Source: an uncultured Gammaproteobacteria bacterium (lineage in GTDB: Bacteria; Acidobacteriota; Terriglobia; Bryobacterales; Bryobacteraceae). From it: a DNA stretch of 64,000 nt. The position numbers and the translations under genes were made by a program. Below the pieces are notes generated by a model. It did not search any database, was not told the origin of the DNA, and saw only the letters and a list, made by a program, of their open reading frames with translations. The stretch is from NCBI GenBank assembly GCA_963799935.1, contig CAWCZA010000023.1, forward strand, positions 38,037 to 102,036. The letters run 5' to 3'. Numbering within the stretch: the stretch's first letter is position 1; each line of letters opens with the position of its first letter. Positions 1 through 64,000 of the stretch are shown piece by piece.

Positions 1-1021
1 CCGTCTTGAGTCGCTGGATGGCCAAGCTGGACCTGAGATCCACTTGCCTGGTCTCGGCACCGTGGCCGTAGCCGACCCGGACCGGAACTCGCGGCAGACT
101 TTCTATACGTACACCGGATTTACTACGCCCCCGGTCGTCTACCATCTCAGCTTGGAGACCGGCAAGAGCGAGGCTGTCCACAGCAGTCATCTCGACTTCG
201 ATCCCAACGCGTTTGAAACTACACAGGTCTTCTATAAGAGTAAAGACGGCACTCAAGTGCCCATGTTCCTGATTTCGAAGAAAGGGCTGCAGCGCAATGG
301 CCAGAATCCCACCCTGTTATATGGATACGGAGGCTTTCAGATCTCCCTAACTCCGAATTTCAGCCCCGCGGTACTCGAATGGATCAAGATGGGCGGGGTC
401 TACGCGGTAGCCAACCTGCGCGGAGGCTCCGAGTACGGTGAAGCGTGGCATCAGGCCGGAATGAAGGAGCATAAACAGAATGTGTTCGATGATTTCATCT
501 CCGCGGCCGAGTACTTGATCGACAGTAAGTACACTTCGAGGCAGAAGCTGGCCATCTTTGGAGGTAGCAACGGCGGGTTATTGGTAGGCGCGGTCCTGAA
601 CCAGCGCCCGGACTTATTCGCCGCCGCAATGCCCGCTGTCGGCGTCATGGATATGTTGCGCTTCCAGAACTTCGGGTTCGGCGGGTATTGGGTTGGCGAA
701 TACGGTACTTCCGCGAATGCAGACGATTTCAAGACGCTGATCAAGTATTCCCCGCTGCATAACATCAAGGCCGGCGCGCATTATCCGCCGACGCTGATCA
801 CGACCTCCGATCATGACGATCGGGTAATGCCCGGGCATAGCCTGAAATACGCGGCAACATTACAACAAGCGCAGGGCAGTTCGGCGCCGATTTTGATTCG
901 AGTAGAGACGCGCGCCGGCCATGGGGCAGGGAAGCCGACGTCGAAGGTTATCGATGAGTGGGCGGATCGATTGGCGTTTCTGAGTAATGCGCTGGGGATG
1001 ACGGCGACTGCGGGAGATTGA
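1..1021 (+). CDS. Prolyl oligopeptidase (S9A), C-terminal part; 5' end lies outside the window
   Basis: Frame is open from position 2. Motifs LLYGYGGF, GGSNGGLL (catalytic Ser), DHDDRV (Asp) and AGHGAGKP (His). Confidence 0.95.
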   Translation, partial: RLESLDGQAGPEIHLPGLGTVAVADPDRNSRQTFYTYTGFTTPPVVYHLSLETGKSEAVHSSHLDFDPNAFETTQVFYKSKDGTQVPMFLISKKGLQRNGQNPTLLYGYGGFQISLTPNFSPAVLEWIKMGGVYAVANLRGGSEYGEAWHQAGMKEHKQNVFDDFISAAEYLIDSKYTSRQKLAIFGGSNGGLLVGAVLNQRPDLFAAAMPAVGVMDMLRFQNFGFGGYWVGEYGTSANADDFKTLIKYSPLHNIKAGAHYPPTLITTSDHDDRVMPGHSLKYAATLQQAQGSSAPILIRVETRAGHGAGKPTSKVIDEWADRLAFLSNALGMTATAGD

Positions 1022-1085
1022 CAAAGCTGTTCCCGGCGTGACCTACACTGGCCACTACGGGTTAACCTGAAAGAGAGCCGCAGCC

Positions 1086-1349
1086 ATGACCTTAACCATA
1101 AGATTATCCGATGAGCAGGCGAACGTACTGCAAGCAAAGGCCGAGGCGGAGGGTCTTTCCTCAGTCGAGGCATGGATTGCGAAGCTCGCCGAACCACAGG
1201 ACCCTACCGCGCGCCCGCTGCAAACTGCGGCGGATATCGTTCTTTCCCACATGCGGAAGGTGCCACCTGAGATCATGGCGACCATGCCGACGGATGGAGC
1301 CAGTCAGCATGACCATTACATTTACGGCTGGCCGAAGCGCGAAGTATGA
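1086..1349 (+). CDS. Putative antitoxin (CopG/RHH-like N-terminus, DGxxQHDHYxYG C-terminal motif)
   Basis: 87 aa; overlaps the downstream PIN gene by 4 nt (ATGA), the typical type II TA layout. Confidence 0.75.
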   Translation: MTLTIRLSDEQANVLQAKAEAEGLSSVEAWIAKLAEPQDPTARPLQTAADIVLSHMRKVPPEIMATMPTDGASQHDHYIYGWPKREV

Positions 1350-1756
1350 CGGAGCTTTTTGCCGACACGTTTTACTGGATTGCTCTTGCCGACCCGACCG
1401 ATAGCGCTCACAAAGTTGCCCTGACGCTGACCGCTGAGCGGGCAACTTCGCAAATTGTCACGACCGACGAAGTATTGACCGAGTACCTCACGTTTTTCTC
1501 ATCAGCGCCCGCGTCGTCACGCGCTGAAGCGGCCGAAGTTGTTGAGGATCTACTGACGAGTTCAATCGTCCAAGTGCTTCCACAGAGCCGGGCATCTTTT
1601 CGCGCCGGGCTACAACTCTACCGTGACCGTCCCGACAAGGGTTACAGTCTGGTCGATTGCATTTCGATGCAGACGATGCGCCGGGAACGGCTGACCGAGG
1701 TTCTTACTAATGACAGGCATTTTGAACAGGAAGGCTTTCGCGCCCTGTTCCGTTGA
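1346..1756 (+). CDS. vapC: PIN-domain (VapC-like) toxin
   Basis: 136 aa; FADT...E...SLVDC...TNDRHF acidic PIN motif. Confidence 0.9.
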   Translation: MTELFADTFYWIALADPTDSAHKVALTLTAERATSQIVTTDEVLTEYLTFFSSAPASSRAEAAEVVEDLLTSSIVQVLPQSRASFRAGLQLYRDRPDKGYSLVDCISMQTMRRERLTEVLTNDRHFEQEGFRALFR

Positions 1757-1922
1757 CCGGGTTTTCGACGGAGACACCTGCCACTCGGCATTGACTTAGA
1801 TCGGGAGGCAAATGCGCCGAGGACAAAGATCGGGCTTACCATCAGTCTTCTTTCTGTTGTCGGCGTTTCGAACGACTGCGACTGCGATCTGAGCCCCAGA
1901 ACCAGTAGCCCGGTTCCGGGTC

Positions 1923-2402
1923 CTAATGTCCCCCAGCATCCGGAATCCTTACTTCAATTCGCACTAACATCCGTATCCATCGCGCCGGCTTCTTATCTTC
2001 CGGCACGATAAGTTGAAACGGACCCGAATCCGGTCCCAACGGCGCTCGACTTTCCGTATCCGCGACTAAGATGCGATTGTCCTGAAACGCCGGCTCTATC
2101 TCAGCCAGCGCCAGCGTCGCATGATAGCCATCTTTCGCCGTGAAGTAGACATACGCCGGAGTATTCGGCCCCTTCAATCGATCCCCAAGCGGCGCGCCCG
2201 CGGCTTGCAAGATATCGTGCAGCAGAACGCCCTCGAACTTGCGCTCGTGCCCGTGCTCCTGCACCGTGATCATGGTTCGCGGCAACTTACTAAGATCGTC
2301 GGCCGTGAAAACCTTCGAGTGATCCGGCGCGCCGACCACAGTTAGTTGCTGCGCCCACGCCGCCACCCCGCAAAGCAGTACAAACAGCAACCTATAAGCC
2401 AT
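1923..2402 (-). CDS. Exported protein resembling the molybdopterin-dependent oxidoreductase fold
   Basis: Sec signal peptide; FEGVLL, AKDGY, GPFQLIVP and RWIRML segments resemble this family. Confidence 0.65.
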   Translation of the reverse strand: MAYRLLFVLLCGVAAWAQQLTVVGAPDHSKVFTADDLSKLPRTMITVQEHGHERKFEGVLLHDILQAAGAPLGDRLKGPNTPAYVYFTAKDGYHATLALAEIEPAFQDNRILVADTESRAPLGPDSGPFQLIVPEDKKPARWIRMLVRIEVRIPDAGGH

Positions 2403-3219
2403 AAAACTCCTGAGCGTTCAATCCCATTAATTTCTCACGAACTCCCACTTCGCGGGCGCCGAGTGCTTGTGTAAAAGACGCAAGAACCTGCTTCCATGTT
2501 CCGGCAGCCAGGCAGACCGGCCAGTCGCTGCCGAACATACAGCGCGTCGGGCCGAACTCGGTGACGCAGTGGGTCACATACGGGCGCAGATCGTCCACCT
2601 TCCACTGCGGGCCTGCTTCCGTGATCATTCCACTCAGCTTGCAATAGACCTGCTTGTACTGCGCCAGCCGTGACATGTCCTTGGCCCACGGTTCCATCTC
2701 CCCCTTCTCGATGAAAGGCTTCGCCATATGGTCAACCACCATGCGCAGGTCCGGTACGCGATCTGCAACTGTGGGGATCAACGGCAGATGCCGCGGATGG
2801 ATGCACAGATCGAACGGGATCCCGCGCCGCGCGAGTTCCTCCAGTCCTTCGAGTACCTCATGTTGCAAAATCCATTTATCATCCGGCTCGTCCTGAACCA
2901 GATGTCGCACCCCCTTGAAGTGATCGAAGAGCTGCATCTTGTCGAGCGTGTCGCCGAGCCTGGGGTCCATCAGGTCAACCCATGCGACCACTCCCAAAAT
3001 CGATGGCTCCGAGGCCGCGAGTTCGAGGGACCACCACGTCTCCTCCATCGTGTGGGTCGCCTGAACCAGCACGGACCCGTCCATCCGGTTCATTAGGTAG
3101 ATCGGTTTCAGGTCCGCGGGCAGGAAGTTTTGCCTCAAAATGGTGGGAGTCCGTTCGTTCATCCAGAAATAGTTGAACCGGTGGATGTCCCAGTAGTGCT
3201 GGTGAGCGTCAATCCGCAT
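2392..3219 (-). CDS. Amidohydrolase_2 family protein (sugar lactonase-like)
   Basis: Start re-called at ATG 3219 (MRIDAHQHYW). GVRH, DHMAKP, KLSG and FGSDWPV motifs. Confidence 0.9.
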   Translation of the reverse strand: MRIDAHQHYWDIHRFNYFWMNERTPTILRQNFLPADLKPIYLMNRMDGSVLVQATHTMEETWWSLELAASEPSILGVVAWVDLMDPRLGDTLDKMQLFDHFKGVRHLVQDEPDDKWILQHEVLEGLEELARRGIPFDLCIHPRHLPLIPTVADRVPDLRMVVDHMAKPFIEKGEMEPWAKDMSRLAQYKQVYCKLSGMITEAGPQWKVDDLRPYVTHCVTEFGPTRCMFGSDWPVCLAAGTWKQVLASFTQALGAREVGVREKLMGLNAQEFYGL

Positions 3220-3293
3220 GCGTTCTAATATTCTTGAACTTTGCGTTTTAAAGCAACGTATTTTTCTCACGAGGCGTTTTTTGACGAGGCAAT

Positions 3294-4217
3294 GTGACGT
3301 ACGCGATTGAGACCGAAGGCCTAACCAAGGTTTACAAGCAGCGCTGGTCCAAGAAGGAGATGCGCGCCGTCGACGCGATCTCTCTGCGCGTGCAGCCTGG
3401 CGCAACGTTTGGCCTGCTCGGTCCGAACGGCGCGGGCAAGACCACATTTGTGAAGATGCTGCTGGCCTGCACGCATCCCACGGCCGGCCGCGTCCTGGTT
3501 TTCGGCCGGGATTCCTGGATTCCCGAGTCACGCCGCGAGATCGGCTACCTGCCCGAGAATCATCGCTTCCCGACCTATCTGACGGGTGCGAGCATGCTCG
3601 ATTTTTACGGCGCGCTTTCCGGCGTCGATGCTGCGACGCGCCGCAAACGTATTCCCGAGTTGCTCGACATGGTCGGGCTCGATCGCTGGGGCGCCACGCG
3701 GCTCGGCAAGTATTCCAAAGGGATGCTGCAGCGCGTCGGCCTGGCGCAGGCGCTGCTGCACGAACCCAAGCTGCTGATATTGGATGAGCCGTCCGACGGC
3801 GTCGACCCGGTGGGCCGCAAACAGATTCGCGACATCCTGCAGGCGCTTGAGGCCAAGGGCGTGACCATCTTCCTGAACTCGCATCTGCTGCAGGAAGTCG
3901 AGCTTTTCTGTCACGATGTTGCCATCATCTACAAGGGTCGTGTGGCATTGGAAGGGCGTGTAAAAGACCTCACGGCGTCGGGCGGATACCGCGTTGAAAC
4001 TTACGCAGTGCCGGACAACCTCACGACGGAATTGCGAGCGCGCGCGAAAGGAATCGCCGCCAATAACGGCACGGTACAGTTCCTGTTCGGATCGCGCGAA
4101 GACGCGAACTCAGCAATCGACTTGCTGCGCGCGCAAAGCTGCGAGATCGAATCTCTAACTCGCGCCACTAGTTCGCTCGAGGAAGTCTTCATCCGCACTA
4201 TCGAGGGGAACAAATGA
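3294..4217 (+). CDS. ABC transporter ATP-binding protein (ABC-2 exporter type)
   Basis: Walker A GPNGAGKTT, signature YSKGM, Walker B LILDEP. Confidence 0.95.
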   Translation: MTYAIETEGLTKVYKQRWSKKEMRAVDAISLRVQPGATFGLLGPNGAGKTTFVKMLLACTHPTAGRVLVFGRDSWIPESRREIGYLPENHRFPTYLTGASMLDFYGALSGVDAATRRKRIPELLDMVGLDRWGATRLGKYSKGMLQRVGLAQALLHEPKLLILDEPSDGVDPVGRKQIRDILQALEAKGVTIFLNSHLLQEVELFCHDVAIIYKGRVALEGRVKDLTASGGYRVETYAVPDNLTTELRARAKGIAANNGTVQFLFGSREDANSAIDLLRAQSCEIESLTRATSSLEEVFIRTIEGNK

Positions 4218-5038
4218 CGACGCTCGCTTTGATCATGGACACGTTCCGCGAAGCCCTCGCTCGCAAAATCTTTTGGGCGTTCTTCTTCGCGTCGACGGCG
4301 ATCCTGCTCTTCTTCATGTTCATCATGCACGTCGATGTCGTTAACGGCATGGTCGCGTCGTTGACCATTTTCAAGCCCGCGCGAATACAGAATTCACTGT
4401 CCGCAGTCGACGTCGTACGCAGCGCCCAATCCGGATTGTCCGGGTTCCTCTACTCGATCGGCATGGGGCTGGCCATCTTCGCGTCGGCGGGACTCATCTC
4501 GGCCGTCTTCGAGCCGGGTCGCGTGGAGTTGCTCCTTTCGAAACCTGTCCAGCGGTGGCAGATTTTGATGGGCCGCTATCTGGGTAACTTACTCATCGTC
4601 GGTTTCAATCTCTTCTACCTCGTGACCGGATTCTGGATCATCTTCGGCGTGAAGGTGGGAGTCTGGCGCCCGTATCTGCTGCTCTCCAGCGTGATCACGC
4701 TGTTCATGTTCGGCGTGGTTCTTACCTTCATTCTGCTGACTGCTGTTCTATGGGAGAACGCCGCAGTGTCCATCCTCGCGACGTTTGCGCTGGTCATCAT
4801 CTGCCTGATTCTGGGCGCGAGGCCTATGCTTGAGAAGCTGCTGAGCTCGGAGACATCGCGCAATATCGTTAGCGGCCTTTACTATGTATTGCCGAAGATT
4901 CCGGAGACCGGCAACATCCTGATGAAGATAAACATGGGGACGCAGATCGATAGCTGGATGCCGATCTGGTCGTCCGCGATCTTTGGCGCTGTGATTCTCG
5001 GAACCGGCCTCTGGGTCTTTTCGCGCCGTAATTTCTAA
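4214..5038 (+). CDS. ABC-2 type permease
   Basis: About 6 hydrophobic helices and an ELLLSKP motif; ATGA overlap with the ATPase gene. Confidence 0.85.
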   Translation: MTTLALIMDTFREALARKIFWAFFFASTAILLFFMFIMHVDVVNGMVASLTIFKPARIQNSLSAVDVVRSAQSGLSGFLYSIGMGLAIFASAGLISAVFEPGRVELLLSKPVQRWQILMGRYLGNLLIVGFNLFYLVTGFWIIFGVKVGVWRPYLLLSSVITLFMFGVVLTFILLTAVLWENAAVSILATFALVIICLILGARPMLEKLLSSETSRNIVSGLYYVLPKIPETGNILMKINMGTQIDSWMPIWSSAIFGAVILGTGLWVFSRRNF

Positions 5039-5039
5039 C

Positions 5040-5954
5040 ATGCGACTCCTGCTCTTAATCCTTTCCGTTGCAACCGCTTTCGGACAGATCCACGTCGATC
5101 CGGTTCTGGCCCGCATGATCCCTCCCGGAACCGTATCGCTGGTCGGCGTACGGATGGATCAGATTCGTACCACGCCTCTTTATCAGAAGATGATCGCGGA
5201 ACAGAAGCTTCCCGATTTAGATCGCTTCGTTAAGGACACCGGCTTCGATCCGCGGCATGATGTTCGTGAACTGCTGCTGGCGTCCAACGGCACTGAGGGA
5301 CAATCCGTTCTCGTCGCGCGCGGCAGTTTTGGACACATCACGAACTTCTCCTCGTTAAAGACCTTCAAGCACGACATCTACGCGATCCACGGTAACGACA
5401 GCGCGGGGTTTTGCCTGCTCGACGACTCGACCGCCGCCGCCGGCCCGCTTCCTGGCTTGTACGCGGCACTGGATCACTGGCACTCCGGCGCTGCCCCCGC
5501 AACCCCGTCGCTGCTCAAGCGCATGGAGCAAATTTCGGCGAACGCGCAGCTCTATGTGGTTTCCGAAGGCGGCTTCAATATTCCGGGCGGCCTGACTCTC
5601 CGCCAGGGTTCGACCGATTTCGCGCAGATCTTTCGCAATGTGGAGCAAGTAACCTTCTCGGCTGACCTGCGCGCCGGACTCGACGCGCTACTCGAAGCTG
5701 ATGTGAAGAACGAAGAGGACGCGAAGAATCTGGGCGACGCCGCACGCGGGCTCATCGGGTTCGCGCGACTCAGCGTTCCCGAGAACCATCGCGAATTACT
5801 TAAGCTGTGGGACGGTTTTCACGTGGACCAACACGCCCGCCACATCGCGCTGACCGCGAAGGTTCCGCAGGATTTGATCGATCAACTGGTCAGCTTGATT
5901 CAGAGCGGCGAGATCGGACCGGGTCGGCGATCCCATCCGGCAAATCCGCGCTGA
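5040..5954 (+). CDS. Exported hypothetical protein co-transcribed with the ABC exporter
   Basis: 304 aa with a signal peptide (AFG|Q); 1-nt gaps to both neighbours. Confidence 0.8.
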   Translation: MRLLLLILSVATAFGQIHVDPVLARMIPPGTVSLVGVRMDQIRTTPLYQKMIAEQKLPDLDRFVKDTGFDPRHDVRELLLASNGTEGQSVLVARGSFGHITNFSSLKTFKHDIYAIHGNDSAGFCLLDDSTAAAGPLPGLYAALDHWHSGAAPATPSLLKRMEQISANAQLYVVSEGGFNIPGGLTLRQGSTDFAQIFRNVEQVTFSADLRAGLDALLEADVKNEEDAKNLGDAARGLIGFARLSVPENHRELLKLWDGFHVDQHARHIALTAKVPQDLIDQLVSLIQSGEIGPGRRSHPANPR

Positions 5955-5955
5955 C

Positions 5956-6519
5956 ATGCTAAGCGCCAAAGTCTACGATACTCATGTGGATCAACTGTTC
6001 GAACGTGTTCATCAACTCCACGGGATTCTAACGGCTGCGGGGATTCCCTATCGGATCGTTGGCGGTCTCGCTGTGTTCATGCATGTTGCCGAACGCGATC
6101 CTCTCCGTGCGCGCATGACCGCGGACGTCGATGCTGCGATCGATCGTGAGTACCTTCCGGTGGTGATCGAAGCGGCCCGCCAAGCAGGATGGATGTACCG
6201 TCACGTGTCTGGAGTGGACATGTTGGTTGACGCGCAGCAGCCTAGGGCTCGATCTGCGGTCCATTTTGTGTTCCTCAACGAGAAGGTGCGCGATTACTAT
6301 GTGGAAGCGGTTCCATCATCTGCGCCGGAGATTACGCAGGACGGTGTAGCGCTCGCTTCCGTCGAGGATCTGGTGCATATGAAACTGACAAGCTTCCGGC
6401 TCAAAGATCGCGTCCACATCCAGGATCTCGACGGCGTCGGCTTGATTAGCGCGGATATCGAAGCTCGGTTGCCGGAGATCCTCCGAAGCCGACTGGCTGA
6501 AGTGCGAGCGAGCGAGTAA
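5956..6519 (+). CDS. Nucleotidyltransferase-fold protein (AbiEii-like)
   Basis: IVGGLAV...RMTADVD (GG plus DxD) and C-terminal LVHMKL...KDRVH pattern. Confidence 0.7.
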   Translation: MLSAKVYDTHVDQLFERVHQLHGILTAAGIPYRIVGGLAVFMHVAERDPLRARMTADVDAAIDREYLPVVIEAARQAGWMYRHVSGVDMLVDAQQPRARSAVHFVFLNEKVRDYYVEAVPSSAPEITQDGVALASVEDLVHMKLTSFRLKDRVHIQDLDGVGLISADIEARLPEILRSRLAEVRASE

Positions 6520-6541
6520 AGCGAGGGCCGTCGTAAATTAG

Positions 6542-9042
<2,501 letters not shown>

Positions 9043-9046
<4 letters not shown>

Positions 9047-11114
9047 TGGCGTAAGTTCTCGGCTTGTAGGTGACGATCCAGGAAGCTAGAGGCGGCGCCA
9101 TACGCATCCAGCCAGTGCTGATGCATGAGTAAGTCGTGGATTTCGTCCGGAAAGATTAGTTGTTCAAATGGCACGTGCTGCTTGCGCAAAGCTTCCGCTA
9201 GCATCTCTGTTTGCTTGAAGTTCACATTCCGATCATCATCGCCATGGATCAGCAAAACAGGCGAGCGCCACGTCTCGATATAAGCCATCGGCGACGACTG
9301 AAACGCAACGCGGGCAGCATCGGCGCGCTTTGCCGGATCGTACGCCGGAATGAAGTTCTGGATCTCGTCATTCCACTCATGGACGCCGTGTAGATCGACT
9401 CCCGCAGCAAATAGGTCCGACGCGCGAGCTAGACCAAGCGCCGTCAGATAGCCGCCGTAAGAGCCGCCCCAGAGTCCGATCTTATCGGGGATCACGTCAG
9501 ACCTTGATCGCAAGTAAAGACCCGCGCCGATCACATCATTGAACTCGCTCGCTCCCGTCGCGCCATAGTTCAGAGCTTCACGGAAATCGAGCCCGTAGCC
9601 GATGCCGCTGCGGTAGTTTACGGACAACACCACATATCCGCGGCTAGCCAGATACTGATTGAAACCGTAAGCCTGGTGGTAGTAGAGCATGTAGTGCCAG
9701 CCGAGCAGCATCTGACGGCGCGAACCGCCGTGGAAGAAGATCACGGCCGGATGCTGCGATTTGCCGTCGTGCGGAAGAAAGAGCTGTCCATGGATCTGCA
9801 TGCCATCCGCGGCATTGATCAACACAGGTTCAGGTTCAACTAGCGATGCCAGCGGGAAGTCTGCAGGCAACCAGTCCGGACGAAGATCGCGGACGCCTTC
9901 GCCGTAATGATGGAAGCGTGCGCGGGATGCTTTGCGTCCGAGCGGAAAATAGCGACATCATCGCCAGACGGTAAAGCAGCGCTCCATTCGATATCAGTAC
10001 CCTTTGTGAGTCGTCGCGGTGCGCTGCCATCGAGCATCACACGCCATATATGGCGGCGGTCGATATCGTCCTGATTGGAAGCGTACACAACCGATTTGCG
10101 ATCCGGCGAGAGCGCGGCAGATTCAATCTCGAAAGCTCCCGGAGTCAGCTCATGCGCCGTGCCGCCCGCGAGCGCGATCGAATAGAGGTGCTGATATCCG
10201 GTGCGCTCCCAAGGAAACACAATGCGATCGCCGTCAGCCCACAGCAGTTGATGAGGCGCATCCAGACCGTGGAACTCGCTCCCTTGGTTCGGCTCAGCGT
10301 GCCAGATCTCGCGCCCTTGGCAAGTATCGACATCGGCAACGTGAATCGACCACGGGGTTTCCGCCGCGCGCTTGGGGCCGAACGCGGTTGCTGTCTGCGA
10401 CGTGGCAATGCGGATGAAAGCAATGCGATGCGAATCTGGTGACCAGACTGGCTCCGCGTCAGTGTCGACGCTCGGATCGAGATATCGTAATTGAGATTCG
10501 CCGACTGCATAGACAGCGATGAATGAGTGCTGCGCGCGCCGGCTTGCGAAGGCCAGATACTTCCCATCCGGTGACCATTCGAGGCTCTCCGCATTGCCGC
10601 GCGCGTGAATCAGCTGCTCGGCCTTACCGCTGCCATCGGCAGGAGCGCTCCACACTTGATCCGCGTTAACATACGCGACAGTCTTCCCGTCGGGTGAGAG
10701 TGCGGGGCCGTGACCCTTGCCGATTTTCTTCACCTCGCCGCCAGCAAACGGGACGGTGTTCACTTCCTGTTCCGTGCCTCCGACGTAGTGGGCCGGGTTG
10801 GGAATCTCGCCCTTCGTGTTCGGGTCTTCACCGCGCGTGAATGCAACCTCCGAACCGTCGACGCTGATCGTGACTTCGCCTAATTCAATCCCGTGATCGT
10901 GAAACGTGGCGACCTGGCGCGCGGCATAAGTCGGCGCTTCCGCGACCCAGAGATTCCGGAAGCCGGGCGGATCTTCCACCCACGCGATCTTGCCGTGCCC
11001 ATTGGTGGTCAACGACGATGGGAACGGTGAACCTAGGACTTGGCTAATCGTGAAGGACGGCGCAGCCGCACGGGCGCACGCCGCCGCGCAGAGCACTGCT
11101 GCAAAAACGCGCAT
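9043..11114 (-). CDS. S9 family peptidase (beta-propeller plus catalytic domain), split by one frameshift near 9900-9907
   Basis: ORF 9840-11114 has a signal peptide and PD40-like repeats. ORF 9043-9870 has GGSYGG, HGDDD and DEIH. The second frame continues upstream as [16 protein letters not shown]. Confidence 0.88.
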
Positions 11115-11142
11115 GGAAGATTGTACGCCGGAAAGGCGTGGC

Positions 11143-11628
11143 TTACATCTTATAGCGGCCGAGGTCTTCGTCGTTCAGACCCTCGAGCCAACGCTTCAAC
11201 TCTTCGTTGTTGACCTTATCGGAAACCGTCGCGGCAACCTTGGAAGACTTCAGCACTTCATCGTCGACAAAGATCGGACAATCGAGGCGCAGCGCGAGAG
11301 CTAGCGCATCGCTCGGCCGTGAATCGACCGAAATCATTTCGCCGTCGCGATCGAGCCAAATCAACGCGTAGAACGTGTCTTCTTTCAGATCGCTCACCAC
11401 CACTTTGCGCACACCGGTCGATAGACCGAGCAGCAGGCTCTTGATCAAATCATGCGTCATGGGGCGTGGCGTAGAGACCTTCTCAATCTCCAGCGCAATC
11501 GCGTTTGCTTCGTAAATACCGACCCAGATGGGAAGAACAGTATTACCAGACACATCCTTCAAAATCACAATGGGCATGTTGGTGACCGGATCCATCATCA
11601 GCCCGCGGATTTTCATTTCAACTTCCAT
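11143..11628 (-). CDS. Bifunctional nuclease family protein (DUF151)
   Basis: LPIWVGIYEANAI, PRPMTHDL and DSRPSDA motifs. Confidence 0.93.
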   Translation of the reverse strand: MEVEMKIRGLMMDPVTNMPIVILKDVSGNTVLPIWVGIYEANAIALEIEKVSTPRPMTHDLIKSLLLGLSTGVRKVVVSDLKEDTFYALIWLDRDGEMISVDSRPSDALALALRLDCPIFVDDEVLKSSKVAATVSDKVNNEELKRWLEGLNDEDLGRYKM

Positions 11629-11685
11629 CTAGTCCTCCCCCACGCTCCAGATTTCATTACAGCACGCGCCGGTTTGCGAGACACT

Positions 11686-13002
11686 CTAGGCGGGGCAGGC
11701 TTCACCGACCAATGAGTTAGGTCCGGCGCGCGTAACGCGGACGGGAAGATAAGTTCCGACCAGGTCGTCTGCGCTTTGCGAAGTGAAATTCAACGTCCGA
11801 TTCTGCGACGTGCGTCCGATCCATTGGTCGAGCGCTTTGTTGCGGCCTTCCACGTTGACTTCTTCTACGGTGCCGATCAGCAGCGAGTTCCGTCGGATTT
11901 GAATCGCGCGCTGCCGCTCCTGCAGCACATTGAAGCGCCGCGTTTTTTCTTCTTCCGGAATCGCATCGGGCATCGACGTTGCGGGCGTGTTCGGCCGCGG
12001 GGAGTATTTGAAGCAGAAGAGCGAATCGTACTGCACTTCGTCGAGCAGATCGAGCGTCTCTTGAAACTCGTGCTCCGTCTCGCCGGGGAAGCCGATGATG
12101 ATGTCGGTCGTGATCGCGATCGGACGGCGCGCGTTCTTCATCCACGCGATGCGGCGCATGTATTCGTCGCGCGTGTACTGACGCTGCATGGCGGAGAGCA
12201 CGCGCGTTGATCCCGATTGCACCGGTAGATGCACGTGATTGCAGAGGTTCGGATTAGAATCGATTGCGTCGATGATCCCTTTGACGAAGTCACGCGGATG
12301 CGACGTCGTGAACCGCACGCGGCGAATGCCGGGGATCTCGCCCACGCGCGCCAGCAGGATGGCGAAATCCCACCCGGCAGCCGATGGATCGCGGTAGCTG
12401 TTGACGTTTTGTCCCAGAAGCTGGATTTCGGTGTAGCCGTCATCCGCCAGGCGGCGCGCCTCGTCCATCACGCTGCTGCTCGTGCGACTGCGTTCAGGAC
12501 CACGCGTGAATGGCACGACGCAGTACGCGCAACTTTTGTCGCAGCCTTCGATGATCGTCAGATAGGCGCGGCGTGGATTGTCGCGACGCGTGTAAGGTGT
12601 TTCGAACGCTTCTTCTTCGTCGAAGCCGAGACCGGTGACGCGCTTGTCGCCGCGTTCGAGTTGCAGCAGCATCTGCGGCAGCTTCGCATAACTGGCCGAT
12701 CCCGCAACCATGCGGACCTGCGGCGCGCGCTCGAAGATCTTCTCGCCTTCCTGCTGCGCAACGCAGCCGAGCACCGCGAAGATCTTTTCTTTACGAGCCT
12801 CGCGCTGGAACTGTTGCAGCTTCAGGAAGACTTTCTGCTCGGCCTTGTCCCGGATGCTGCAGGTGTTGTAAAAGATGTACGATGCCTCGGCGGGTGTCTG
12901 GACCTCGCTGAACCCCTTCTCCAATAAGACGCCGACGACTTTTTCGGAGTCGTGCGCATTCATCTGGCAGCCGAACGTTTCGATATAGAACTTCTTTTCC
13001 AC
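11686..13002 (-). CDS. miaB: tRNA-2-methylthio-N6-dimethylallyladenosine synthase
   Basis: Start re-called at GTG 13002. ETFGCQMN, NTCSIR, GCVAQ, radical-SAM CDKSCAYC, C-terminal TRAM domain. Confidence 0.96.
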   Translation of the reverse strand: MEKKFYIETFGCQMNAHDSEKVVGVLLEKGFSEVQTPAEASYIFYNTCSIRDKAEQKVFLKLQQFQREARKEKIFAVLGCVAQQEGEKIFERAPQVRMVAGSASYAKLPQMLLQLERGDKRVTGLGFDEEEAFETPYTRRDNPRRAYLTIIEGCDKSCAYCVVPFTRGPERSRTSSSVMDEARRLADDGYTEIQLLGQNVNSYRDPSAAGWDFAILLARVGEIPGIRRVRFTTSHPRDFVKGIIDAIDSNPNLCNHVHLPVQSGSTRVLSAMQRQYTRDEYMRRIAWMKNARRPIAITTDIIIGFPGETEHEFQETLDLLDEVQYDSLFCFKYSPRPNTPATSMPDAIPEEEKTRRFNVLQERQRAIQIRRNSLLIGTVEEVNVEGRNKALDQWIGRTSQNRTLNFTSQSADDLVGTYLPVRVTRAGPNSLVGEACPA

Positions 13003-13092
13003 TGATCTTATTGTAGGGGGCGCGGTGTCACTTGTACGGTCTTGAAATGAGTACCTTCCGGCAAGGAGATTAGCTCCCGGCTGTACTCTGTC

Positions 13093-13122
13093 TTGACAAT
13101 GTCGGGCGATGATTGCTATTTT
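13093..13122 (+). promoter_or_regulatory. Sigma70 promoter of the DUF1778-GNAT TA operon; probably gives a leaderless mRNA
   Basis: TTGACA (13093-98), 18-nt spacer, TGc-TATTTT (13114-22), ATG at 13130. Overlapping palindromes TGTC-TT-GACA and GACA-A-TGTC cover the -35. Confidence 0.65.
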
Positions 13123-13129
13123 CGGAAGT

Positions 13130-13420
13130 ATGCCGACACGGACAACGCGAAGCGAAAAACTCGACTTACGTCTCACTCGCGCCGCCAAAATCACTTTGCA
13201 GGCCGCAGCCGCCGTGGGGCATCGCTCGGTTAGCGAATTCGTCCTCGAAAGCGCGCTGGCGCGCGCGGACGAGACGTTAGCTGACCGGCGAACTTTCAGT
13301 CTTGACCCAATCCAATGGAAGGCATTCCTCGCCGCTCTCGATGCGCCGCCCCGGCCCTCGCCTAGACTAAGGCGATTGCTGAAAGAGCCCGGATTCTTTG
13401 ATGCCGGGACAAATGAGTGA
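13130..13420 (+). CDS. DUF1778 (RHH) antitoxin, TacA/AtaR-like
   Basis: RSEKLDLRL...SVSEFVL...FLAALDAPP pattern; directly upstream of a GNAT gene. Start re-called at ATG 13130. Confidence 0.9.
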   Translation: MPTRTTRSEKLDLRLTRAAKITLQAAAAVGHRSVSEFVLESALARADETLADRRTFSLDPIQWKAFLAALDAPPRPSPRLRRLLKEPGFFDAGTNE

Positions 13421-13922
13421 TGCCGGCCGTCGAATTGAAAAGCTTCGTCCGGATCACCCGGTCGAAGACTTTGACTGTGGCATCGAAGAACTTAATCGCT
13501 ATTTGCTCCGGTTTGCCTGGGTAAATCAGCAAGCAGGAGCGGCGCAGACTTATCTCGGACTTGTCGATGATGCCATCGTCGGCTATTACGCGCTCGCGGT
13601 CGGGCAAGTCAGTCTCGATGCGGCGCCTGAAAGGCTAACAAAGGGACTCGCGCGGCACCCCGTCCCGATTATGCTTCTCGCGCGTCTTGCCGTGGGCCGT
13701 CATCTACAAGGCCAAGGTATCGGTAAGGCGCTGCTGCGCGACGCACTGCGGCGCACCCTGCAGGCGGCCGACATCGCCGGAATCCGTGCATTTGCGGTGC
13801 ATGCAAAAAGTGAGAGGGCTCGCGAGTTCTACCAAATGTTTGACTTCACCCCATCGCCTACAGACCCGATGCACCTATTCGTTCTGCTCAAAGATGTACG
13901 GCGGCTTTTAGCAGGGAAGTAA
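13413..13922 (+). CDS. GNAT acetyltransferase toxin, TacT/AtaT-like
   Basis: FDCG, LARLAV, acetyl-CoA motif QGQGIG and FYQMFDF; overlaps the antitoxin gene. Confidence 0.9.
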   Translation: MSDAGRRIEKLRPDHPVEDFDCGIEELNRYLLRFAWVNQQAGAAQTYLGLVDDAIVGYYALAVGQVSLDAAPERLTKGLARHPVPIMLLARLAVGRHLQGQGIGKALLRDALRRTLQAADIAGIRAFAVHAKSERAREFYQMFDFTPSPTDPMHLFVLLKDVRRLLAGK

Positions 13923-13927
13923 GAATA

Positions 13928-13966
13928 GGCACGGGCGGCGAACCTGAATTTATCAGGAGCCGCGCC
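13928..13966 (+). terminator. GC-rich hairpin after the TA operon (possible terminator or REP-like element)
   Basis: GGCGGC..CCTGA-ATTTA-TCAGG..GCCGC; no U-tract. Confidence 0.3.
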
Positions 13967-14000
13967 TGGAAACACTATTGATCGGCCGCACACGTCTTAG

Positions 14001-16693
<2,693 letters not shown>

Positions 16694-16699
16694 TCAGAC

Positions 16700-17683
16700 A
16701 TGGCCGACATTTGGGACGCCATCGTGATCGGCGCGGGACCTACGGGTCTCGCGTGCGGCATCGAACTGAAGAAGCGCGGCTGCTCCGCGTTCATCGTCGA
16801 CAAGGGCTGCATCGTCAACTCGATCTATAACTACCCGACGAACCTCGTCTTCTTCACCACACCCGAGCTTCTCGAAATCGGTGACATTCCGATGACGAGC
16901 CTCAACGAGAAACCAAACCGCACCGAAGCGCTGAAGTATTACCGGCGCGTTGCCGATCACTTCAAGCTCGATGTTCATCAATACGAACAGGTCACTCGCA
17001 TCGGCGGTCACGACAATGCTTTTGAAATTGAAACAATTGATCGCCACGGTGTAGTAAGTTCGTATCCCGCGCGAAAGGTGGTGCTAGCCACCGGGTACTA
17101 CGATGTCGCCAATCGCCTCGGCGTTCCCGGCGAGGATTTACCGAAAGTACTGCACTACTACAAGGAGCCGCATCCGTACTATGGTCAGGACGTGCTCATC
17201 GTAGGCGCAAAGAACTCTGCTGCGATTGCCGCGCTTGATCTTTTCTGGACCGGCGCCCGAGTCACTCTGGTACATCGTGGTCCCGGAATCCACCATCACG
17301 TGAAATATTGGATTAAGCCGAATATTGAAAACCGGATAAAGAGCGGAGAGATCCCGGCTTACTTCAACTCCCAAATTGTTAGCATCACTAACCAAAATGT
17401 GAAACTCGAAACACCGCGCGGCCCAGTTTGTCTGCGCAACGACTTCGTGTTCGCATTAATCGGTTATCGGCCTGATCTAGAATTTTTGTCAGAGAACGGA
17501 ATCGAGCTCGAACCCGTCACGCTACGCCCGCGCACGAATCCCGAAACCCTTGAAAGTGAAAGGGATGGCGTATACCTTGCCGGCGTCATCGTTGCAGGGA
17601 TGCATACTAACGAGATTTTCATCGAAAACGGCCGGTTCCACGGTTTGAAAATCGCCGAATCCATTGCGTCGCTAACACACTAA
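16700..17683 (+). CDS. YpdA family FAD-dependent oxidoreductase (putative bacillithiol disulfide reductase type)
   Basis: IGAGPTG, DKGCIVNSIY, FFTTPELLEIG, EALKYYR and IENGRFHG motifs. Confidence 0.9.
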   Translation: MADIWDAIVIGAGPTGLACGIELKKRGCSAFIVDKGCIVNSIYNYPTNLVFFTTPELLEIGDIPMTSLNEKPNRTEALKYYRRVADHFKLDVHQYEQVTRIGGHDNAFEIETIDRHGVVSSYPARKVVLATGYYDVANRLGVPGEDLPKVLHYYKEPHPYYGQDVLIVGAKNSAAIAALDLFWTGARVTLVHRGPGIHHHVKYWIKPNIENRIKSGEIPAYFNSQIVSITNQNVKLETPRGPVCLRNDFVFALIGYRPDLEFLSENGIELEPVTLRPRTNPETLESERDGVYLAGVIVAGMHTNEIFIENGRFHGLKIAESIASLTH

Positions 17684-17764
17684 GGCGGCGTGAAATTTCG
17701 TTAACGATTTTTAAGTACTTTCTTGGCCCGCGCGTCGCGAAATCTCGCCATCATTAATAGAGCC

Positions 17765-17782
17765 CTGGCACGAAAACTGCAT
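17765..17782 (+). promoter_or_regulatory. Sigma54 (RpoN) -24/-12 promoter
   Basis: CTGGCACG-AAAA-CTGCAT with GG at 17767-68 and GC at 17779-80 (correct spacing); one mismatch to TGGCACG-N4-TTGCW. Confidence 0.75.
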
Positions 17783-17839
17783 ACTCTGAAACCTGAGTGC
17801 ATTGTTCTGTATCAAAGAACCAGGGGTAAGGAGAGACAT

Positions 17840-18085
17840 ATGTTGGACGCTTTTCTGAATTCAATTTTCGGGTGCAGCCATCGGAGAACCAGTTTTCCGT
17901 TGACGCCGTCCCGTCGTACCGGTTTGGGGGCAAGTAACTACTCGGGACAAAAGCGGAACTCAACGTACGTGGTTTGCCTCGATTGCGGGAAAGAGTTCGA
18001 TTACGACTGGAAGGACATGCGCGTCGGCGAGGCTGTGCGCAGCGTGAATCCCGCTCAAGGTGCTTCCGTCGCTGTCGTCGACTAG
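17840..18085 (+). CDS. Small Cys/His protein, putative zinc finger (FGCSH...VVCLDCG...YDW)
   Basis: SD AAGGAG at 17828-33 before ATG 17840; 81 aa with a CxH plus CxxC ligand set. Confidence 0.8.
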   Translation: MLDAFLNSIFGCSHRRTSFPLTPSRRTGLGASNYSGQKRNSTYVVCLDCGKEFDYDWKDMRVGEAVRSVNPAQGASVAVVD

Positions 18086-18183
18086 TCCGCTGTTCAGTTA
18101 AGTTCCGTAAGTGTCGCGCGACTCTGCTCGGCCTCACGTTGGCGATCGTGACTATAATTGAGCAGCCGTTGGTGGCGAGAAAT

Positions 18184-18396
18184 ATGCGATTCGCACCTAC
18201 TTTACAGCTCGTCGCGGGCGCTCTTTTTACGCTGGCTGCCTTGATGGAAATCTCACATGGAAGCAGCCCTGTTCGTTACGGCACCTCGATCGCATTCGCC
18301 GCGTTCTGGTTTTATATCGGTGCTAAGTCTAAGCGTCCATTTCAGCCATTCGATAGCGCTTCGAACACCCGTTCTCCGAGTTCGCGAACCGAATAA
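18184..18396 (+). CDS. Possible small two-helix membrane protein
   Basis: 70 aa with two hydrophobic stretches; 3' end overlaps the convergent kinase gene by 55 nt. Confidence 0.35.
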   Translation: MRFAPTLQLVAGALFTLAALMEISHGSSPVRYGTSIAFAAFWFYIGAKSKRPFQPFDSASNTRSPSSRTE

Positions 18397-20921
18397 GGCT
18401 TCTGAAGGAAGCCTGCTGGTTTGTCACTCGCGAAACGCTCCAGCGCCTCGCCTTCATCGTAGCCGCTGGTGAGTATCACCTTCATCTCCGGCCTCATCTC
18501 GCGAATGGCGCGAAGCGCCTGTTCACCCGACATCACCGGCATCGTCAGATCCAGCAGCACCAAAGAGATCTGGCCGTCCATCCGCCGCAACGCGTCAAGA
18601 GCATCGCGCCCGTTCTCGGTCAGCACCACCGAATAACCGAAGCGCTCCAGTGCCGCTTTCGTCGTCCGGCGCACCACTTCCTCGTCATCCACGACCATCA
18701 CGGTCCCGCTGCCTTTCAGGTTTCGATGAGCACCGGAATTTTCGCGCCGCACAGGTTGCGAACTGGCCGGAAACAAGAGGCGGAAACACGTTCCCTTGCC
18801 GAGCGCGCTTTCCACAGATATCGAGCCCTTATGACCCTGCAGCGCCCCGAGTGTCGCAGCCAGTCCCAACCCCCTTCCCGTAAATTTCGTGGTGAAGAAG
18901 GGGTCGAAAATGCGGGCTTGTGTTGCTTGATCCATCCCGATGCCGTTATCGCGGACTTCCAGCATCACGAAGTGATCGACCGCTTCGGGAGGCGGCCGGA
19001 AGTGGCCTTCGCGAAGGACTTGTGGGCCGGTGCTGGAGAGACTGACCGTTACTGCGCCCGCCGTGTCGAGAGGAATCGCTTCGGCCGCGTTGATCACCAG
19101 ATTCATCACCATCGACTGGATCTGCGCCGGGTCGGCGATGATGTTGGGCAGATCGCGGGGCAGATCCAGAACCAGCTCGACGCGTCTTGAGACCGAGAGC
19201 CGCACCAGCGATTGCACCTCGGTCACGACATCCGATAGATTTACTGGCTCCATATAGAACTGACTCTTACCGGCATAAGTGAGTAGCTGGCGAGTCAGTT
19301 CGGCGGCCCTTTCGCTGGCAATAATCACGTCCGAAAGCGGTCCCTGAAGGTCCGTCTCCTCGGGCAGCAGCTCCAGCACCAGGCTGGCATTTCCGAGAAT
19401 GCCGGTCAGCAGATTATTGAAGTCGTGCGCGACACCCCCGGCCATCACTCCCAGACTCTCCAGCTTGGCCGCTTGCCGCATACCCAGCTCCACGGCTTTT
19501 CGCATCGTGGTTTCTTCGCACACGCCGCCTGCGCCCACAACGTCCGTCCCGGCGAGAATTGGAAAGATATTGAAGGTCCACGATCGTTCGCGACCCGGCT
19601 GTGCGGGCGTGAACCCGGTAACCTCCACACCCAGCAGCGAGCGGCCTGACGAAACCACTTCGTGCAGACTATTGACGACTGCCGCGTCCATCTCCGGAAG
19701 CAGTTCCGCGATGGTCTTCCCGATATGCTGCTCCGCCGGTACCCCGTTCATATCGGCCAACGCGCGGTTCACCCGAATAAAACGCAACTCGCGATCCCAC
19801 AAGCCCAAACCGATCGGCGCGTTCTCGAAGACCGCGTCGAGCAGCGCCCGCGCTTCCTGCACTTCGCCCTTGAGCCGCGAGCGCTCGAATTCCGCCTCTT
19901 TCTCGTCCGTTACATCGGTGAAGAAAACGGCGGTCCCTCGATCGGCGGCAAGGCTGACGCGCATCGACAACCATTTACCCAGCAATGGCAAATAGCGCTC
20001 GGCCGTCACGGCGCGATCTCTAGTCTCGCCCGGGTTCCGGGCATCCGCCACAAGGCTTTCCAGACTACCTTCGAAGACGGCGGCAGCGGACGTGCCGGAA
20101 TGCTGTTGCGGACGGATTCCCAACAGCCGGCTGGCCGCCGGGTTGATGTACGTGAGCCCGCCCTTTGGGTCGAAAGCGCAAAAGCCATCCTGAATGCTCT
20201 CCAGAATGTTGGTTCTGTCTTTCAACTCCTGCCCTAGCCGCTCATTCAGTACTCGGATCGCGGTCTCATCAGCCTCGCGGCGCTCTCCGTCACGATGAAG
20301 CATCGTGCCCGCTGCGATCAGGAAAATCAAGAGAACGACATCGCCGATGCTGCTTACAATGAAGCTCTGCCGCGCCCGGCGTCCGGCACTTCGAATCTCG
20401 GTCTCGAAACGCTCCTGTCCGAATTCTCGTAATCTCGAAAGCCGATCGATCAGTTCTTTCATCGAACTGTCGCCTTCGCCTGTCTCCACGATGCCCAACG
20501 CCGCGGAAGCGTGACCGGAGCGATACAACTCGACCGTCCTACGCATTTCCTCCAATTTCACTTGGACGACTTTGGCCATCTCACTGACCTGCTGCGATTC
20601 CTGAGGATCTTTCGCTACGGCGTTCGCCAAGTCGCCGGTGTACTTCTCGACATTCTTCGTGCTCGGGCCAAAACTAGAAAGATACGCAAGGTGTCCAGTC
20701 AGCAGATAGCCGCGCTGCGATGACTCGGCCCGCCGTAAGTCCTCGCGCAGGTTCGCAGCGATGCGTAGAACCAGGCGGGTTTGCTCGAGCTGCGCGCTTT
20801 GTTGCTCGTAGGCTCTGAGACTGAGGTAACTGAGGGTTGCGCTTACCAGAATGATGGGGAGCGCCAAAAGCGGCAGGAGAATTGGACGAGGGAATCTCGT
20901 CGCGTTCACATCCCTCAGCAT
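18342..20921 (-). CDS. Hybrid sensor histidine kinase (TM-CHASE3-TM, PAS x2, HisKA, HATPase, receiver)
   Basis: AESSQRGYLLTG (CHASE3), GVAHDFNNLL (H-box), DPFFTTKFTGRGLGL, LLDLTMP receiver. Confidence 0.93.
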   Translation of the reverse strand: MLRDVNATRFPRPILLPLLALPIILVSATLSYLSLRAYEQQSAQLEQTRLVLRIAANLREDLRRAESSQRGYLLTGHLAYLSSFGPSTKNVEKYTGDLANAVAKDPQESQQVSEMAKVVQVKLEEMRRTVELYRSGHASAALGIVETGEGDSSMKELIDRLSRLREFGQERFETEIRSAGRRARQSFIVSSIGDVVLLIFLIAAGTMLHRDGERREADETAIRVLNERLGQELKDRTNILESIQDGFCAFDPKGGLTYINPAASRLLGIRPQQHSGTSAAAVFEGSLESLVADARNPGETRDRAVTAERYLPLLGKWLSMRVSLAADRGTAVFFTDVTDEKEAEFERSRLKGEVQEARALLDAVFENAPIGLGLWDRELRFIRVNRALADMNGVPAEQHIGKTIAELLPEMDAAVVNSLHEVVSSGRSLLGVEVTGFTPAQPGRERSWTFNIFPILAGTDVVGAGGVCEETTMRKAVELGMRQAAKLESLGVMAGGVAHDFNNLLTGILGNASLVLELLPEETDLQGPLSDVIIASERAAELTRQLLTYAGKSQFYMEPVNLSDVVTEVQSLVRLSVSRRVELVLDLPRDLPNIIADPAQIQSMVMNLVINAAEAIPLDTAGAVTVSLSSTGPQVLREGHFRPPPEAVDHFVMLEVRDNGIGMDQATQARIFDPFFTTKFTGRGLGLAATLGALQGHKGSISVESALGKGTCFRLLFPASSQPVRRENSGAHRNLKGSGTVMVVDDEEVVRRTTKAALERFGYSVVLTENGRDALDALRRMDGQISLVLLDLTMPVMSGEQALRAIREMRPEMKVILTSGYDEGEALERFASDKPAGFLQKPYSVRELGERVFEALSNG

Positions 20922-20928
20922 ACGATGG

Positions 20929-22152
20929 TCACCTTACTCCCCGCTCCGGGCCAAGATCACGGATTACGGCTTCGGCGGCGCGCCGTCCGCAATGCATCGC
21001 TCCGTTCAGTGATGCGTTCTCGCGGTGATCGCCGCAGATATAAAGTCCGCGTTGCAATTTCACGCTCCGCTCAGGCGGTTCCAATGCCGCAGGATCCTGG
21101 TTCGGTTGTGCATGCCGGATCTCGTATCGCCGGATCAATTCCCATGTGAGCGCCTCCGCCCCGAACCACGAATTCATTTGCGCACGCACATCGGTCTCCG
21201 AGTGATTGGCCGCCGTTTCCAGCACAGTGGCGGAGATCAGGACGGAATCTCTCTGTCCGTACGAAGGCGCCACGTTCGTCATGACCGTGCAATTATTGAC
21301 CGGACCCGTGCCATCCCCGTTAAGAATGATCACCGGATCGTCGAGTGGCGCGCTTCGCGCCGCGAAGTAGTAACACGAGACCGCGCGGGCACCCGCCATC
21401 GGTTCAGCGCCGAGCAGTCGGGCCGCCTGCGGTTCCTCTGTCGCGATCACTATAGCCGCGGCTTTCACATCCTCAAGACGCTCCACCGGCCGGTTCAGTT
21501 CTACGGTGCCGGGCGGCAAGCCATTGGCGATCTGCCGCGGAATCGCCTCCATGCCTTCGTGCGGCACGGTTATCTCTCCATCCGCCAGCATCCGGAAGAC
21601 AAAATCAAACATGCGGCTCGACGTCCGCAACTCCGGTTCAAGAAAAATACCGCCGAAGAACGGACGAAAAAAGCGGTCGATCATGGCCGCGCTGAACCCG
21701 TTCGCAGCCAGGCGTTCGCGCGTGGAGACTGAGCGTCGCTCGAATAGCTCCGGGATCGTATACTGCGCCAGCGACGCGCGAAGACGCGCGATTCGAAACT
21801 TGTCGGCGAGCGAACCGATTGGGGAAACCAATGTTGGAATGGCCGCTTCCGGGGCGCGCCACGGATCCGCCACGCGATGGAAACGGCCGTTGAACCGCAC
21901 CAATGCGCCTGGGTAGAAGCGCTTGAGCTGGAGCTTGTCATAATCCAACACGCGGCGGCACTCCGGGTACGCCGTGAGAAGCACCTGAAAGCCGCGGTCC
22001 AGCAGGAATCCGCCTACGTGATCCGTTCGCACACGCCCGCCAACGGCATCGGACGCTTCGAGCACGGAGACCGACAGACCTGCGGCGGCCAGTTCACGCG
22101 CGCAACAAAGTCCCGCTAAACCAGCTCCGATGACAACGACGTCCGCGCTCAT
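20929..22152 (-). CDS. FAD-dependent oxidoreductase (flavin amine oxidase / protoporphyrinogen oxidase-like)
   Basis: IGAGLAG, GGRVRTD, LLDRGFQV, C-terminal CGDH...GAMHCG. Confidence 0.88.
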   Translation of the reverse strand: MSADVVVIGAGLAGLCCARELAAAGLSVSVLEASDAVGGRVRTDHVGGFLLDRGFQVLLTAYPECRRVLDYDKLQLKRFYPGALVRFNGRFHRVADPWRAPEAAIPTLVSPIGSLADKFRIARLRASLAQYTIPELFERRSVSTRERLAANGFSAAMIDRFFRPFFGGIFLEPELRTSSRMFDFVFRMLADGEITVPHEGMEAIPRQIANGLPPGTVELNRPVERLEDVKAAAIVIATEEPQAARLLGAEPMAGARAVSCYYFAARSAPLDDPVIILNGDGTGPVNNCTVMTNVAPSYGQRDSVLISATVLETAANHSETDVRAQMNSWFGAEALTWELIRRYEIRHAQPNQDPAALEPPERSVKLQRGLYICGDHRENASLNGAMHCGRRAAEAVIRDLGPERGVR

Positions 22153-22484
22153 GCGTCGGTGGGAGCAGGCTCAATAGGCATGGAGTCTTGCGCCAGAATT
22201 TCGACCGAGTTGCCGCCAGGGTCCTGAACATAGCAGGAACGCGTGCCGTCGCGATGCAGCTTCAGCGCGCCGAAGCGCTCGGCCTCACTGCTCACCAGAC
22301 CGATGTGCGGCGGATGTTGTTCAGGAATGACCAAGGCAAGCCGGACATTGGCAAAGGCCAGTAAGGCCCACGTGTCGTCCTGATAGCGTACGTCGCACTG
22401 AAAGGTGCGCGTGTACCAATCCACCGAGTCTTTGATGTTCTTTACGGGTACCGCTACGTGGTCGATCGCGTCCAGCCGGGCCAT
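22149..22484 (-). CDS. VOC/glyoxalase family protein
   Basis: IDHVAV...WY...PPHIG...DPGGNSVE pattern. Confidence 0.85.
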   Translation of the reverse strand: MARLDAIDHVAVPVKNIKDSVDWYTRTFQCDVRYQDDTWALLAFANVRLALVIPEQHPPHIGLVSSEAERFGALKLHRDGTRSCYVQDPGGNSVEILAQDSMPIEPAPTDA

Positions 22485-22537
22485 GCGTCCATTATGCGAC
22501 TCACCCTGCTTCCCACCTTGCTAGCATGGCGGTAATC

Positions 22538-25258
22538 ATGAGCGAATCCCGTCGCAGCTTTCTCCGGCAAACGGCTTTGGCCGCCGGTCTCGCACCGCTT
22601 GCCGATGTTCCGCTGGCGGACGCCCAGACTGCCCATCATGCGACACATACGCAACCTTCGGCCATTTCACCGAATACTCCGGCTGCGGGCGGCATCGCCT
22701 ACCCGCGGGTCTTCGAAGGCCGGCAACTCGCCATGATCGGATTTCCACTCGGCGGCGTCGGTGCCGGCAGCATCAGTCTAGGCGGCCGCGGCCAGCTGCG
22801 CGACTGGGAAATCTTCAACCGGCCCAGTAAAGGTTATGCGCCGTCGTATGCGTTCCCCTCAATTCGCGTGGAATCCCTCAAAGACAACCACGCCGTGTCG
22901 CGCGTTCTCGAAAGCCGCATTCTGCCGCCCTATGAAGGGCAGGACGGCCTCGGCGCTTCCAATGTGCCCGGACTCCCTCGTCTGGAGGCGGCTCGATTCA
23001 CCGGCGAGTTTCCGCTCGCCCACATCGATTTCGAAGATCGCACGCTGCCGGTGAGCGTCTCTCTGGATGCCTTCACGCCCTTCATTCCGCACAACGCGGA
23101 CGATTCCGGATTGCCTGTCGCGATTCTTCGTTACACCGTTCGCAATCCCGGTCCGGCCAGCGCGCGCGTATCGATCGCGTGGTCGGTGAATAACACGGTT
23201 CACGCGAACGATCATCGCCGCGGTGTTCCCGAGACGGCGCCTGACGACGGCCGAGTTAATACGTTCCTTACTGAAGGCCGGCTCGCCGGGATCACGATGA
23301 GCAACCCTAAACTCCCGGCGAATCATCCTTGGCACGGTACGTTCGTGCTCGGCACCCTCGACGCTTCCGAAACGGAGCTGAGTCGATTGACGGGTTGGCC
23401 GCGGGGCGCGTTCTGGAATTCCGCGCTGCTCTTTTGGGATCAGTTTTCGGCTGCCGGTCAACTCGGCGAAACCACACCGGTCACCAGTCCGGTCGGCTCG
23501 CTTTGCATCTCCCGCGAACTGGATGCTGGGGCGTCGGAGCAGTATACGTTCCTCATGGCCTGGCATTTCCCCAATCGCACTCCGGATCTCTGCGGATGGG
23601 AATCGCCGCCCGGCTTAGGCGGGACGGTCATCGGTAATTGGTACTCCCAGCACTTCAGAGATGCATGGGAGGCGGCGGTGTATACGGTGCAGAACCTCGA
23701 GCGGCTGGAGAAGTCTACGCGCGCGTTCGCCTCGGCAATCCGCGAAAGCGATCTTCCCGCCGCGGTGAAAGACGCCGCGACTGCCAATCTATCGACGCTA
23801 GTGTCGACCACCTGCTTCCGTACTTCGGACGGCGAATTTCATGCCTTCGAAGGTTCCGAAGACAATCGCGGCTCCTGCTTCGGCAATTGCGCCCACGTAT
23901 GGAGTTACGAAACGGCAACCGCGTTCCTCTTTCCATCGTTCGCGCACTCCATGCGACGCGCCGCGTTCGGCGATCAGATGGATGAGAACGGCGCCATCCA
24001 CTTCCGGCAGCGGCTTCCTGAAAACGGAGAGCGTTTTCCGTGGGCAGCGGCCGATGGGCAGATGGGTCACATCATCCACGCCTATCTCGATTGGAAGCTC
24101 TCGGGCGATGCGCTCGCACTGAACCCGCTTTGGCCGAAGATCAAGAAAGCCATCGAGTTCGCCTGGACACCGGGAAGCTGGGACGCTAATCGCGACGGCG
24201 TCATGGAAGGCGCGCAGCACAACACCTACGACGTCGAGTTCTACGGCCCGAATCCTCTCTGCGGGATTTACTATTTGGCAGGTTTGCGAGCGGCGGAAGA
24301 GATGGGCCGCTTCGTGGGCGACAACCATTCTGCCGACGAGTATCGCCGCCTGTTTGATGCCGGGAGCAAATGGATCGACGCCAACCTGTTCAACGGAGAA
24401 TTCTATTTCCAGGACATTCAGGGCGTGGCGCCGGACCACATCGCGCCTGTAACGCGCACCGGCTTCGGCGGCTACGATCCCAGAGTGCCCGAGTTCCAGG
24501 TGGGCCATGGCTGTTTGGTGGATCAACTCAACGGGCAGTATCTCGCGCAGATCGCCGGACTCGGGCCCTTGCTCGATCCGGCCCACGTACACACCGCGCT
24601 GCAGTCGATCTACCGGTACAACTACAAGCGTTCACTAGCGGATCACGACTGCATCCAACGCGCGTTCGCGCTCAATGATGAGAAGGCGCTGGTGATCTGC
24701 GACTACGGCAAGAACCCGCGCCCCCGCATTCCGTTCCCCTATTACGGCGAAGTGATGACCGGGTTCGAATACGCGACTTCGGCCCATATGATCAGCGTGG
24801 GAATGGTTCGGGAAGGCGTCGAGTGCATCGGAAACATACGCGCGCGATTCGACGGAGAGAAACGGAACCCGTGGGATGAATCCGAAGCGGGACATCATTA
24901 CGCGCGGGCCATGGCGTCGTGGTCCGCGGTGGTGGCTCTCGCCGGTTTCCACTACGACGGCGCAAAATCGGCCGTGCGGGTCGAGCCGCTGGTTACGGCC
25001 GGACCGAGCTTCCGGTGCTTCTGGTCCAACGGAACCGGCTGGGGCACTTATACGCTGAGCGGTGGAACGCTTGCCGTGCGCGTGATAAGCGGGCATCTCG
25101 CCTGTGCCTCCTGCGAATTTCCAGGCACCGGCGGTTTGTCGAGTGCCGCGATGGGCGGCGCGCCAGTCCCTCACTCGCTTGAAGGGCGGGCATTCCGTTT
25201 CGATCCTCCGCTCGAGATCAAGGAAGCGGGGGAGCTTCGTCTCGCGCTTCACGGATGA
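22538..25258 (+). CDS. Tat-exported GH116 glycoside hydrolase (non-lysosomal glucosylceramidase-like)
   Basis: Twin-Arg signal SRRSFL; PLGGVGAGSI, EFPLA, CAHVWSYE, ADGQMG and NTYDVEF motifs. Alternative start at 22526. Confidence 0.88.
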   Translation: MSESRRSFLRQTALAAGLAPLADVPLADAQTAHHATHTQPSAISPNTPAAGGIAYPRVFEGRQLAMIGFPLGGVGAGSISLGGRGQLRDWEIFNRPSKGYAPSYAFPSIRVESLKDNHAVSRVLESRILPPYEGQDGLGASNVPGLPRLEAARFTGEFPLAHIDFEDRTLPVSVSLDAFTPFIPHNADDSGLPVAILRYTVRNPGPASARVSIAWSVNNTVHANDHRRGVPETAPDDGRVNTFLTEGRLAGITMSNPKLPANHPWHGTFVLGTLDASETELSRLTGWPRGAFWNSALLFWDQFSAAGQLGETTPVTSPVGSLCISRELDAGASEQYTFLMAWHFPNRTPDLCGWESPPGLGGTVIGNWYSQHFRDAWEAAVYTVQNLERLEKSTRAFASAIRESDLPAAVKDAATANLSTLVSTTCFRTSDGEFHAFEGSEDNRGSCFGNCAHVWSYETATAFLFPSFAHSMRRAAFGDQMDENGAIHFRQRLPENGERFPWAAADGQMGHIIHAYLDWKLSGDALALNPLWPKIKKAIEFAWTPGSWDANRDGVMEGAQHNTYDVEFYGPNPLCGIYYLAGLRAAEEMGRFVGDNHSADEYRRLFDAGSKWIDANLFNGEFYFQDIQGVAPDHIAPVTRTGFGGYDPRVPEFQVGHGCLVDQLNGQYLAQIAGLGPLLDPAHVHTALQSIYRYNYKRSLADHDCIQRAFALNDEKALVICDYGKNPRPRIPFPYYGEVMTGFEYATSAHMISVGMVREGVECIGNIRARFDGEKRNPWDESEAGHHYARAMASWSAVVALAGFHYDGAKSAVRVEPLVTAGPSFRCFWSNGTGWGTYTLSGGTLAVRVISGHLACASCEFPGTGGLSSAAMGGAPVPHSLEGRAFRFDPPLEIKEAGELRLALHG

Positions 25259-26877
25259 CGGTTAAAACCCGAACGCTCTTGCGTACGGCCTGGCCGCTCG
25301 CCGCTTCCGTATTGCTCTTTCTGGTTCTGCTGGGTGTCATCGTTTCCACGGGTATGCGGCTTTGCGACGGCAAGCTGATCTATCCGCTGGACGATGCTTA
25401 CATTCACCTCGCAACCGCCAAGAACTTGGCTCTATACGGTGTCTGGGGGATAACCCGGTACGCGTTTACTTCGTCCATCTCGTCGCCTTTTTTCACACTC
25501 CTGGTAGCGATCGTCTTTCGGATCATCGGCGTCCACGAATGGGTCCTGCTAGCGTTCAACGTAATCGCCGGTATCCTGCTGCTGGCTGTGAGTGACGCCG
25601 CGCTGATCCGTGCCGCCGTTCGCCCTTTGATGCGGTTCGTGTGCCTGACGATCTTCGTGGTTGCGGTGCCGCTCCCAATCCTCGCGGTGAGCGGGATGGA
25701 GCATGTCGTCCAAACGCTTCTGTTGTTTGTCTTTCTGGCGCTTTACATCCCGATTTTGCTAGAACCGGCGCCACGCGGCAGTAGGTTCTTATGGCTGCTC
25801 CTGGTTACGGCCGCGCTCGTTATGTCGCGCTATGAAGGCGTCGCTACAGTGTCCATTGCCGGACTACTCCTGCTCATTCGACGCAAATGGTCCCAAGCCG
25901 TGCTTCTCGGATTAGCCGCGCTTGTCCCGCTGGCCGCTTTCGCCTGGCTGTCGGTCGCTCACGGATGGTACGCGATCCCGAACTCGATTCTGATCAAGGC
26001 GAACATGCCGCACCGGACCGGAACAATTCCGGCGCTGCTAACGGGCATTACGTACAACGCTCACACAGCGCCCTGGCTGCCCTGGCTCATTCTGCTGCCC
26101 GCGTGTCTTGCGTATCTCGCATGGTGTCGCAACCGCACACTGTGGAACTCCACCGTCATTGGCTTGATCCTGTTGGCCGGCTCGACCGCCATGCACCTTA
26201 CATTCGCTCGGGTAGGCTGGTTCTTCCGCTATGAAGCTTACCTGATTGCCTGGGCGATTGTCTGGAGCTTCATCGCCTGGTCCGATTGCCTCTCGGTAAT
26301 TATTCACCCTTCAACGGTGCGGCCCCGATTCGCGGCGTGGGTCGCCGCCGCGGGTATCTTTGTTTCCGCCTTGATGTTTCTTTTTTTTGACGCGTTCCGG
26401 GTCAATGAGGCTTTCTCCAATGCGAGTCTGTCCATGAAGAATGTCTATGACCAGCCGTATCAGCTCGGCCTATTTGCTCGCGACGAGCTACCCGGGGCGA
26501 CTCTCCTGGTCGATGACATGGGCGCCATCTCGTTCCTTTCGGATGACCGCATTCTCGATGTAATCGGACTTGGAAGTATCGAGCCTGTCATCGCGATGCG
26601 TCATAGCGTCTTCAACGCTGCATGGCTCGATGCTTGGTTGAAACGTGAACATGCCGACGCCGCGCTAGTTCACATCGACGGGCCTTGGTCAGTCGCGCCC
26701 TTGCCCGGCTGGATACCGGCCGGCTCGTGGACAATTCCCAACAACTACGTTCTCGCCAGTGACACCGCTCACGTTTACGCTCTAAAGCCGTCGGTTAAGG
26801 CGGAAGTAGAAACCGGCTTTAGGAACTTCCGATCGAAGCTGCCCCGAGACATAACCGCGCGGCTGCCGGGAACATAG
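25255..26877 (+). CDS. Polytopic membrane protein, GT-C superfamily-like glycosyltransferase
   Basis: PLDDAYIH in the first outer loop, TSSISSP, GMEH and RYEG; more than 10 TM helices plus a soluble C-terminal domain. Confidence 0.7.
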   Translation: MTVKTRTLLRTAWPLAASVLLFLVLLGVIVSTGMRLCDGKLIYPLDDAYIHLATAKNLALYGVWGITRYAFTSSISSPFFTLLVAIVFRIIGVHEWVLLAFNVIAGILLLAVSDAALIRAAVRPLMRFVCLTIFVVAVPLPILAVSGMEHVVQTLLLFVFLALYIPILLEPAPRGSRFLWLLLVTAALVMSRYEGVATVSIAGLLLLIRRKWSQAVLLGLAALVPLAAFAWLSVAHGWYAIPNSILIKANMPHRTGTIPALLTGITYNAHTAPWLPWLILLPACLAYLAWCRNRTLWNSTVIGLILLAGSTAMHLTFARVGWFFRYEAYLIAWAIVWSFIAWSDCLSVIIHPSTVRPRFAAWVAAAGIFVSALMFLFFDAFRVNEAFSNASLSMKNVYDQPYQLGLFARDELPGATLLVDDMGAISFLSDDRILDVIGLGSIEPVIAMRHSVFNAAWLDAWLKREHADAALVHIDGPWSVAPLPGWIPAGSWTIPNNYVLASDTAHVYALKPSVKAEVETGFRNFRSKLPRDITARLPGT

Positions 26878-26883
26878 GGAAGT

Positions 26884-28101
26884 TCAGAGTGGCGCTACGA
26901 TCCCGTCATGTCTCGCCACGATTCCTTTGATCACGGGTGGGAAAAACGGGTACGACTTGATGGTGATGAAGTCCGTCAGACCGTAACCGCTTGCCAGGTT
27001 CAATGCGATTACTAGAATCGCGAAATTCTTCTCAGCATTACTGACTCCAGGATTTGCGAGCTTGAACCGCATGTTTATCAGCAGCAGACATAAATATCCG
27101 TCCAGCACGCAAAGAGTATTCCAACGTACTTGATCCCAGCCGAGGAGGTGCATTCCTAACGGAGCAAAGGTGGCGATCAGGACTGCCGCTCGTATAAAGG
27201 TTGCAGGCCGATCCGCACTGTCCAAGGTACGAAAGCAACGGCGGATCAGAAGAAACAGAACCGGACCGAACACGCATAGGGAAAACAACTGTTCCGCCCA
27301 CCACCAATACGAGTGAGCGTACATACGCCACATAAGGGATAAGTTGTGACGCAACGAAAATGTGAGAACGTCGAACACATCCGAACGTAGAGGGAAGTCT
27401 ACTCGTGAGGTCATGCCGGCCTGCATCAAGCGCACTTGATCGAGATTCAAGCTCGGCTTTAGAGACGTTACGACCGCCATAACTACGGCGAGAGCGCCTA
27501 AGATCAGTCCACGAGTCCAGGCTTTCCGGCGAACTTCCGTCGACTCCGCGGCGCCATCAAGAAAGAAGCTGAACGCAACTACCGGCATAAAGAGAAGCAG
27601 GAAGTTTTCGTGAATGAGAATAGCGACCGGAATTACCGGTAACGCGCTCAGAAAGCGCAAACGACTGTCTCTGATGAGCAATAGAGCGACGGTGAGCGCC
27701 GCCAACGGAATATCCGTGTAACCAATCAGATGTACTAGAAACGTGACGCAGTAACTACTCGCAAAAACCGCAGCTATAAACCAGCCGCCCCTCTGGCTGA
27801 GTAATCCGCTCCGCAGCGTCATCACCGTAATCAGGAAGAGAAGTGCGGCCGTCTCTATAGCAAAAAAGACTGCAAGCTGACGCCAATGCCATAAGTGGAT
27901 CGAGTGATAGATCGCTCCCAAAAGGCCGCGCTTGACAAAACCAAAACTATAATCGAGCTCCGCGTGGGTAAGGGCCCAAAGACCGGGCCGCCGAACGCCC
28001 TTCAAGGCGGCAAGAACAGCTAACAGGCAAGTAAATAACTTCCAGAAGTTGGAGTCATTTTCGAACCATTCGGAGATTGTGGATGGGCGCAGGCGAAGCA
28101 A
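26884..28101 (-). CDS. Polytopic membrane protein of unknown function (possibly GT-C or polysaccharide-modifying)
   Basis: 405 aa, about 10 TM helices; WxxTH...DYSFGFVKRGLLG and ILIHE motifs; TTG start. Confidence 0.65.
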   Translation of the reverse strand: MLRLRPSTISEWFENDSNFWKLFTCLLAVLAALKGVRRPGLWALTHAELDYSFGFVKRGLLGAIYHSIHLWHWRQLAVFFAIETAALLFLITVMTLRSGLLSQRGGWFIAAVFASSYCVTFLVHLIGYTDIPLAALTVALLLIRDSRLRFLSALPVIPVAILIHENFLLLFMPVVAFSFFLDGAAESTEVRRKAWTRGLILGALAVVMAVVTSLKPSLNLDQVRLMQAGMTSRVDFPLRSDVFDVLTFSLRHNLSLMWRMYAHSYWWWAEQLFSLCVFGPVLFLLIRRCFRTLDSADRPATFIRAAVLIATFAPLGMHLLGWDQVRWNTLCVLDGYLCLLLINMRFKLANPGVSNAEKNFAILVIALNLASGYGLTDFITIKSYPFFPPVIKGIVARHDGIVAPL

Positions 28102-28290
28102 CCTTCATGGTACATTGACCCCAATCCGGTGAAGCTTTTCAGGCTTCACACTAGGAGCTTAGTTAATCCGGGGCGTGGGTGGCGCAAGGTCTAGCTGGCA
28201 AGACGCTTTTCGTCGCTCGGACGCCAATACATGCGGGAGGCTTGTGCGCCAGGCCCGCCGGGACTGCGGGCAGTCGTCTAGCATGGTTGG

Positions 28291-29907
28291 ATGCTGTCCC
28301 CGCCATTCATTTCGCCGGAATCCACGGGATTTCATCTTAGTCCGGTAGTGCGCCTATTTGCATATGGCCGCGTTCTTTTTTGGCTGATTGTGGCCGTCTG
28401 CATAACCGCTTGGTTTCTGGTCACGCTATCGTGGCCGCTGGGAGGCGATCATGGCGTGTTTGCCGCGGTTGGCCACGTGGTGCGCCTGGGCGGCATGCCT
28501 TACAAGGACGCGTGGGAAGTCAAAGGTCCTACGGCGTTTTTGCCCTATGCATTGGTTGAACTCATAGTCGGGCCGACTATGTGGGGCATTCGCGTTTTTG
28601 ACTTGATCATGACTGCCGCCACCATGACCGCGGTCTATCAAGTCTGTAAGAACTGGTGGGATCGCAAAGCAGGCTGGTACGGGGTAGTCATCCTCGCCTT
28701 CACCGCCCTAACAATGGACTACTTCACGACGGCTCAACCGGATAACTGGTGTGCCGGGCTGATTGCAATCGCCGCCGCACTGCTTGCCGGCGCCGCGCGG
28801 CCAGTTTCCGCGCTCCGTTTTGCCTGCGCGGGCGCCTGCGTGGCAGTTTGTTTCTTAGAGAAACCCACTTATCTCATGTATCTATTGCTTCTGATTCCGC
28901 CTTTAATCTGGAAACGCCGCGAAGGTGAGTTATGGCGCTCCGTGGCTGCCGCTATAGGTGGATTTCTGATTCCTGTGACCGTCCTGGTCGCGTGGCTTTC
29001 GGCGCGAGGAGCCCTGAGCGCATCTATCGACACATATTTTCTCTTCAATATGCGGGTCCATGCCGGAAACGAAGTCTCTGCAATAAATAAGCAGTTTTCT
29101 AACCTCACGTTTTGGATGAGATCCATCGCGCCTTTCTCGACCTTCATGTTACCCGCCTTACTCGGGGGAGTGGTATTGCTTCGACGGTCGACCGCGCCTG
29201 CGCTCTTATTCGCGTTTTGGTGTGGGCTCGGTCTCGTTTCTGTTATCGTCCAGAGGAAATATTTTGCTTACCACTGGTTCCCGCTTTTTCCCTGGTTAGC
29301 AGCCGGCACTGCTATCGCGTTGCGGAAAGCGGAAGCGATGCGAGTGCCCGTGCCGCGACACTGGAACATCAACGTGAACATCACTCACTTCATGTTCCTC
29401 TGGTTCGCTCTCCTCTACCTGCCGTTGACGAGCCACCCTATCGGTCAGTGGCTCTTCTACGCGAGCGGACATATATCGCGCGAGCAATACCTGGCCGACT
29501 TCGGGATCAATCGCCCAAGTAACTATTGGTTCCCCCGGGTCCAGGGGATTGCGGACTACGTTCGCGAGCGAACCACCCCCGATCAGTACGTGTTGATCTG
29601 GGGATTCGAGGCTGGGATCAACTATCTGAGCAATCGTCTCTCCCCCAGCCGTTTCGAGTATTCGTATCCTCTCGAAGTTGGAGCCAACACTCCTTTTCGC
29701 GCGGCCTATCGTGTCGAGTTCATGGATAAGATGCGTGCCCATCCGCCGGCTTACATAGTGGTTGCGGACCTCGATGCCAACCTACTGGTAAACGCCTCAT
29801 CCAAGCAAGCACTCGAAGGATTTCCGGAACTGAAGGAACTCATGCGCGAACGCTATACGCTTGAAACAACGATCTACGACTCGGATCTGTGGCGGCTCAA
29901 GAGCTGA
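28291..29907 (+). CDS. ArnT/PMT-like (GT-C) glycosyltransferase
   Basis: DHGVF...GGMPYKDAWEVKGP, QPDNW, EKP and QRKYFAYHW motifs; multi-TM with a periplasmic tail. Confidence 0.78.
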   Translation: MLSPPFISPESTGFHLSPVVRLFAYGRVLFWLIVAVCITAWFLVTLSWPLGGDHGVFAAVGHVVRLGGMPYKDAWEVKGPTAFLPYALVELIVGPTMWGIRVFDLIMTAATMTAVYQVCKNWWDRKAGWYGVVILAFTALTMDYFTTAQPDNWCAGLIAIAAALLAGAARPVSALRFACAGACVAVCFLEKPTYLMYLLLLIPPLIWKRREGELWRSVAAAIGGFLIPVTVLVAWLSARGALSASIDTYFLFNMRVHAGNEVSAINKQFSNLTFWMRSIAPFSTFMLPALLGGVVLLRRSTAPALLFAFWCGLGLVSVIVQRKYFAYHWFPLFPWLAAGTAIALRKAEAMRVPVPRHWNINVNITHFMFLWFALLYLPLTSHPIGQWLFYASGHISREQYLADFGINRPSNYWFPRVQGIADYVRERTTPDQYVLIWGFEAGINYLSNRLSPSRFEYSYPLEVGANTPFRAAYRVEFMDKMRAHPPAYIVVADLDANLLVNASSKQALEGFPELKELMRERYTLETTIYDSDLWRLKS

Positions 29908-29909
29908 TG

Positions 29910-31448
29910 CTAGTCCGAGCGCAGGCGATACAAGGTCCAGTTCGCAAGACGCTTTTCGTCGTCGTAATGCGCGCGTACAAAGTCGCGGAACTCGGTAAAG
30001 TCGTTGAAACTCTGGTCGGATGGCACGGGCATCAACCCGAATGCGTCGTCGCTCGGCACTAATACATACCGGGGCGGGCGCGACTTGATCTTTTGGAGGA
30101 ATTCCGCTCGATATAAATCTTGATATGGATTGCTTTTGCCGATCTGCAACGGATATGTGTAACCGAACCGGCTGGGGGTCTCGCGATTCGCGAGATAGTT
30201 GATCCCCGCGTCGAAGCCCCACACCTGTATCGTGTCACTAGGTGCGCTATGTTCCTGCACATAAGTCGCTAAACGCCGGATCGTAAGTGCATCGAAGTGA
30301 TTCTTATTGAGATAGACGAAATGGGAATAATAGTCGTCCTGCGATATCTTTCCCGCGACATACAAAGTCCATTCCTTCACGGAGCGCAGTGGGTCGTTAA
30401 TGAACAGCAGCACGAACACTACCAGTACCGCCGTTGCGGCTTCAGGTCTGAACTCACGAAGCTGCCGAAGGCCAATGCCGGCGCCCAAGGCAACAGGTAT
30501 GACTAGAGGGACCCACTGATACTCGAAATATTTTCCCTGAATGATCAGAGTAAACAAGTTGAGCGAAAACCAGAGTAAGTAGAGCATCCCGAAACGCGCA
30601 TTACGGGTAATCAGGACAACAGCTCCGAACGCGGCTAAAGGAACGCCGGCGCTAAGAGGGAGAAAAGCCTGCCAGGCGTAAAAGAATACGCGGATTTGGT
30701 CAAGGGGCGAGCCTCCTAATTTCAAGTGAGCACGCAGATTGAACATCAGATAGGTATTAACCAAGTTACCTACCGCGTGGTGCATCCCGAAGTAGACCAG
30801 GGTCGCAAAAATGGGAACCGAGAAGCCAAGCGCCGCCGCAAGAAGAGTCTTAACAATAGCGCGGCCGTTCCGGTCGATGAACGGCGCGAGTAATAAGATA
30901 AAGACCGCATAGATCGGCTTCTCTAGGCAGCAGACGCCCACCAGAAAAGCTGCGATAGCTATCATCCGGAGAGTAACCCGCGGCCGGGCACTTACAAGGG
31001 CGACAACGACCGTCACTAAACACCCACACCACTCGTCAGGTTGTGAACTGATCACGAAATTCAGCCAGGTAGCAAAAAGTGCGCCAAGAACCGCGGCATA
31101 CTTAGCCGCTTTGCGATCCCAGAAACGGAGAGCCACGATGGCGAGAGCAATTAGATTGACCAGGCCTATCACAAGGTCGAATACGCGGATGCCCCACGAA
31201 TTGTGGCCGAACAGTAACTGGGCTAGCGCAAACGTCGACACGGCAAAGGGCCCTTTTACATCCCAGGTGTCGTTGTAAAGCACACCCCCTTTCAGGACGA
31301 CGCTCGCGGCCCAGGCGAAATCTCCCTGATCGCGCGCTAGCGGCCAGGAGAGCGTTGCAACGGCCCATAGCGCAAGCAGGATAAGAAAAGCTGCCCATGC
31401 GCAGACCCGGAGTGGACGGTAGATCGATTCAATCGGCCTTGAAACCAC
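29910..31448 (-). CDS. ArnT/PMT-like (GT-C) glycosyltransferase, paralog of 28291-29907
   Basis: DQGDF...GGVLYNDTWDVKGP, QPDEW, EKP, QGKYFEYQW, and shared WGFxAGINYLxNR. Confidence 0.78.
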   Translation of the reverse strand: MVSRPIESIYRPLRVCAWAAFLILLALWAVATLSWPLARDQGDFAWAASVVLKGGVLYNDTWDVKGPFAVSTFALAQLLFGHNSWGIRVFDLVIGLVNLIALAIVALRFWDRKAAKYAAVLGALFATWLNFVISSQPDEWCGCLVTVVVALVSARPRVTLRMIAIAAFLVGVCCLEKPIYAVFILLLAPFIDRNGRAIVKTLLAAALGFSVPIFATLVYFGMHHAVGNLVNTYLMFNLRAHLKLGGSPLDQIRVFFYAWQAFLPLSAGVPLAAFGAVVLITRNARFGMLYLLWFSLNLFTLIIQGKYFEYQWVPLVIPVALGAGIGLRQLREFRPEAATAVLVVFVLLFINDPLRSVKEWTLYVAGKISQDDYYSHFVYLNKNHFDALTIRRLATYVQEHSAPSDTIQVWGFDAGINYLANRETPSRFGYTYPLQIGKSNPYQDLYRAEFLQKIKSRPPRYVLVPSDDAFGLMPVPSDQSFNDFTEFRDFVRAHYDDEKRLANWTLYRLRSD

Positions 31449-31599
31449 GTCCCTGTAGGATAACGTCGCTGCTGATGCACCACACCTTAGCGGCGTCTCG
31501 CGGCAGTTACTATCCTGACTAAGCTGCGCTTAGAATCCCTCGACAGCGCGGTATCATCGGAATGGACGTGCGGTTCTTCGTCTGGTTTCCAGGTTGTCT

Positions 31600-31628
31600 T
31601 TGCGCGTGGTTTCCATACATGCTAAGAT
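31600..31628 (+). promoter_or_regulatory. Sigma70 promoter of the TA operon, with operator-like repeats; probably leaderless
   Basis: TTGCGC (31600-05), N17, TGc-TAAGAT (31620-28), ATG at 31634. TGGTTTCCA occurs at 31583 and 31607. Confidence 0.65.
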
Positions 31629-31633
31629 GCGGT

Positions 31634-31909
31634 ATGCGATCCGCACGAACAATGATCCCCATTCCCGAAAAAGTAGCTGCTCGGATCGACAAGATCGCTG
31701 GACAGAAGCGGCGTACCGCCTTCGTTGTCGATCTCCTGGAACAGGAAATCGAGCGCCGTGAGCAGCTTGCAGCGCTCAGCGAGGCAGTGGGTTGCTGGAG
31801 CGACGCAGACCATCCTGAGCTCGTCAATGGCTCGGACGCATTCGTTAGGGAACTGCGGGATGGCGCGACGCAACGGCTCGAAAAGATCGAACTGGAAACC
31901 TCCAGGTAG
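31634..31909 (+). CDS. Putative antitoxin (RHH-like)
   Basis: 91 aa after re-calling the start; RTAFVVDLL...GCWSDADHPEL; upstream of a PIN gene. Confidence 0.75.
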   Translation: MRSARTMIPIPEKVAARIDKIAGQKRRTAFVVDLLEQEIERREQLAALSEAVGCWSDADHPELVNGSDAFVRELRDGATQRLEKIELETSR

Positions 31910-31927
31910 ACAACCGGGTGTTTTGCC

Positions 31928-32314
31928 TTGGTTTACCTTCTCGACACCAGCATCCTCATAGATATTCTGAACCGGAAGCGCGGTCGCCCCGAACTTGTGC
32001 AACAGCTTCTGTTTGGGGGCGGCACACTGGCGTCTTGCCCGATCACCATTGCCGAGGTTTATGCGGGAATGCGCCCTAGTGAGGAACGGCGGACCGAGCG
32101 GTTTCTGCGGAGTCTCACCTTCTTTCCGATCACGCCGGAAATCTCCAAAATGACGGGCGATCTTATTGCGTCGTGGCGGCAGCAAGGAAGAACGTTCGCG
32201 CTGCCGGACATGGCGATTGCCGCCGTTGCGCTTTCGAATGATTTGATTCTGGTGACGGCGAATGAAAAAGACTTTCCAATGCTGGAGTTGAAGCGTTTGC
32301 CGGCCGATCGCTAG
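31928..32314 (+). CDS. vapC: PIN-domain (VapC-like) toxin
   Basis: [24 protein letters not shown] and LVTANEKDF. Confidence 0.9.
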
Positions 32315-32339
32315 TTCGCACCTTATACAATTCGGAGAG

Positions 32340-33135
32340 ATGACGCGCGCGCGGTTTCTCGCCGTGGTATCGACCGGATTGCTTCTTTCTGCCTGCGGCC
32401 GGAAGAGAAAGACTCTCGCCAGCGTTCCTCCGCCGCCTTCGCCGACCGCTTCCACTGTTCCACCGGCGCCGTCAACAGCAGACCAGGGAACTGCGGCGCT
32501 ACCGGCGACCCAACCCACCCTTCCGACGGGTCCTGGCCGGCCGCTCTCGGACGTCGCCCCTGAAACCGGTCTGGCAAGCTGGTACGGCCATCCGTACCAC
32601 GGCCGCCAATCCGCCAGCGGCGAGATCTACGACATGGAGCAGATGACAGCCGCGCATCGCACGCTCCCGTTCGGCACCATCGTGCATGTCGAGAACCTCG
32701 ACAACGGCATGTTCACCGAAGTGCGCATTAACGATCGCGGACCGTTCGTCGACGGACGAGTCATCGACTCTGTCCCATGCCGCCGCGGGCGCGATCCAAA
32801 TGGTCGGTCCTGGCGTCGCGCATGTCCGCCTGACCATCGTGGGCGGACCCGCCAAGCCTGAGCCGCCCGTCTTCGCGGTGCAGGTTTCAGCGTTTGCCAA
32901 TCGGGACAACGCAGATCGGATGCAGGCCCGGATGACCGAGCGCTACGGGGCTGCCGCATTGCGGCTGCGTGCCGGAACTCCGCCGCTGTGGCGCGTGCTG
33001 GTGGGCCGCGCGCCGAGCACGGACGCCGCCGAAGAACTGGCTCGTCAGATCCGCACGGAGCAGAGCGTTCCGGAAGCTTTCGTCGTCCGCCTCGACCCTC
33101 CGCTGAACGCGCTGCGGTCCGCAGCTACTCCCTAA
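32340..33135 (+). CDS. rlpA: Septal ring lytic transglycosylase RlpA (DPBB plus SPOR) lipoprotein, one +1 frameshift near 32768
   Basis: Lipobox LSAC; [18 protein letters not shown] and VRINDRGPF, then a frame switch into (D)LSHAAA and a SPOR domain. Confidence 0.9.
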
Positions 33136-33193
33136 AAGCGGATGGAGGTACGCGGAAGTCCCAAAAATGTTCTATTTTGGTACTGGCGTCTAG

Positions 33194-34216
33194 ATGTCTT
33201 TCACGGCAGTGGACTCGCCCTACGGAATAGTGGGCCAGTCACCGCAGATCTGCCAGATCCGCACTCAAATTGATAAATTAGAAGGCTCCCGCGCAGCCGT
33301 CCTGATCCTGGGAGAAAGCGGTACAGGCAAGGAGGTTGTCGCGCGCGCTTTGCATAGCGTGGGCGGCCGCGGTACGTTCATACCGATCGATTGCGGGTCG
33401 CTCGTTGGGCCGCTGATGGAAAGCGAGCTATTCGGTCATACGCGTGGATCTTTCACGGGCGCAACGGAAACGAAGAAGGGGTTGATTGAACTCGCTAACG
33501 GCGGGACAGCTTTCTTTGATGAAATCGGCGATCTGCCTCTTGATTTGCAAGTGAAGCTGCTCCGGTTGCTGCAGGAGCGCGAATACCGGGCAGTTGGTTC
33601 GTTGCAGCGCCAGAAAGTGGATATACGGGTGATCGCCGCGACGCATCGCGATCTGGCGCGCGAGGTCGAACGCGGCACATTCCGGCAGGATCTCTACTAC
33701 CGTCTGAACGTCGTTACGATTCGGATGCCCTCTTTACGCGACCGCAAAGAAGACATTCCGCTGCTGGTGGATCGTTTTCTGGAAAAGAACAACGGCAAGA
33801 ATGGCACGCGGTATACGGTCACGCCTGAAGTGCTGCATATGCTGCAGAAGCACGATTGGCCGGGCAATGTTCGTGAATTGCAGAATGCCGTGGAACGGCT
33901 CACCGCTTTAGCGGCCGGGCCCCTGCTGCTGCCGATTGATCTTCCCACCGCCGTGCATAACGCCGTTCTACACAACGCAACCGTGAATGGAGAGATGCGC
34001 GCCGCCGCGGCAGTAGGTTCGAACGGACGCGTGTTGGTCGAAGCCGCTGCTACCCGCCAGATTATCCCGCTCCACTTGGTCGAGAAACGAGCGATTATCG
34101 AAGCTCTCGAGGAGACTAAGGGTGATCGGACGGTGGCCGCCATGATGCTCGGCATCGGACGAACGACGCTGTATCGCAAACTGAAGGAATATCGCCTCGA
34201 ACCCGACGTCGTCTAA
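33194..34216 (+). CDS. Sigma54-dependent enhancer-binding protein (AAA+ plus Fis HTH) with no N-terminal regulatory domain
   Basis: GESGTGKE, ESELFGH, GSFTGA, FFDEIG, FRQDLYYRLNV, WPGNVREL and LGIGRTTLYRK. Confidence 0.92.
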   Translation: MSFTAVDSPYGIVGQSPQICQIRTQIDKLEGSRAAVLILGESGTGKEVVARALHSVGGRGTFIPIDCGSLVGPLMESELFGHTRGSFTGATETKKGLIELANGGTAFFDEIGDLPLDLQVKLLRLLQEREYRAVGSLQRQKVDIRVIAATHRDLAREVERGTFRQDLYYRLNVVTIRMPSLRDRKEDIPLLVDRFLEKNNGKNGTRYTVTPEVLHMLQKHDWPGNVRELQNAVERLTALAAGPLLLPIDLPTAVHNAVLHNATVNGEMRAAAAVGSNGRVLVEAAATRQIIPLHLVEKRAIIEALEETKGDRTVAAMMLGIGRTTLYRKLKEYRLEPDVV

Positions 34217-35237
34217 ATTCGCGCTTGACGCCACTTACAGCCTTGGCGCCGACCTGTCTGGAGTCGGCGTCTACTCGCAGGAAATGCTTCGGGGACTGGC
34301 CGCATTGCGTCCCGATCTGGACTGGAGCTGGTACTATCGCCCGCATCGTTATCTGAAAAGCCTTCGCGAGCCGCTGCCGACCAACGCGCATCGAGCGCTC
34401 TTGTTCGATCGATCGCTATGGCGGCCTCACCGGCTTTTTCATGGATTGAATCAGCGCCTACCGGAAACTCGGTTCGCGCGGCAGGTAGTTACGTTCCATG
34501 ACTTGTTCGTGATGACGGCGGAATACAGTACGCCTGAGTTTCGCGCGCGGTTCGCCGCCCAGGCGCGACATGCCGCCAACACCGCTGACTGGATCATTGC
34601 GGTATCGCAGTTCACGGCGGATCAGGTTGTCGGGTTGTTGCACATTCCGCGCGAACGGATCACGGTAATCCCGCATGGAATTCGCGCGCTGCCGCCCGTT
34701 GAAGCGGCGCGGGACAAGATTGTCTTGCATGTCGGAGCGGTTCAAAAGCGAAAGAATTTGGTGCGCCTGGTTCACGCATTTGAAGCGCTGCCGGAGGAAT
34801 GGCGCCTGGTGCTGGCGGGGTCGTCGGGATATGGATCCCGAGAGGTGCTGGAGGCGGTCGATCAGTCCGCTTGTCAGGACCGAATTCAAATTACCGGCTA
34901 CGTGACTTCTACAGAACTCGCGCGCTGGTATGCTCGCGCTTCGATATTCGCGTTTCCATCGCTGGATGAGGGCTTCGGCATGCCCGTGCTGGAAGCGATG
35001 TCAGCCGGGGTTCCCGTTCTCGCGGCCAATGGATCGGCGGTGCGCGAAGTTGCCGGCGACGCGGCTCTGCTGGTGGATCCTTTATCGGTCGATGAAATGT
35101 CTGCGGGCCTGGAGCGACTGGCTGCTAGCGAAGACTTCCGGGCAAAGATGATTAGTGCGGGCCATAGGAGGGCGACTGACTTCTCCTGGGAACGCGCCTG
35201 CGCCGCAACTCTGGGGGTATACGGAAAGCTTTCTTAG
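34215..35237 (+). CDS. GT4 family glycosyltransferase (group 1)
   Basis: TFHDL, KRKNL and EGFGMPVLEAM. The frame extends upstream of ATG 34284 to KFALDATYSLG at 34215, but no start codon is present there. Confidence 0.88.
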   Translation, partial: KFALDATYSLGADLSGVGVYSQEMLRGLAALRPDLDWSWYYRPHRYLKSLREPLPTNAHRALLFDRSLWRPHRLFHGLNQRLPETRFARQVVTFHDLFVMTAEYSTPEFRARFAAQARHAANTADWIIAVSQFTADQVVGLLHIPRERITVIPHGIRALPPVEAARDKIVLHVGAVQKRKNLVRLVHAFEALPEEWRLVLAGSSGYGSREVLEAVDQSACQDRIQITGYVTSTELARWYARASIFAFPSLDEGFGMPVLEAMSAGVPVLAANGSAVREVAGDAALLVDPLSVDEMSAGLERLAASEDFRAKMISAGHRRATDFSWERACAATLGVYGKLS

Positions 35238-35518
35238 CTTTCAACCGAAATCTTGAGCGCTTTGAGGAAGCGTTCATCTTGACTGGTGAACTTCAGCTTG
35301 CCCGCCGAGACTCTTTTCTCATTGTCCGGCTCCGCGGAAACAGACGGATCGGAGTCCTCACGACGGTTGAATCCGATGGTTGCTTCCAAAACCAGAAACA
35401 CGTCGAAGCCGGTCTTGCGAATCTCACCGATGGCTTCGGCAATACGATCCGACTCGGAAAGCGAGTCGTTGATCGCATTTCCCAGGTCATGCATCAACTG
35501 TTTCAAGCTGTCTTCCAC
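35234..35518 (-). CDS. Small acidic hypothetical protein (LGNAINDSL...VLEATIG...DERFLKALKI)
   Basis: GTG at 35518 after a purine-rich GGAAAGGGG; 94 aa with protein-like composition. Confidence 0.7.
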   Translation of the reverse strand: MEDSLKQLMHDLGNAINDSLSESDRIAEAIGEIRKTGFDVFLVLEATIGFNRREDSDPSVSAEPDNEKRVSAGKLKFTSQDERFLKALKISVES

Positions 35519-35737
35519 GTCGTGCCCCTTTCCGCGTCTCAGGCTGCCTCGATTTTTCAGATGCACTCGAACCTCCAGGAGTTCCAAATCTCCGCCGAAG
35601 CCCGTATTCTATTTCCCCGATTGTATCGTCAATCCCGCCCAACTTAAGCCGCGACCTTCAAATTTTTAGATCGGCAAAGTTCAAGAAAACCGTATATCTT
35701 CTCAGGGCTATTCAGTTCTTATTGATACGATGATGAC

Positions 35738-36028
35738 GTGGCTAGACGCGACCTGATTCGCGAGTCGGTGAAGAACTCGATTCTGTTTACCCGCCATGTG
35801 GTTCCCGCTACCGTGCGGCCGGCGCGCACTCTGTGGAACGAAGTGATTGGGTTTGTTTTCTTCGTCTTTGCGGCCGGTTTCGGCTTTTCTGCCGTGCGTG
35901 CCGCGCTCGACCTGCACGGCGACCCGGCAGATATGATCAAGCTGGTCTTTGCTTCGATTGTCTGTGTCGTGATGACGTTTTACGGGTTCCTGTCGTTCCG
36001 TAAAGCGCGTCGCATCTCACGCTCGTGA
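35738..36028 (+). CDS. Small two-TM membrane protein
   Basis: 96 aa with two hydrophobic helices; extended -10 TGa-TACGAT 6 nt upstream; overlaps the mutase start. Confidence 0.7.
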
Positions 36029-37533
36029 GTTCCCATTCTTACGAACGGCCCGGGGCGTTTCCTTTTACCCGCGGCGTGTACCCCGACATGTACAGAGGCA
36101 AGCTCTGGACCATGCGGCAGTATGCGGGTTTTGGAACAGCGGAGGAAAGTAACCGCCGTTATCGTTACCTGCTCGAGCAAGGCACCATGGGATTGTCGGT
36201 TGCGTTCGATCTACCCACCCAGATGGGAATGGACGCCGATCATCCGCTGGCCGCGGGTGAGATCGGTCGCGTTGGCGTAGCGATTTCGTCGCTAGTGGAT
36301 ATGGAAACGCTGTTCCGCGGGATCCCGCTCGATCGCGTGTCGACATCGATGACCATCAATTCGACGGCCGCGATTCTGCTGGCGCTGTATGTCCTGGCGG
36401 CGCGGCGGCAGGGCGTCGATTCGCGTAAGCTTTCCGGCACCATTCAGAACGACATCCTCAAGGAATACATCGCACGCGGCACCTACATCTATCCGCCGCG
36501 CCCGGCGATGCGTATCATCACGGATCTGTTCGCATGGGCCGCAACCGAAGTCCCTGAGTGGAATACGATTTCGGTCAGCGGCTATCACATTCGGGAAGCC
36601 GGGTCCACTGCGGTTCAGGAAGTTGCGTTCACGCTCGCCAACGCGATCGCCTACATCGAAGCAGCGCTTGCGGCCGGACTTCAGATCGACGACTTCGCGC
36701 CACGCCTGTCGTTTTTCTTTAACAGCCACAACGATTTCCTGGAAGAGATCGCGAAATTTCGCGCGGCGCGGCGGCTCTATGCGTACCTGATGCGCGATCG
36801 CTTCGGCGCAAAGAGTGCGCGATCCATGACGCTTCGGTTCCACGCGCAAACGGCGGGCTCGACATTGACCGCGCAGCAGCCGGATGTGAATGTCGTCCGA
36901 ACGTCGCTGCAAGCTATGGCTGCGGTGCTGGGCGGCGCGCAGTCGCTGCATACGAATGCTCGCGACGAGGCGTTGTCTTTGCCGACGGAAGAATCGGCGC
37001 GGCTCGCCTTACGAACGCAGCAGATTATCGGGTACGAAACCGGCGTCGCGAATACCGCCGATCCGCTAGGCGGCAGCGAGACAATCGAACGAATGACGTC
37101 GGAGATCGAGCGCGATGCGACCGTCTATCTGAAAGAAATCGACGCGTTTGGTGGGACGTTGAAAGCGATTGAATCTGGCTGGATCCAGAACGAGATTCAG
37201 AACGCGGCTTACGAATACCAGCGCGAGATCGAATCTGGCAAGCGTATCGTCGTGGGCGTGAATAAGTTTCGCGCGAAAGAGGAGAAGCCGATTCCGACCT
37301 TCCGGCTTAATCCTGAACTCGAGCGCGCGCAGATCGAGAGCGTCTATCGTGTGAAAGCGACACGCGATAACGTTGCGACATCGTCCGCACTGGCGCGCCT
37401 GCGTCAGGCCGCAAGTGATGGCTCAAACCTGATGCCGCACATCCTCAGCGCGGCCGAAAACCTCGCCACCGTCGGCGAGATTTCAGACGAGCTGAGGGCA
37501 GTGTTCGGCGAGTATCGCGAAACCGGCTATTAA
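36025..37533 (+). CDS. Methylmalonyl-CoA mutase family protein, substrate-binding (large) subunit
   Basis: [42 protein letters not shown] and LRFHAQT; no B12-binding domain. Confidence 0.93.
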
Positions 37534-38033
37534 GCCGCCGGATAGGATGCCGGAAGTGCTTCGCTCTGCACGCGCGGCTGCGGCTGCGAACCCTGGTGTG
37601 AACCCACGTGATTCGACATCTGGAAGATGTAGTGGAATTTCGGCTTACGCAGGCCGAGCGCATGCATCAGGCGGCCCACGTGATCCTGATCGTACTTGAT
37701 GCCGAAGCGCTTCTCGATCGCATCTGCCAGCCTCGCCGTCGTCCAGCGATCGTCGGGGAAGCCGAACGACCGGGCTCCTTCGGCGTGGATCGCGACAATG
37801 TCCCGTTTCTGTTCGATGGTCAAACGGCTCGGACGGCCGGTAGCGCGGCGACGACGCAGTGCTTCGACGCCTTTGCCTTGGAGGGCGCGTTGCCATCGCG
37901 ACGTGGTGGTCCGGCTGACGCCGAACTTTCGCGCGACCCGTGATTGTGACGATCCGTTAGCCAGCTCGTTTGCAGCTTGAAGCCGGCGGTATTCCATTTC
38001 CTCGCGTGAGAGAGAGACGTTTTCGATCTCCAT
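37530..38033 (-). CDS. Stand-alone IS630 OrfA-like helix-turn-helix protein with no DDE transposase domain
   Basis: RRLQAA...[19 protein letters not shown]...GRPSRLT...RWTTARL...[10 protein letters not shown], then an unrelated tail; no orfB follows. Confidence 0.8.
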
Positions 38034-38204
38034 CCTGTGACGCGCGGTTGTAGATGGCCAGAGCGTCTTCAGAATAGCAAACAACGCGGAAAGAAGGAAA
38101 TGTTTTTTACAGCTTATTTGCAGGGGTATTCCGGCATAAGTTGAGTGACGACTATTCCTGAATAGCGATCGCGATCTTCCGTCTTTTTGGGGCGCCTGCT
38201 TCCG

Positions 38205-38738
38205 CTACTGGTAATTCGGAGTCTGCACCGCGAGTTGCGTACTAAGAACTTCCACGGCTTTCGCGCTGCACTTGCGGCACACGATCGTACACATCTGCTT
38301 CGAGCAAGGGAATTGCACCATCCGCATCGGCTCCGGTCGGCGGTCGAACGGGAGCGTCACCTTCGACGCGGAAATGAACAACGAAATGTCCTCGGTGCGA
38401 TCCTCCGGGGTGAACACAAGGTGGCGCACCGGCTCGCCCCCGATCACCGTCGTGCGCGCCTGCGAGATCTCATACACAGGCGCGTTTTCAATGGAAGCAG
38501 CAGCCGGTACGACGAAACTGGCATCCGTTGCGACCGCACGTCGATTCGTATTGACGTGATAGATCGCAAAGAACACGCTCGCCGCTAGCGCCAGAGCCGG
38601 AACAGCCCACAGCAGAAACTTCGGACGCGCCAGCGCAGGACGAGCGCGCGCTGCTTCGATCCGCCCCCACAAGTCTTCCGGCGCCCGTACCGGCTTCAGT
38701 TCGCGCGTCAACAGGTCTTTCAAGTCTTGTTCGTTCAC
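38205..38738 (-). CDS. Putative transmembrane anti-sigma factor
   Basis: GTGA overlap with the ECF sigma gene; short N-terminal domain (APEDLWGRI), one TM helix, Cys-rich C-terminus. Confidence 0.7.
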   Translation of the reverse strand: MNEQDLKDLLTRELKPVRAPEDLWGRIEAARARPALARPKFLLWAVPALALAASVFFAIYHVNTNRRAVATDASFVVPAAASIENAPVYEISQARTTVIGGEPVRHLVFTPEDRTEDISLFISASKVTLPFDRRPEPMRMVQFPCSKQMCTIVCRKCSAKAVEVLSTQLAVQTPNYQ

Positions 38739-39337
38739 ACTGCCATCCCTTTGAACTTCTCTAACTTCCGGGCCAATTGCTGGTGCGCGCGGCTCAACCG
38801 CGACGCCACCGTGCCGGGCGAAACCGACAACGTCTCGCCGATCTCCTCATACGAAAGCCCCTCGACATAGCGCAACAGAATCGGAGCGCGCAGCGCGGGC
38901 GAAAGCTTTCCGATCGCTTGCTGAACGGCGCCTTCGGTTTCGCGCCTCACCAGCCGTTCGTCTCCGCTGTTCGACCGTCCCACATGCGCCGGCGGCTCCT
39001 GGTTCAGCCACGGGAGCCACTTCTTGCGGCGGCGCTGATCGTCAATGCAGGCATTCGCCACGATGCGATACAGCCATGTCTCGAAGCGCGCTTCGCCGCG
39101 GAACTCGGCGATGCGGTCATACAGTTTCACGAACACATCCTGCGTCAGGTCGGCCGCGCGCGATTCATCGCCGGAGAACCGCAGCGCAAACGAATACACG
39201 CGATCCTTATAGGTTTCGAAAAGCTGCCGGAACGCTTCCGCTTCGCCGCGCCGGCAGCCTTCGAGCACGCCGCTGAGTATGTCCCTGGATTCGGAATCCG
39301 CCGGCACTAGCGTGGCTGTCGCGATCGAAAACCCCAT
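38735..39337 (-). CDS. ECF sigma-70 family RNA polymerase sigma factor
   Basis: Region 2: DLTQDVF, FETWLYRIVAN. Region 4: LSYEEIGETL...GTVASRLSRA. Confidence 0.93.
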   Translation of the reverse strand: MGFSIATATLVPADSESRDILSGVLEGCRRGEAEAFRQLFETYKDRVYSFALRFSGDESRAADLTQDVFVKLYDRIAEFRGEARFETWLYRIVANACIDDQRRRKKWLPWLNQEPPAHVGRSNSGDERLVRRETEGAVQQAIGKLSPALRAPILLRYVEGLSYEEIGETLSVSPGTVASRLSRAHQQLARKLEKFKGMAV

Positions 39338-39348
39338 CCCTGAACTAT

Positions 39349-39374
39349 GACGCATACCTCGGCCGAAAGCTTCC
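39349..39374 (-). promoter_or_regulatory. Candidate ECF-type autoregulatory promoter
   Basis: Minus strand GGAAGC-N16-CGTC ending 11 nt before ATG 39337; resembles GGAAC/TGAAAC-N16-CGTN. Confidence 0.4.
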
Positions 39375-39415
39375 AACTTTTCGGAACTACAATTGTCGTT
39401 GGAGAATCCAAAGAC

Positions 39416-39946
39416 ATGATGGTAACTAGACGAACTTTCTGTGCGGCGTTCTGCGGAGTCGTGGGCGCTGCCGTTGCCCGCGCCAGTGTCTCTGCCGGTC
39501 AGGTCACAATCGTGCGCTTCAGCGATTCCGGCAAGAAGGAAGGTTCCGCGAAAGTGGACAAGGTCGTCTTAAGCGACGAGGAATGGAAGAAAAAGCTCTC
39601 GCCTGAGGAATTCGAGGTGGCTCGCAAGGCCGGCACCGAACAGGCCTTTACCGGACGCTATTGGAACAATCATGAGAAGGGCATCTACCGCTGCGTGTGC
39701 TGCGGCAATGCGCTATTCAGCTCCGACACCAAATTCGAGTCCCACACCGGGTGGCCGAGTTTCTGGGCGCCGCTCGACCGCAAGAATGTGGAACAGAATA
39801 GCGATCGGAGTCTCGGGATGGTTCGGACGGAAGTGAAGTGTACGCAGTGCGATGGGCACCTGGGGCACTTGTTCGACGACGGTCCGCAACCCACCGGACT
39901 GCGTTATTGCATGAACTCGGTGTCGATGAAATTTATTAAGGCATAA
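39416..39946 (+). CDS. msrB: Peptide-methionine (R)-S-oxide reductase, Tat-exported
   Basis: Twin-Arg TRRTF; GTEQAF, CVCC, SHTGWPSF, CTQC, GHLGHLF and RYCMNS. Confidence 0.95.
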   Translation: MMVTRRTFCAAFCGVVGAAVARASVSAGQVTIVRFSDSGKKEGSAKVDKVVLSDEEWKKKLSPEEFEVARKAGTEQAFTGRYWNNHEKGIYRCVCCGNALFSSDTKFESHTGWPSFWAPLDRKNVEQNSDRSLGMVRTEVKCTQCDGHLGHLFDDGPQPTGLRYCMNSVSMKFIKA

Positions 39947-39947
39947 G

Positions 39948-40661
39948 TCAGAGCAGTCGGAAGTTCACCTCAATCGTCGCCGCCACGGGAACGGCGCGCC
40001 CGTTTTTCAGGCCGGGTTTAAAGAACCAACGCGAGACAGCTTCGAGAGCTTTCTCATCTAGCCCGAAGCCGATCCCGTGAACCACCCGCAGTTGACGCGG
40101 CACACCATCTATGCCAATTACCGCATAGACCAGCACTCTTCCGTTGATGCGAGCACGGCGCCCGCTCTCCGAATACTCGGGCTCCGGTTTGCGGATCGGC
40201 ACCGGAGGTACGACGCCCTTTCCGGAGTAAACGCCGCTGCCCTCGTCGCCGTCTCCATCGCCGTAAGATCCACCCGTTCCGTTTCCACCAAGGCCTACCG
40301 GGCCGCCCGATCCGCCGGTCAGATTGCCTACTCCATTGGGCAGTCCGAGAGCGCCTGACTGCGGTGCAAGCTGAGGCGGGGCGTCGATGGACGCAGCGAT
40401 CATGAGTTTCGGAATGTAGTCGACTCGCGGAGTCGGCGGAACGAAAACTCGCTGCGGTTGAGGCAGAACGCCTTTGGGAATGGCTTTCGGTCCTATTCCA
40501 TTGCCGCCGCCCGATGGCGCGCGTTCGAACCGCGGAGCAATCAGGTGTACAGGAGTTGTATCAGGAGGAGGTGTTCTCTGCGAAGGCAAGCTCCAGAGAA
40601 TCAACAATACGATCGCGAGTAAGTGGAGAGCGAGCGACGTTGCCTGCGGTTTGGGTGCCAT
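39948..40661 (-). CDS. Energy transducer TonB family protein
   Basis: Start re-called at ATG 40661; N-terminal TM, Pro/Gly-rich linker, TonB-C domain (PEPEYSE...GLDEKALEAV..W.FKPG). Confidence 0.88.
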   Translation of the reverse strand: MAPKPQATSLALHLLAIVLLILWSLPSQRTPPPDTTPVHLIAPRFERAPSGGGNGIGPKAIPKGVLPQPQRVFVPPTPRVDYIPKLMIAASIDAPPQLAPQSGALGLPNGVGNLTGGSGGPVGLGGNGTGGSYGDGDGDEGSGVYSGKGVVPPVPIRKPEPEYSESGRRARINGRVLVYAVIGIDGVPRQLRVVHGIGFGLDEKALEAVSRWFFKPGLKNGRAVPVAATIEVNFRLL

Positions 40662-40945
40662 GCATGGGAGGATGCACGCAGGCCGCCCGCGCCCAAGTGG
40701 TTTGTTGTCAATGCGTGGAACGCACGGAACCGGCTTTTCCGGGACACGGGTGTGCGGACCGATAGTCATAACGGATTCGCCCATTCCTCTCGATCCGCGG
40801 TAGCTGGTAAATGGACGGAGGAAGACTTGCCCGTCTTCGATTGGTCGCGCGCGAACATACGTATCAGCACGGGGATGGGACCGCTTGACCAACGGCGAAT
40901 CCTCAGCGCAGGACCGCGGTCGTTGTACACCAATCCCAAATACCA

Positions 40946-40967
40946 ATACGGCAATTTGCCGTATAAT
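40946..40967 (+). promoter_or_regulatory. TA operator palindrome overlapping a perfect -10 box
   Basis: ATACGGCAA-T-TTGCCGTAT (40946-64) overlaps TATAAT (40962-67), 9 nt before ATG 40977. Confidence 0.75.
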
Positions 40968-40976
40968 GGTGTCACC

Positions 40977-41261
40977 ATGGCCAAACTCGCACAAACGACA
41001 GCCCGGCTCGAAGCGCGTTTGCCGACTAATGTCCACGCGTTGTTAAAGCGCGCTGCGGAGATCGAAGGGCGTACCCTCACGGATTTCGTAGTCTCGGCGG
41101 CGCGTGCAGCTGCCACCCGGACCATTGAACAAGCGGAGATCATCCGGCTCTCGATAGAGGATCAGCGACTGATCGCTAAAGCGCTGCTGAACCCGCCCGA
41201 ACCCACCCGTGCGCTGAAGAGAGCTTTCCAGCGCCGCCGTGAACTGCTCGGCGCGAAGTGA
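40977..41261 (+). CDS. DUF1778 (RHH) antitoxin
   Basis: TARLEARL...RTLTDFVV...ALLNPPEP; start re-called at ATG 40977. Confidence 0.9.
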   Translation: MAKLAQTTARLEARLPTNVHALLKRAAEIEGRTLTDFVVSAARAAATRTIEQAEIIRLSIEDQRLIAKALLNPPEPTRALKRAFQRRRELLGAK

Positions 41262-41767
41262 CGTTCCCTTTCCGCCTGGAATTGCTGGGCGGTGAACACG
41301 AGCGCTCGCAGTTTTGCTGCGGTGAAGAGGCATTAGACCGCTACTTCCGCACGCAAGTGACCCAGGACATTCGGCGCCACCTGGCGAACTGCTTCGTGGC
41401 CGTCGAGAGCGCCTCGAGCAAGATTGCCGCCTATTACACAATTTCAGCCGCAAGTATCCCGCTCGATGAACTCCCGCCCGGCGAAACCAAGCGTCTGCCG
41501 CGGTACCCTACGGTTCCCGCCGTTCGGATCGGACGGCTCGCGGTGGATCAGAGATTCCAGGGTCGGGGCCTCGGCGCGGCACTTTTGGCCGATGCCGCCG
41601 CTCGAGCGCTGAAGGCAGAAGCCGCCGCGTTCACACTTCTCGTGGATGCCAAAGACGATCGCGCCGTTGCTTTCTACGAGCGCTTCGGATTTCGTCTACT
41701 CGCCAGCCGGCCCCGTACGTTGTTCCTTCCATTGGCCGTCGCGCGCAAGGTTTTGCCGGCGTCATAG
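41258..41767 (+). CDS. GNAT acetyltransferase toxin
   Basis: FCCGEEALDRY, IGRLAVD, QGRGLG and VDAKDDRAVAFYERFGF. Confidence 0.9.
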   Translation: MTFPFRLELLGGEHERSQFCCGEEALDRYFRTQVTQDIRRHLANCFVAVESASSKIAAYYTISAASIPLDELPPGETKRLPRYPTVPAVRIGRLAVDQRFQGRGLGAALLADAAARALKAEAAAFTLLVDAKDDRAVAFYERFGFRLLASRPRTLFLPLAVARKVLPAS

Positions 41768-41794
41768 ATCGTGTTATATCGTGGGCATCATCAC

Positions 41795-42923
41795 ATGAAG
41801 CTTCACACCGCTTTAGTTGTCGCCTCGACCCTCGCCTTTCACCTCCAACCCAATACAGTCTCCGCGCAAACGCCGCAGCGCTGGACAGAGCAGCGCGCCA
41901 ATGCCTGGTATGCGCAGCAGCCGTGGCTGGTCGGCGCGAACTTCATTCCCTCGGACGCCATCAACGAGCTGGAGATGTTTCAAGCCGCCACGTTCAATCC
42001 CGCCCTTAACGACAAAGAACTCGGCATGGGCGAAAGCATCGGGATGAACACCATGCGGGTTTTCCTCCAGGACCAGCTCTGGCATCAGGACTCTCAAGGA
42101 TTCACGAAGCGGCTCGACACGTTCCTCTCGATCGCGGCGAAGCATCACATCAGGCCGTTACTTGTGTTATTTGACTCGTGCTGGGAAACGAACCCGCACT
42201 TAGGTCCGCAGCACCCGCCGATTCCCGGCGTTCATAACTCGGGATGGGTGCAGAGTCCGGGCAAGGAGCGCCTCCTGAATCGCGCTGACGAAGCGCAACT
42301 CGAAGCTTATGTGAAGGGTGTGGTCGGTGCTTTCGCGAATGACGACCGGATCCTTGGATGGGACATCTGGAACGAACCCGATAATAAGGGCGGCGATGTT
42401 GAAGCCGACTTAGCCGCGAAGGTACAACGCGTGGACGAGTTACTGCCCAAAGCCTTTGCCTGGGCGCGATCCGGTAAGTCCCTCGCAACCACTTACTAGC
42501 GGTGTCTGGGCTGGGAACTGGACCGATCCGGCGAAGGAAAGCCCCACCACTAAGATCCAGCTCGCCGAATCCGATGTTATTTCCTTCCATCAGTACGGCT
42601 GGCCGGAAGAGTTCGAGGCGGCCATTCGATCCCTGCAGCCCTACCATCGTCCAATCATCTGCACCGAATATATGGCGCGCGGGGCGGGGAGTACCTTCGA
42701 CACGAACCTGCCGATCGCCAAGCAGTACAACGTTGCAGCAATTAACTGGGGCTTGGTTGCGGGTAAGACGCAGACTTACTATCCCTGGGACTCCTGGCAG
42801 CGGCCGTACACGGTTTCGCCACCAACGATCTGGTTCCATGAGGTGTTTCGCCAGGACGACACGCCCTACCGGCAGCACGAGGTAGATCTCATTCGCCAAC
42901 TTACCGGCCGGGGAACACGCTAA
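41795..42923 (+). CDS. Secreted clan GH-A glycoside hydrolase (GH5-like), one +1 frameshift near 42472
   Basis: Signal peptide; GMNTMRVFL, WDIWNEP (acid/base) and CTEYMAR (nucleophile) lie in two frames that join as WARS/VSPSQPLTSGVW. Confidence 0.85.
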
Positions 42924-42929
42924 GTCATT

Positions 42930-45900
42930 CTAAGCGCGACGCATCGGGCCTTCCACTACTTCCGTAATCTTCTGGAGCAAGGTTTGCGGGCGGTAAGGCT
43001 TTTGCAGAAACCCGGTAATCTCGGCGGCTTCGATCTTAGACATGACATCGTTTTTGGAGTACCCGCTGGAAATAATGACGGGGACCGTCGGCGCGATCCG
43101 GCGGAGCCGGGTGAGGGTCTCTTTCCCACCAATCCCCGGCATCGTGAGGTCGAGCAAAACCAGCGAGACCGGCTCCCCTTTCTCGATGATTGCCAGGGCC
43201 TCTTCTCCGCGGTGTGCGCCAAGCACCCGGTAGCCGTGCCTGCTGAGGTAAGCCGACCCGAGCGTGACGACGGATTCCTCGTCATCGACAATCAGCACCG
43301 TGTGATCGCCGGTCGACACAGGCTGCTTCGGCTTATCCGTCGCCCTTGAATCCGCCGGTACAAGAACTAGAACCGTCGTGCCCTGACCAGGCGCTGTGGT
43401 GATGTGGATCGCGCCTCCGTGAGCACGCACCGTACCCGCGACCGCCGCCAGTCCCATGCCTCGTCCCGCAAACTTGGTGGTGAAGAATGGCTCGAAGATC
43501 TTGTCCCGGATGTCGGAAGGGATCCCGCAGCCCGTGTCCTTTACTTCGATCGCTGCGAAAGCTCCCGGCGTGATGTCCGCGCTCCGAAGCACGCCTTGGA
43601 TGTAGCTCTCGTCGATTTGCCGAATGTTGGTTCTGACGGTAATTGTTCCTGATTCCGTGCCGTCCATCGCCTCGCGGGCATTGGTTAGCAGGTTGACGAT
43701 CACCTGCCGGATTTGTGCCGCATCCCCCGCGATCGTCACGCCGGGTTCGGCGTATTGCTCGATGCGAATGTTCGGCCGGAGCTTCCCCTCGATGGAGGAG
43801 ACGGCTTCGCTTGCAATCCGGGACACGTCCACTTTTTCCCGGGGGTTCAGCCCTTGACCGGAGTAAGCCAGCATCTGCGCGGTAAGAGAGGCAGCCCGCT
43901 CGCCGGCAGCAATCACGTCGTCCAGAAACGGAATCGCGGTGTGATCCGTAGGCAGCGATTCTTTCGCAAAACTCGCCGACCCAATGACGCTCACCAGAAG
44001 GTTATTGAAATCGTGTGCCAACCCGGCTGCCATCACGCCGATGCTTTCGAACTTCTCCGCCGCGGCAAGTTTTTGTTCGAGCATTTTCCTGTCGGTTATG
44101 TCGCGAGCCGTTCCTATTACTCGGACCGGTTCGTGTGCTTCCCCATGCGAAACCGCACCCTGGAACTCGATCCACTGGATCCCGTCATCGCCGGCGATCC
44201 GGACCGTGCGAAACCATGCGGCATCCTGACTCACGGAGGTTCGGAGAGCGGATTCGAAGCCCTCGCGATCGGAGCCATGAATGCGCGCCAGAAATGTCGC
44301 GGAGGCTTACCGGGCCCGAGATGTTTGAAGCCGATCGAACAGCCCGGCAATCTCTTCGGAGCACGGACCGTGTTGTCGGCCAGGTTCCACTCCCACACCC
44401 CCATCTTTCCCGCTTTCAGGGCGAGATGAAGGCGCTCGCGGCTTTCCCGCAACGCGCATTCCGCTCGTTTGCGCTCCGTGATGTCGATGCTAATCCCCAT
44501 CACGCGGACCGGGCGCCCGCTCTTGTCGAAAACGAAGCGTCCGCGAGTCATGAGCCAGCGAACAGCGCCATCTTTCCTAACCAAACGAAACTCTGTATCG
44601 ACGGATGATTCGCTCGGGTTCAAAAACCGTTCGCGATCCGCGGGATGTACGCGCGCCAGCCAATCCTGAACGCCGAAATTTCGGCCGGATTCCAATTCGA
44701 ACAGCTCATAGAATTCGGGCATTTCGGTATAGCGGTCATTCACAAGATCCAGATCCCACGCAACCAGACCGGCGCTTGAGTGCGCCAGCCGCAGCCGCTC
44801 CTCACTCTGACGGAGTTTCTCTTCGACTAGTTTTTGCTGATGAATGTAGGTGCAGGTTCCATTCCAACCGGTCACACGACCAGCTTCATCCTTGATCGGA
44901 ATCGCGCGCGAGAGATGCCATTCATATTCTCCGTCCTTATTGCGCAATCGATGCTCGATTTCGAACTTAGTTCCAGTGCCGATGGATTGGTTCCACTGGC
45001 TGAGCGTACGGTCCCGGTCTTCCGCATGAATCCAGTTCACCCAGTAACCGCCGAGTGCCTCCGCCGCAGGGCTACCCGTGTACCCTAACCACTGCTCATT
45101 TATAAACTCGGTTTCACCCTCCGCGTTAGCTGCATACACGATTTGAGGCATCGCATTGGCTAGAGATCGATAGCGCACCTCGCTAGCCTCCAACGCTTGT
45201 TCCGCTTGTTTGCGATTTGAGATATCGCGCGAGATGGTGGAATAGCCCGTCAATTCGCCGCTGTTATTACGCACACCGGAAACGGTCACCGCGACTGGAA
45301 GCAAACAGCCGTTCTTACGAATCCGCGTTGTCTCGATGCCCTGCGCAGGAACGCCATTTGCCGCATCGTCCCGCAAGCGGTGAAGCTCTTCGAGTTTGTC
45401 GGAAGGCACCAGAATCTCGAACGGCTTTCCAATCACCTCTTCCGCGGTGAAACCATAGGTCTTTTCCGCTCCGCTATTCCACGTTCTGATAATCCCGTTC
45501 ACATCTTGATAGCTGACTGCGTCGGCCGTTGCCTCTACCAGAGAGGCCAGCAGGCTTTGCGCCGCCTCCGCATTTTTTCGTTTGGTGATGTCGCTGATCA
45601 GGACAACGTAAGATGCTGGTTCGCCCGCTTTTCCGTCCGCAAGGCAAATACTCTCCTGCACCCAGACCGAACTGCCGTCGGACTTCCGGTAGAGCTTCTC
45701 TCCTTCGGCGTGTCCTGCGGTCAGAACTACAAGGGGTCCTGCAATGTTCTGCAAGTTGCGAGTCACCAGGTCTTCACGGCTGAACCCGGTTACACGGCAG
45801 AACGCATCATTCACCAGCATGATGCTTCCGTCGAGCGAAGTCTGCGCGACGCCAACGGCGCTTTGCGAAAAGATGGCTTCGAGTTGCGCCAGGTTCCGTG

Positions 45901-46375
45901 TTACTTCCAGGTTGGCTTGAAGCAGGTTCTTGTGCGCGGCAGCAAGGTCTCGCGTCATCCTGAACCGTTCGCGAGCATGGCTAATTGCTCTACTCAACGA
46001 TTCCGGCGTAGTTTGATCTTTGACCAGAAAATCTTGTGCACCCGATTGGATGGCTCGTGCGCCTAGATCTTCCTGGCCGTAGATAGTCAACACGATAATC
46101 GGGAAATCGATGGCGCCCGCTTCCTTTAGCCGTTCGAGGAAACCCAGCCCATCGAGCTGCGGCATTCGCATGTCGAGTAGCACACAATCGGGCTTGCGCA
46201 GCCTGCATTCCCGCAAAGCTTCGACAGCCGACGGGCATTCCCTAATCACGAATTTTCCGAGACTCGGGCTCTTAAGTTGCCGACGAATCCCCGCGATATC
46301 TTCGGGTGAATCGTCAACGATCAAAATGTCGATCGGTTCTGTTGCTTCGATCTCCATCGCTGCGCTTGCGCTCAT
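42930..46375 (-). pseudogene. Receiver-multiPAS-HisKA-HATPase-receiver hybrid kinase, interrupted by a frameshift (~44362) and an in-frame TAA (44307-09); real lesions or assembly errors
   Basis: ATG 46375 overlaps the RR stop. LLDMRMP receiver, about 5 PAS domains, [25 protein letters not shown]. The second frame reads SEEIAGLF...*...TFLARIHGSDRE. Confidence 0.8.
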
Positions 46376-46824
46376 AGAGCTGATCCGGTCGCCGGAAGCG
46401 TCACAGCCTTCAGCCAATAGTTCGCCATTTGCTCGAGCGACGTCCGAAATCGACCTAGATCGACAGGCTTGACGATATAGCCTGCCGCGCCGTTTTCGTA
46501 GCAATAATTGACGTCTTTGGGATTAGAGGATGTGGTGATGATAACCACGGGTATCCGCTTCAGCCGCTCCTCGCTCTTCAGTCGAATCAATAGGCTGCGG
46601 CCGTCTTCGCCAGGCATATTGAGATCCAGTAAGATCACATCCGGCCAGAGTCCACGGCCCCGGTCCGAGCCGTCTGTCATGGAACTAAGAAGATCCATCG
46701 CCGACACCGCGTCGTTACAGCGTGCGATTGGTCGGTCGGTGCAACCGGCCAGCAGCCGTTTCGCTGTCTGAAAGTCTTCCTCGCTATCCTCGATCACAAG
46801 AATTACCCGGCTAACCCGTGACAT
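46372..46824 (-). CDS. Single-domain response regulator of the phytochrome-associated (Rcp1/BphR) type
   Basis: ILVIEDS, ILLDLNMP, IITTSS, YIVKP and YWL; directly downstream of the phytochrome. Confidence 0.9.
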   Translation of the reverse strand: MSRVSRVILVIEDSEEDFQTAKRLLAGCTDRPIARCNDAVSAMDLLSSMTDGSDRGRGLWPDVILLDLNMPGEDGRSLLIRLKSEERLKRIPVVIITTSSNPKDVNYCYENGAAGYIVKPVDLGRFRTSLEQMANYWLKAVTLPATGSAL

Positions 46825-46832
46825 AAGTCTTT

Positions 46833-49091
46833 CTACTTGGTACCGATCGTGAAGAGAAAGGTTGACCCAATGCCGGGCTCAGATTCCACCCAAATGCGGC
46901 CATCATGCCTTTCCAGAATCTTCCTTACTATCGTTAGACCCGTTCCTGTTCCCCCACCAAACCGATCCCGCGCGTGTAAACGCCTGAAAATCTGAAATAT
47001 GCTCTCGCGATGCTCGGGAGCGATCCCAATCCCGTTGTCCCTAACAAAAAAAACAGGTGTGCCGTTCACGTCCCGGGACCCAATCTCGATCCTCTTCAGC
47101 GGCTTGTCGTTGTATTTGAGGGCGTTCGAGATCAGGTTCGTGAACACCTGGCCCAACCGCGGGTAATCGGCAACCACCAGAGGTAGACGACCTAGCACCC
47201 GAACCTCGGCCCCCCCTTCTTCGATCCGGGTCGCAAGGGTATCGAGAACTTCCTCGACCAATTCATTCACGTTGCAATCCTTTACGGTCATTCCCTCGCG
47301 GCCCAAGCGGGAGTAATTCAGAAGGCTGTCCAGCAGGTCGTCCATGCGACAGGTCAGCCGGATGACGGCTTTTAACTTCGACACCGAGTCGTCGTCCAGT
47401 TGCTCGCCGACATCCTCCAAAAGGAATTGCGTGTAGTTGTGGATGCCGCGCAGCGGTTCCTTCAGATCGTGCGAAGCGATATAAGCGAAGGCGTCGAGCT
47501 CGACATTGGTGCGCTGCAGACTCTGATATAAGCTTTCTAACTCTCCGACGCGGCGCGCGGTGATCTCGAGTAACGCGTTCCTCAGCTTGCTAGCGGCTTC
47601 CACCTCGACGTCTTTCCATGGCCGGCATTGCTGACGCACGGTTTCTTTCCAGATCGCGAAGGAGGTGCGCGGCATCAGACGCTGCCCGTCATCCGATAGC
47701 TCCACCGGCTTCTTTGGATCGCCCGCCCATTGCACCGTCTGCTCAAACTCCGGCCGGAACCAAAGGATGAAGTCATTCAGAGCCGCCGAGATCCGAATCG
47801 CCAACAAGCCGCTCGCAGTTTCCGCGAACTGGCTCGCCTCGGGATACACAGCAGGAAGGCGACTGGTCGAGAAAACCGAAATGTCTTTCTTCGAAAGCCA
47901 GTCCGTCAGCTTTTGCACTTGCGACGCGTCCGGTGTTTTTCCCATTAGGAGCGGTTGGTCTCCTGTGACCACTGCTACTCCTCCGGCATCGATGAAGTCT
48001 CGTAAGCCCGGACTTCGATCGATCAAAACCTTGACTAAGTCGCTCGAAACCGCGAGTTCGCCGACGATGTGCGCATGCACGGACTGTAGTTTGGTCCGGT
48101 ACTCCCGGTTTTCCTGATCCTCTTTACCGGAGAGCTGCAAGGAAACCATGTGCGCCAGAAATTCGCAGGCTGCCCGAATCTCGAACGGAACATGCTTGGG
48201 ACCGGTGTGGTGGTGACATGCGATCAGCCCCCACAACTCGCCGTTCTTTAGCAGCGTTATCACCATGCTCGATTGAGTACCCATGTTCTTCAGGTACTGC
48301 GAGTACATGACGGAAACGCTGCGCAGTAGAGCGTAGGAGAGGTCGAGCGGTTGGCCGGTATCGGGGTTGATCGCGGGTTCAATCGGGGACGGCTGGTAAC
48401 CGATATCCGGTTGGTGTCGGACCCAGGTCAGCTTGAACAAGCGCCGCGCGGGCAGGGGAATATCCGAGGCAGGGTAGTGCAGTCCAAGAAAACTGTCGTG
48501 CCCCTCGGCCACAGTTTCCGCGAGGACGGCGCCGCTTCCATCTTCCAGGAACTGGTAAGCCATTACCCGGTCGAAGCCGGTAAACTCCCGGAACTGCCGC
48601 ACCGCGAGATCCAGGAACTCTTGGACGGAGCGGGTGTGTTCGAGCGCAGCGACATCGGCATACAATCTGGAGAACAGGTCGGCGCCCACAGGCACCGCCG
48701 TCTCGTTCCGCAGCTCGAACTCGGCAATCAGTACGCCGCCGCACCGGTGCAGGAACGTGTTAAATGACCGTTCGCCGATCTCAAATCGTCCGCAGTGTTG
48801 GGGAGCAGCGTCTGCGTGGATTTTCGCGCCACGGCCTCGCAGCTCATCTAGGCACGCAGTGTCCAGCCATGAATCGGCGGGTTGACCGAGGATGCGGTCC
48901 AACGGCTGGCCTGTAAAATCGGCCGTGTTTACACTGGCCTGCGTCACAATCAGTCCGGGCTCCTGAAGAACCACTAGAAAGCCGTGGGCCAGAGTTGCTG
49001 ACGCGAACTGAATCTGTTCGCGGTCGCAATTGCTCAAATCCACCTGGCTCGGATATACGACCTTGGAAAGCGATGCGCCGGTGTCAGGCAT
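46833..49091 (-). CDS. bphP: Bacteriophytochrome histidine kinase (PAS-GAF-PHY-HisKA-HATPase)
   Basis: DLSNCDRE (bilin Cys), DRVMAY, YPASDIP, WGLIACHH, WAG...PRTSF tongue, SHDLKEPLR H-box. Alternative TTG start at 49103. Confidence 0.95.
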   Translation of the reverse strand: MPDTGASLSKVVYPSQVDLSNCDREQIQFASATLAHGFLVVLQEPGLIVTQASVNTADFTGQPLDRILGQPADSWLDTACLDELRGRGAKIHADAAPQHCGRFEIGERSFNTFLHRCGGVLIAEFELRNETAVPVGADLFSRLYADVAALEHTRSVQEFLDLAVRQFREFTGFDRVMAYQFLEDGSGAVLAETVAEGHDSFLGLHYPASDIPLPARRLFKLTWVRHQPDIGYQPSPIEPAINPDTGQPLDLSYALLRSVSVMYSQYLKNMGTQSSMVITLLKNGELWGLIACHHHTGPKHVPFEIRAACEFLAHMVSLQLSGKEDQENREYRTKLQSVHAHIVGELAVSSDLVKVLIDRSPGLRDFIDAGGVAVVTGDQPLLMGKTPDASQVQKLTDWLSKKDISVFSTSRLPAVYPEASQFAETASGLLAIRISAALNDFILWFRPEFEQTVQWAGDPKKPVELSDDGQRLMPRTSFAIWKETVRQQCRPWKDVEVEAASKLRNALLEITARRVGELESLYQSLQRTNVELDAFAYIASHDLKEPLRGIHNYTQFLLEDVGEQLDDDSVSKLKAVIRLTCRMDDLLDSLLNYSRLGREGMTVKDCNVNELVEEVLDTLATRIEEGGAEVRVLGRLPLVVADYPRLGQVFTNLISNALKYNDKPLKRIEIGSRDVNGTPVFFVRDNGIGIAPEHRESIFQIFRRLHARDRFGGGTGTGLTIVRKILERHDGRIWVESEPGIGSTFLFTIGTK

Positions 49092-49683
49092 CTTTGCCGG
49101 CAAACCATTCGTGCAGCGACGAGAAGGTGTTTCGGGCGGACTCGCAAATTGCCTCCTCGTGATCGGGGTTGGCGAGAACGTAAGACTCTGCCGACGCCCG
49201 GAAATGCCGCCACATTAAGCCGACGTCGGGGCCATAACTCCTGAACCACTCGTGAGGAAGGCGCGGATCAAGCTGCTCGATTCGCCGGGCAATAATCTGT
49301 CCGCCGAGAGTAGAGCCTTCGAGCACATACAAGTACCCGAGCGCCTGCGCAGGCGTGTCAAGAAGCGGGATATTCTGACAGCGCGGCAATCGTCGCAGCG
49401 AGTGGTCGTACAGCCCGAGATTCATCAAGTCTCCCTGAAGCACAAATGCCCGCATGCGACTACTCAGGTCGGGCACTACAGCCTTCAGCCACGGAACACC
49501 CGCGAGTTGCTGCTCGGCGGGTTTAACGAACCCGAGAAACAGCTGAAGCAAGGAGCAATAGCTGGAAGAATCCCCGGTCAAGAAGGACTCAACCTGCCGC
49601 TCGACCGCCTGATGCTCTGCCTCGGTTTCCAACTTCAGCCGGGTCAGAATGGACGGACTTGCCGTGCTTCTGGTGTGTGTCAT
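49084..49683 (-). CDS. bphO: Biliverdin-producing heme oxygenase
   Basis: LKLETEAEHQAVE (heme His) and YVLEGSTLGG; overlaps the phytochrome start. Confidence 0.92.
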   Translation of the reverse strand: MTHTRSTASPSILTRLKLETEAEHQAVERQVESFLTGDSSSYCSLLQLFLGFVKPAEQQLAGVPWLKAVVPDLSSRMRAFVLQGDLMNLGLYDHSLRRLPRCQNIPLLDTPAQALGYLYVLEGSTLGGQIIARRIEQLDPRLPHEWFRSYGPDVGLMWRHFRASAESYVLANPDHEEAICESARNTFSSLHEWFAGKDA

Positions 49684-49807
49684 TGTTCAACCCGGCGGGA
49701 GGGAAGACCAGTCCCATCCTGTCAGCTTCAGGTCGAAAAGAAAATACCTACAAATCCCGACCCGGCATACGGGTAATCCGGTATAACTAGGTTGAACGCC
49801 GTAGTGG

Positions 49808-50461
49808 CTAAGACGAAATAATCTGGTTGTGTATCGCGTACCGGACCAGTTCGCTAAGCGACTTCAGGCCCAGCTTGTCCATGATGTTTTTGCGGTGGGT
49901 TTCTACGGTCTTGACGCTGATTTCTAACCGCCTAGCCGTTTCCTTGTTGGTGCAACCTTCGGCCAGAAGTTGAATGACCTCGCGTTCCCGCGGCGAAACC
50001 CGGGACGGCAGTTCTGAGCCCGCACCAGCTTCAGACTTCTCGCGCAGGCTTCTCATCACGAATTCCGACACGGAAGACGTGAAGAAGACCCGCCCAACCA
50101 GCAGAGCTTCCACGGCGGCGATCAAATCTTCCCCGGCATCCGCCTTCAGCACGTAACCGCGCGCGCCGGCGATGAGCATCTCACGCACGAGTTGTTCGGA
50201 ATCGTGCGCCGAGAGAATCAGAACCGGGAGCGATGGAAAGTCTTTGCATATCTGCCGGGTCGCTTCGATGCCGTTCAGATCCGGCATGTTGACGTCCATC
50301 ACCACGATGTCCGGCGGTTCTTGCCGCACCAGCTCCACGGCCTGTCTGCCGTTGCTTGCTTCCCGGAAAACTTTCCAACCCGGATGCGATTCCAGGATCA
50401 GCCGAAGCCCTTGCCTCACGACCGCGTGGTCGTCGGCGATAGTGATGCGAACCGTCGTCAT
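49808..50461 (-). CDS. NarL/LuxR family response regulator
   Basis: ADDHAVVR, VMDVNMP, and HTH SPREREVIQLLAEG...KTVETHR. Confidence 0.95.
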   Translation of the reverse strand: MTTVRITIADDHAVVRQGLRLILESHPGWKVFREASNGRQAVELVRQEPPDIVVMDVNMPDLNGIEATRQICKDFPSLPVLILSAHDSEQLVREMLIAGARGYVLKADAGEDLIAAVEALLVGRVFFTSSVSEFVMRSLREKSEAGAGSELPSRVSPREREVIQLLAEGCTNKETARRLEISVKTVETHRKNIMDKLGLKSLSELVRYAIHNQIISS

Positions 50462-53064
50462 TTCGACGCCATCGTTAACTGCACGCGAGGCAATTGCACT
50501 CTGATGATCGTGGAGCCTGGTCGGGATTTGATGGTGATTTCTCCACCCAGCTGGCGTGCTCTCTCGCGCATGCCCCGAATTCCTACACCTAACGCACGAA
50601 CCGAGGAGTGACCGTCGATCACATCTTGCGGTATGCCCAGGCCTTTGTCAGACACCTCCAGCACAATCGAATCATCGAAACACTCCAGGCGGACTCGCGC
50701 CACGGTGCTTCTGGAATGACGATGCACGTTGCCGAGCGCTTCCTGCGCAATGCGAAATAGAGCGGTTTCGGTTTCCGCATTCAGCCGGCCCGCTTCTGCC
50801 AGATCCAGCTGCAGATTCAATCCGGTCCGATCTGCGAATCCTAACGCCCATCCGCGCAACGCCGACGTCAAGCCCAACTCATCGAGGATCGGTGGGTGCA
50901 ACAAGTAAGACATGTTTCGCATCTCAGCCCAGCATTGCTTCACCCATTTCAAACAGTCCGCCGCCACTTCCTGCTCATGCGGCAGCGCCAATATGTTTTT
51001 GGAACGCGCCAGGACCGACAGATTCATGGCCGCAGCGGAGAGCGTCTGGACCGGGCCATCATGCAGCTCGCGAGCTAATCGCCGTCTCTCCTCATCTTGC
51101 AGGCGGAGCAGATCGCCCGAAAGTTCATGCAAGGATGTGTTCGCTCGTTGTAGTTCCCCTTCCGCCCGCTTGCGCTTGGTGTTGTCCCACGTTACTCCAG
51201 TGAAGCCGAGGAGATGGCCGTGCCTCCCGACCAGCCTCTGCCCGCGGCTCGCATACCACTTGAACTCGTCGTGCGCCGCGTGAGACTGGCCGGTTTGAAC
51301 CCGATACTCAATCTCCTGAGGTTCCCCGTTTTTCAGCGCCTCTCCGAAAGCGATCCAGCGCGCACGATCTTCAGCCCCAAACGCCTCGTGCGTTCCCCGG
51401 ACCGGCCCAGGTATAGCTGAGGACATTACGGCGGCAACCAGCGAGTCGAGATCGAAAGAGTCCGGTCGGTCCGGTTCCCATCGCCAGATACTCATTTCTC
51501 CCGCTTGAAGCGCCAGGTCCAACTCCTCCTTGCTGCGCCGGAGAGCTTGCTCGGTCTCATATTGCGCAGTGATATCGCGAATGGTCTGGACGACGAGAAT
51601 CGGATCGCCATTCTCGTCTGAAACCGGAGCGCCCCCGAAGCTGGCAATGAAGCGCTTGCCCGTGTCGAGCCGGATTACTTCCAGTTCGTACCCGGAAATT
51701 GTTTCGCCGCGCAGAATCCGGGCGAGTGGCCAGTTGTCCATGGGCACGAACTCTCCATCCAGGGTCCGTAGCTCAAACTCGAGATACTCGCCCAGGTGTT
51801 TTTTCGCGTTCTCTTCAGACTCGATTCCCAACAATCGAATCGCGGCGGGATTCATGGAGAGGACAGTTCCACTCGGATCAGCGATCACGATGCCCTTGGT
51901 GATGCTGCGAAGCACCGCCTCCAGTCGCCGCAGTTCCTGCTCCGCGTCCCGGAGTCGTTCCGCCCGCCTGAGTTCCATCATGTCCCGGCCCTCCGCGATG
52001 ATCAGGGACACATCGCCTGCCGGGTCAGGCAAAGGACTAAGCGAAAAGTCGATCGTCGTTGACAGTTGTCCCTTGCCCCAAACGTTGACCTCATACCGCA
52101 CGAATTCACCGCGCGCGGCACGAGCCACCGATTGCCGGAGGCGATCCTGGGTTTCAGTCGAGATTTGCCACCATCCCGCATCCCAGAACGGCTTGTCGAT
52201 CACCTCTTCCCGGCTTAAGCCGCCAAACACCAGCGCGGTCTGGTTCACTTCGAGGAGTGTTCCGTTCCGGTCCAGCAGCCCGATGAACTGAAAGGTTTGG
52301 TCGAAGATGGCGTGGAATCGTTGTTCGCTGCGACCAAGGGCGAGCTCGGCTGTTTTGTACGCCGTGATGTCCACAAAAGTGCCTGTGAACCGCAGAGGGC
52401 GCCGGTTGGAATCCGTGGCGGCTACTTTGCCTCGGGCGAGAACCCAGCGCCACTCGCCTGATTTGCTGTAAAGCCGGTGCTCCGATTCATACTCGGCGAC
52501 ACCTCGTGCAAGACGAGCATCCTTCAGTTGTGCCGCCACTCGCTCCCTGTCATCAGGGTGGACCAGTTCCGCCCATTCCCAATATTCCGGCCTGATCTCG
52601 TTAGGTCCATAACCCAGCAGATTCGCCGACTTGTCGTTGACCTCCACGCGGCCGGTCGAGATGTCCCAGTCCCACAACGCGATATTTGCTCCTTCGAGAG
52701 CCAACTGCAGATAAGCCCGGCTTTCGTCAGCTTCCTGCTCCGCGGCTTTAAGGGAACTCGGGTCTGCAATATACGCCGGTGGGTTGCGATCCGCAATTTC
52801 TACCGGTTGGGAGGCCGGCGAAAAGAGAGTCACGGTCGCGGTCCCGGCGCCGAAGGGAATTAGCCATGAGGTTAGCGACCGGCACTTCTTTTCCAGTGGG
52901 CTATGTTCGCCCGCGACACCCATGCAGCTCTGCGCCGCTGGGTTCGCATACACAAGCCCCTGTTCGCTTTGAACGGAAACTGGAAGCCTGCATTTGTCGA
53001 AGAGCGCGGCAAGTTGCATGTTCTCCGTGTGCTGCGGTTGGGGATTCGACTGGATCGTGTCCAT
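50458..53064 (-). CDS. Cytoplasmic multi-PAS histidine kinase, HisKA_3 (NarX/UhpB) class
   Basis: WDWDI, VHPDDR, FWDAGWW, ERRRLARELHD, RIAQEALGNV and GIRGMRER; no TM helix seen. Confidence 0.92.
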   Translation of the reverse strand: MDTIQSNPQPQHTENMQLAALFDKCRLPVSVQSEQGLVYANPAAQSCMGVAGEHSPLEKKCRSLTSWLIPFGAGTATVTLFSPASQPVEIADRNPPAYIADPSSLKAAEQEADESRAYLQLALEGANIALWDWDISTGRVEVNDKSANLLGYGPNEIRPEYWEWAELVHPDDRERVAAQLKDARLARGVAEYESEHRLYSKSGEWRWVLARGKVAATDSNRRPLRFTGTFVDITAYKTAELALGRSEQRFHAIFDQTFQFIGLLDRNGTLLEVNQTALVFGGLSREEVIDKPFWDAGWWQISTETQDRLRQSVARAARGEFVRYEVNVWGKGQLSTTIDFSLSPLPDPAGDVSLIIAEGRDMMELRRAERLRDAEQELRRLEAVLRSITKGIVIADPSGTVLSMNPAAIRLLGIESEENAKKHLGEYLEFELRTLDGEFVPMDNWPLARILRGETISGYELEVIRLDTGKRFIASFGGAPVSDENGDPILVVQTIRDITAQYETEQALRRSKEELDLALQAGEMSIWRWEPDRPDSFDLDSLVAAVMSSAIPGPVRGTHEAFGAEDRARWIAFGEALKNGEPQEIEYRVQTGQSHAAHDEFKWYASRGQRLVGRHGHLLGFTGVTWDNTKRKRAEGELQRANTSLHELSGDLLRLQDEERRRLARELHDGPVQTLSAAAMNLSVLARSKNILALPHEQEVAADCLKWVKQCWAEMRNMSYLLHPPILDELGLTSALRGWALGFADRTGLNLQLDLAEAGRLNAETETALFRIAQEALGNVHRHSRSTVARVRLECFDDSIVLEVSDKGLGIPQDVIDGHSSVRALGVGIRGMRERARQLGGEITIKSRPGSTIIRVQLPRVQLTMASK

Positions 53065-53621
53065 AGGACTGACTTCTAAACTCTACTCTCGGCGGTCGGG
53101 CAAAGATCGGGGATGGATAAGATGTCGGGCAAACTCGCCACGTAATAAACCCGTCGTATGCCGGGGTGCAAACGCTATATAACGCGACAGACCGGGCCAT
53201 GCCGCTTTTATATTCATGTGGACGTAAGTTGTCAAACGTGTGCGCGACTCACATCCGCAGTGCTCTTCAAGAGAGAGAATGACCGCGCACCCGCTCTCGA
53301 AAATTCCACTTGGTACAAGGGAATCTTAGTTAGCCAGCTAGCAGGGGAAGCGGGTACGGACGGAGCCTTTGACTTAGTTGTATCTAAGATGAGAAAACAA
53401 CCGAGTCTCCTCCGCATGTTCACTCACGTGAAGATGAGCTCTTCTATGTATTTGAAGGAATTCTCAATATCTACACGGAAGGGCAGATACTCGGGGTAAG
53501 TGCGGGCGAATGCGTGTTTCTTCCTAACGCAAAACCGCATGCGTTCCTTATCCAGTGGACGGTAACTCCGGCGGACCGCTGGCCGGAACCATCGGAGCAT
53601 TACCAAAGGGATCCGCGCCCT

Positions 53622-54488
53622 TCAGCCGGACGCGGGAAGATGACTTTCATAGATACTCAGAATCTGAACACGAGTCGGCATTTCGATCAGGAACTCGTGG
53701 TCACGCTCTAAGTGATGGATCCGGGTCGGGTCGCCTCCTGTGAAACGAGACATCGCGTCGACGCTTTCCCAGTAGGAGATCGTCATGAACTCCGTTTCAC
53801 TCTCGCGGTCTTCGCGGAGCGCCTGAACGCCCATCGCTTTCTCCATCAAGGGCTTAATCCCGAACTCGTAATTGTATTTCTGATACTCGTCAGCCCGCTC
53901 CCGTCTGGCTCGACCTTTCCAAATGCGAGCGATCGTTGCTTTCTTTGGCGTAATGTCTACACCGGGCGCCTCGGTATCTTGGATACCGGCCCAATCGAGC
54001 GCCTGCCGCCGATCGGCAAAAGCCCTCATTTGGACTGGACGGCCATTGCGGAAAGTGAACACATCGGCCAGGCGCGTCTCACTCCAGGCTGAGTTCCCTT
54101 TCGGTCGCGCGCGAACGTGGACAAAGACGACGACCTTGTCTTCCGCCTTATCTTCCCCTATAAGAAAACGTTCCGGCTCGCTGGCGCCTTCAGCCCACCC
54201 CGCACGCGATTGCGTGAGGTAAGCAGCCACGCCGGCATGGCCATGATAGGTACCCCCGCCCGGAAATTCGGCGGGCTCGATCCACTCGATTTCGGGATCG
54301 AGTCCGCTTACCGTCGCCCGAATGTCCCCTCGATTGAAAGCCGCATATGCGTCACGCAGTAGTCGTACTTCCCCTTCCTGCTTCGCGTTGGAATCCATCG
54401 GCCTTGCCGTCCCTTTCCTGCCGCAGCCGAGCTGCATCGCTATCGCGCCCAGACAGAGAGTTACAAGTTCTCTTCTCTGTTCATTCAT
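53622..54488 (-). CDS. Fusion of a SnoaL/NTF2-like domain and an ABM (antibiotic biosynthesis monooxygenase) domain; possible lipoprotein
   Basis: QRR...LGC leader; YAAFNRGD..GGTYHGHAGV (SnoaL-like); IARIWKG...FMTISYWES (ABM-like). Confidence 0.75.
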   Translation of the reverse strand: MNEQRRELVTLCLGAIAMQLGCGRKGTARPMDSNAKQEGEVRLLRDAYAAFNRGDIRATVSGLDPEIEWIEPAEFPGGGTYHGHAGVAAYLTQSRAGWAEGASEPERFLIGEDKAEDKVVVFVHVRARPKGNSAWSETRLADVFTFRNGRPVQMRAFADRRQALDWAGIQDTEAPGVDITPKKATIARIWKGRARRERADEYQKYNYEFGIKPLMEKAMGVQALREDRESETEFMTISYWESVDAMSRFTGGDPTRIHHLERDHEFLIEMPTRVQILSIYESHLPASG

Positions 54489-54657
54489 GCGTCAAATCTA
54501 TCAGCTGGGCTACACCGTGATGTTGTCTTTCGAAAGCCAGAAACTTACATTGCTCAGGGTCTACAGAATCTAAAAGAAATGCCGACTGAAAAGTTAGACG
54601 CTGAAATTGGTCGAGAGCGTCTCATGCGAGAACAAGGCTGTCGACACCAATTCGATT

Positions 54658-54805
54658 AGGTAGATCCGCGCTTCTACGGGTACGGCAGATCTTACCTTCG
54701 GCGGAAAAGTTGACCGCCAATATTGTCGGTCTCTGAATCGCCGCCAACCTCCGGACTAACATTGGTTTCTGACTAAGTGCCGCGCAATTGTGCGGCACTT
54801 TTTTT
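54658..54805 (+). ncRNA. Candidate structured sRNA or attenuator leader
   Basis: Three predicted stems (54658-97, 54700-18, 54717-65) followed by an intrinsic terminator; no plus-strand gene upstream. Confidence 0.4.
54775..54805 (+). terminator. Rho-independent terminator
   Basis: AAGTGCCGC-GC-AATT-GT-GCGGCACTT, with a 7-T run at 54799-54805. Confidence 0.85.
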
Positions 54806-54866
54806 GCTTAAATGTACTGTCCGCCGCGGCCCTGACGTTACCGTCATCCCCGGAACCAATCATGAA

Positions 54867-54882
54867 TGTGATGTTCTTCACG
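54867..54882. promoter_or_regulatory. CRP/FNR-family-like binding site
   Basis: TGTGA-TGTTCT-TCACG, a 9/10 match to TGTGA-N6-TCACA, about 120 nt upstream of the surface-protein start. Confidence 0.5.
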
Positions 54883-55000
54883 CACCCGCTGAACTAAATT
54901 TTCCCACTTAGGTGTAGCTCTTTTCCAATATGCCGAATAGATCAGCAGCGCTGCTACTACAGCGACTCTTAATAGTCACTCGGGATAGGAACTTACACTT

Positions 55001-58000
55001 ATGTCCTCTAGTCGATTCGCCATCGTTGCTCTCTTGTTTTGCCGGTTGATCGCCTCAGGTCAAACGGTCCCGTCGAATGTACCCTCGCAGTACCAGAGTC
55101 TCTACTCGGAGCTGCAAGGAGACATCTCCACATTTTCACAAGCCATCTCCGCCCAAGGGAACGGGACCCCTTATCCGACGTTATTCGCGTCCCAAGCTCT
55201 CACTGCAAATTCCGACCTGGGTTCCTCGCTGCTGAACGCAAACTACTTCCAGTACGACGTCCTGCCGGAACTGCAGGAACTGCAGGCGCTGGGTGTTTCC
55301 GCAGTGTCCGTTCACATCAATTTTCCGGTTCTGTACGAGCCTTATTACGGCAATCAGCAAACCTTTCAAAGCTATGTTACCTTCTATCAGCAGGTCGCCC
55401 AGCAGATCCACTCGATGGGGATGAAGATGACTGTCGAGACTACCGTTGCCACGGCTGAACCGGGTACCAACGGCTCGACCTTTCAAGCCTTCTATCAAGG
55501 TCTCACCTGGAATGAATATATTGCCGGGCGTGCGCAGAACGCCCTCAATGTCGCACAACTGATTCAGCCGGATTATATGTCGGTGATCACGGAACCTGAC
55601 TCGGAATCGCAGAATTCCTTCCAGCCCAATGCCGGTACTCCCAGCGGCAGTTTGCAGGAGCTGCAAACCATACTGGCCGCGCTGCAAGCCGCTAATGTTA
55701 CCAATGTTCCCGTGGGCGCGGGCGCCGGCACCTGGATCAACTCGTTTACGACCTACATACAGAACGCGATCTCCGCGTCCGTTTCTTACGTCGACACGCA
55801 CATGTACTCGGTGTCCAATTCGTTCCCGGAGAACGCGCTCACCGCAGCCTCGATGGCTCATGCCGCAGGTCTACCGATTGCGATGAGCGAAACATGGTGC
55901 AAGAAAGTCTCCGCGAGTCAACTTGCCGGCCTGCAGAACGCGCTGAACAGTCCAACGGTTGACGCCCTGGATACCATGAGTTTTTGGGAGCCTTTAGACC
56001 AGCAGTATCTTCAAAGTATCGTGAACATGGCTCAGGCGGAACAGTTCCTATTCGTGTCTCCGTTTTGGTCGAACCTATTTTACGCCTCCCTGGACTACGG
56101 GACTTACGGTTCACAGGATCCGACCATAGTACTCCCTGCATCCTATAGCGCCGCAATCAATGCGCGTTCGCTCGGCTCTTTTACTAGCCTGGGTACAGCT
56201 TGGGAAACAATGATTCTTCCTTCCCCTGATACTACGGCGCCGCAGGTACCCTCCGCGCCTTCGATCGGGCAGTTCAGCCAGACTGTCGTCCAAATCCTGT
56301 GGAACCCGACGACAGACAACATCGGTGTGGCCGGATACAATCTTTTTCGCAATGGCACGCTACTCACTACACAAAGTCAAGTGAACTATACCGACTCATC
56401 CGTCTCCGCGGCGACGACTTACTCCTATCAGGTCCAGGCCTTCGATGCCGCCGGCAACGTTTCGGCAATGTCCGCAGCTGCAGGTGTAACCACGCTGTCG
56501 CCGCCCGACAACACGCCGCCATCCGTGCCTACCGGCCTGCAAGGGGCGGGTCTATCCGATCTGAGCTTAAGTATCTCCTGGAAGCCATCGACGGATAACG
56601 TGGCGGTTGCCGGTTACTACGTTTACCGCGGCGCGGCCGCAAACTCCTTGACCTTATTCGCCAGCACGCCCGCCACCTCGTATATAGATTCGAGCAACGG
56701 CATGTACCCGAAAACCACGTTCTACTATGCCGTCGCTGCCTTTGATGCTTCTGGAAACGTCTCTGCACAAAGCGCGGCCATAGGGGTTACGACGCTACCG
56801 GATACCACTCCCCCTTCGGCTCCCGCCAGCCTTACCGCTGTTGCACAGGGCCCGCAGCAGGTTGCATTGAACTGGTCGGCTTCGACGGACGACGTCAAAG
56901 TTGCTGGGTATTCCATCTCGCGCGGCAAGACACCAACCTCGATGATCGTAGTCGGCAACACAACCTCGACTTCCTTTGTGGATACGGCCGGACTATCGGC
57001 TGCCCAGATGTACTATTACACGGTCTCGGCTTACGATGCAGCTTCAAACTACTCCACTCCGAGCCCGATGGTCACCGTCACAACACTCCCTGTTGGGACT
57101 CCTCCAACCGTAATCCTGCAAACCTCGCAATCGCCTTCCGCTATTGGGCAGACGGTGACGTTCACGGCGACAGTCCGTCTTACTTCCGGAACGATTCCCA
57201 ACGGGGAAACAGTTGTTTTCCAGAATGGGAGCACGCAGATTGGTTCGGGGACGACTAACGGCGGTATCGCGACTTTCAGCATTGCCTCGCTAGCTGTCGG
57301 CAGCAATTCGATTACTGCAACTTACACGGGAGATGGGACGTATCAAGCCGCGACTTCTCAGGCCGTGAATCAGGTAGTCATCAAGAACACCACTACCACT
57401 ACAGTTACTTCGTCGGCCAATCCGTCCAGTTATGGCCAATCGGTCACACTCACAGCTCTCGTCTCCTCCACTGGTGCAACACCGACCGGAAACGTCACTT
57501 TCAAGAATGGAACCACGCCGATCGGGTCCGGCACGCTCGCCAATGGCGTCGCTAGTTTTTCGACAACGACTCTCGCGACGGGAACGAATTCGATCACTGT
57601 CTTCTACGGCGGAGACGCGCTCTCGCTAACCAGCACGTCACCGACTCTAAGCCAAGTAGTGAATGACTCTACAGTTACACTAGCTTTGCGATCCAACGCG
57701 AACCCAGCGGCGCCCAACCAGCAGGTTACCTTCACCGGTACTCTCACGCTTCCGAATGGCGGTAACCCGACAGGAACTATCACGTTCTCGCAAAACGGCG
57801 TGGCGATTGGCTCTCCTGTTGCGGTCTCTTCGCGGCAGGCCAGCATCAGTACTAGCTTCTCGACGCCTGGCACGTACGGGATCACCGCCGTATACTCCGG
57901 CGACTCGAACTTCGCCGGCGCCAGCGCACCATCTCTGAGCCAGGTAATCACAGCGGCAACCACGACGACCTCTATTCAATCTTCCGGATCGCCGGCCGCG

Positions 58001-59662
58001 GTAAGCACTCCCGTAACTTTCACGGCCTCGGTCCACCCCGCCAGCGGCACCGTCCCGAATGGTGAAACAGTGACGTTTGCCGATGGAGCAACGACGATCG
58101 GTACAGGCGTAACCGCAAGCGGCATCGCTACTTTCACTACTTCTTCGCTCGCCGTCGGTACACATTCCATCACGGCGAGTTATGCCGGCGACGCGAACTT
58201 TGCACCCAGTAAGTCCGCGGCACTTCCGCAGACGATCTCGAAGAACACGACAACAACAACGATCGCTTCGAGTGTGAATCCGTCCAGCTACGAACAATCC
58301 GTTACTTTCACCGTGACTGTTTCATCGAGCGGCGTAACTCCGACCGGTACCGTGACTTTCAAGAACGGAACGACGCCGATCGGGTCCAGTGCACTCGCCA
58401 ACGGCGTTGCCACCTTCTCGACCACGACTCTGGCGACCGGCTCGAACGCGATTAGCGCTTCATACGGGGGCGACGCGTTTTCTCTGTCCAGCACGTCATC
58501 GACACTTACACAGGTAGTGAACGGCTCCACGATTTCGCTGGCGTTGAAAGCGAGTGTGAATCCGTCGATGCCCACCCAGCAGGTTACCTTCACCGGTATA
58601 CTCTCGGTGCCGAATGGTGGCACCCCCACCGGTACCATCACCTTCTCCGAAAACGGCGTCGTGATTGGTTCTCCGGTCGCGGTCTCGTCGCGTCAAGCCA
58701 GCATTAGCACCAGCTTTTCCACGACAGGTAATTACGCGATCACCGCCGTGTATTCCGGTGACGCGAACTTCACCACCGCCACCGCGCCCGCATTAAGCCA
58801 GGTAGTTACGGCAGCAACTACGATCACTTCGGTCAAGTCATCCGGATCGCCCGCAACAGTGAGTACGCCCGTTACTTTCACGGCAACGATTCGCCCCACC
58901 ACCGGCACTGTCCCGAATGGTGAAGTAGTCACGTTCATCGATGGAACGACGACGATCGGCGCAGGCGCCACCGTAAGCGGGGTTGCGACATTCACTACTT
59001 CGTCGCTCGCGGTGGGTTCCCATTCCATCACGGCCAATTACGCCGGCGATGCTAATTACTCGTCGAGCACATCCACGGCGATTTCCGAGACGATCATCAA
59101 GAACACAACGACCACGGCAGTTACGTCGAACCTGAACCCGTCCACCTACGACCAGTCAGTCACTCTAACGGCAACTGTATCTTCTCCCGGCCCGACGCCG
59201 ACCGGCACGTTGACCTTTAAGAACGGTACAAGCCCCATAGGACAAGCAACTCTGGTGAACGGGGTGGGCACTCTAACTACGGCTACACTTCCAGTAGGTA
59301 CCAATTCGATCACGGTTGCTTATGGCGGTGACGGTGCTTCTAATGGCAGCACGTCGCCGGCTCTAAGCCAGGTGGTGAATGTGGCGCCCACAACCACGGT
59401 CATTGTTTCCTCACTGAATCCCTCGAATCCTGGTCAGTCGGTGAAGTTCACTGCCACCGTAGCTTCCGCCAGTGGGACGCCGACCGGGACTGTAACGTTT
59501 ACTCAAGGTGCGACAACGCTCGGCACGGCTACTCTGGTTGGTGGAAATGCGGGACTCACGACAAATGCCTTGTCCGCTGGCGCAGACGTAATCACGGCAA
59601 CGTACAACGGGACGGCGAGCTTTGCAGGTAGTTCCGCAACCTTCACCCAAACTGTTAACTAA
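55001..59662 (+). CDS. Large secreted surface protein: GH-A-like catalytic domain, 3 fibronectin type III domains, 9 bacterial Ig-like (Big_3-type) domains
   Basis: Signal peptide; ITEP and MSETW candidate catalytic Glu; three DT/N-TP/AP..W..STDN.GVAGY FN3 units; nine NP...VTFTATV...Y.GD Ig units. Confidence 0.88.
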   Translation: MSSSRFAIVALLFCRLIASGQTVPSNVPSQYQSLYSELQGDISTFSQAISAQGNGTPYPTLFASQALTANSDLGSSLLNANYFQYDVLPELQELQALGVSAVSVHINFPVLYEPYYGNQQTFQSYVTFYQQVAQQIHSMGMKMTVETTVATAEPGTNGSTFQAFYQGLTWNEYIAGRAQNALNVAQLIQPDYMSVITEPDSESQNSFQPNAGTPSGSLQELQTILAALQAANVTNVPVGAGAGTWINSFTTYIQNAISASVSYVDTHMYSVSNSFPENALTAASMAHAAGLPIAMSETWCKKVSASQLAGLQNALNSPTVDALDTMSFWEPLDQQYLQSIVNMAQAEQFLFVSPFWSNLFYASLDYGTYGSQDPTIVLPASYSAAINARSLGSFTSLGTAWETMILPSPDTTAPQVPSAPSIGQFSQTVVQILWNPTTDNIGVAGYNLFRNGTLLTTQSQVNYTDSSVSAATTYSYQVQAFDAAGNVSAMSAAAGVTTLSPPDNTPPSVPTGLQGAGLSDLSLSISWKPSTDNVAVAGYYVYRGAAANSLTLFASTPATSYIDSSNGMYPKTTFYYAVAAFDASGNVSAQSAAIGVTTLPDTTPPSAPASLTAVAQGPQQVALNWSASTDDVKVAGYSISRGKTPTSMIVVGNTTSTSFVDTAGLSAAQMYYYTVSAYDAASNYSTPSPMVTVTTLPVGTPPTVILQTSQSPSAIGQTVTFTATVRLTSGTIPNGETVVFQNGSTQIGSGTTNGGIATFSIASLAVGSNSITATYTGDGTYQAATSQAVNQVVIKNTTTTTVTSSANPSSYGQSVTLTALVSSTGATPTGNVTFKNGTTPIGSGTLANGVASFSTTTLATGTNSITVFYGGDALSLTSTSPTLSQVVNDSTVTLALRSNANPAAPNQQVTFTGTLTLPNGGNPTGTITFSQNGVAIGSPVAVSSRQASISTSFSTPGTYGITAVYSGDSNFAGASAPSLSQVITAATTTTSIQSSGSPAAVSTPVTFTASVHPASGTVPNGETVTFADGATTIGTGVTASGIATFTTSSLAVGTHSITASYAGDANFAPSKSAALPQTISKNTTTTTIASSVNPSSYEQSVTFTVTVSSSGVTPTGTVTFKNGTTPIGSSALANGVATFSTTTLATGSNAISASYGGDAFSLSSTSSTLTQVVNGSTISLALKASVNPSMPTQQVTFTGILSVPNGGTPTGTITFSENGVVIGSPVAVSSRQASISTSFSTTGNYAITAVYSGDANFTTATAPALSQVVTAATTITSVKSSGSPATVSTPVTFTATIRPTTGTVPNGEVVTFIDGTTTIGAGATVSGVATFTTSSLAVGSHSITANYAGDANYSSSTSTAISETIIKNTTTTAVTSNLNPSTYDQSVTLTATVSSPGPTPTGTLTFKNGTSPIGQATLVNGVGTLTTATLPVGTNSITVAYGGDGASNGSTSPALSQVVNVAPTTTVIVSSLNPSNPGQSVKFTATVASASGTPTGTVTFTQGATTLGTATLVGGNAGLTTNALSAGADVITATYNGTASFAGSSATFTQTVN
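57100..59380 (+). repeat. Intragenic three-domain super-repeat, period 858 bp (about 2.7 copies)
   Basis: AAGAACAC (KNT) anchors at 57383, 58241 and 59099; Ig units 1~4~7, 2~5~8 and 3~6. Confidence 0.85.
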
Positions 59663-59691
59663 GACGATTCGCCGAACGCTCGACTTACAAC

Positions 59692-59739
59692 TTGCTTCCC
59701 GTCTTCGGTGCCGATCCTGGTGCGGAAGGCGGGAAGCAA
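59692..59739. terminator. Long hairpin between convergent genes (bidirectional terminator or REP-like)
   Basis: TTGCTTCCCGTCTTC...GAAGGCGGGAAGCAA, 15-bp stem with one G-U pair. Confidence 0.65.
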
Positions 59740-59777
59740 CTCGTTTTAGCCCTCCCGCTCAGGTCCGTTGCACACCC

Positions 59778-60617
59778 TCAATCCGTTCGAGCAAGGCCTC
59801 CCGCGCTCTTCGTTTTGCGGGCGTACCCTATAAGTGCCGCGCGGAAAAAATCCGGGCCGCCGCGACCCGCGCGATGACGATATAGCCACGCAAATCCTCT
59901 CGCGGACTCTTTCGGATTGGACGTAGCGAGACCCCAAAAGAAGCGAAGGCGTTGAACGGCTGATTCAAGTGCATGTTGACTGGGCGACAACTCGGTATTG
60001 TTCAGACGGAGAGTTGTCAGGTTCTGGTCTGGCGTTCTCAATTCGACTGAGCTATCGACAGCTAGCGCAACCAGTTGGGGATCCCAATCTTGAGGGCGCA
60101 CACGACTCGCGGCATCCAGCAGCCCGCTAACGGCATACCAACGAAGAAGACTGCGTTCGCCCCGACATAGTTCAATAAGTTTCTTTCCGTCTGTAGCCAT
60201 TGTTCCTGTGGTGATCGGAATTAGTGAGGAAAGTCCAGCTACTGCGGACCAGAAACTTAGGCCCCAGGCAAGCAGGCTTAAGTTACTGTCCAATCTGGCG
60301 ATCCGGGAATTTGCGATTCCAGCCGCCAGGGCACTTACGAAAATGGAAACCGCGGGGCCGCCACCGATTATCCAAGCGACTCGAGCTCGGAGCTGTCGCG
60401 CATGGCACGGAACAAACTGGACAAACCCGAGAGCCTCCAGCGGCGTTAGCGGCGGCCGGACGAAATGCCATCGCTCCTTGGTACGGCGGACGCAGATTGG
60501 CCAGAACGAGAACGAAAGAAGCCGGAACCCGGCAATGTTTGCCGCGACCGCGTGGCCAAGTTCATGAAACACTATGGCCAAATAGAAGGCTAACGCGGAT
60601 AAAGCAAACGCGAACAC
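59778..60617 (-). CDS. M50 family (site-2 protease-like) membrane metallopeptidase
   Basis: FHELGH (HExxH), IGGGP and SLIP...TDG motifs with hydrophobic segments. Confidence 0.8.
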   Translation of the reverse strand: MFAFALSALAFYLAIVFHELGHAVAANIAGFRLLSFSFWPICVRRTKERWHFVRPPLTPLEALGFVQFVPCHARQLRARVAWIIGGGPAVSIFVSALAAGIANSRIARLDSNLSLLAWGLSFWSAVAGLSSLIPITTGTMATDGKKLIELCRGERSLLRWYAVSGLLDAASRVRPQDWDPQLVALAVDSSVELRTPDQNLTTLRLNNTELSPSQHALESAVQRLRFFWGLATSNPKESARGFAWLYRHRAGRGGPDFFRAALIGYARKTKSAGGLARTD

Positions 60618-60668
60618 GTTACATTATTTATACTCCGCCAGAGTTCCGAGTCGTGGGCCGATAATGAA

Positions 60669-61766
60669 GTGACGAGCGTCCTCGAAGAAGCAGTACATCT
60701 TATGCCAAATGAATCGGAATTGCTTGCTTCCATCGTGGTCGTTTGCCGGAATGAGCGAATGCATATCGCTTCGTTTCTCGATTCCCTGCTGTCGCAAGAT
60801 TTGGAAGAGGGTACGTGGGAAGCTATCATCGCGGACGGCGAAAGTGAGGATGGGACGCGCGAAATCATCCAGGAATATTGCCGCCGTTTTCCGATGCTGC
60901 GACTGATCGACAATCCGGGGCGCTTTGCGTCATCCGGGTTGAACGCCGCCATACGCGCCGCTCGAGGGGAAGTGATTCTGCGCATGGACGCGCACACAAT
61001 TTACGCCGCGCCCTATTGCCGGGGGTGCATCGACACGCTTGCCAGAACCGGGGCCGCAAACGTGGGCGGACCGGCGCGCACCCGTGCGGTAGGCGCCCGC
61101 GCTCGTGCCGTAGCCGCGGCTTATCACTCCAGGTTCTCAACAGGGGGCGCAAGGTTTCACGATCCCGATTACGAAGGCTGGGTAGACACTCTTCCTTATG
61201 GATGTTGGCGTAAGGCGACGTTGATCGCCCTCGGCGGGTTCGACGAATCGCTGGTGCGCAATCAGGATGATGAGCTGAACCTGCGGACGATCCGCGCGGG
61301 CGGACAGTTATGGCAGACGCCCGAGATTGAATCGTGGTACTCTCCGCGATCCACGCTGCGGCAGTTGTTCCGGCAGTATTTTCAGTACGGGTTTTGGAAG
61401 GTGGCGGTGATTCGGAAGCATCGAGTGCCGGCTTCGTGGCGGCAGCTGGTTCCGATTGTCTTTGTGGCTGGGCAGGCCTTGCTGCTGGCGGCCTTGGCGA
61501 TCACCGCGATCGGGGGATTCCGCGCGCAATTTCGAACGGTGTACTTCGCTTCACTAGGAGCGATAGGCGCATACGCGACGGCGAATCTGTTGGCATCGAT
61601 CCTTACGGCGCGCCGCTAGGGATGGGCAACGCTGCCCCATCTTCCCGCCGTCTTTGCCGCGTACCACTACTCCTATGGGCTTGGATTTGCCGTGGGACTG
61701 CGATGGTTGATGGCTCCCTCGCGACGGTGCGCGCCGGAGTCTATGTTCTCGAGCGTTACCAGATAG
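60669..61766 (+). CDS. GT2 glycosyltransferase (succinoglycan ExoA-like), with an in-frame TAG at 61617-19
   Basis: ADGESEDGT, RMDAH, RNQDDELN, YFQYGFWK. After the TAG the frame continues LPAVFAAYHYSYGLGF to a TAG at 61764-66. Alternative start at ATG 60702. Confidence 0.85.
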
Positions 61767-61786
61767 GCCGATACCTTCGCTTCCCG

Positions 61787-62461
61787 ATGCGTAGACTCCT
61801 GGACATTGCGGTCGCTACTATGGCGCTCGTCGTTTTGTCTCCCTTGTTGCTAGCGGTGGCGCTCGCGATTGGTATCACTTCGCGGAGCAATCCCCTTTAT
61901 CCCGGACGCAGAATCGGCATCGCGGGCCATGAGTTTCGGATGTGGAAGTTCCGGACTATGGAGCCTGGGGCGGATCGCGGCAGTTCGATCACGGGAAAGC
62001 GGGATGCGCGCGTGACGCCACTTGGGCGGGTCTTGCGCAAGACAAAGCTGGATGAACTTCCGCAACTCTTCAACTTACTCACGGGTGACATGACACTAGT
62101 CGGACCGCGTCCGGAGGCGCCCGATATAGTCGCCCGGTATACGCCGGAACAGCGACGCGTTCTGATGGTGAAACCAGGAGTTACCGGGATATCGCAAGTC
62201 TCGGCGATCGATGAATCGGATACAATTCCGGCCTACGTTGATCCGCGGCAACATTACATCGACCACATTCTGGATCGGAAGGTCGCGGCGGATCGGGCCT
62301 ATCTTGAGATCCGCACGGTGTGGAGCGATGCACGCATGATTTTGGCCACGGTCGGCCTTGTATGGAGGGCACTCGCCGGACCGCGATTTCGCTCCGGGCG
62401 CGAGTCGCGTGGCAAGTTAGTTGATAGGAGTAAAGTAAGTCGACGTGAATTCCACGCGTAG
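61787..62461 (+). CDS. Bacterial sugar transferase (polyprenyl-phosphate priming glycosyltransferase domain)
   Basis: Start re-called at ATG 61787; RLLDI, KFRTM, TKLDELPQL, MTLVGPRPE and KPGVTG. Confidence 0.92.
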   Translation: MRRLLDIAVATMALVVLSPLLLAVALAIGITSRSNPLYPGRRIGIAGHEFRMWKFRTMEPGADRGSSITGKRDARVTPLGRVLRKTKLDELPQLFNLLTGDMTLVGPRPEAPDIVARYTPEQRRVLMVKPGVTGISQVSAIDESDTIPAYVDPRQHYIDHILDRKVAADRAYLEIRTVWSDARMILATVGLVWRALAGPRFRSGRESRGKLVDRSKVSRREFHA

Positions 62462-63142
62462 TCCCGTCGGGTTCAGATCAGGCCCGGTATTGTGAACCAC
62501 GAAATACAAGAAACCGATTGACGAGCCGGCAACCGTGGCTGCGCCCTGAAATGGAGTCCAGGCAGTCCAGGGAGTCGCACTTGAAAAAGACCCAATCGAG
62601 CCGCAAGTACTGGAGCCTCCCGAATAACTGGAGACATAGACTATGTCCGGTGAGTCGTCCGCCAGAAATTTACCACTTACGTTAAGAGTATAGTCTCCGC
62701 TTCCATCAAACGCCGCGGGAACAGCGAAAGCAGTCACGTAGATGTACCATCCCGGTAGGTTCGACGGGCCTCCCACTGGTTCGATCCACTGCGACTTTCC
62801 GTCGTCCGGATTCAACCACGCCGTGGATGAGATAGCGCTGACGGGTGCCGGCAAGTAAGCAAACTCTTGGACGCAGGGATCGGGAGGTGGTGAGTTGTAA
62901 GAACCGTACGGATAGGGTACGGCCAGATCCCAATTTCCATCCGAGATCGGTCCGCCCCCCTCGGGATTGATTGGATTGACAAGTTCCGTTGCCAAGCAGC
63001 CGTAGGGTGGAAGGCTCTTGGCTGTCCGGCCGGTGTTACAAAGCTGTAGCGTCGCGATTTTCTGCGCGTGTAGGGAAGAGGGGCACAGACATAGCGCGCA
63101 ACCAAGTAGCGCGCCGCTCAGACATATGTATTGTTGACGCAT
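62417..63142 (-). CDS. Secreted hypothetical protein, tandem paralog 1
   Basis: SD AGGAG, signal peptide, QKIATLQLCNTGRT...NPTGLRVEF. Confidence 0.8.
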   Translation of the reverse strand: MRQQYICLSGALLGCALCLCPSSLHAQKIATLQLCNTGRTAKSLPPYGCLATELVNPINPEGGGPISDGNWDLAVPYPYGSYNSPPPDPCVQEFAYLPAPVSAISSTAWLNPDDGKSQWIEPVGGPSNLPGWYIYVTAFAVPAAFDGSGDYTLNVSGKFLADDSPDIVYVSSYSGGSSTCGSIGSFSSATPWTAWTPFQGAATVAGSSIGFLYFVVHNTGPDLNPTGLRVEFTSTYFTPIN

Positions 63143-63173
63143 CGTATTCGCTCCTATCGGTCACTGGAACTGT

Positions 63174-63911
63174 TTAGTAAGGCGTAAAGTACGTCGACTG
63201 GAACTCGACGCGAAGGCCGGTCGGATTTCCGGTCGGTGAGCCGGTAGCGTTATAGACAATAAAGTAAACATATCCCGCTGAATCCGGCAGGACTAAAGCT
63301 TCAGCCTCAAACGGCGTCCATGAACCGAAACCGTTGCTGGCAAACGCCGCGACTGCGCCGCACTTGATCTGGCCGCCCGTTGTGTCCGAAACATAGATAT
63401 AGGACACTTGATCGTCGGCCATGAATTGTCCAATGATCTTGAAACCGTAGTTCTCGTAACCTTCGTAGGGTCCCGGGACGATAAAGCTCGTCGCGTAGAT
63501 ATACCAGCCGGGCGGGGTTGTGCCTCCGCCGTCCGGTGAGATCCACTGCGATTTCCCGTCGGCCGGGTTATACCAGGCTGTCGATGGCTTGTTTACGGGA
63601 GCAGGCTCGTAGTGAAAGTCGGCCGAGCAGGGAGTGGGTGCGTTATCCGTATACGGCGCTGAAGGGTATGGGGTAGCCAGTTTCCAGTTTCCATCTTTGA
63701 TGGGGCCGCCAACGTAGGGGTTAATTGGGCTAACGAGAGTGGTCGAGAGACAGGCATCCGGTGGTGCACTCTTTGGGGTGCGACCCGTGTTGCACAGCTG
63801 CGTTGTCGCGATCTTCTGGGCCGTTAGATGTGCAGGAATCAGGAAACCGGAAGCGGGGAAAAGCGCACCGAGTAACCATGCGCCGCGAAAGCAAGCCGAA
63901 CGTACGAACAT
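63174..63911 (-). CDS. Secreted hypothetical protein, tandem paralog 2
   Basis: SD AGGAGG before ATG 63911, signal peptide, QKIATTQLCNTGRT...NPTGLRVEF. Confidence 0.8.
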   Translation of the reverse strand: MFVRSACFRGAWLLGALFPASGFLIPAHLTAQKIATTQLCNTGRTPKSAPPDACLSTTLVSPINPYVGGPIKDGNWKLATPYPSAPYTDNAPTPCSADFHYEPAPVNKPSTAWYNPADGKSQWISPDGGGTTPPGWYIYATSFIVPGPYEGYENYGFKIIGQFMADDQVSYIYVSDTTGGQIKCGAVAAFASNGFGSWTPFEAEALVLPDSAGYVYFIVYNATGSPTGNPTGLRVEFQSTYFTPY

Positions 63912-64000
63912 ACGCGACCTCCTTGCCAGCAACCTTTTGAACGAACGCTAGCGACAAAAGTTTATCGCACTTAACCGGCAGAAGATCAACCTGCTCGCGA

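Follow-up and report, generated by a model that had tools for sequence, protein, structure and literature searches.

Tyrosine in place of the conserved pocket histidine in a predicted acidobacterial bacteriophytochrome and its multi-phylum lineage

The bacteriophytochrome gene and its operon

We analyzed a 64,000-nt stretch of DNA (the window) whose host is a Bryobacterales-like acidobacterium (soil and moss). The gene of interest (46833..49091; this and all features below lie on the minus strand) encodes a bacteriophytochrome (BphP) histidine kinase of 752 aa from its ATG, with a TTG at 49103 as the alternative start in the ORF list, and belongs to a Tyr-260 group that we call lineage A. The frame is uninterrupted over 752 codons, and all five domains of a PAS-GAF-PHY-HisKA-HATPase protein were detected with Pfam: PAS_2 (residues 22–126, 48714..49028), the GAF domain with the bilin pocket (residues 156–320, 48132..48626), PHY (residues 336–514, 47550..48086), and an output module (46845..47495) composed of HisKA (residues 533–597; PF00512) and HATPase_c (residues 642–749; PF02518). 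Scores for PF08446, PF01590, and PF00360, which together represent the PAS_2-GAF-PHY photosensory module, all exceeded the gathering cut-offs. The NCBIfam equivalog NF041576 ("bacteriophytochrome BphP") scored 290 bits against a curated cut-off of 1040; this model is a narrow equivalog, and the miss places the protein outside that orthologous group and does not mean that it is no phytochrome. No second phytochrome was found within the window.

Residue numbers follow Deinococcus radiodurans BphP (DrBphP) unless a residue of the window protein is given. PAS_2 begins with the biliverdin-type N-terminal attachment site Cys22 (equivalent to Cys24) in "SNCDRE" (49026-49028) and includes the knot-threading segment QIQFASATLAHG (48981-49016). 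The GAF domain contains PASDIP with D210 (equivalent to D207; 48456-48473), R257-SVSVMY263-SQYL (48291-48323), and H293 (equivalent to H290) in ACHH (48213-15). Both tongue motifs of PHY, W(A/G)G and PRxSF, are kept as WAGDP and PRTSF (R475/S477; 47658-47672), and the domain also carries a clade-specific R433. The phospho-acceptor His541 lies in the HisKA H-box "ASHDLKEPL" (47469-47471) and was nearly invariant across homologue alignment A1. The original prediction, made from the letters of this DNA, had placed the attachment Cys and the substituted Phe, Tyr, and Val codons correctly, and the features that it had described as intact (PASDIP, R257, S260, and Y266 of the window protein, ACHH, PRTSF, the H-box, and an upstream heme oxygenase) were all confirmed.

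That upstream gene encodes a bphO-like heme oxygenase of 199 aa (49084..49683; PF01126, E = 6.5e-12). Its stop overlaps the BphP ATG by 8 nt (ATGCCTGA), and the two genes are translationally coupled. The proximal His in "LETEAEH" and the distal-helix "EGSTLGG" align with HemO (1j77), which, together with Pseudomonas aeruginosa HO (1sk7; beta/delta-regiospecific), was the only sequence relative in the PDB, both being weakly similar. No bilin reductase gene was present in the BphP operon, as judged from the ORF list and Pfam. Downstream, with its ATG 8 nt past the BphP stop, lies a single-domain response regulator of 150 aa (46372..46824; PF00072), a probable phosphotransfer partner of the BphP. 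Its stop is overlapped (ATGA) by the ATG of a receiver and multi-PAS protein (44231..46375), which probably acts next in the pathway. The 3' end of that gene seems frameshifted into the following ORF (42930..44234), which encodes HATPase_c and receiver domains and has the second half of a split PAS_3 domain at its N-terminus; the two ORFs probably represent one hybrid kinase, the latter being its C-terminal part. Many PAS sensor kinases are encoded around the BphP gene. A promoter and terminator scan returned no sigma-70-like sites, and terminator-like sites were fewer than in shuffles.

We considered whether the unusual residues of this gene might be an artefact of sequencing or assembly, or signs of a decaying pseudogene, given that the window DNA is a metagenome-type assembly and that a frameshift does appear in a gene near BphP. 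However, the BphP frame is intact, and the Tyr263 codon (48303-05) was unchanged in contigs of three other independent public runs covering 48200-48500, none of which had the canonical His codon. The six differences over this interval were all at third codon positions; five were synonymous, and the sixth (I278M) yields the clade consensus residue. This almost purely synonymous variation, along with the occurrence of the same residues in all 119 nearest homologues (see below), refutes such a reading, which we regard as practically impossible. The Tyr-260 substitution is not noise, and the gene is under purifying selection.

Bilin pocket and comparison with known phytochromes

The window protein keeps Cys24, Y176, D207-I-P, R254, S257, Y263, H290, and PRxSF. 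Four replacements named in the original prediction were all borne out by the alignments: H260Y (Tyr263), P258V (Val261), S274V (Val277, 48261-63), and Y216F (Phe219 in ARRLF, 48435-37). In addition, Met262 occupies position 259, and further GAF residues of the protein include P214, R217, H226, and S275. In a tool-made alignment, R257-SVSVMYSQYL matched "RSVSPIHLEYL" of SaBphP2 with no gaps, and it also aligned with "RATSPMHMQYL" of DrBphP, in which residues 257–263 lie on the same helix as in the window protein. An alignment shift as the source of Tyr at position 260 was rejected: R254–G268 was ungapped, with the anchors S257, Y263, N266, M267, and G268 in every sequence.

Current models of phytochrome photoactivation hinge on His260, to which they ascribe buffering of the protonated bilin and holding of the pyrrole water. 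A 2025 femtosecond-crystallography study described it as "strictly conserved" across the phytochrome superfamily, buffering biliverdin, with a protonation change within 300 fs; among DrBphP His260 mutants, all but Gln lose Pfr formation, and H260Q still photoconverts (PMC12533598). The corresponding His-to-Thr mutant of ReBphP (H251T) forms a Meta-Rc-like photoproduct (bioRxiv 10.64898/2026.03.03.708993). Mutants at DrBphP His260, ReBphP H251, and Agp1 H250 are the closest experimental analogues of the natural Tyr. Those are laboratory point mutants with a pocket adapted to His, and they mostly lose Pfr or stall in a Meta-Rc-like state; in the window protein, by contrast, the Tyr is natural and the neighboring residues have co-evolved with it. 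Of the 41 investigated BphP sequences compiled in 2025 (PMC12362586; RpBphP4, BrBphP3 (BTAi1), and Ppr are omitted from that set), 40 were aligned; all 40 have His at position 260, and none belongs to lineage A. The PDB structures inspected through their alignments likewise had His at 260 and included no lineage A member. Searches of the accessible literature yielded no H260Y mutant, no natural His-to-Tyr replacement, and nothing relevant on phytochromes of the host taxa.

The best solved relative was SaBphP2 of Stigmatella aurantiaca (PDB 8uph, 8upk, 6ptq; full-length phmmer E = 5.8e-160), whose photosensory module matched with a target-normalized Foldseek TM-score of 0.91 at about 36–40% identity. 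Both proteins have the PAS-GAF-PHY-HisKA-HATPase order, the N-terminal Cys, the RSVS...YL.NMG helix, PRxSF, and the H-box "SHDLKEPLRGI", whereas SPIH (P258, I259, H260), ARALY (Y216), and SFS (S274) of SaBphP2 are replaced by SVMY, ARRLF, and SMV in the window protein. Cph1 of Synechocystis (PDB 2vea) was also related (phmmer E = 2e-103). Cph1 types share with the window protein "DIPxPARRLF" (P211, R214, F216), "YLKNMG", a residue other than Ser at 274 (Thr in Cph1 types), and the kinase type; they differ in that Cph1 carries phycocyanobilin on Cys259 of GAF, has no N-terminal Cys, and retains His260 (HCH), whereas the window protein has Met259, Tyr260, and the BphP-type N-terminal Cys. The view that Y216F, or "ARRLF", is a novel remodeling consequently did not hold, since a Cph1-type locus (L098) already reads DIPQPARRLF.

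An AlphaFold2 model of the BphP had a mean pLDDT of 84 (approximately 90 over the photosensory module) and was unreliable at residues 1–28, a stretch that covers the attachment Cys and the knot segment. Foldseek searches with this model gave E-values from 1e-62 to 1e-43 against BphP and Cph1 structures, and the best matches were Pr-state photosensory modules (target-normalized TM-score up to 0.92). The tongue was modeled as strand-like and not helical, with low confidence, which may weakly hint at a Pr-type dark state.

The altered propionate contacts raise the question of whether the protein binds something other than biliverdin IX-alpha, such as a different biliverdin isomer or a reduced bilin. 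Two hydrogen-bond donors to the propionates (Y216 and S274) are lost, and the heme oxygenase is weakly similar to the beta/delta-regiospecific enzyme of P. aeruginosa. Nevertheless, the propionate-holding residues R254, R222, and S257 are retained, F216 is known from Cph1 too, the operon contains no gene for reducing bilins, the biliverdin-type N-terminal Cys never varies, and Met takes the place at 259 of the chromophore-binding Cys of Cph1 and plants. A different tetrapyrrole, as had been suggested for this gene, found no support given the invariant Cys24 and the common heme oxygenase linkage, and we consider it very unlikely.

Lineage A and other Tyr-260 lineages

As a working definition, lineage A comprises sequences with Y260, M259, V274, P211, R214, F216, and H223 that retain Cys24; the window protein carries the whole set. 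Among the 119 nearest homologues of the window BphP (46–67% identity), Y260, V274, P211, and R214 were found in all 119, M259 and H223 in 117 each, and F216 in 112 (94–100% for each residue). In 114 representatives of His-type clusters, the same residues were rare or absent (Y260, 0%; V274, 4%; P211, 2%; R214, 23%; M259, 10%; H223, 2%; F216, 11%). The attachment Cys was present in 117 of 117 homologues, and Y176, D207, R254, Y263, R466, S468, and F469 were invariant. A test of whether the SVMY-type Tyr260 co-occurs with F216 and V274 as a clade was positive, with M259 and a residue other than Pro at 258 accompanying them across the 119 homologues, and the near-fixed set agrees with the proposal of a coordinated change shaped by selection, not by decay or noise. 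These alignments support the view that the pocket changes of lineage A co-evolved and are under selection.

Lineage A occurred in Acidobacteriota, Hyphomicrobiales, Rhodopseudomonas, Bradyrhizobium ORS375, Chromatiaceae, Methylococcales, and Nitrospira. On sequence grounds, it is a large, natural, multi-phylum lineage, of which the window gene is one member. The suggestion that this gene is the best local candidate for a new photoreceptor subclass held insofar as the variant class is real and apparently uncharacterised, and failed insofar as the lineage is widespread and not unique to the window. Similarly, the odd knot segment noted earlier is indeed present, but it (ATLAHG) is peculiar to a small sub-clade of approximately 6–10 sequences and is not general in the Tyr-260 class. 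Overall, the earlier interpretation was partly supported.

The position 260 residues of the best 150 representatives from a 1.84-billion-protein library were His in 117, Tyr in 27, and Cys in 6. The 27 Tyr representatives had M259 in 27, a residue other than Pro at 258 in 24, and F216 in 25, whereas P258 was found in 111 of the 117 His representatives. A neighbor-joining tree computed without the diagnostic columns placed the Tyr sequences in one main clade and separate small groups; in His-bearing members inside the main Tyr clade, position 258 is Pro or Ser and position 259 is Ile. When species genomes were scanned with a pattern, the first 120 matches listed contained at least 84 Tyr-260 phytochromes, which fell into three lineages, none with Pro258. 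Lineage B belongs to Myxococcota, and lineage C to Burkholderiales, Verrucomicrobiota, Planctomycetota, and others. Similar to lineage A, both have Tyr260, Met259, no Pro258, and mostly Phe216, with Cys24 and PRxSF present in the seven cluster representatives inspected. Unlike lineage A, they have the motif RGAS[VRQ]MYTEYL, Thr instead of Val at 274, no His223, and the canonical PIHIPG knot, and they were apart from lineage A on the neighbor-joining tree. The association of Tyr260 with Met259 and the absence of Pro258 in all three lineages indicates coupled evolution. Read from these alignments, the distribution shows that nature has replaced His260 by Tyr on no fewer than two or three occasions.

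The gene context of lineage A bears on whether these proteins sense light. A heme oxygenase was directly upstream at 28 of 59 loci, and a response regulator directly downstream at 48 of 63. In Bradyrhizobium sp. ORS375, the single lineage A locus (L050; 48% identity), located away from pucBA, has the same gene order of BphP, response regulator, and RR-PAS-HK, but differs from the window locus in having no adjoining heme oxygenase and "SAMHH" for "ACHH". It is possibly the ORS375-specific bacteriophytochrome of PMC3899966, for which, according to that paper, no functional data exist. The Rhodopseudomonas lineage A locus (L077) has no pucBA or regulator neighbors.

A light-blind phytochrome derivative, responding to redox, heme, or bilin availability, is one reading of such loci: the proton-handling His is gone, PAS sensor kinases are abundant around the window gene, and part of the lineage A loci have no adjacent heme oxygenase. 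There is a model for this in achromo-RpBphP4 of Rhodopseudomonas palustris, reportedly described by Vuillet et al. in 2007 as a phytochrome derivative that has lost its light sensing. However, light-blind derivatives of that kind have lost the bilin-attachment Cys, which is kept in the window protein and in lineage A, as are D-I-P, Y176, Y263, H290, and PRxSF; furthermore, heme oxygenase is coupled to BphP here and directly upstream at about half of the loci. Such conservation of the Cys, pocket, tongue, and heme oxygenase would be pointless without a photoactive bilin, and this counts against a light-blind sensor, which we judge improbable.

Proposed function and its implications

We lean, by a modest degree, toward a histidine kinase that is functional, binds biliverdin, is regulated by light, and belongs to a Tyr-260 lineage with a co-evolved pocket. 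The upstream-translated heme oxygenase would produce biliverdin, which would be attached at Cys22 and held by contacts with D-I-P, Tyr176, Arg254, Ser257, Tyr263 (DrBphP numbering), and His290. Light would isomerize the D-ring, the PRxSF tongue would refold, and the autophosphorylation of His541 would be set in this manner, with phosphate passing from BphP to the single-domain response regulator encoded next to it and from there, probably, to the receiver-PAS hybrid kinase downstream. The Tyr that stands in for His260 would lie on the alpha-face over rings B and C, where its hydroxyl may stand in for the imidazole as hydrogen-bond partner of the pyrrole water, of the ring-C propionate, or of both, a contact modeled from known His-type structures. 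Loss of the Ser274 hydroxyl may be a compensating change for Tyr, and loss of Pro258 may give the helix room for the bulkier side chain.

Tyr cannot tautomerize or buffer protons near neutral pH; thus, measurable differences from His-type BphPs are predicted. We consider it somewhat probable that the chromophore pKa or pH dependence, the proton-transfer steps from Pr to Pfr, and the photoproduct or dark reversion are altered, and the absorption maximum is possibly shifted. More tentatively, the Tyr-260 class may be photochemically distinct, with a tyrosine-based hydrogen-bond or proton relay, or with a non-classical Pfr photoproduct (deprotonated, Meta-Rc-like, near-red). The breadth and age of lineage A could equally fit a fully compensated, functionally silent Tyr.

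The latter would make the protein an ordinary Pr/Pfr BphP in which Tyr-260 and its companions are a compensated, near-neutral packing variant with canonical spectra, pH behavior, and signaling. This is consistent with the canonical state of the remaining photochemically important residues and the tongue, the match of the predicted fold to Pr-state photosensory modules, the classical bphO-bphP-RR operon order, and the presence of P211, R214, and F216 in the Cph1 type, which behaves normally; the photoconversion of DrBphP H260Q likewise indicates that His is not absolutely required (PMC12533598). On the other hand, each of the 40 BphPs aligned in the 2025 compilation has His260, and other substitutions hamper Pfr formation. 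The recurrence of Tyr with Met259 and the loss of Pro258 in three lineages, along with the fixation of V274 in lineage A, suggests a distinct functional optimum and not drift. An ordinary Pr/Pfr BphP is a real but less favored possibility.

Lineage A is apparently an uncharacterised variant class of a known photoreceptor, with photochemistry predicted from its sequences. Tyr-260 proteins are natural experiments on the role of His and on how changes at 258, 259, and 274 make it dispensable. If the class is distinct, the mechanism built on a "strictly conserved" His260 would not be universal, and the class would supply new near-infrared scaffolds that differ in their pH response, fluorescence, or kinetics; differences in spectra, pKa, or kinetics would make these proteins new starting points for designing near-infrared probes and optogenetic tools. 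Normal behavior, in turn, would constrain mechanisms that depend on imidazole chemistry. Several lineage A proteins carry the JGI label "sensor kinase Cph1", and cultured, tractable hosts of the lineage include Bradyrhizobium ORS375, Rhodopseudomonas spp., Hyphomicrobium zavarzinii, and Nitrospira moscoviensis.

Pocket residues of the window bacteriophytochrome

We examined the bacteriophytochrome histidine kinase (BphP) on the minus strand of the window, whose 752-residue reading frame runs without interruption from an ATG at 49091 to 46833 (alternative in-frame start: TTG at 49103). Its PAS_2 (residues 22–126), GAF (156–320), PHY (336–514), HisKA (533–597), and HATPase_c (642–749) domains all scored far over the Pfam gathering score. 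Unless stated otherwise, residues follow D. radiodurans BphP (DrBphP) numbering, based on a reference sequence that was checked at 14 landmark residues. A phmmer alignment to the solved SaBphP2 structure 8uph gave the same equivalences. The Cys24 equivalent (Cys22 of the window protein; 49026–49028, minus strand) is kept, as are Y176, D207-I-P (PASDIP), R222, R254, S257, Y263, S272, H290 (ACHH), PRxSF (as PRTSF), and the kinase H-box His541 (window protein numbering). The pocket carries P258V together with Y216F (48435–48437), H260Y (48303–48305), and S274V (48261–48263; all minus strand). The R254–G268 segment was ungapped in every comparison, so the Tyr lies at position 260 itself and not at a neighboring one. 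On rechecking each position, the residue changes and coordinates of the original prediction were right in every detail.

The sequence was found in several public runs labelled as soil, moss, and peat metagenomes. Across 48200–48500, contigs from three other runs carried the Tyr260 codon unaltered and differed from the window at six sites, all at third codon positions; five of these differences were synonymous, and the sixth, I278M in window protein numbering, turns SSMVITL into SSMVMTL, the lineage consensus. This agrees with the earlier view that the substitutions are not sequencing noise. The window methylmalonyl-CoA mutase was at most 75% identical to those of Candidatus Solibacter and Bryobacterales MAGs, and this comparison found no close species representative for the organism. 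Some runs holding the BphP sequence (X2, X24, and X25) are labelled as single-organism, with Hi-C and poly-A RNA libraries, which suggests that the bacterium lives with a eukaryotic host or contaminates its samples and fits the moss-metagenome matches.

Tyr-260 phytochrome lineages

The photosensory module served as query against 5.8 billion proteins; its best 119 matches (46–67% identical) were aligned and define lineage A. Tyr260, Val274, Pro211, and Arg214 occurred in all 119, Met259 and His223 in 117, and Phe216 in 112; Pro258 was found in 2, whereas 90 had Val and 15 had Ile at this position. All homologs compared (117 of 117) kept the attachment Cys, and Y176, D207, R254, Y263, R466, S468, and F469 were invariant. 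Outside the window sub-clade, many members read S[CA]MHH versus ACHH in the window (proteins P0095, P0100, and P0109; loci L029, L039, and L050); if the alignment is ungapped there, the D-ring-binding His290 would also be replaced by Met. The odd knot segment noted in the original prediction (QIQFASATLAHG; 48981–49016, minus strand), where ATLAHG has Thr35, Leu36, and Ala37 instead of Ile, Gln, and Pro, is common only to the window protein and its nearest 6–10 relatives and is not a lineage trait, the lineage-A consensus being QIQ[FY]xGAIQPHG.

An exhaustive HMMER search was run against about 15 billion proteins clustered at 50% identity, each cluster being represented by one sequence, and 3701 matches fell below 1e-30. 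Of the best 150, 117 carried His at position 260, 27 Tyr, and 6 Cys. Tyr260 was paired with Met259 (27/27), non-Pro258 (24/27), and Phe216 (25/27), and His260 with Pro258 (111/117), Tyr216 (99/117), and Ser274 (86/117). When 26 representatives of the main Tyr clade were contrasted column by column with 114 His-type representatives, the discriminating residues were, in rank order, Tyr260 (100% vs 0%), Pro211 (100% vs 2%), Val274 (100% vs 4%), His223 (92% vs 2%), Met259 (100% vs 10%), Arg429 (96% vs 6%), and Phe216 (100% vs 11%). The distinctive core of lineage A is Tyr260, Met259, the absence of Pro258, Val274, and His223. One main Tyr clade was recovered in a neighbor-joining tree made without the diagnostic columns. 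Its few His-carrying members had Pro or Ser at 258 and Ile at 259 in two of three cases. Small Tyr groups lay elsewhere on the tree; as it was built by neighbor joining only, the count of independent Tyr origins is tentative.

In two scans of one genome per GTDB species, lineage A was found in Bryobacterales and Terriglobia MAGs, Hyphomicrobium zavarzinii, Methylocystis, Bradyrhizobium sp. ORS375, Rhodopseudomonas faecalis, R. pentothenatexigens, Rhodoblastus acidophilus, Rhodopila globiformis, Thiocystis, Thiobaca, Thiohalocapsa, Methylococcales, Crenothrix, Nitrospira moscoviensis, one Gemmataceae MAG, and one Solirubrobacteraceae MAG; in the second scan, Tyr-type loci made up 67 of the best 80. 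A DNA pattern scan for M-Y-x-x-Y-L-x-N-M-G gave at least 120 matches, with at least 84 phytochromes among the matches listed (loci L104–L223). Of these 84, 24 belonged to lineage A, and lineage C was commoner (55; motif RGASVMYTEYLxNMGVAAxLTMPI), occurring in many Burkholderiales (Polaromonas, e.g., L112; Rhodoferax; Rubrivivax; Janthinobacterium, e.g., J. lividum L118; Variovorax) and in Verrucomicrobiota, Planctomycetota, and Gemmatimonadota. Lineage B accounted for 5 (motif RGAS[RQ]MYTEYL; Polyangiales; Myxococcota examples L106 and L172). None of the 84 carried Pro258; Val274 was restricted to lineage A, with Thr there in lineages B and C.

In Methylococcales, Chromatiaceae, and some Acidobacteriota, a Cys260 phytochrome paralog (RSMSRMCSRYYLNMG) lies just upstream of the Tyr-type gene (L055 1462, L056 1490, L065 1280, L069 1517, L081 1367, L082 726, L099 1440, and L097 3718; proteins P0168, P0170, and P0232). 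Its N-terminal Cys is mostly kept, and by analogy with dual-Cys phytochromes, Cys260 over the B and C rings could form a second thioether.

Expected photochemistry

In His-type phytochromes (DrBphP, Cph1, and PaBphP), His260 sits on the alpha face above rings B and C, bonds the pyrrole water, and joins Ser272 and Ser274 in bonding the ring-C propionate; Tyr216 bonds the ring-B propionate. Lineage A has a longer phenol for the imidazole and has lost both the Ser274 hydroxyl and the helix-breaking Pro258. All parts for a working BphP kinase are present and conserved in the window protein, from which we infer that it would bind biliverdin at Cys22 and that light would control phosphorylation of the adjacent response regulator. 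On the simplest reading, the water and/or the propionate would be hydrogen-bonded by the Tyr260 hydroxyl. Because phenols neither tautomerise nor act as buffers around neutral pH, an altered chromophore pKa, proton-transfer steps, or photoproduct is to be expected, and a spectral shift is possible. According to a 2026 preprint, substitution of this His in ReBphP (H251T) gives a Meta-Rc-like product, as it does in DrBphP H260 and Agp1 H250 mutants (bioRxiv 10.64898/2026.03.03.708993). We lean slightly towards a measurable difference of the window protein from His-type BphPs.

Fully ordinary behavior seems rather unlikely. In its favor, Cph1-type cyanobacterial phytochromes read DIPQPARRLF and ...SLTISL (Synechocystis salina L098), so a normally behaving relative also has Pro211, Arg214, Phe216, and a residue other than Ser at 274. 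Of the changes listed in the original prediction, Phe216 is not new. A light-blind sensor, another chromophore, or an artefact share the small remaining probability. An AF2 model from a 22-sequence lineage alignment had a mean pLDDT of 84 (about 90 across the photosensory module; residues 1–28, which lie just before the knot segment and include the attachment Cys, were below 50), and its PHY tongue was strand-like, not helical (about 65). Its top Foldseek matches were Pr-state photosensory modules (target-normalised TM-score: FiDCB, 0.92; SaBphP2, 0.91; Agp1, up to 0.91).

The window gene is a real finding and a variant of a known photoreceptor kind, its interest lying chiefly at the level of the lineage. 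The suggestion of a distinct clade shaped by selection, not decay, is borne out, and the proposed functions are predictions. An ultrafast protonation change was proposed for His260 in 2025 (PMC12533598), and in a 2025 compilation of 41 sequences of investigated BphPs, His occupied this position in 40 of 40 aligned BphPs (PMC12362586). PDB sequence searches with lineage-A and lineage-C proteins returned only known phytochromes, with His260 in each alignment shown and no Tyr-type entry among the matches; nor was any naturally occurring Tyr-260 phytochrome described in the literature searched, a comparison that does not extend to RpBphP4, BrBphP3 of BTAi1, or Ppr. The Tyr-260 lineage contradicts the premise of a "strictly conserved" His260 in current mechanistic work, and Tyr-260 phytochromes, some from cultured bacteria, are natural test cases.

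Operon and neighborhood

Upstream of the BphP lies a 199-aa heme oxygenase (PF01126) that aligns with HemO at its proximal His and its Gly-rich distal helix; its stop overlaps the BphP ATG by 8 nt, confirming the predicted coupled bphO. A single-domain response regulator begins 8 nt past the BphP stop, and its own stop and the start of a receiver and multi-PAS gene (44231–46375, minus strand) overlap (ATGA). On the coding strand, neither the gene junctions nor the heme oxygenase, BphP, and response regulator genes contained terminator-like sites. Directly upstream on the same strand are a four-PAS HisKA_3 kinase and a LuxR/NarL-type response regulator (49808–53064), placing the phytochrome operon within a larger signalling island.

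Heme oxygenase was directly upstream in 28 of 59 lineage-A loci and the response regulator directly downstream in 48 of 63. Bradyrhizobium ORS375 (L050) and window positions 42930–49091 both have the order BphP, single-domain response regulator, and response regulator–multi-PAS–kinase; its conservation between an alphaproteobacterium and this acidobacterium suggests that the module was horizontally transferred as a unit. An ORS375-specific bacteriophytochrome on a horizontally acquired island has been published and may be the L050 gene (PMC3899966). The pucBA-linked BphP of ORS375 was not among the lineage-A matches, which argues that that BphP group is not lineage A.

The receiver and multi-PAS gene is followed by a kinase-receiver ORF (42930–44234, minus strand), and a PAS_3 domain is split across the two (junction 44231–44420, minus strand). 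The reading frame shifts right after "...WNLADNTVR" (about 44365), with a stop codon also in the continuing frame; in the window, this break reflects either a genuine frameshift or a fault in the assembly. An additional A follows 44365 in contigs from two other runs, and related strains therefore probably have the two ORFs joined into a single long receiver-PAS-kinase-receiver protein.
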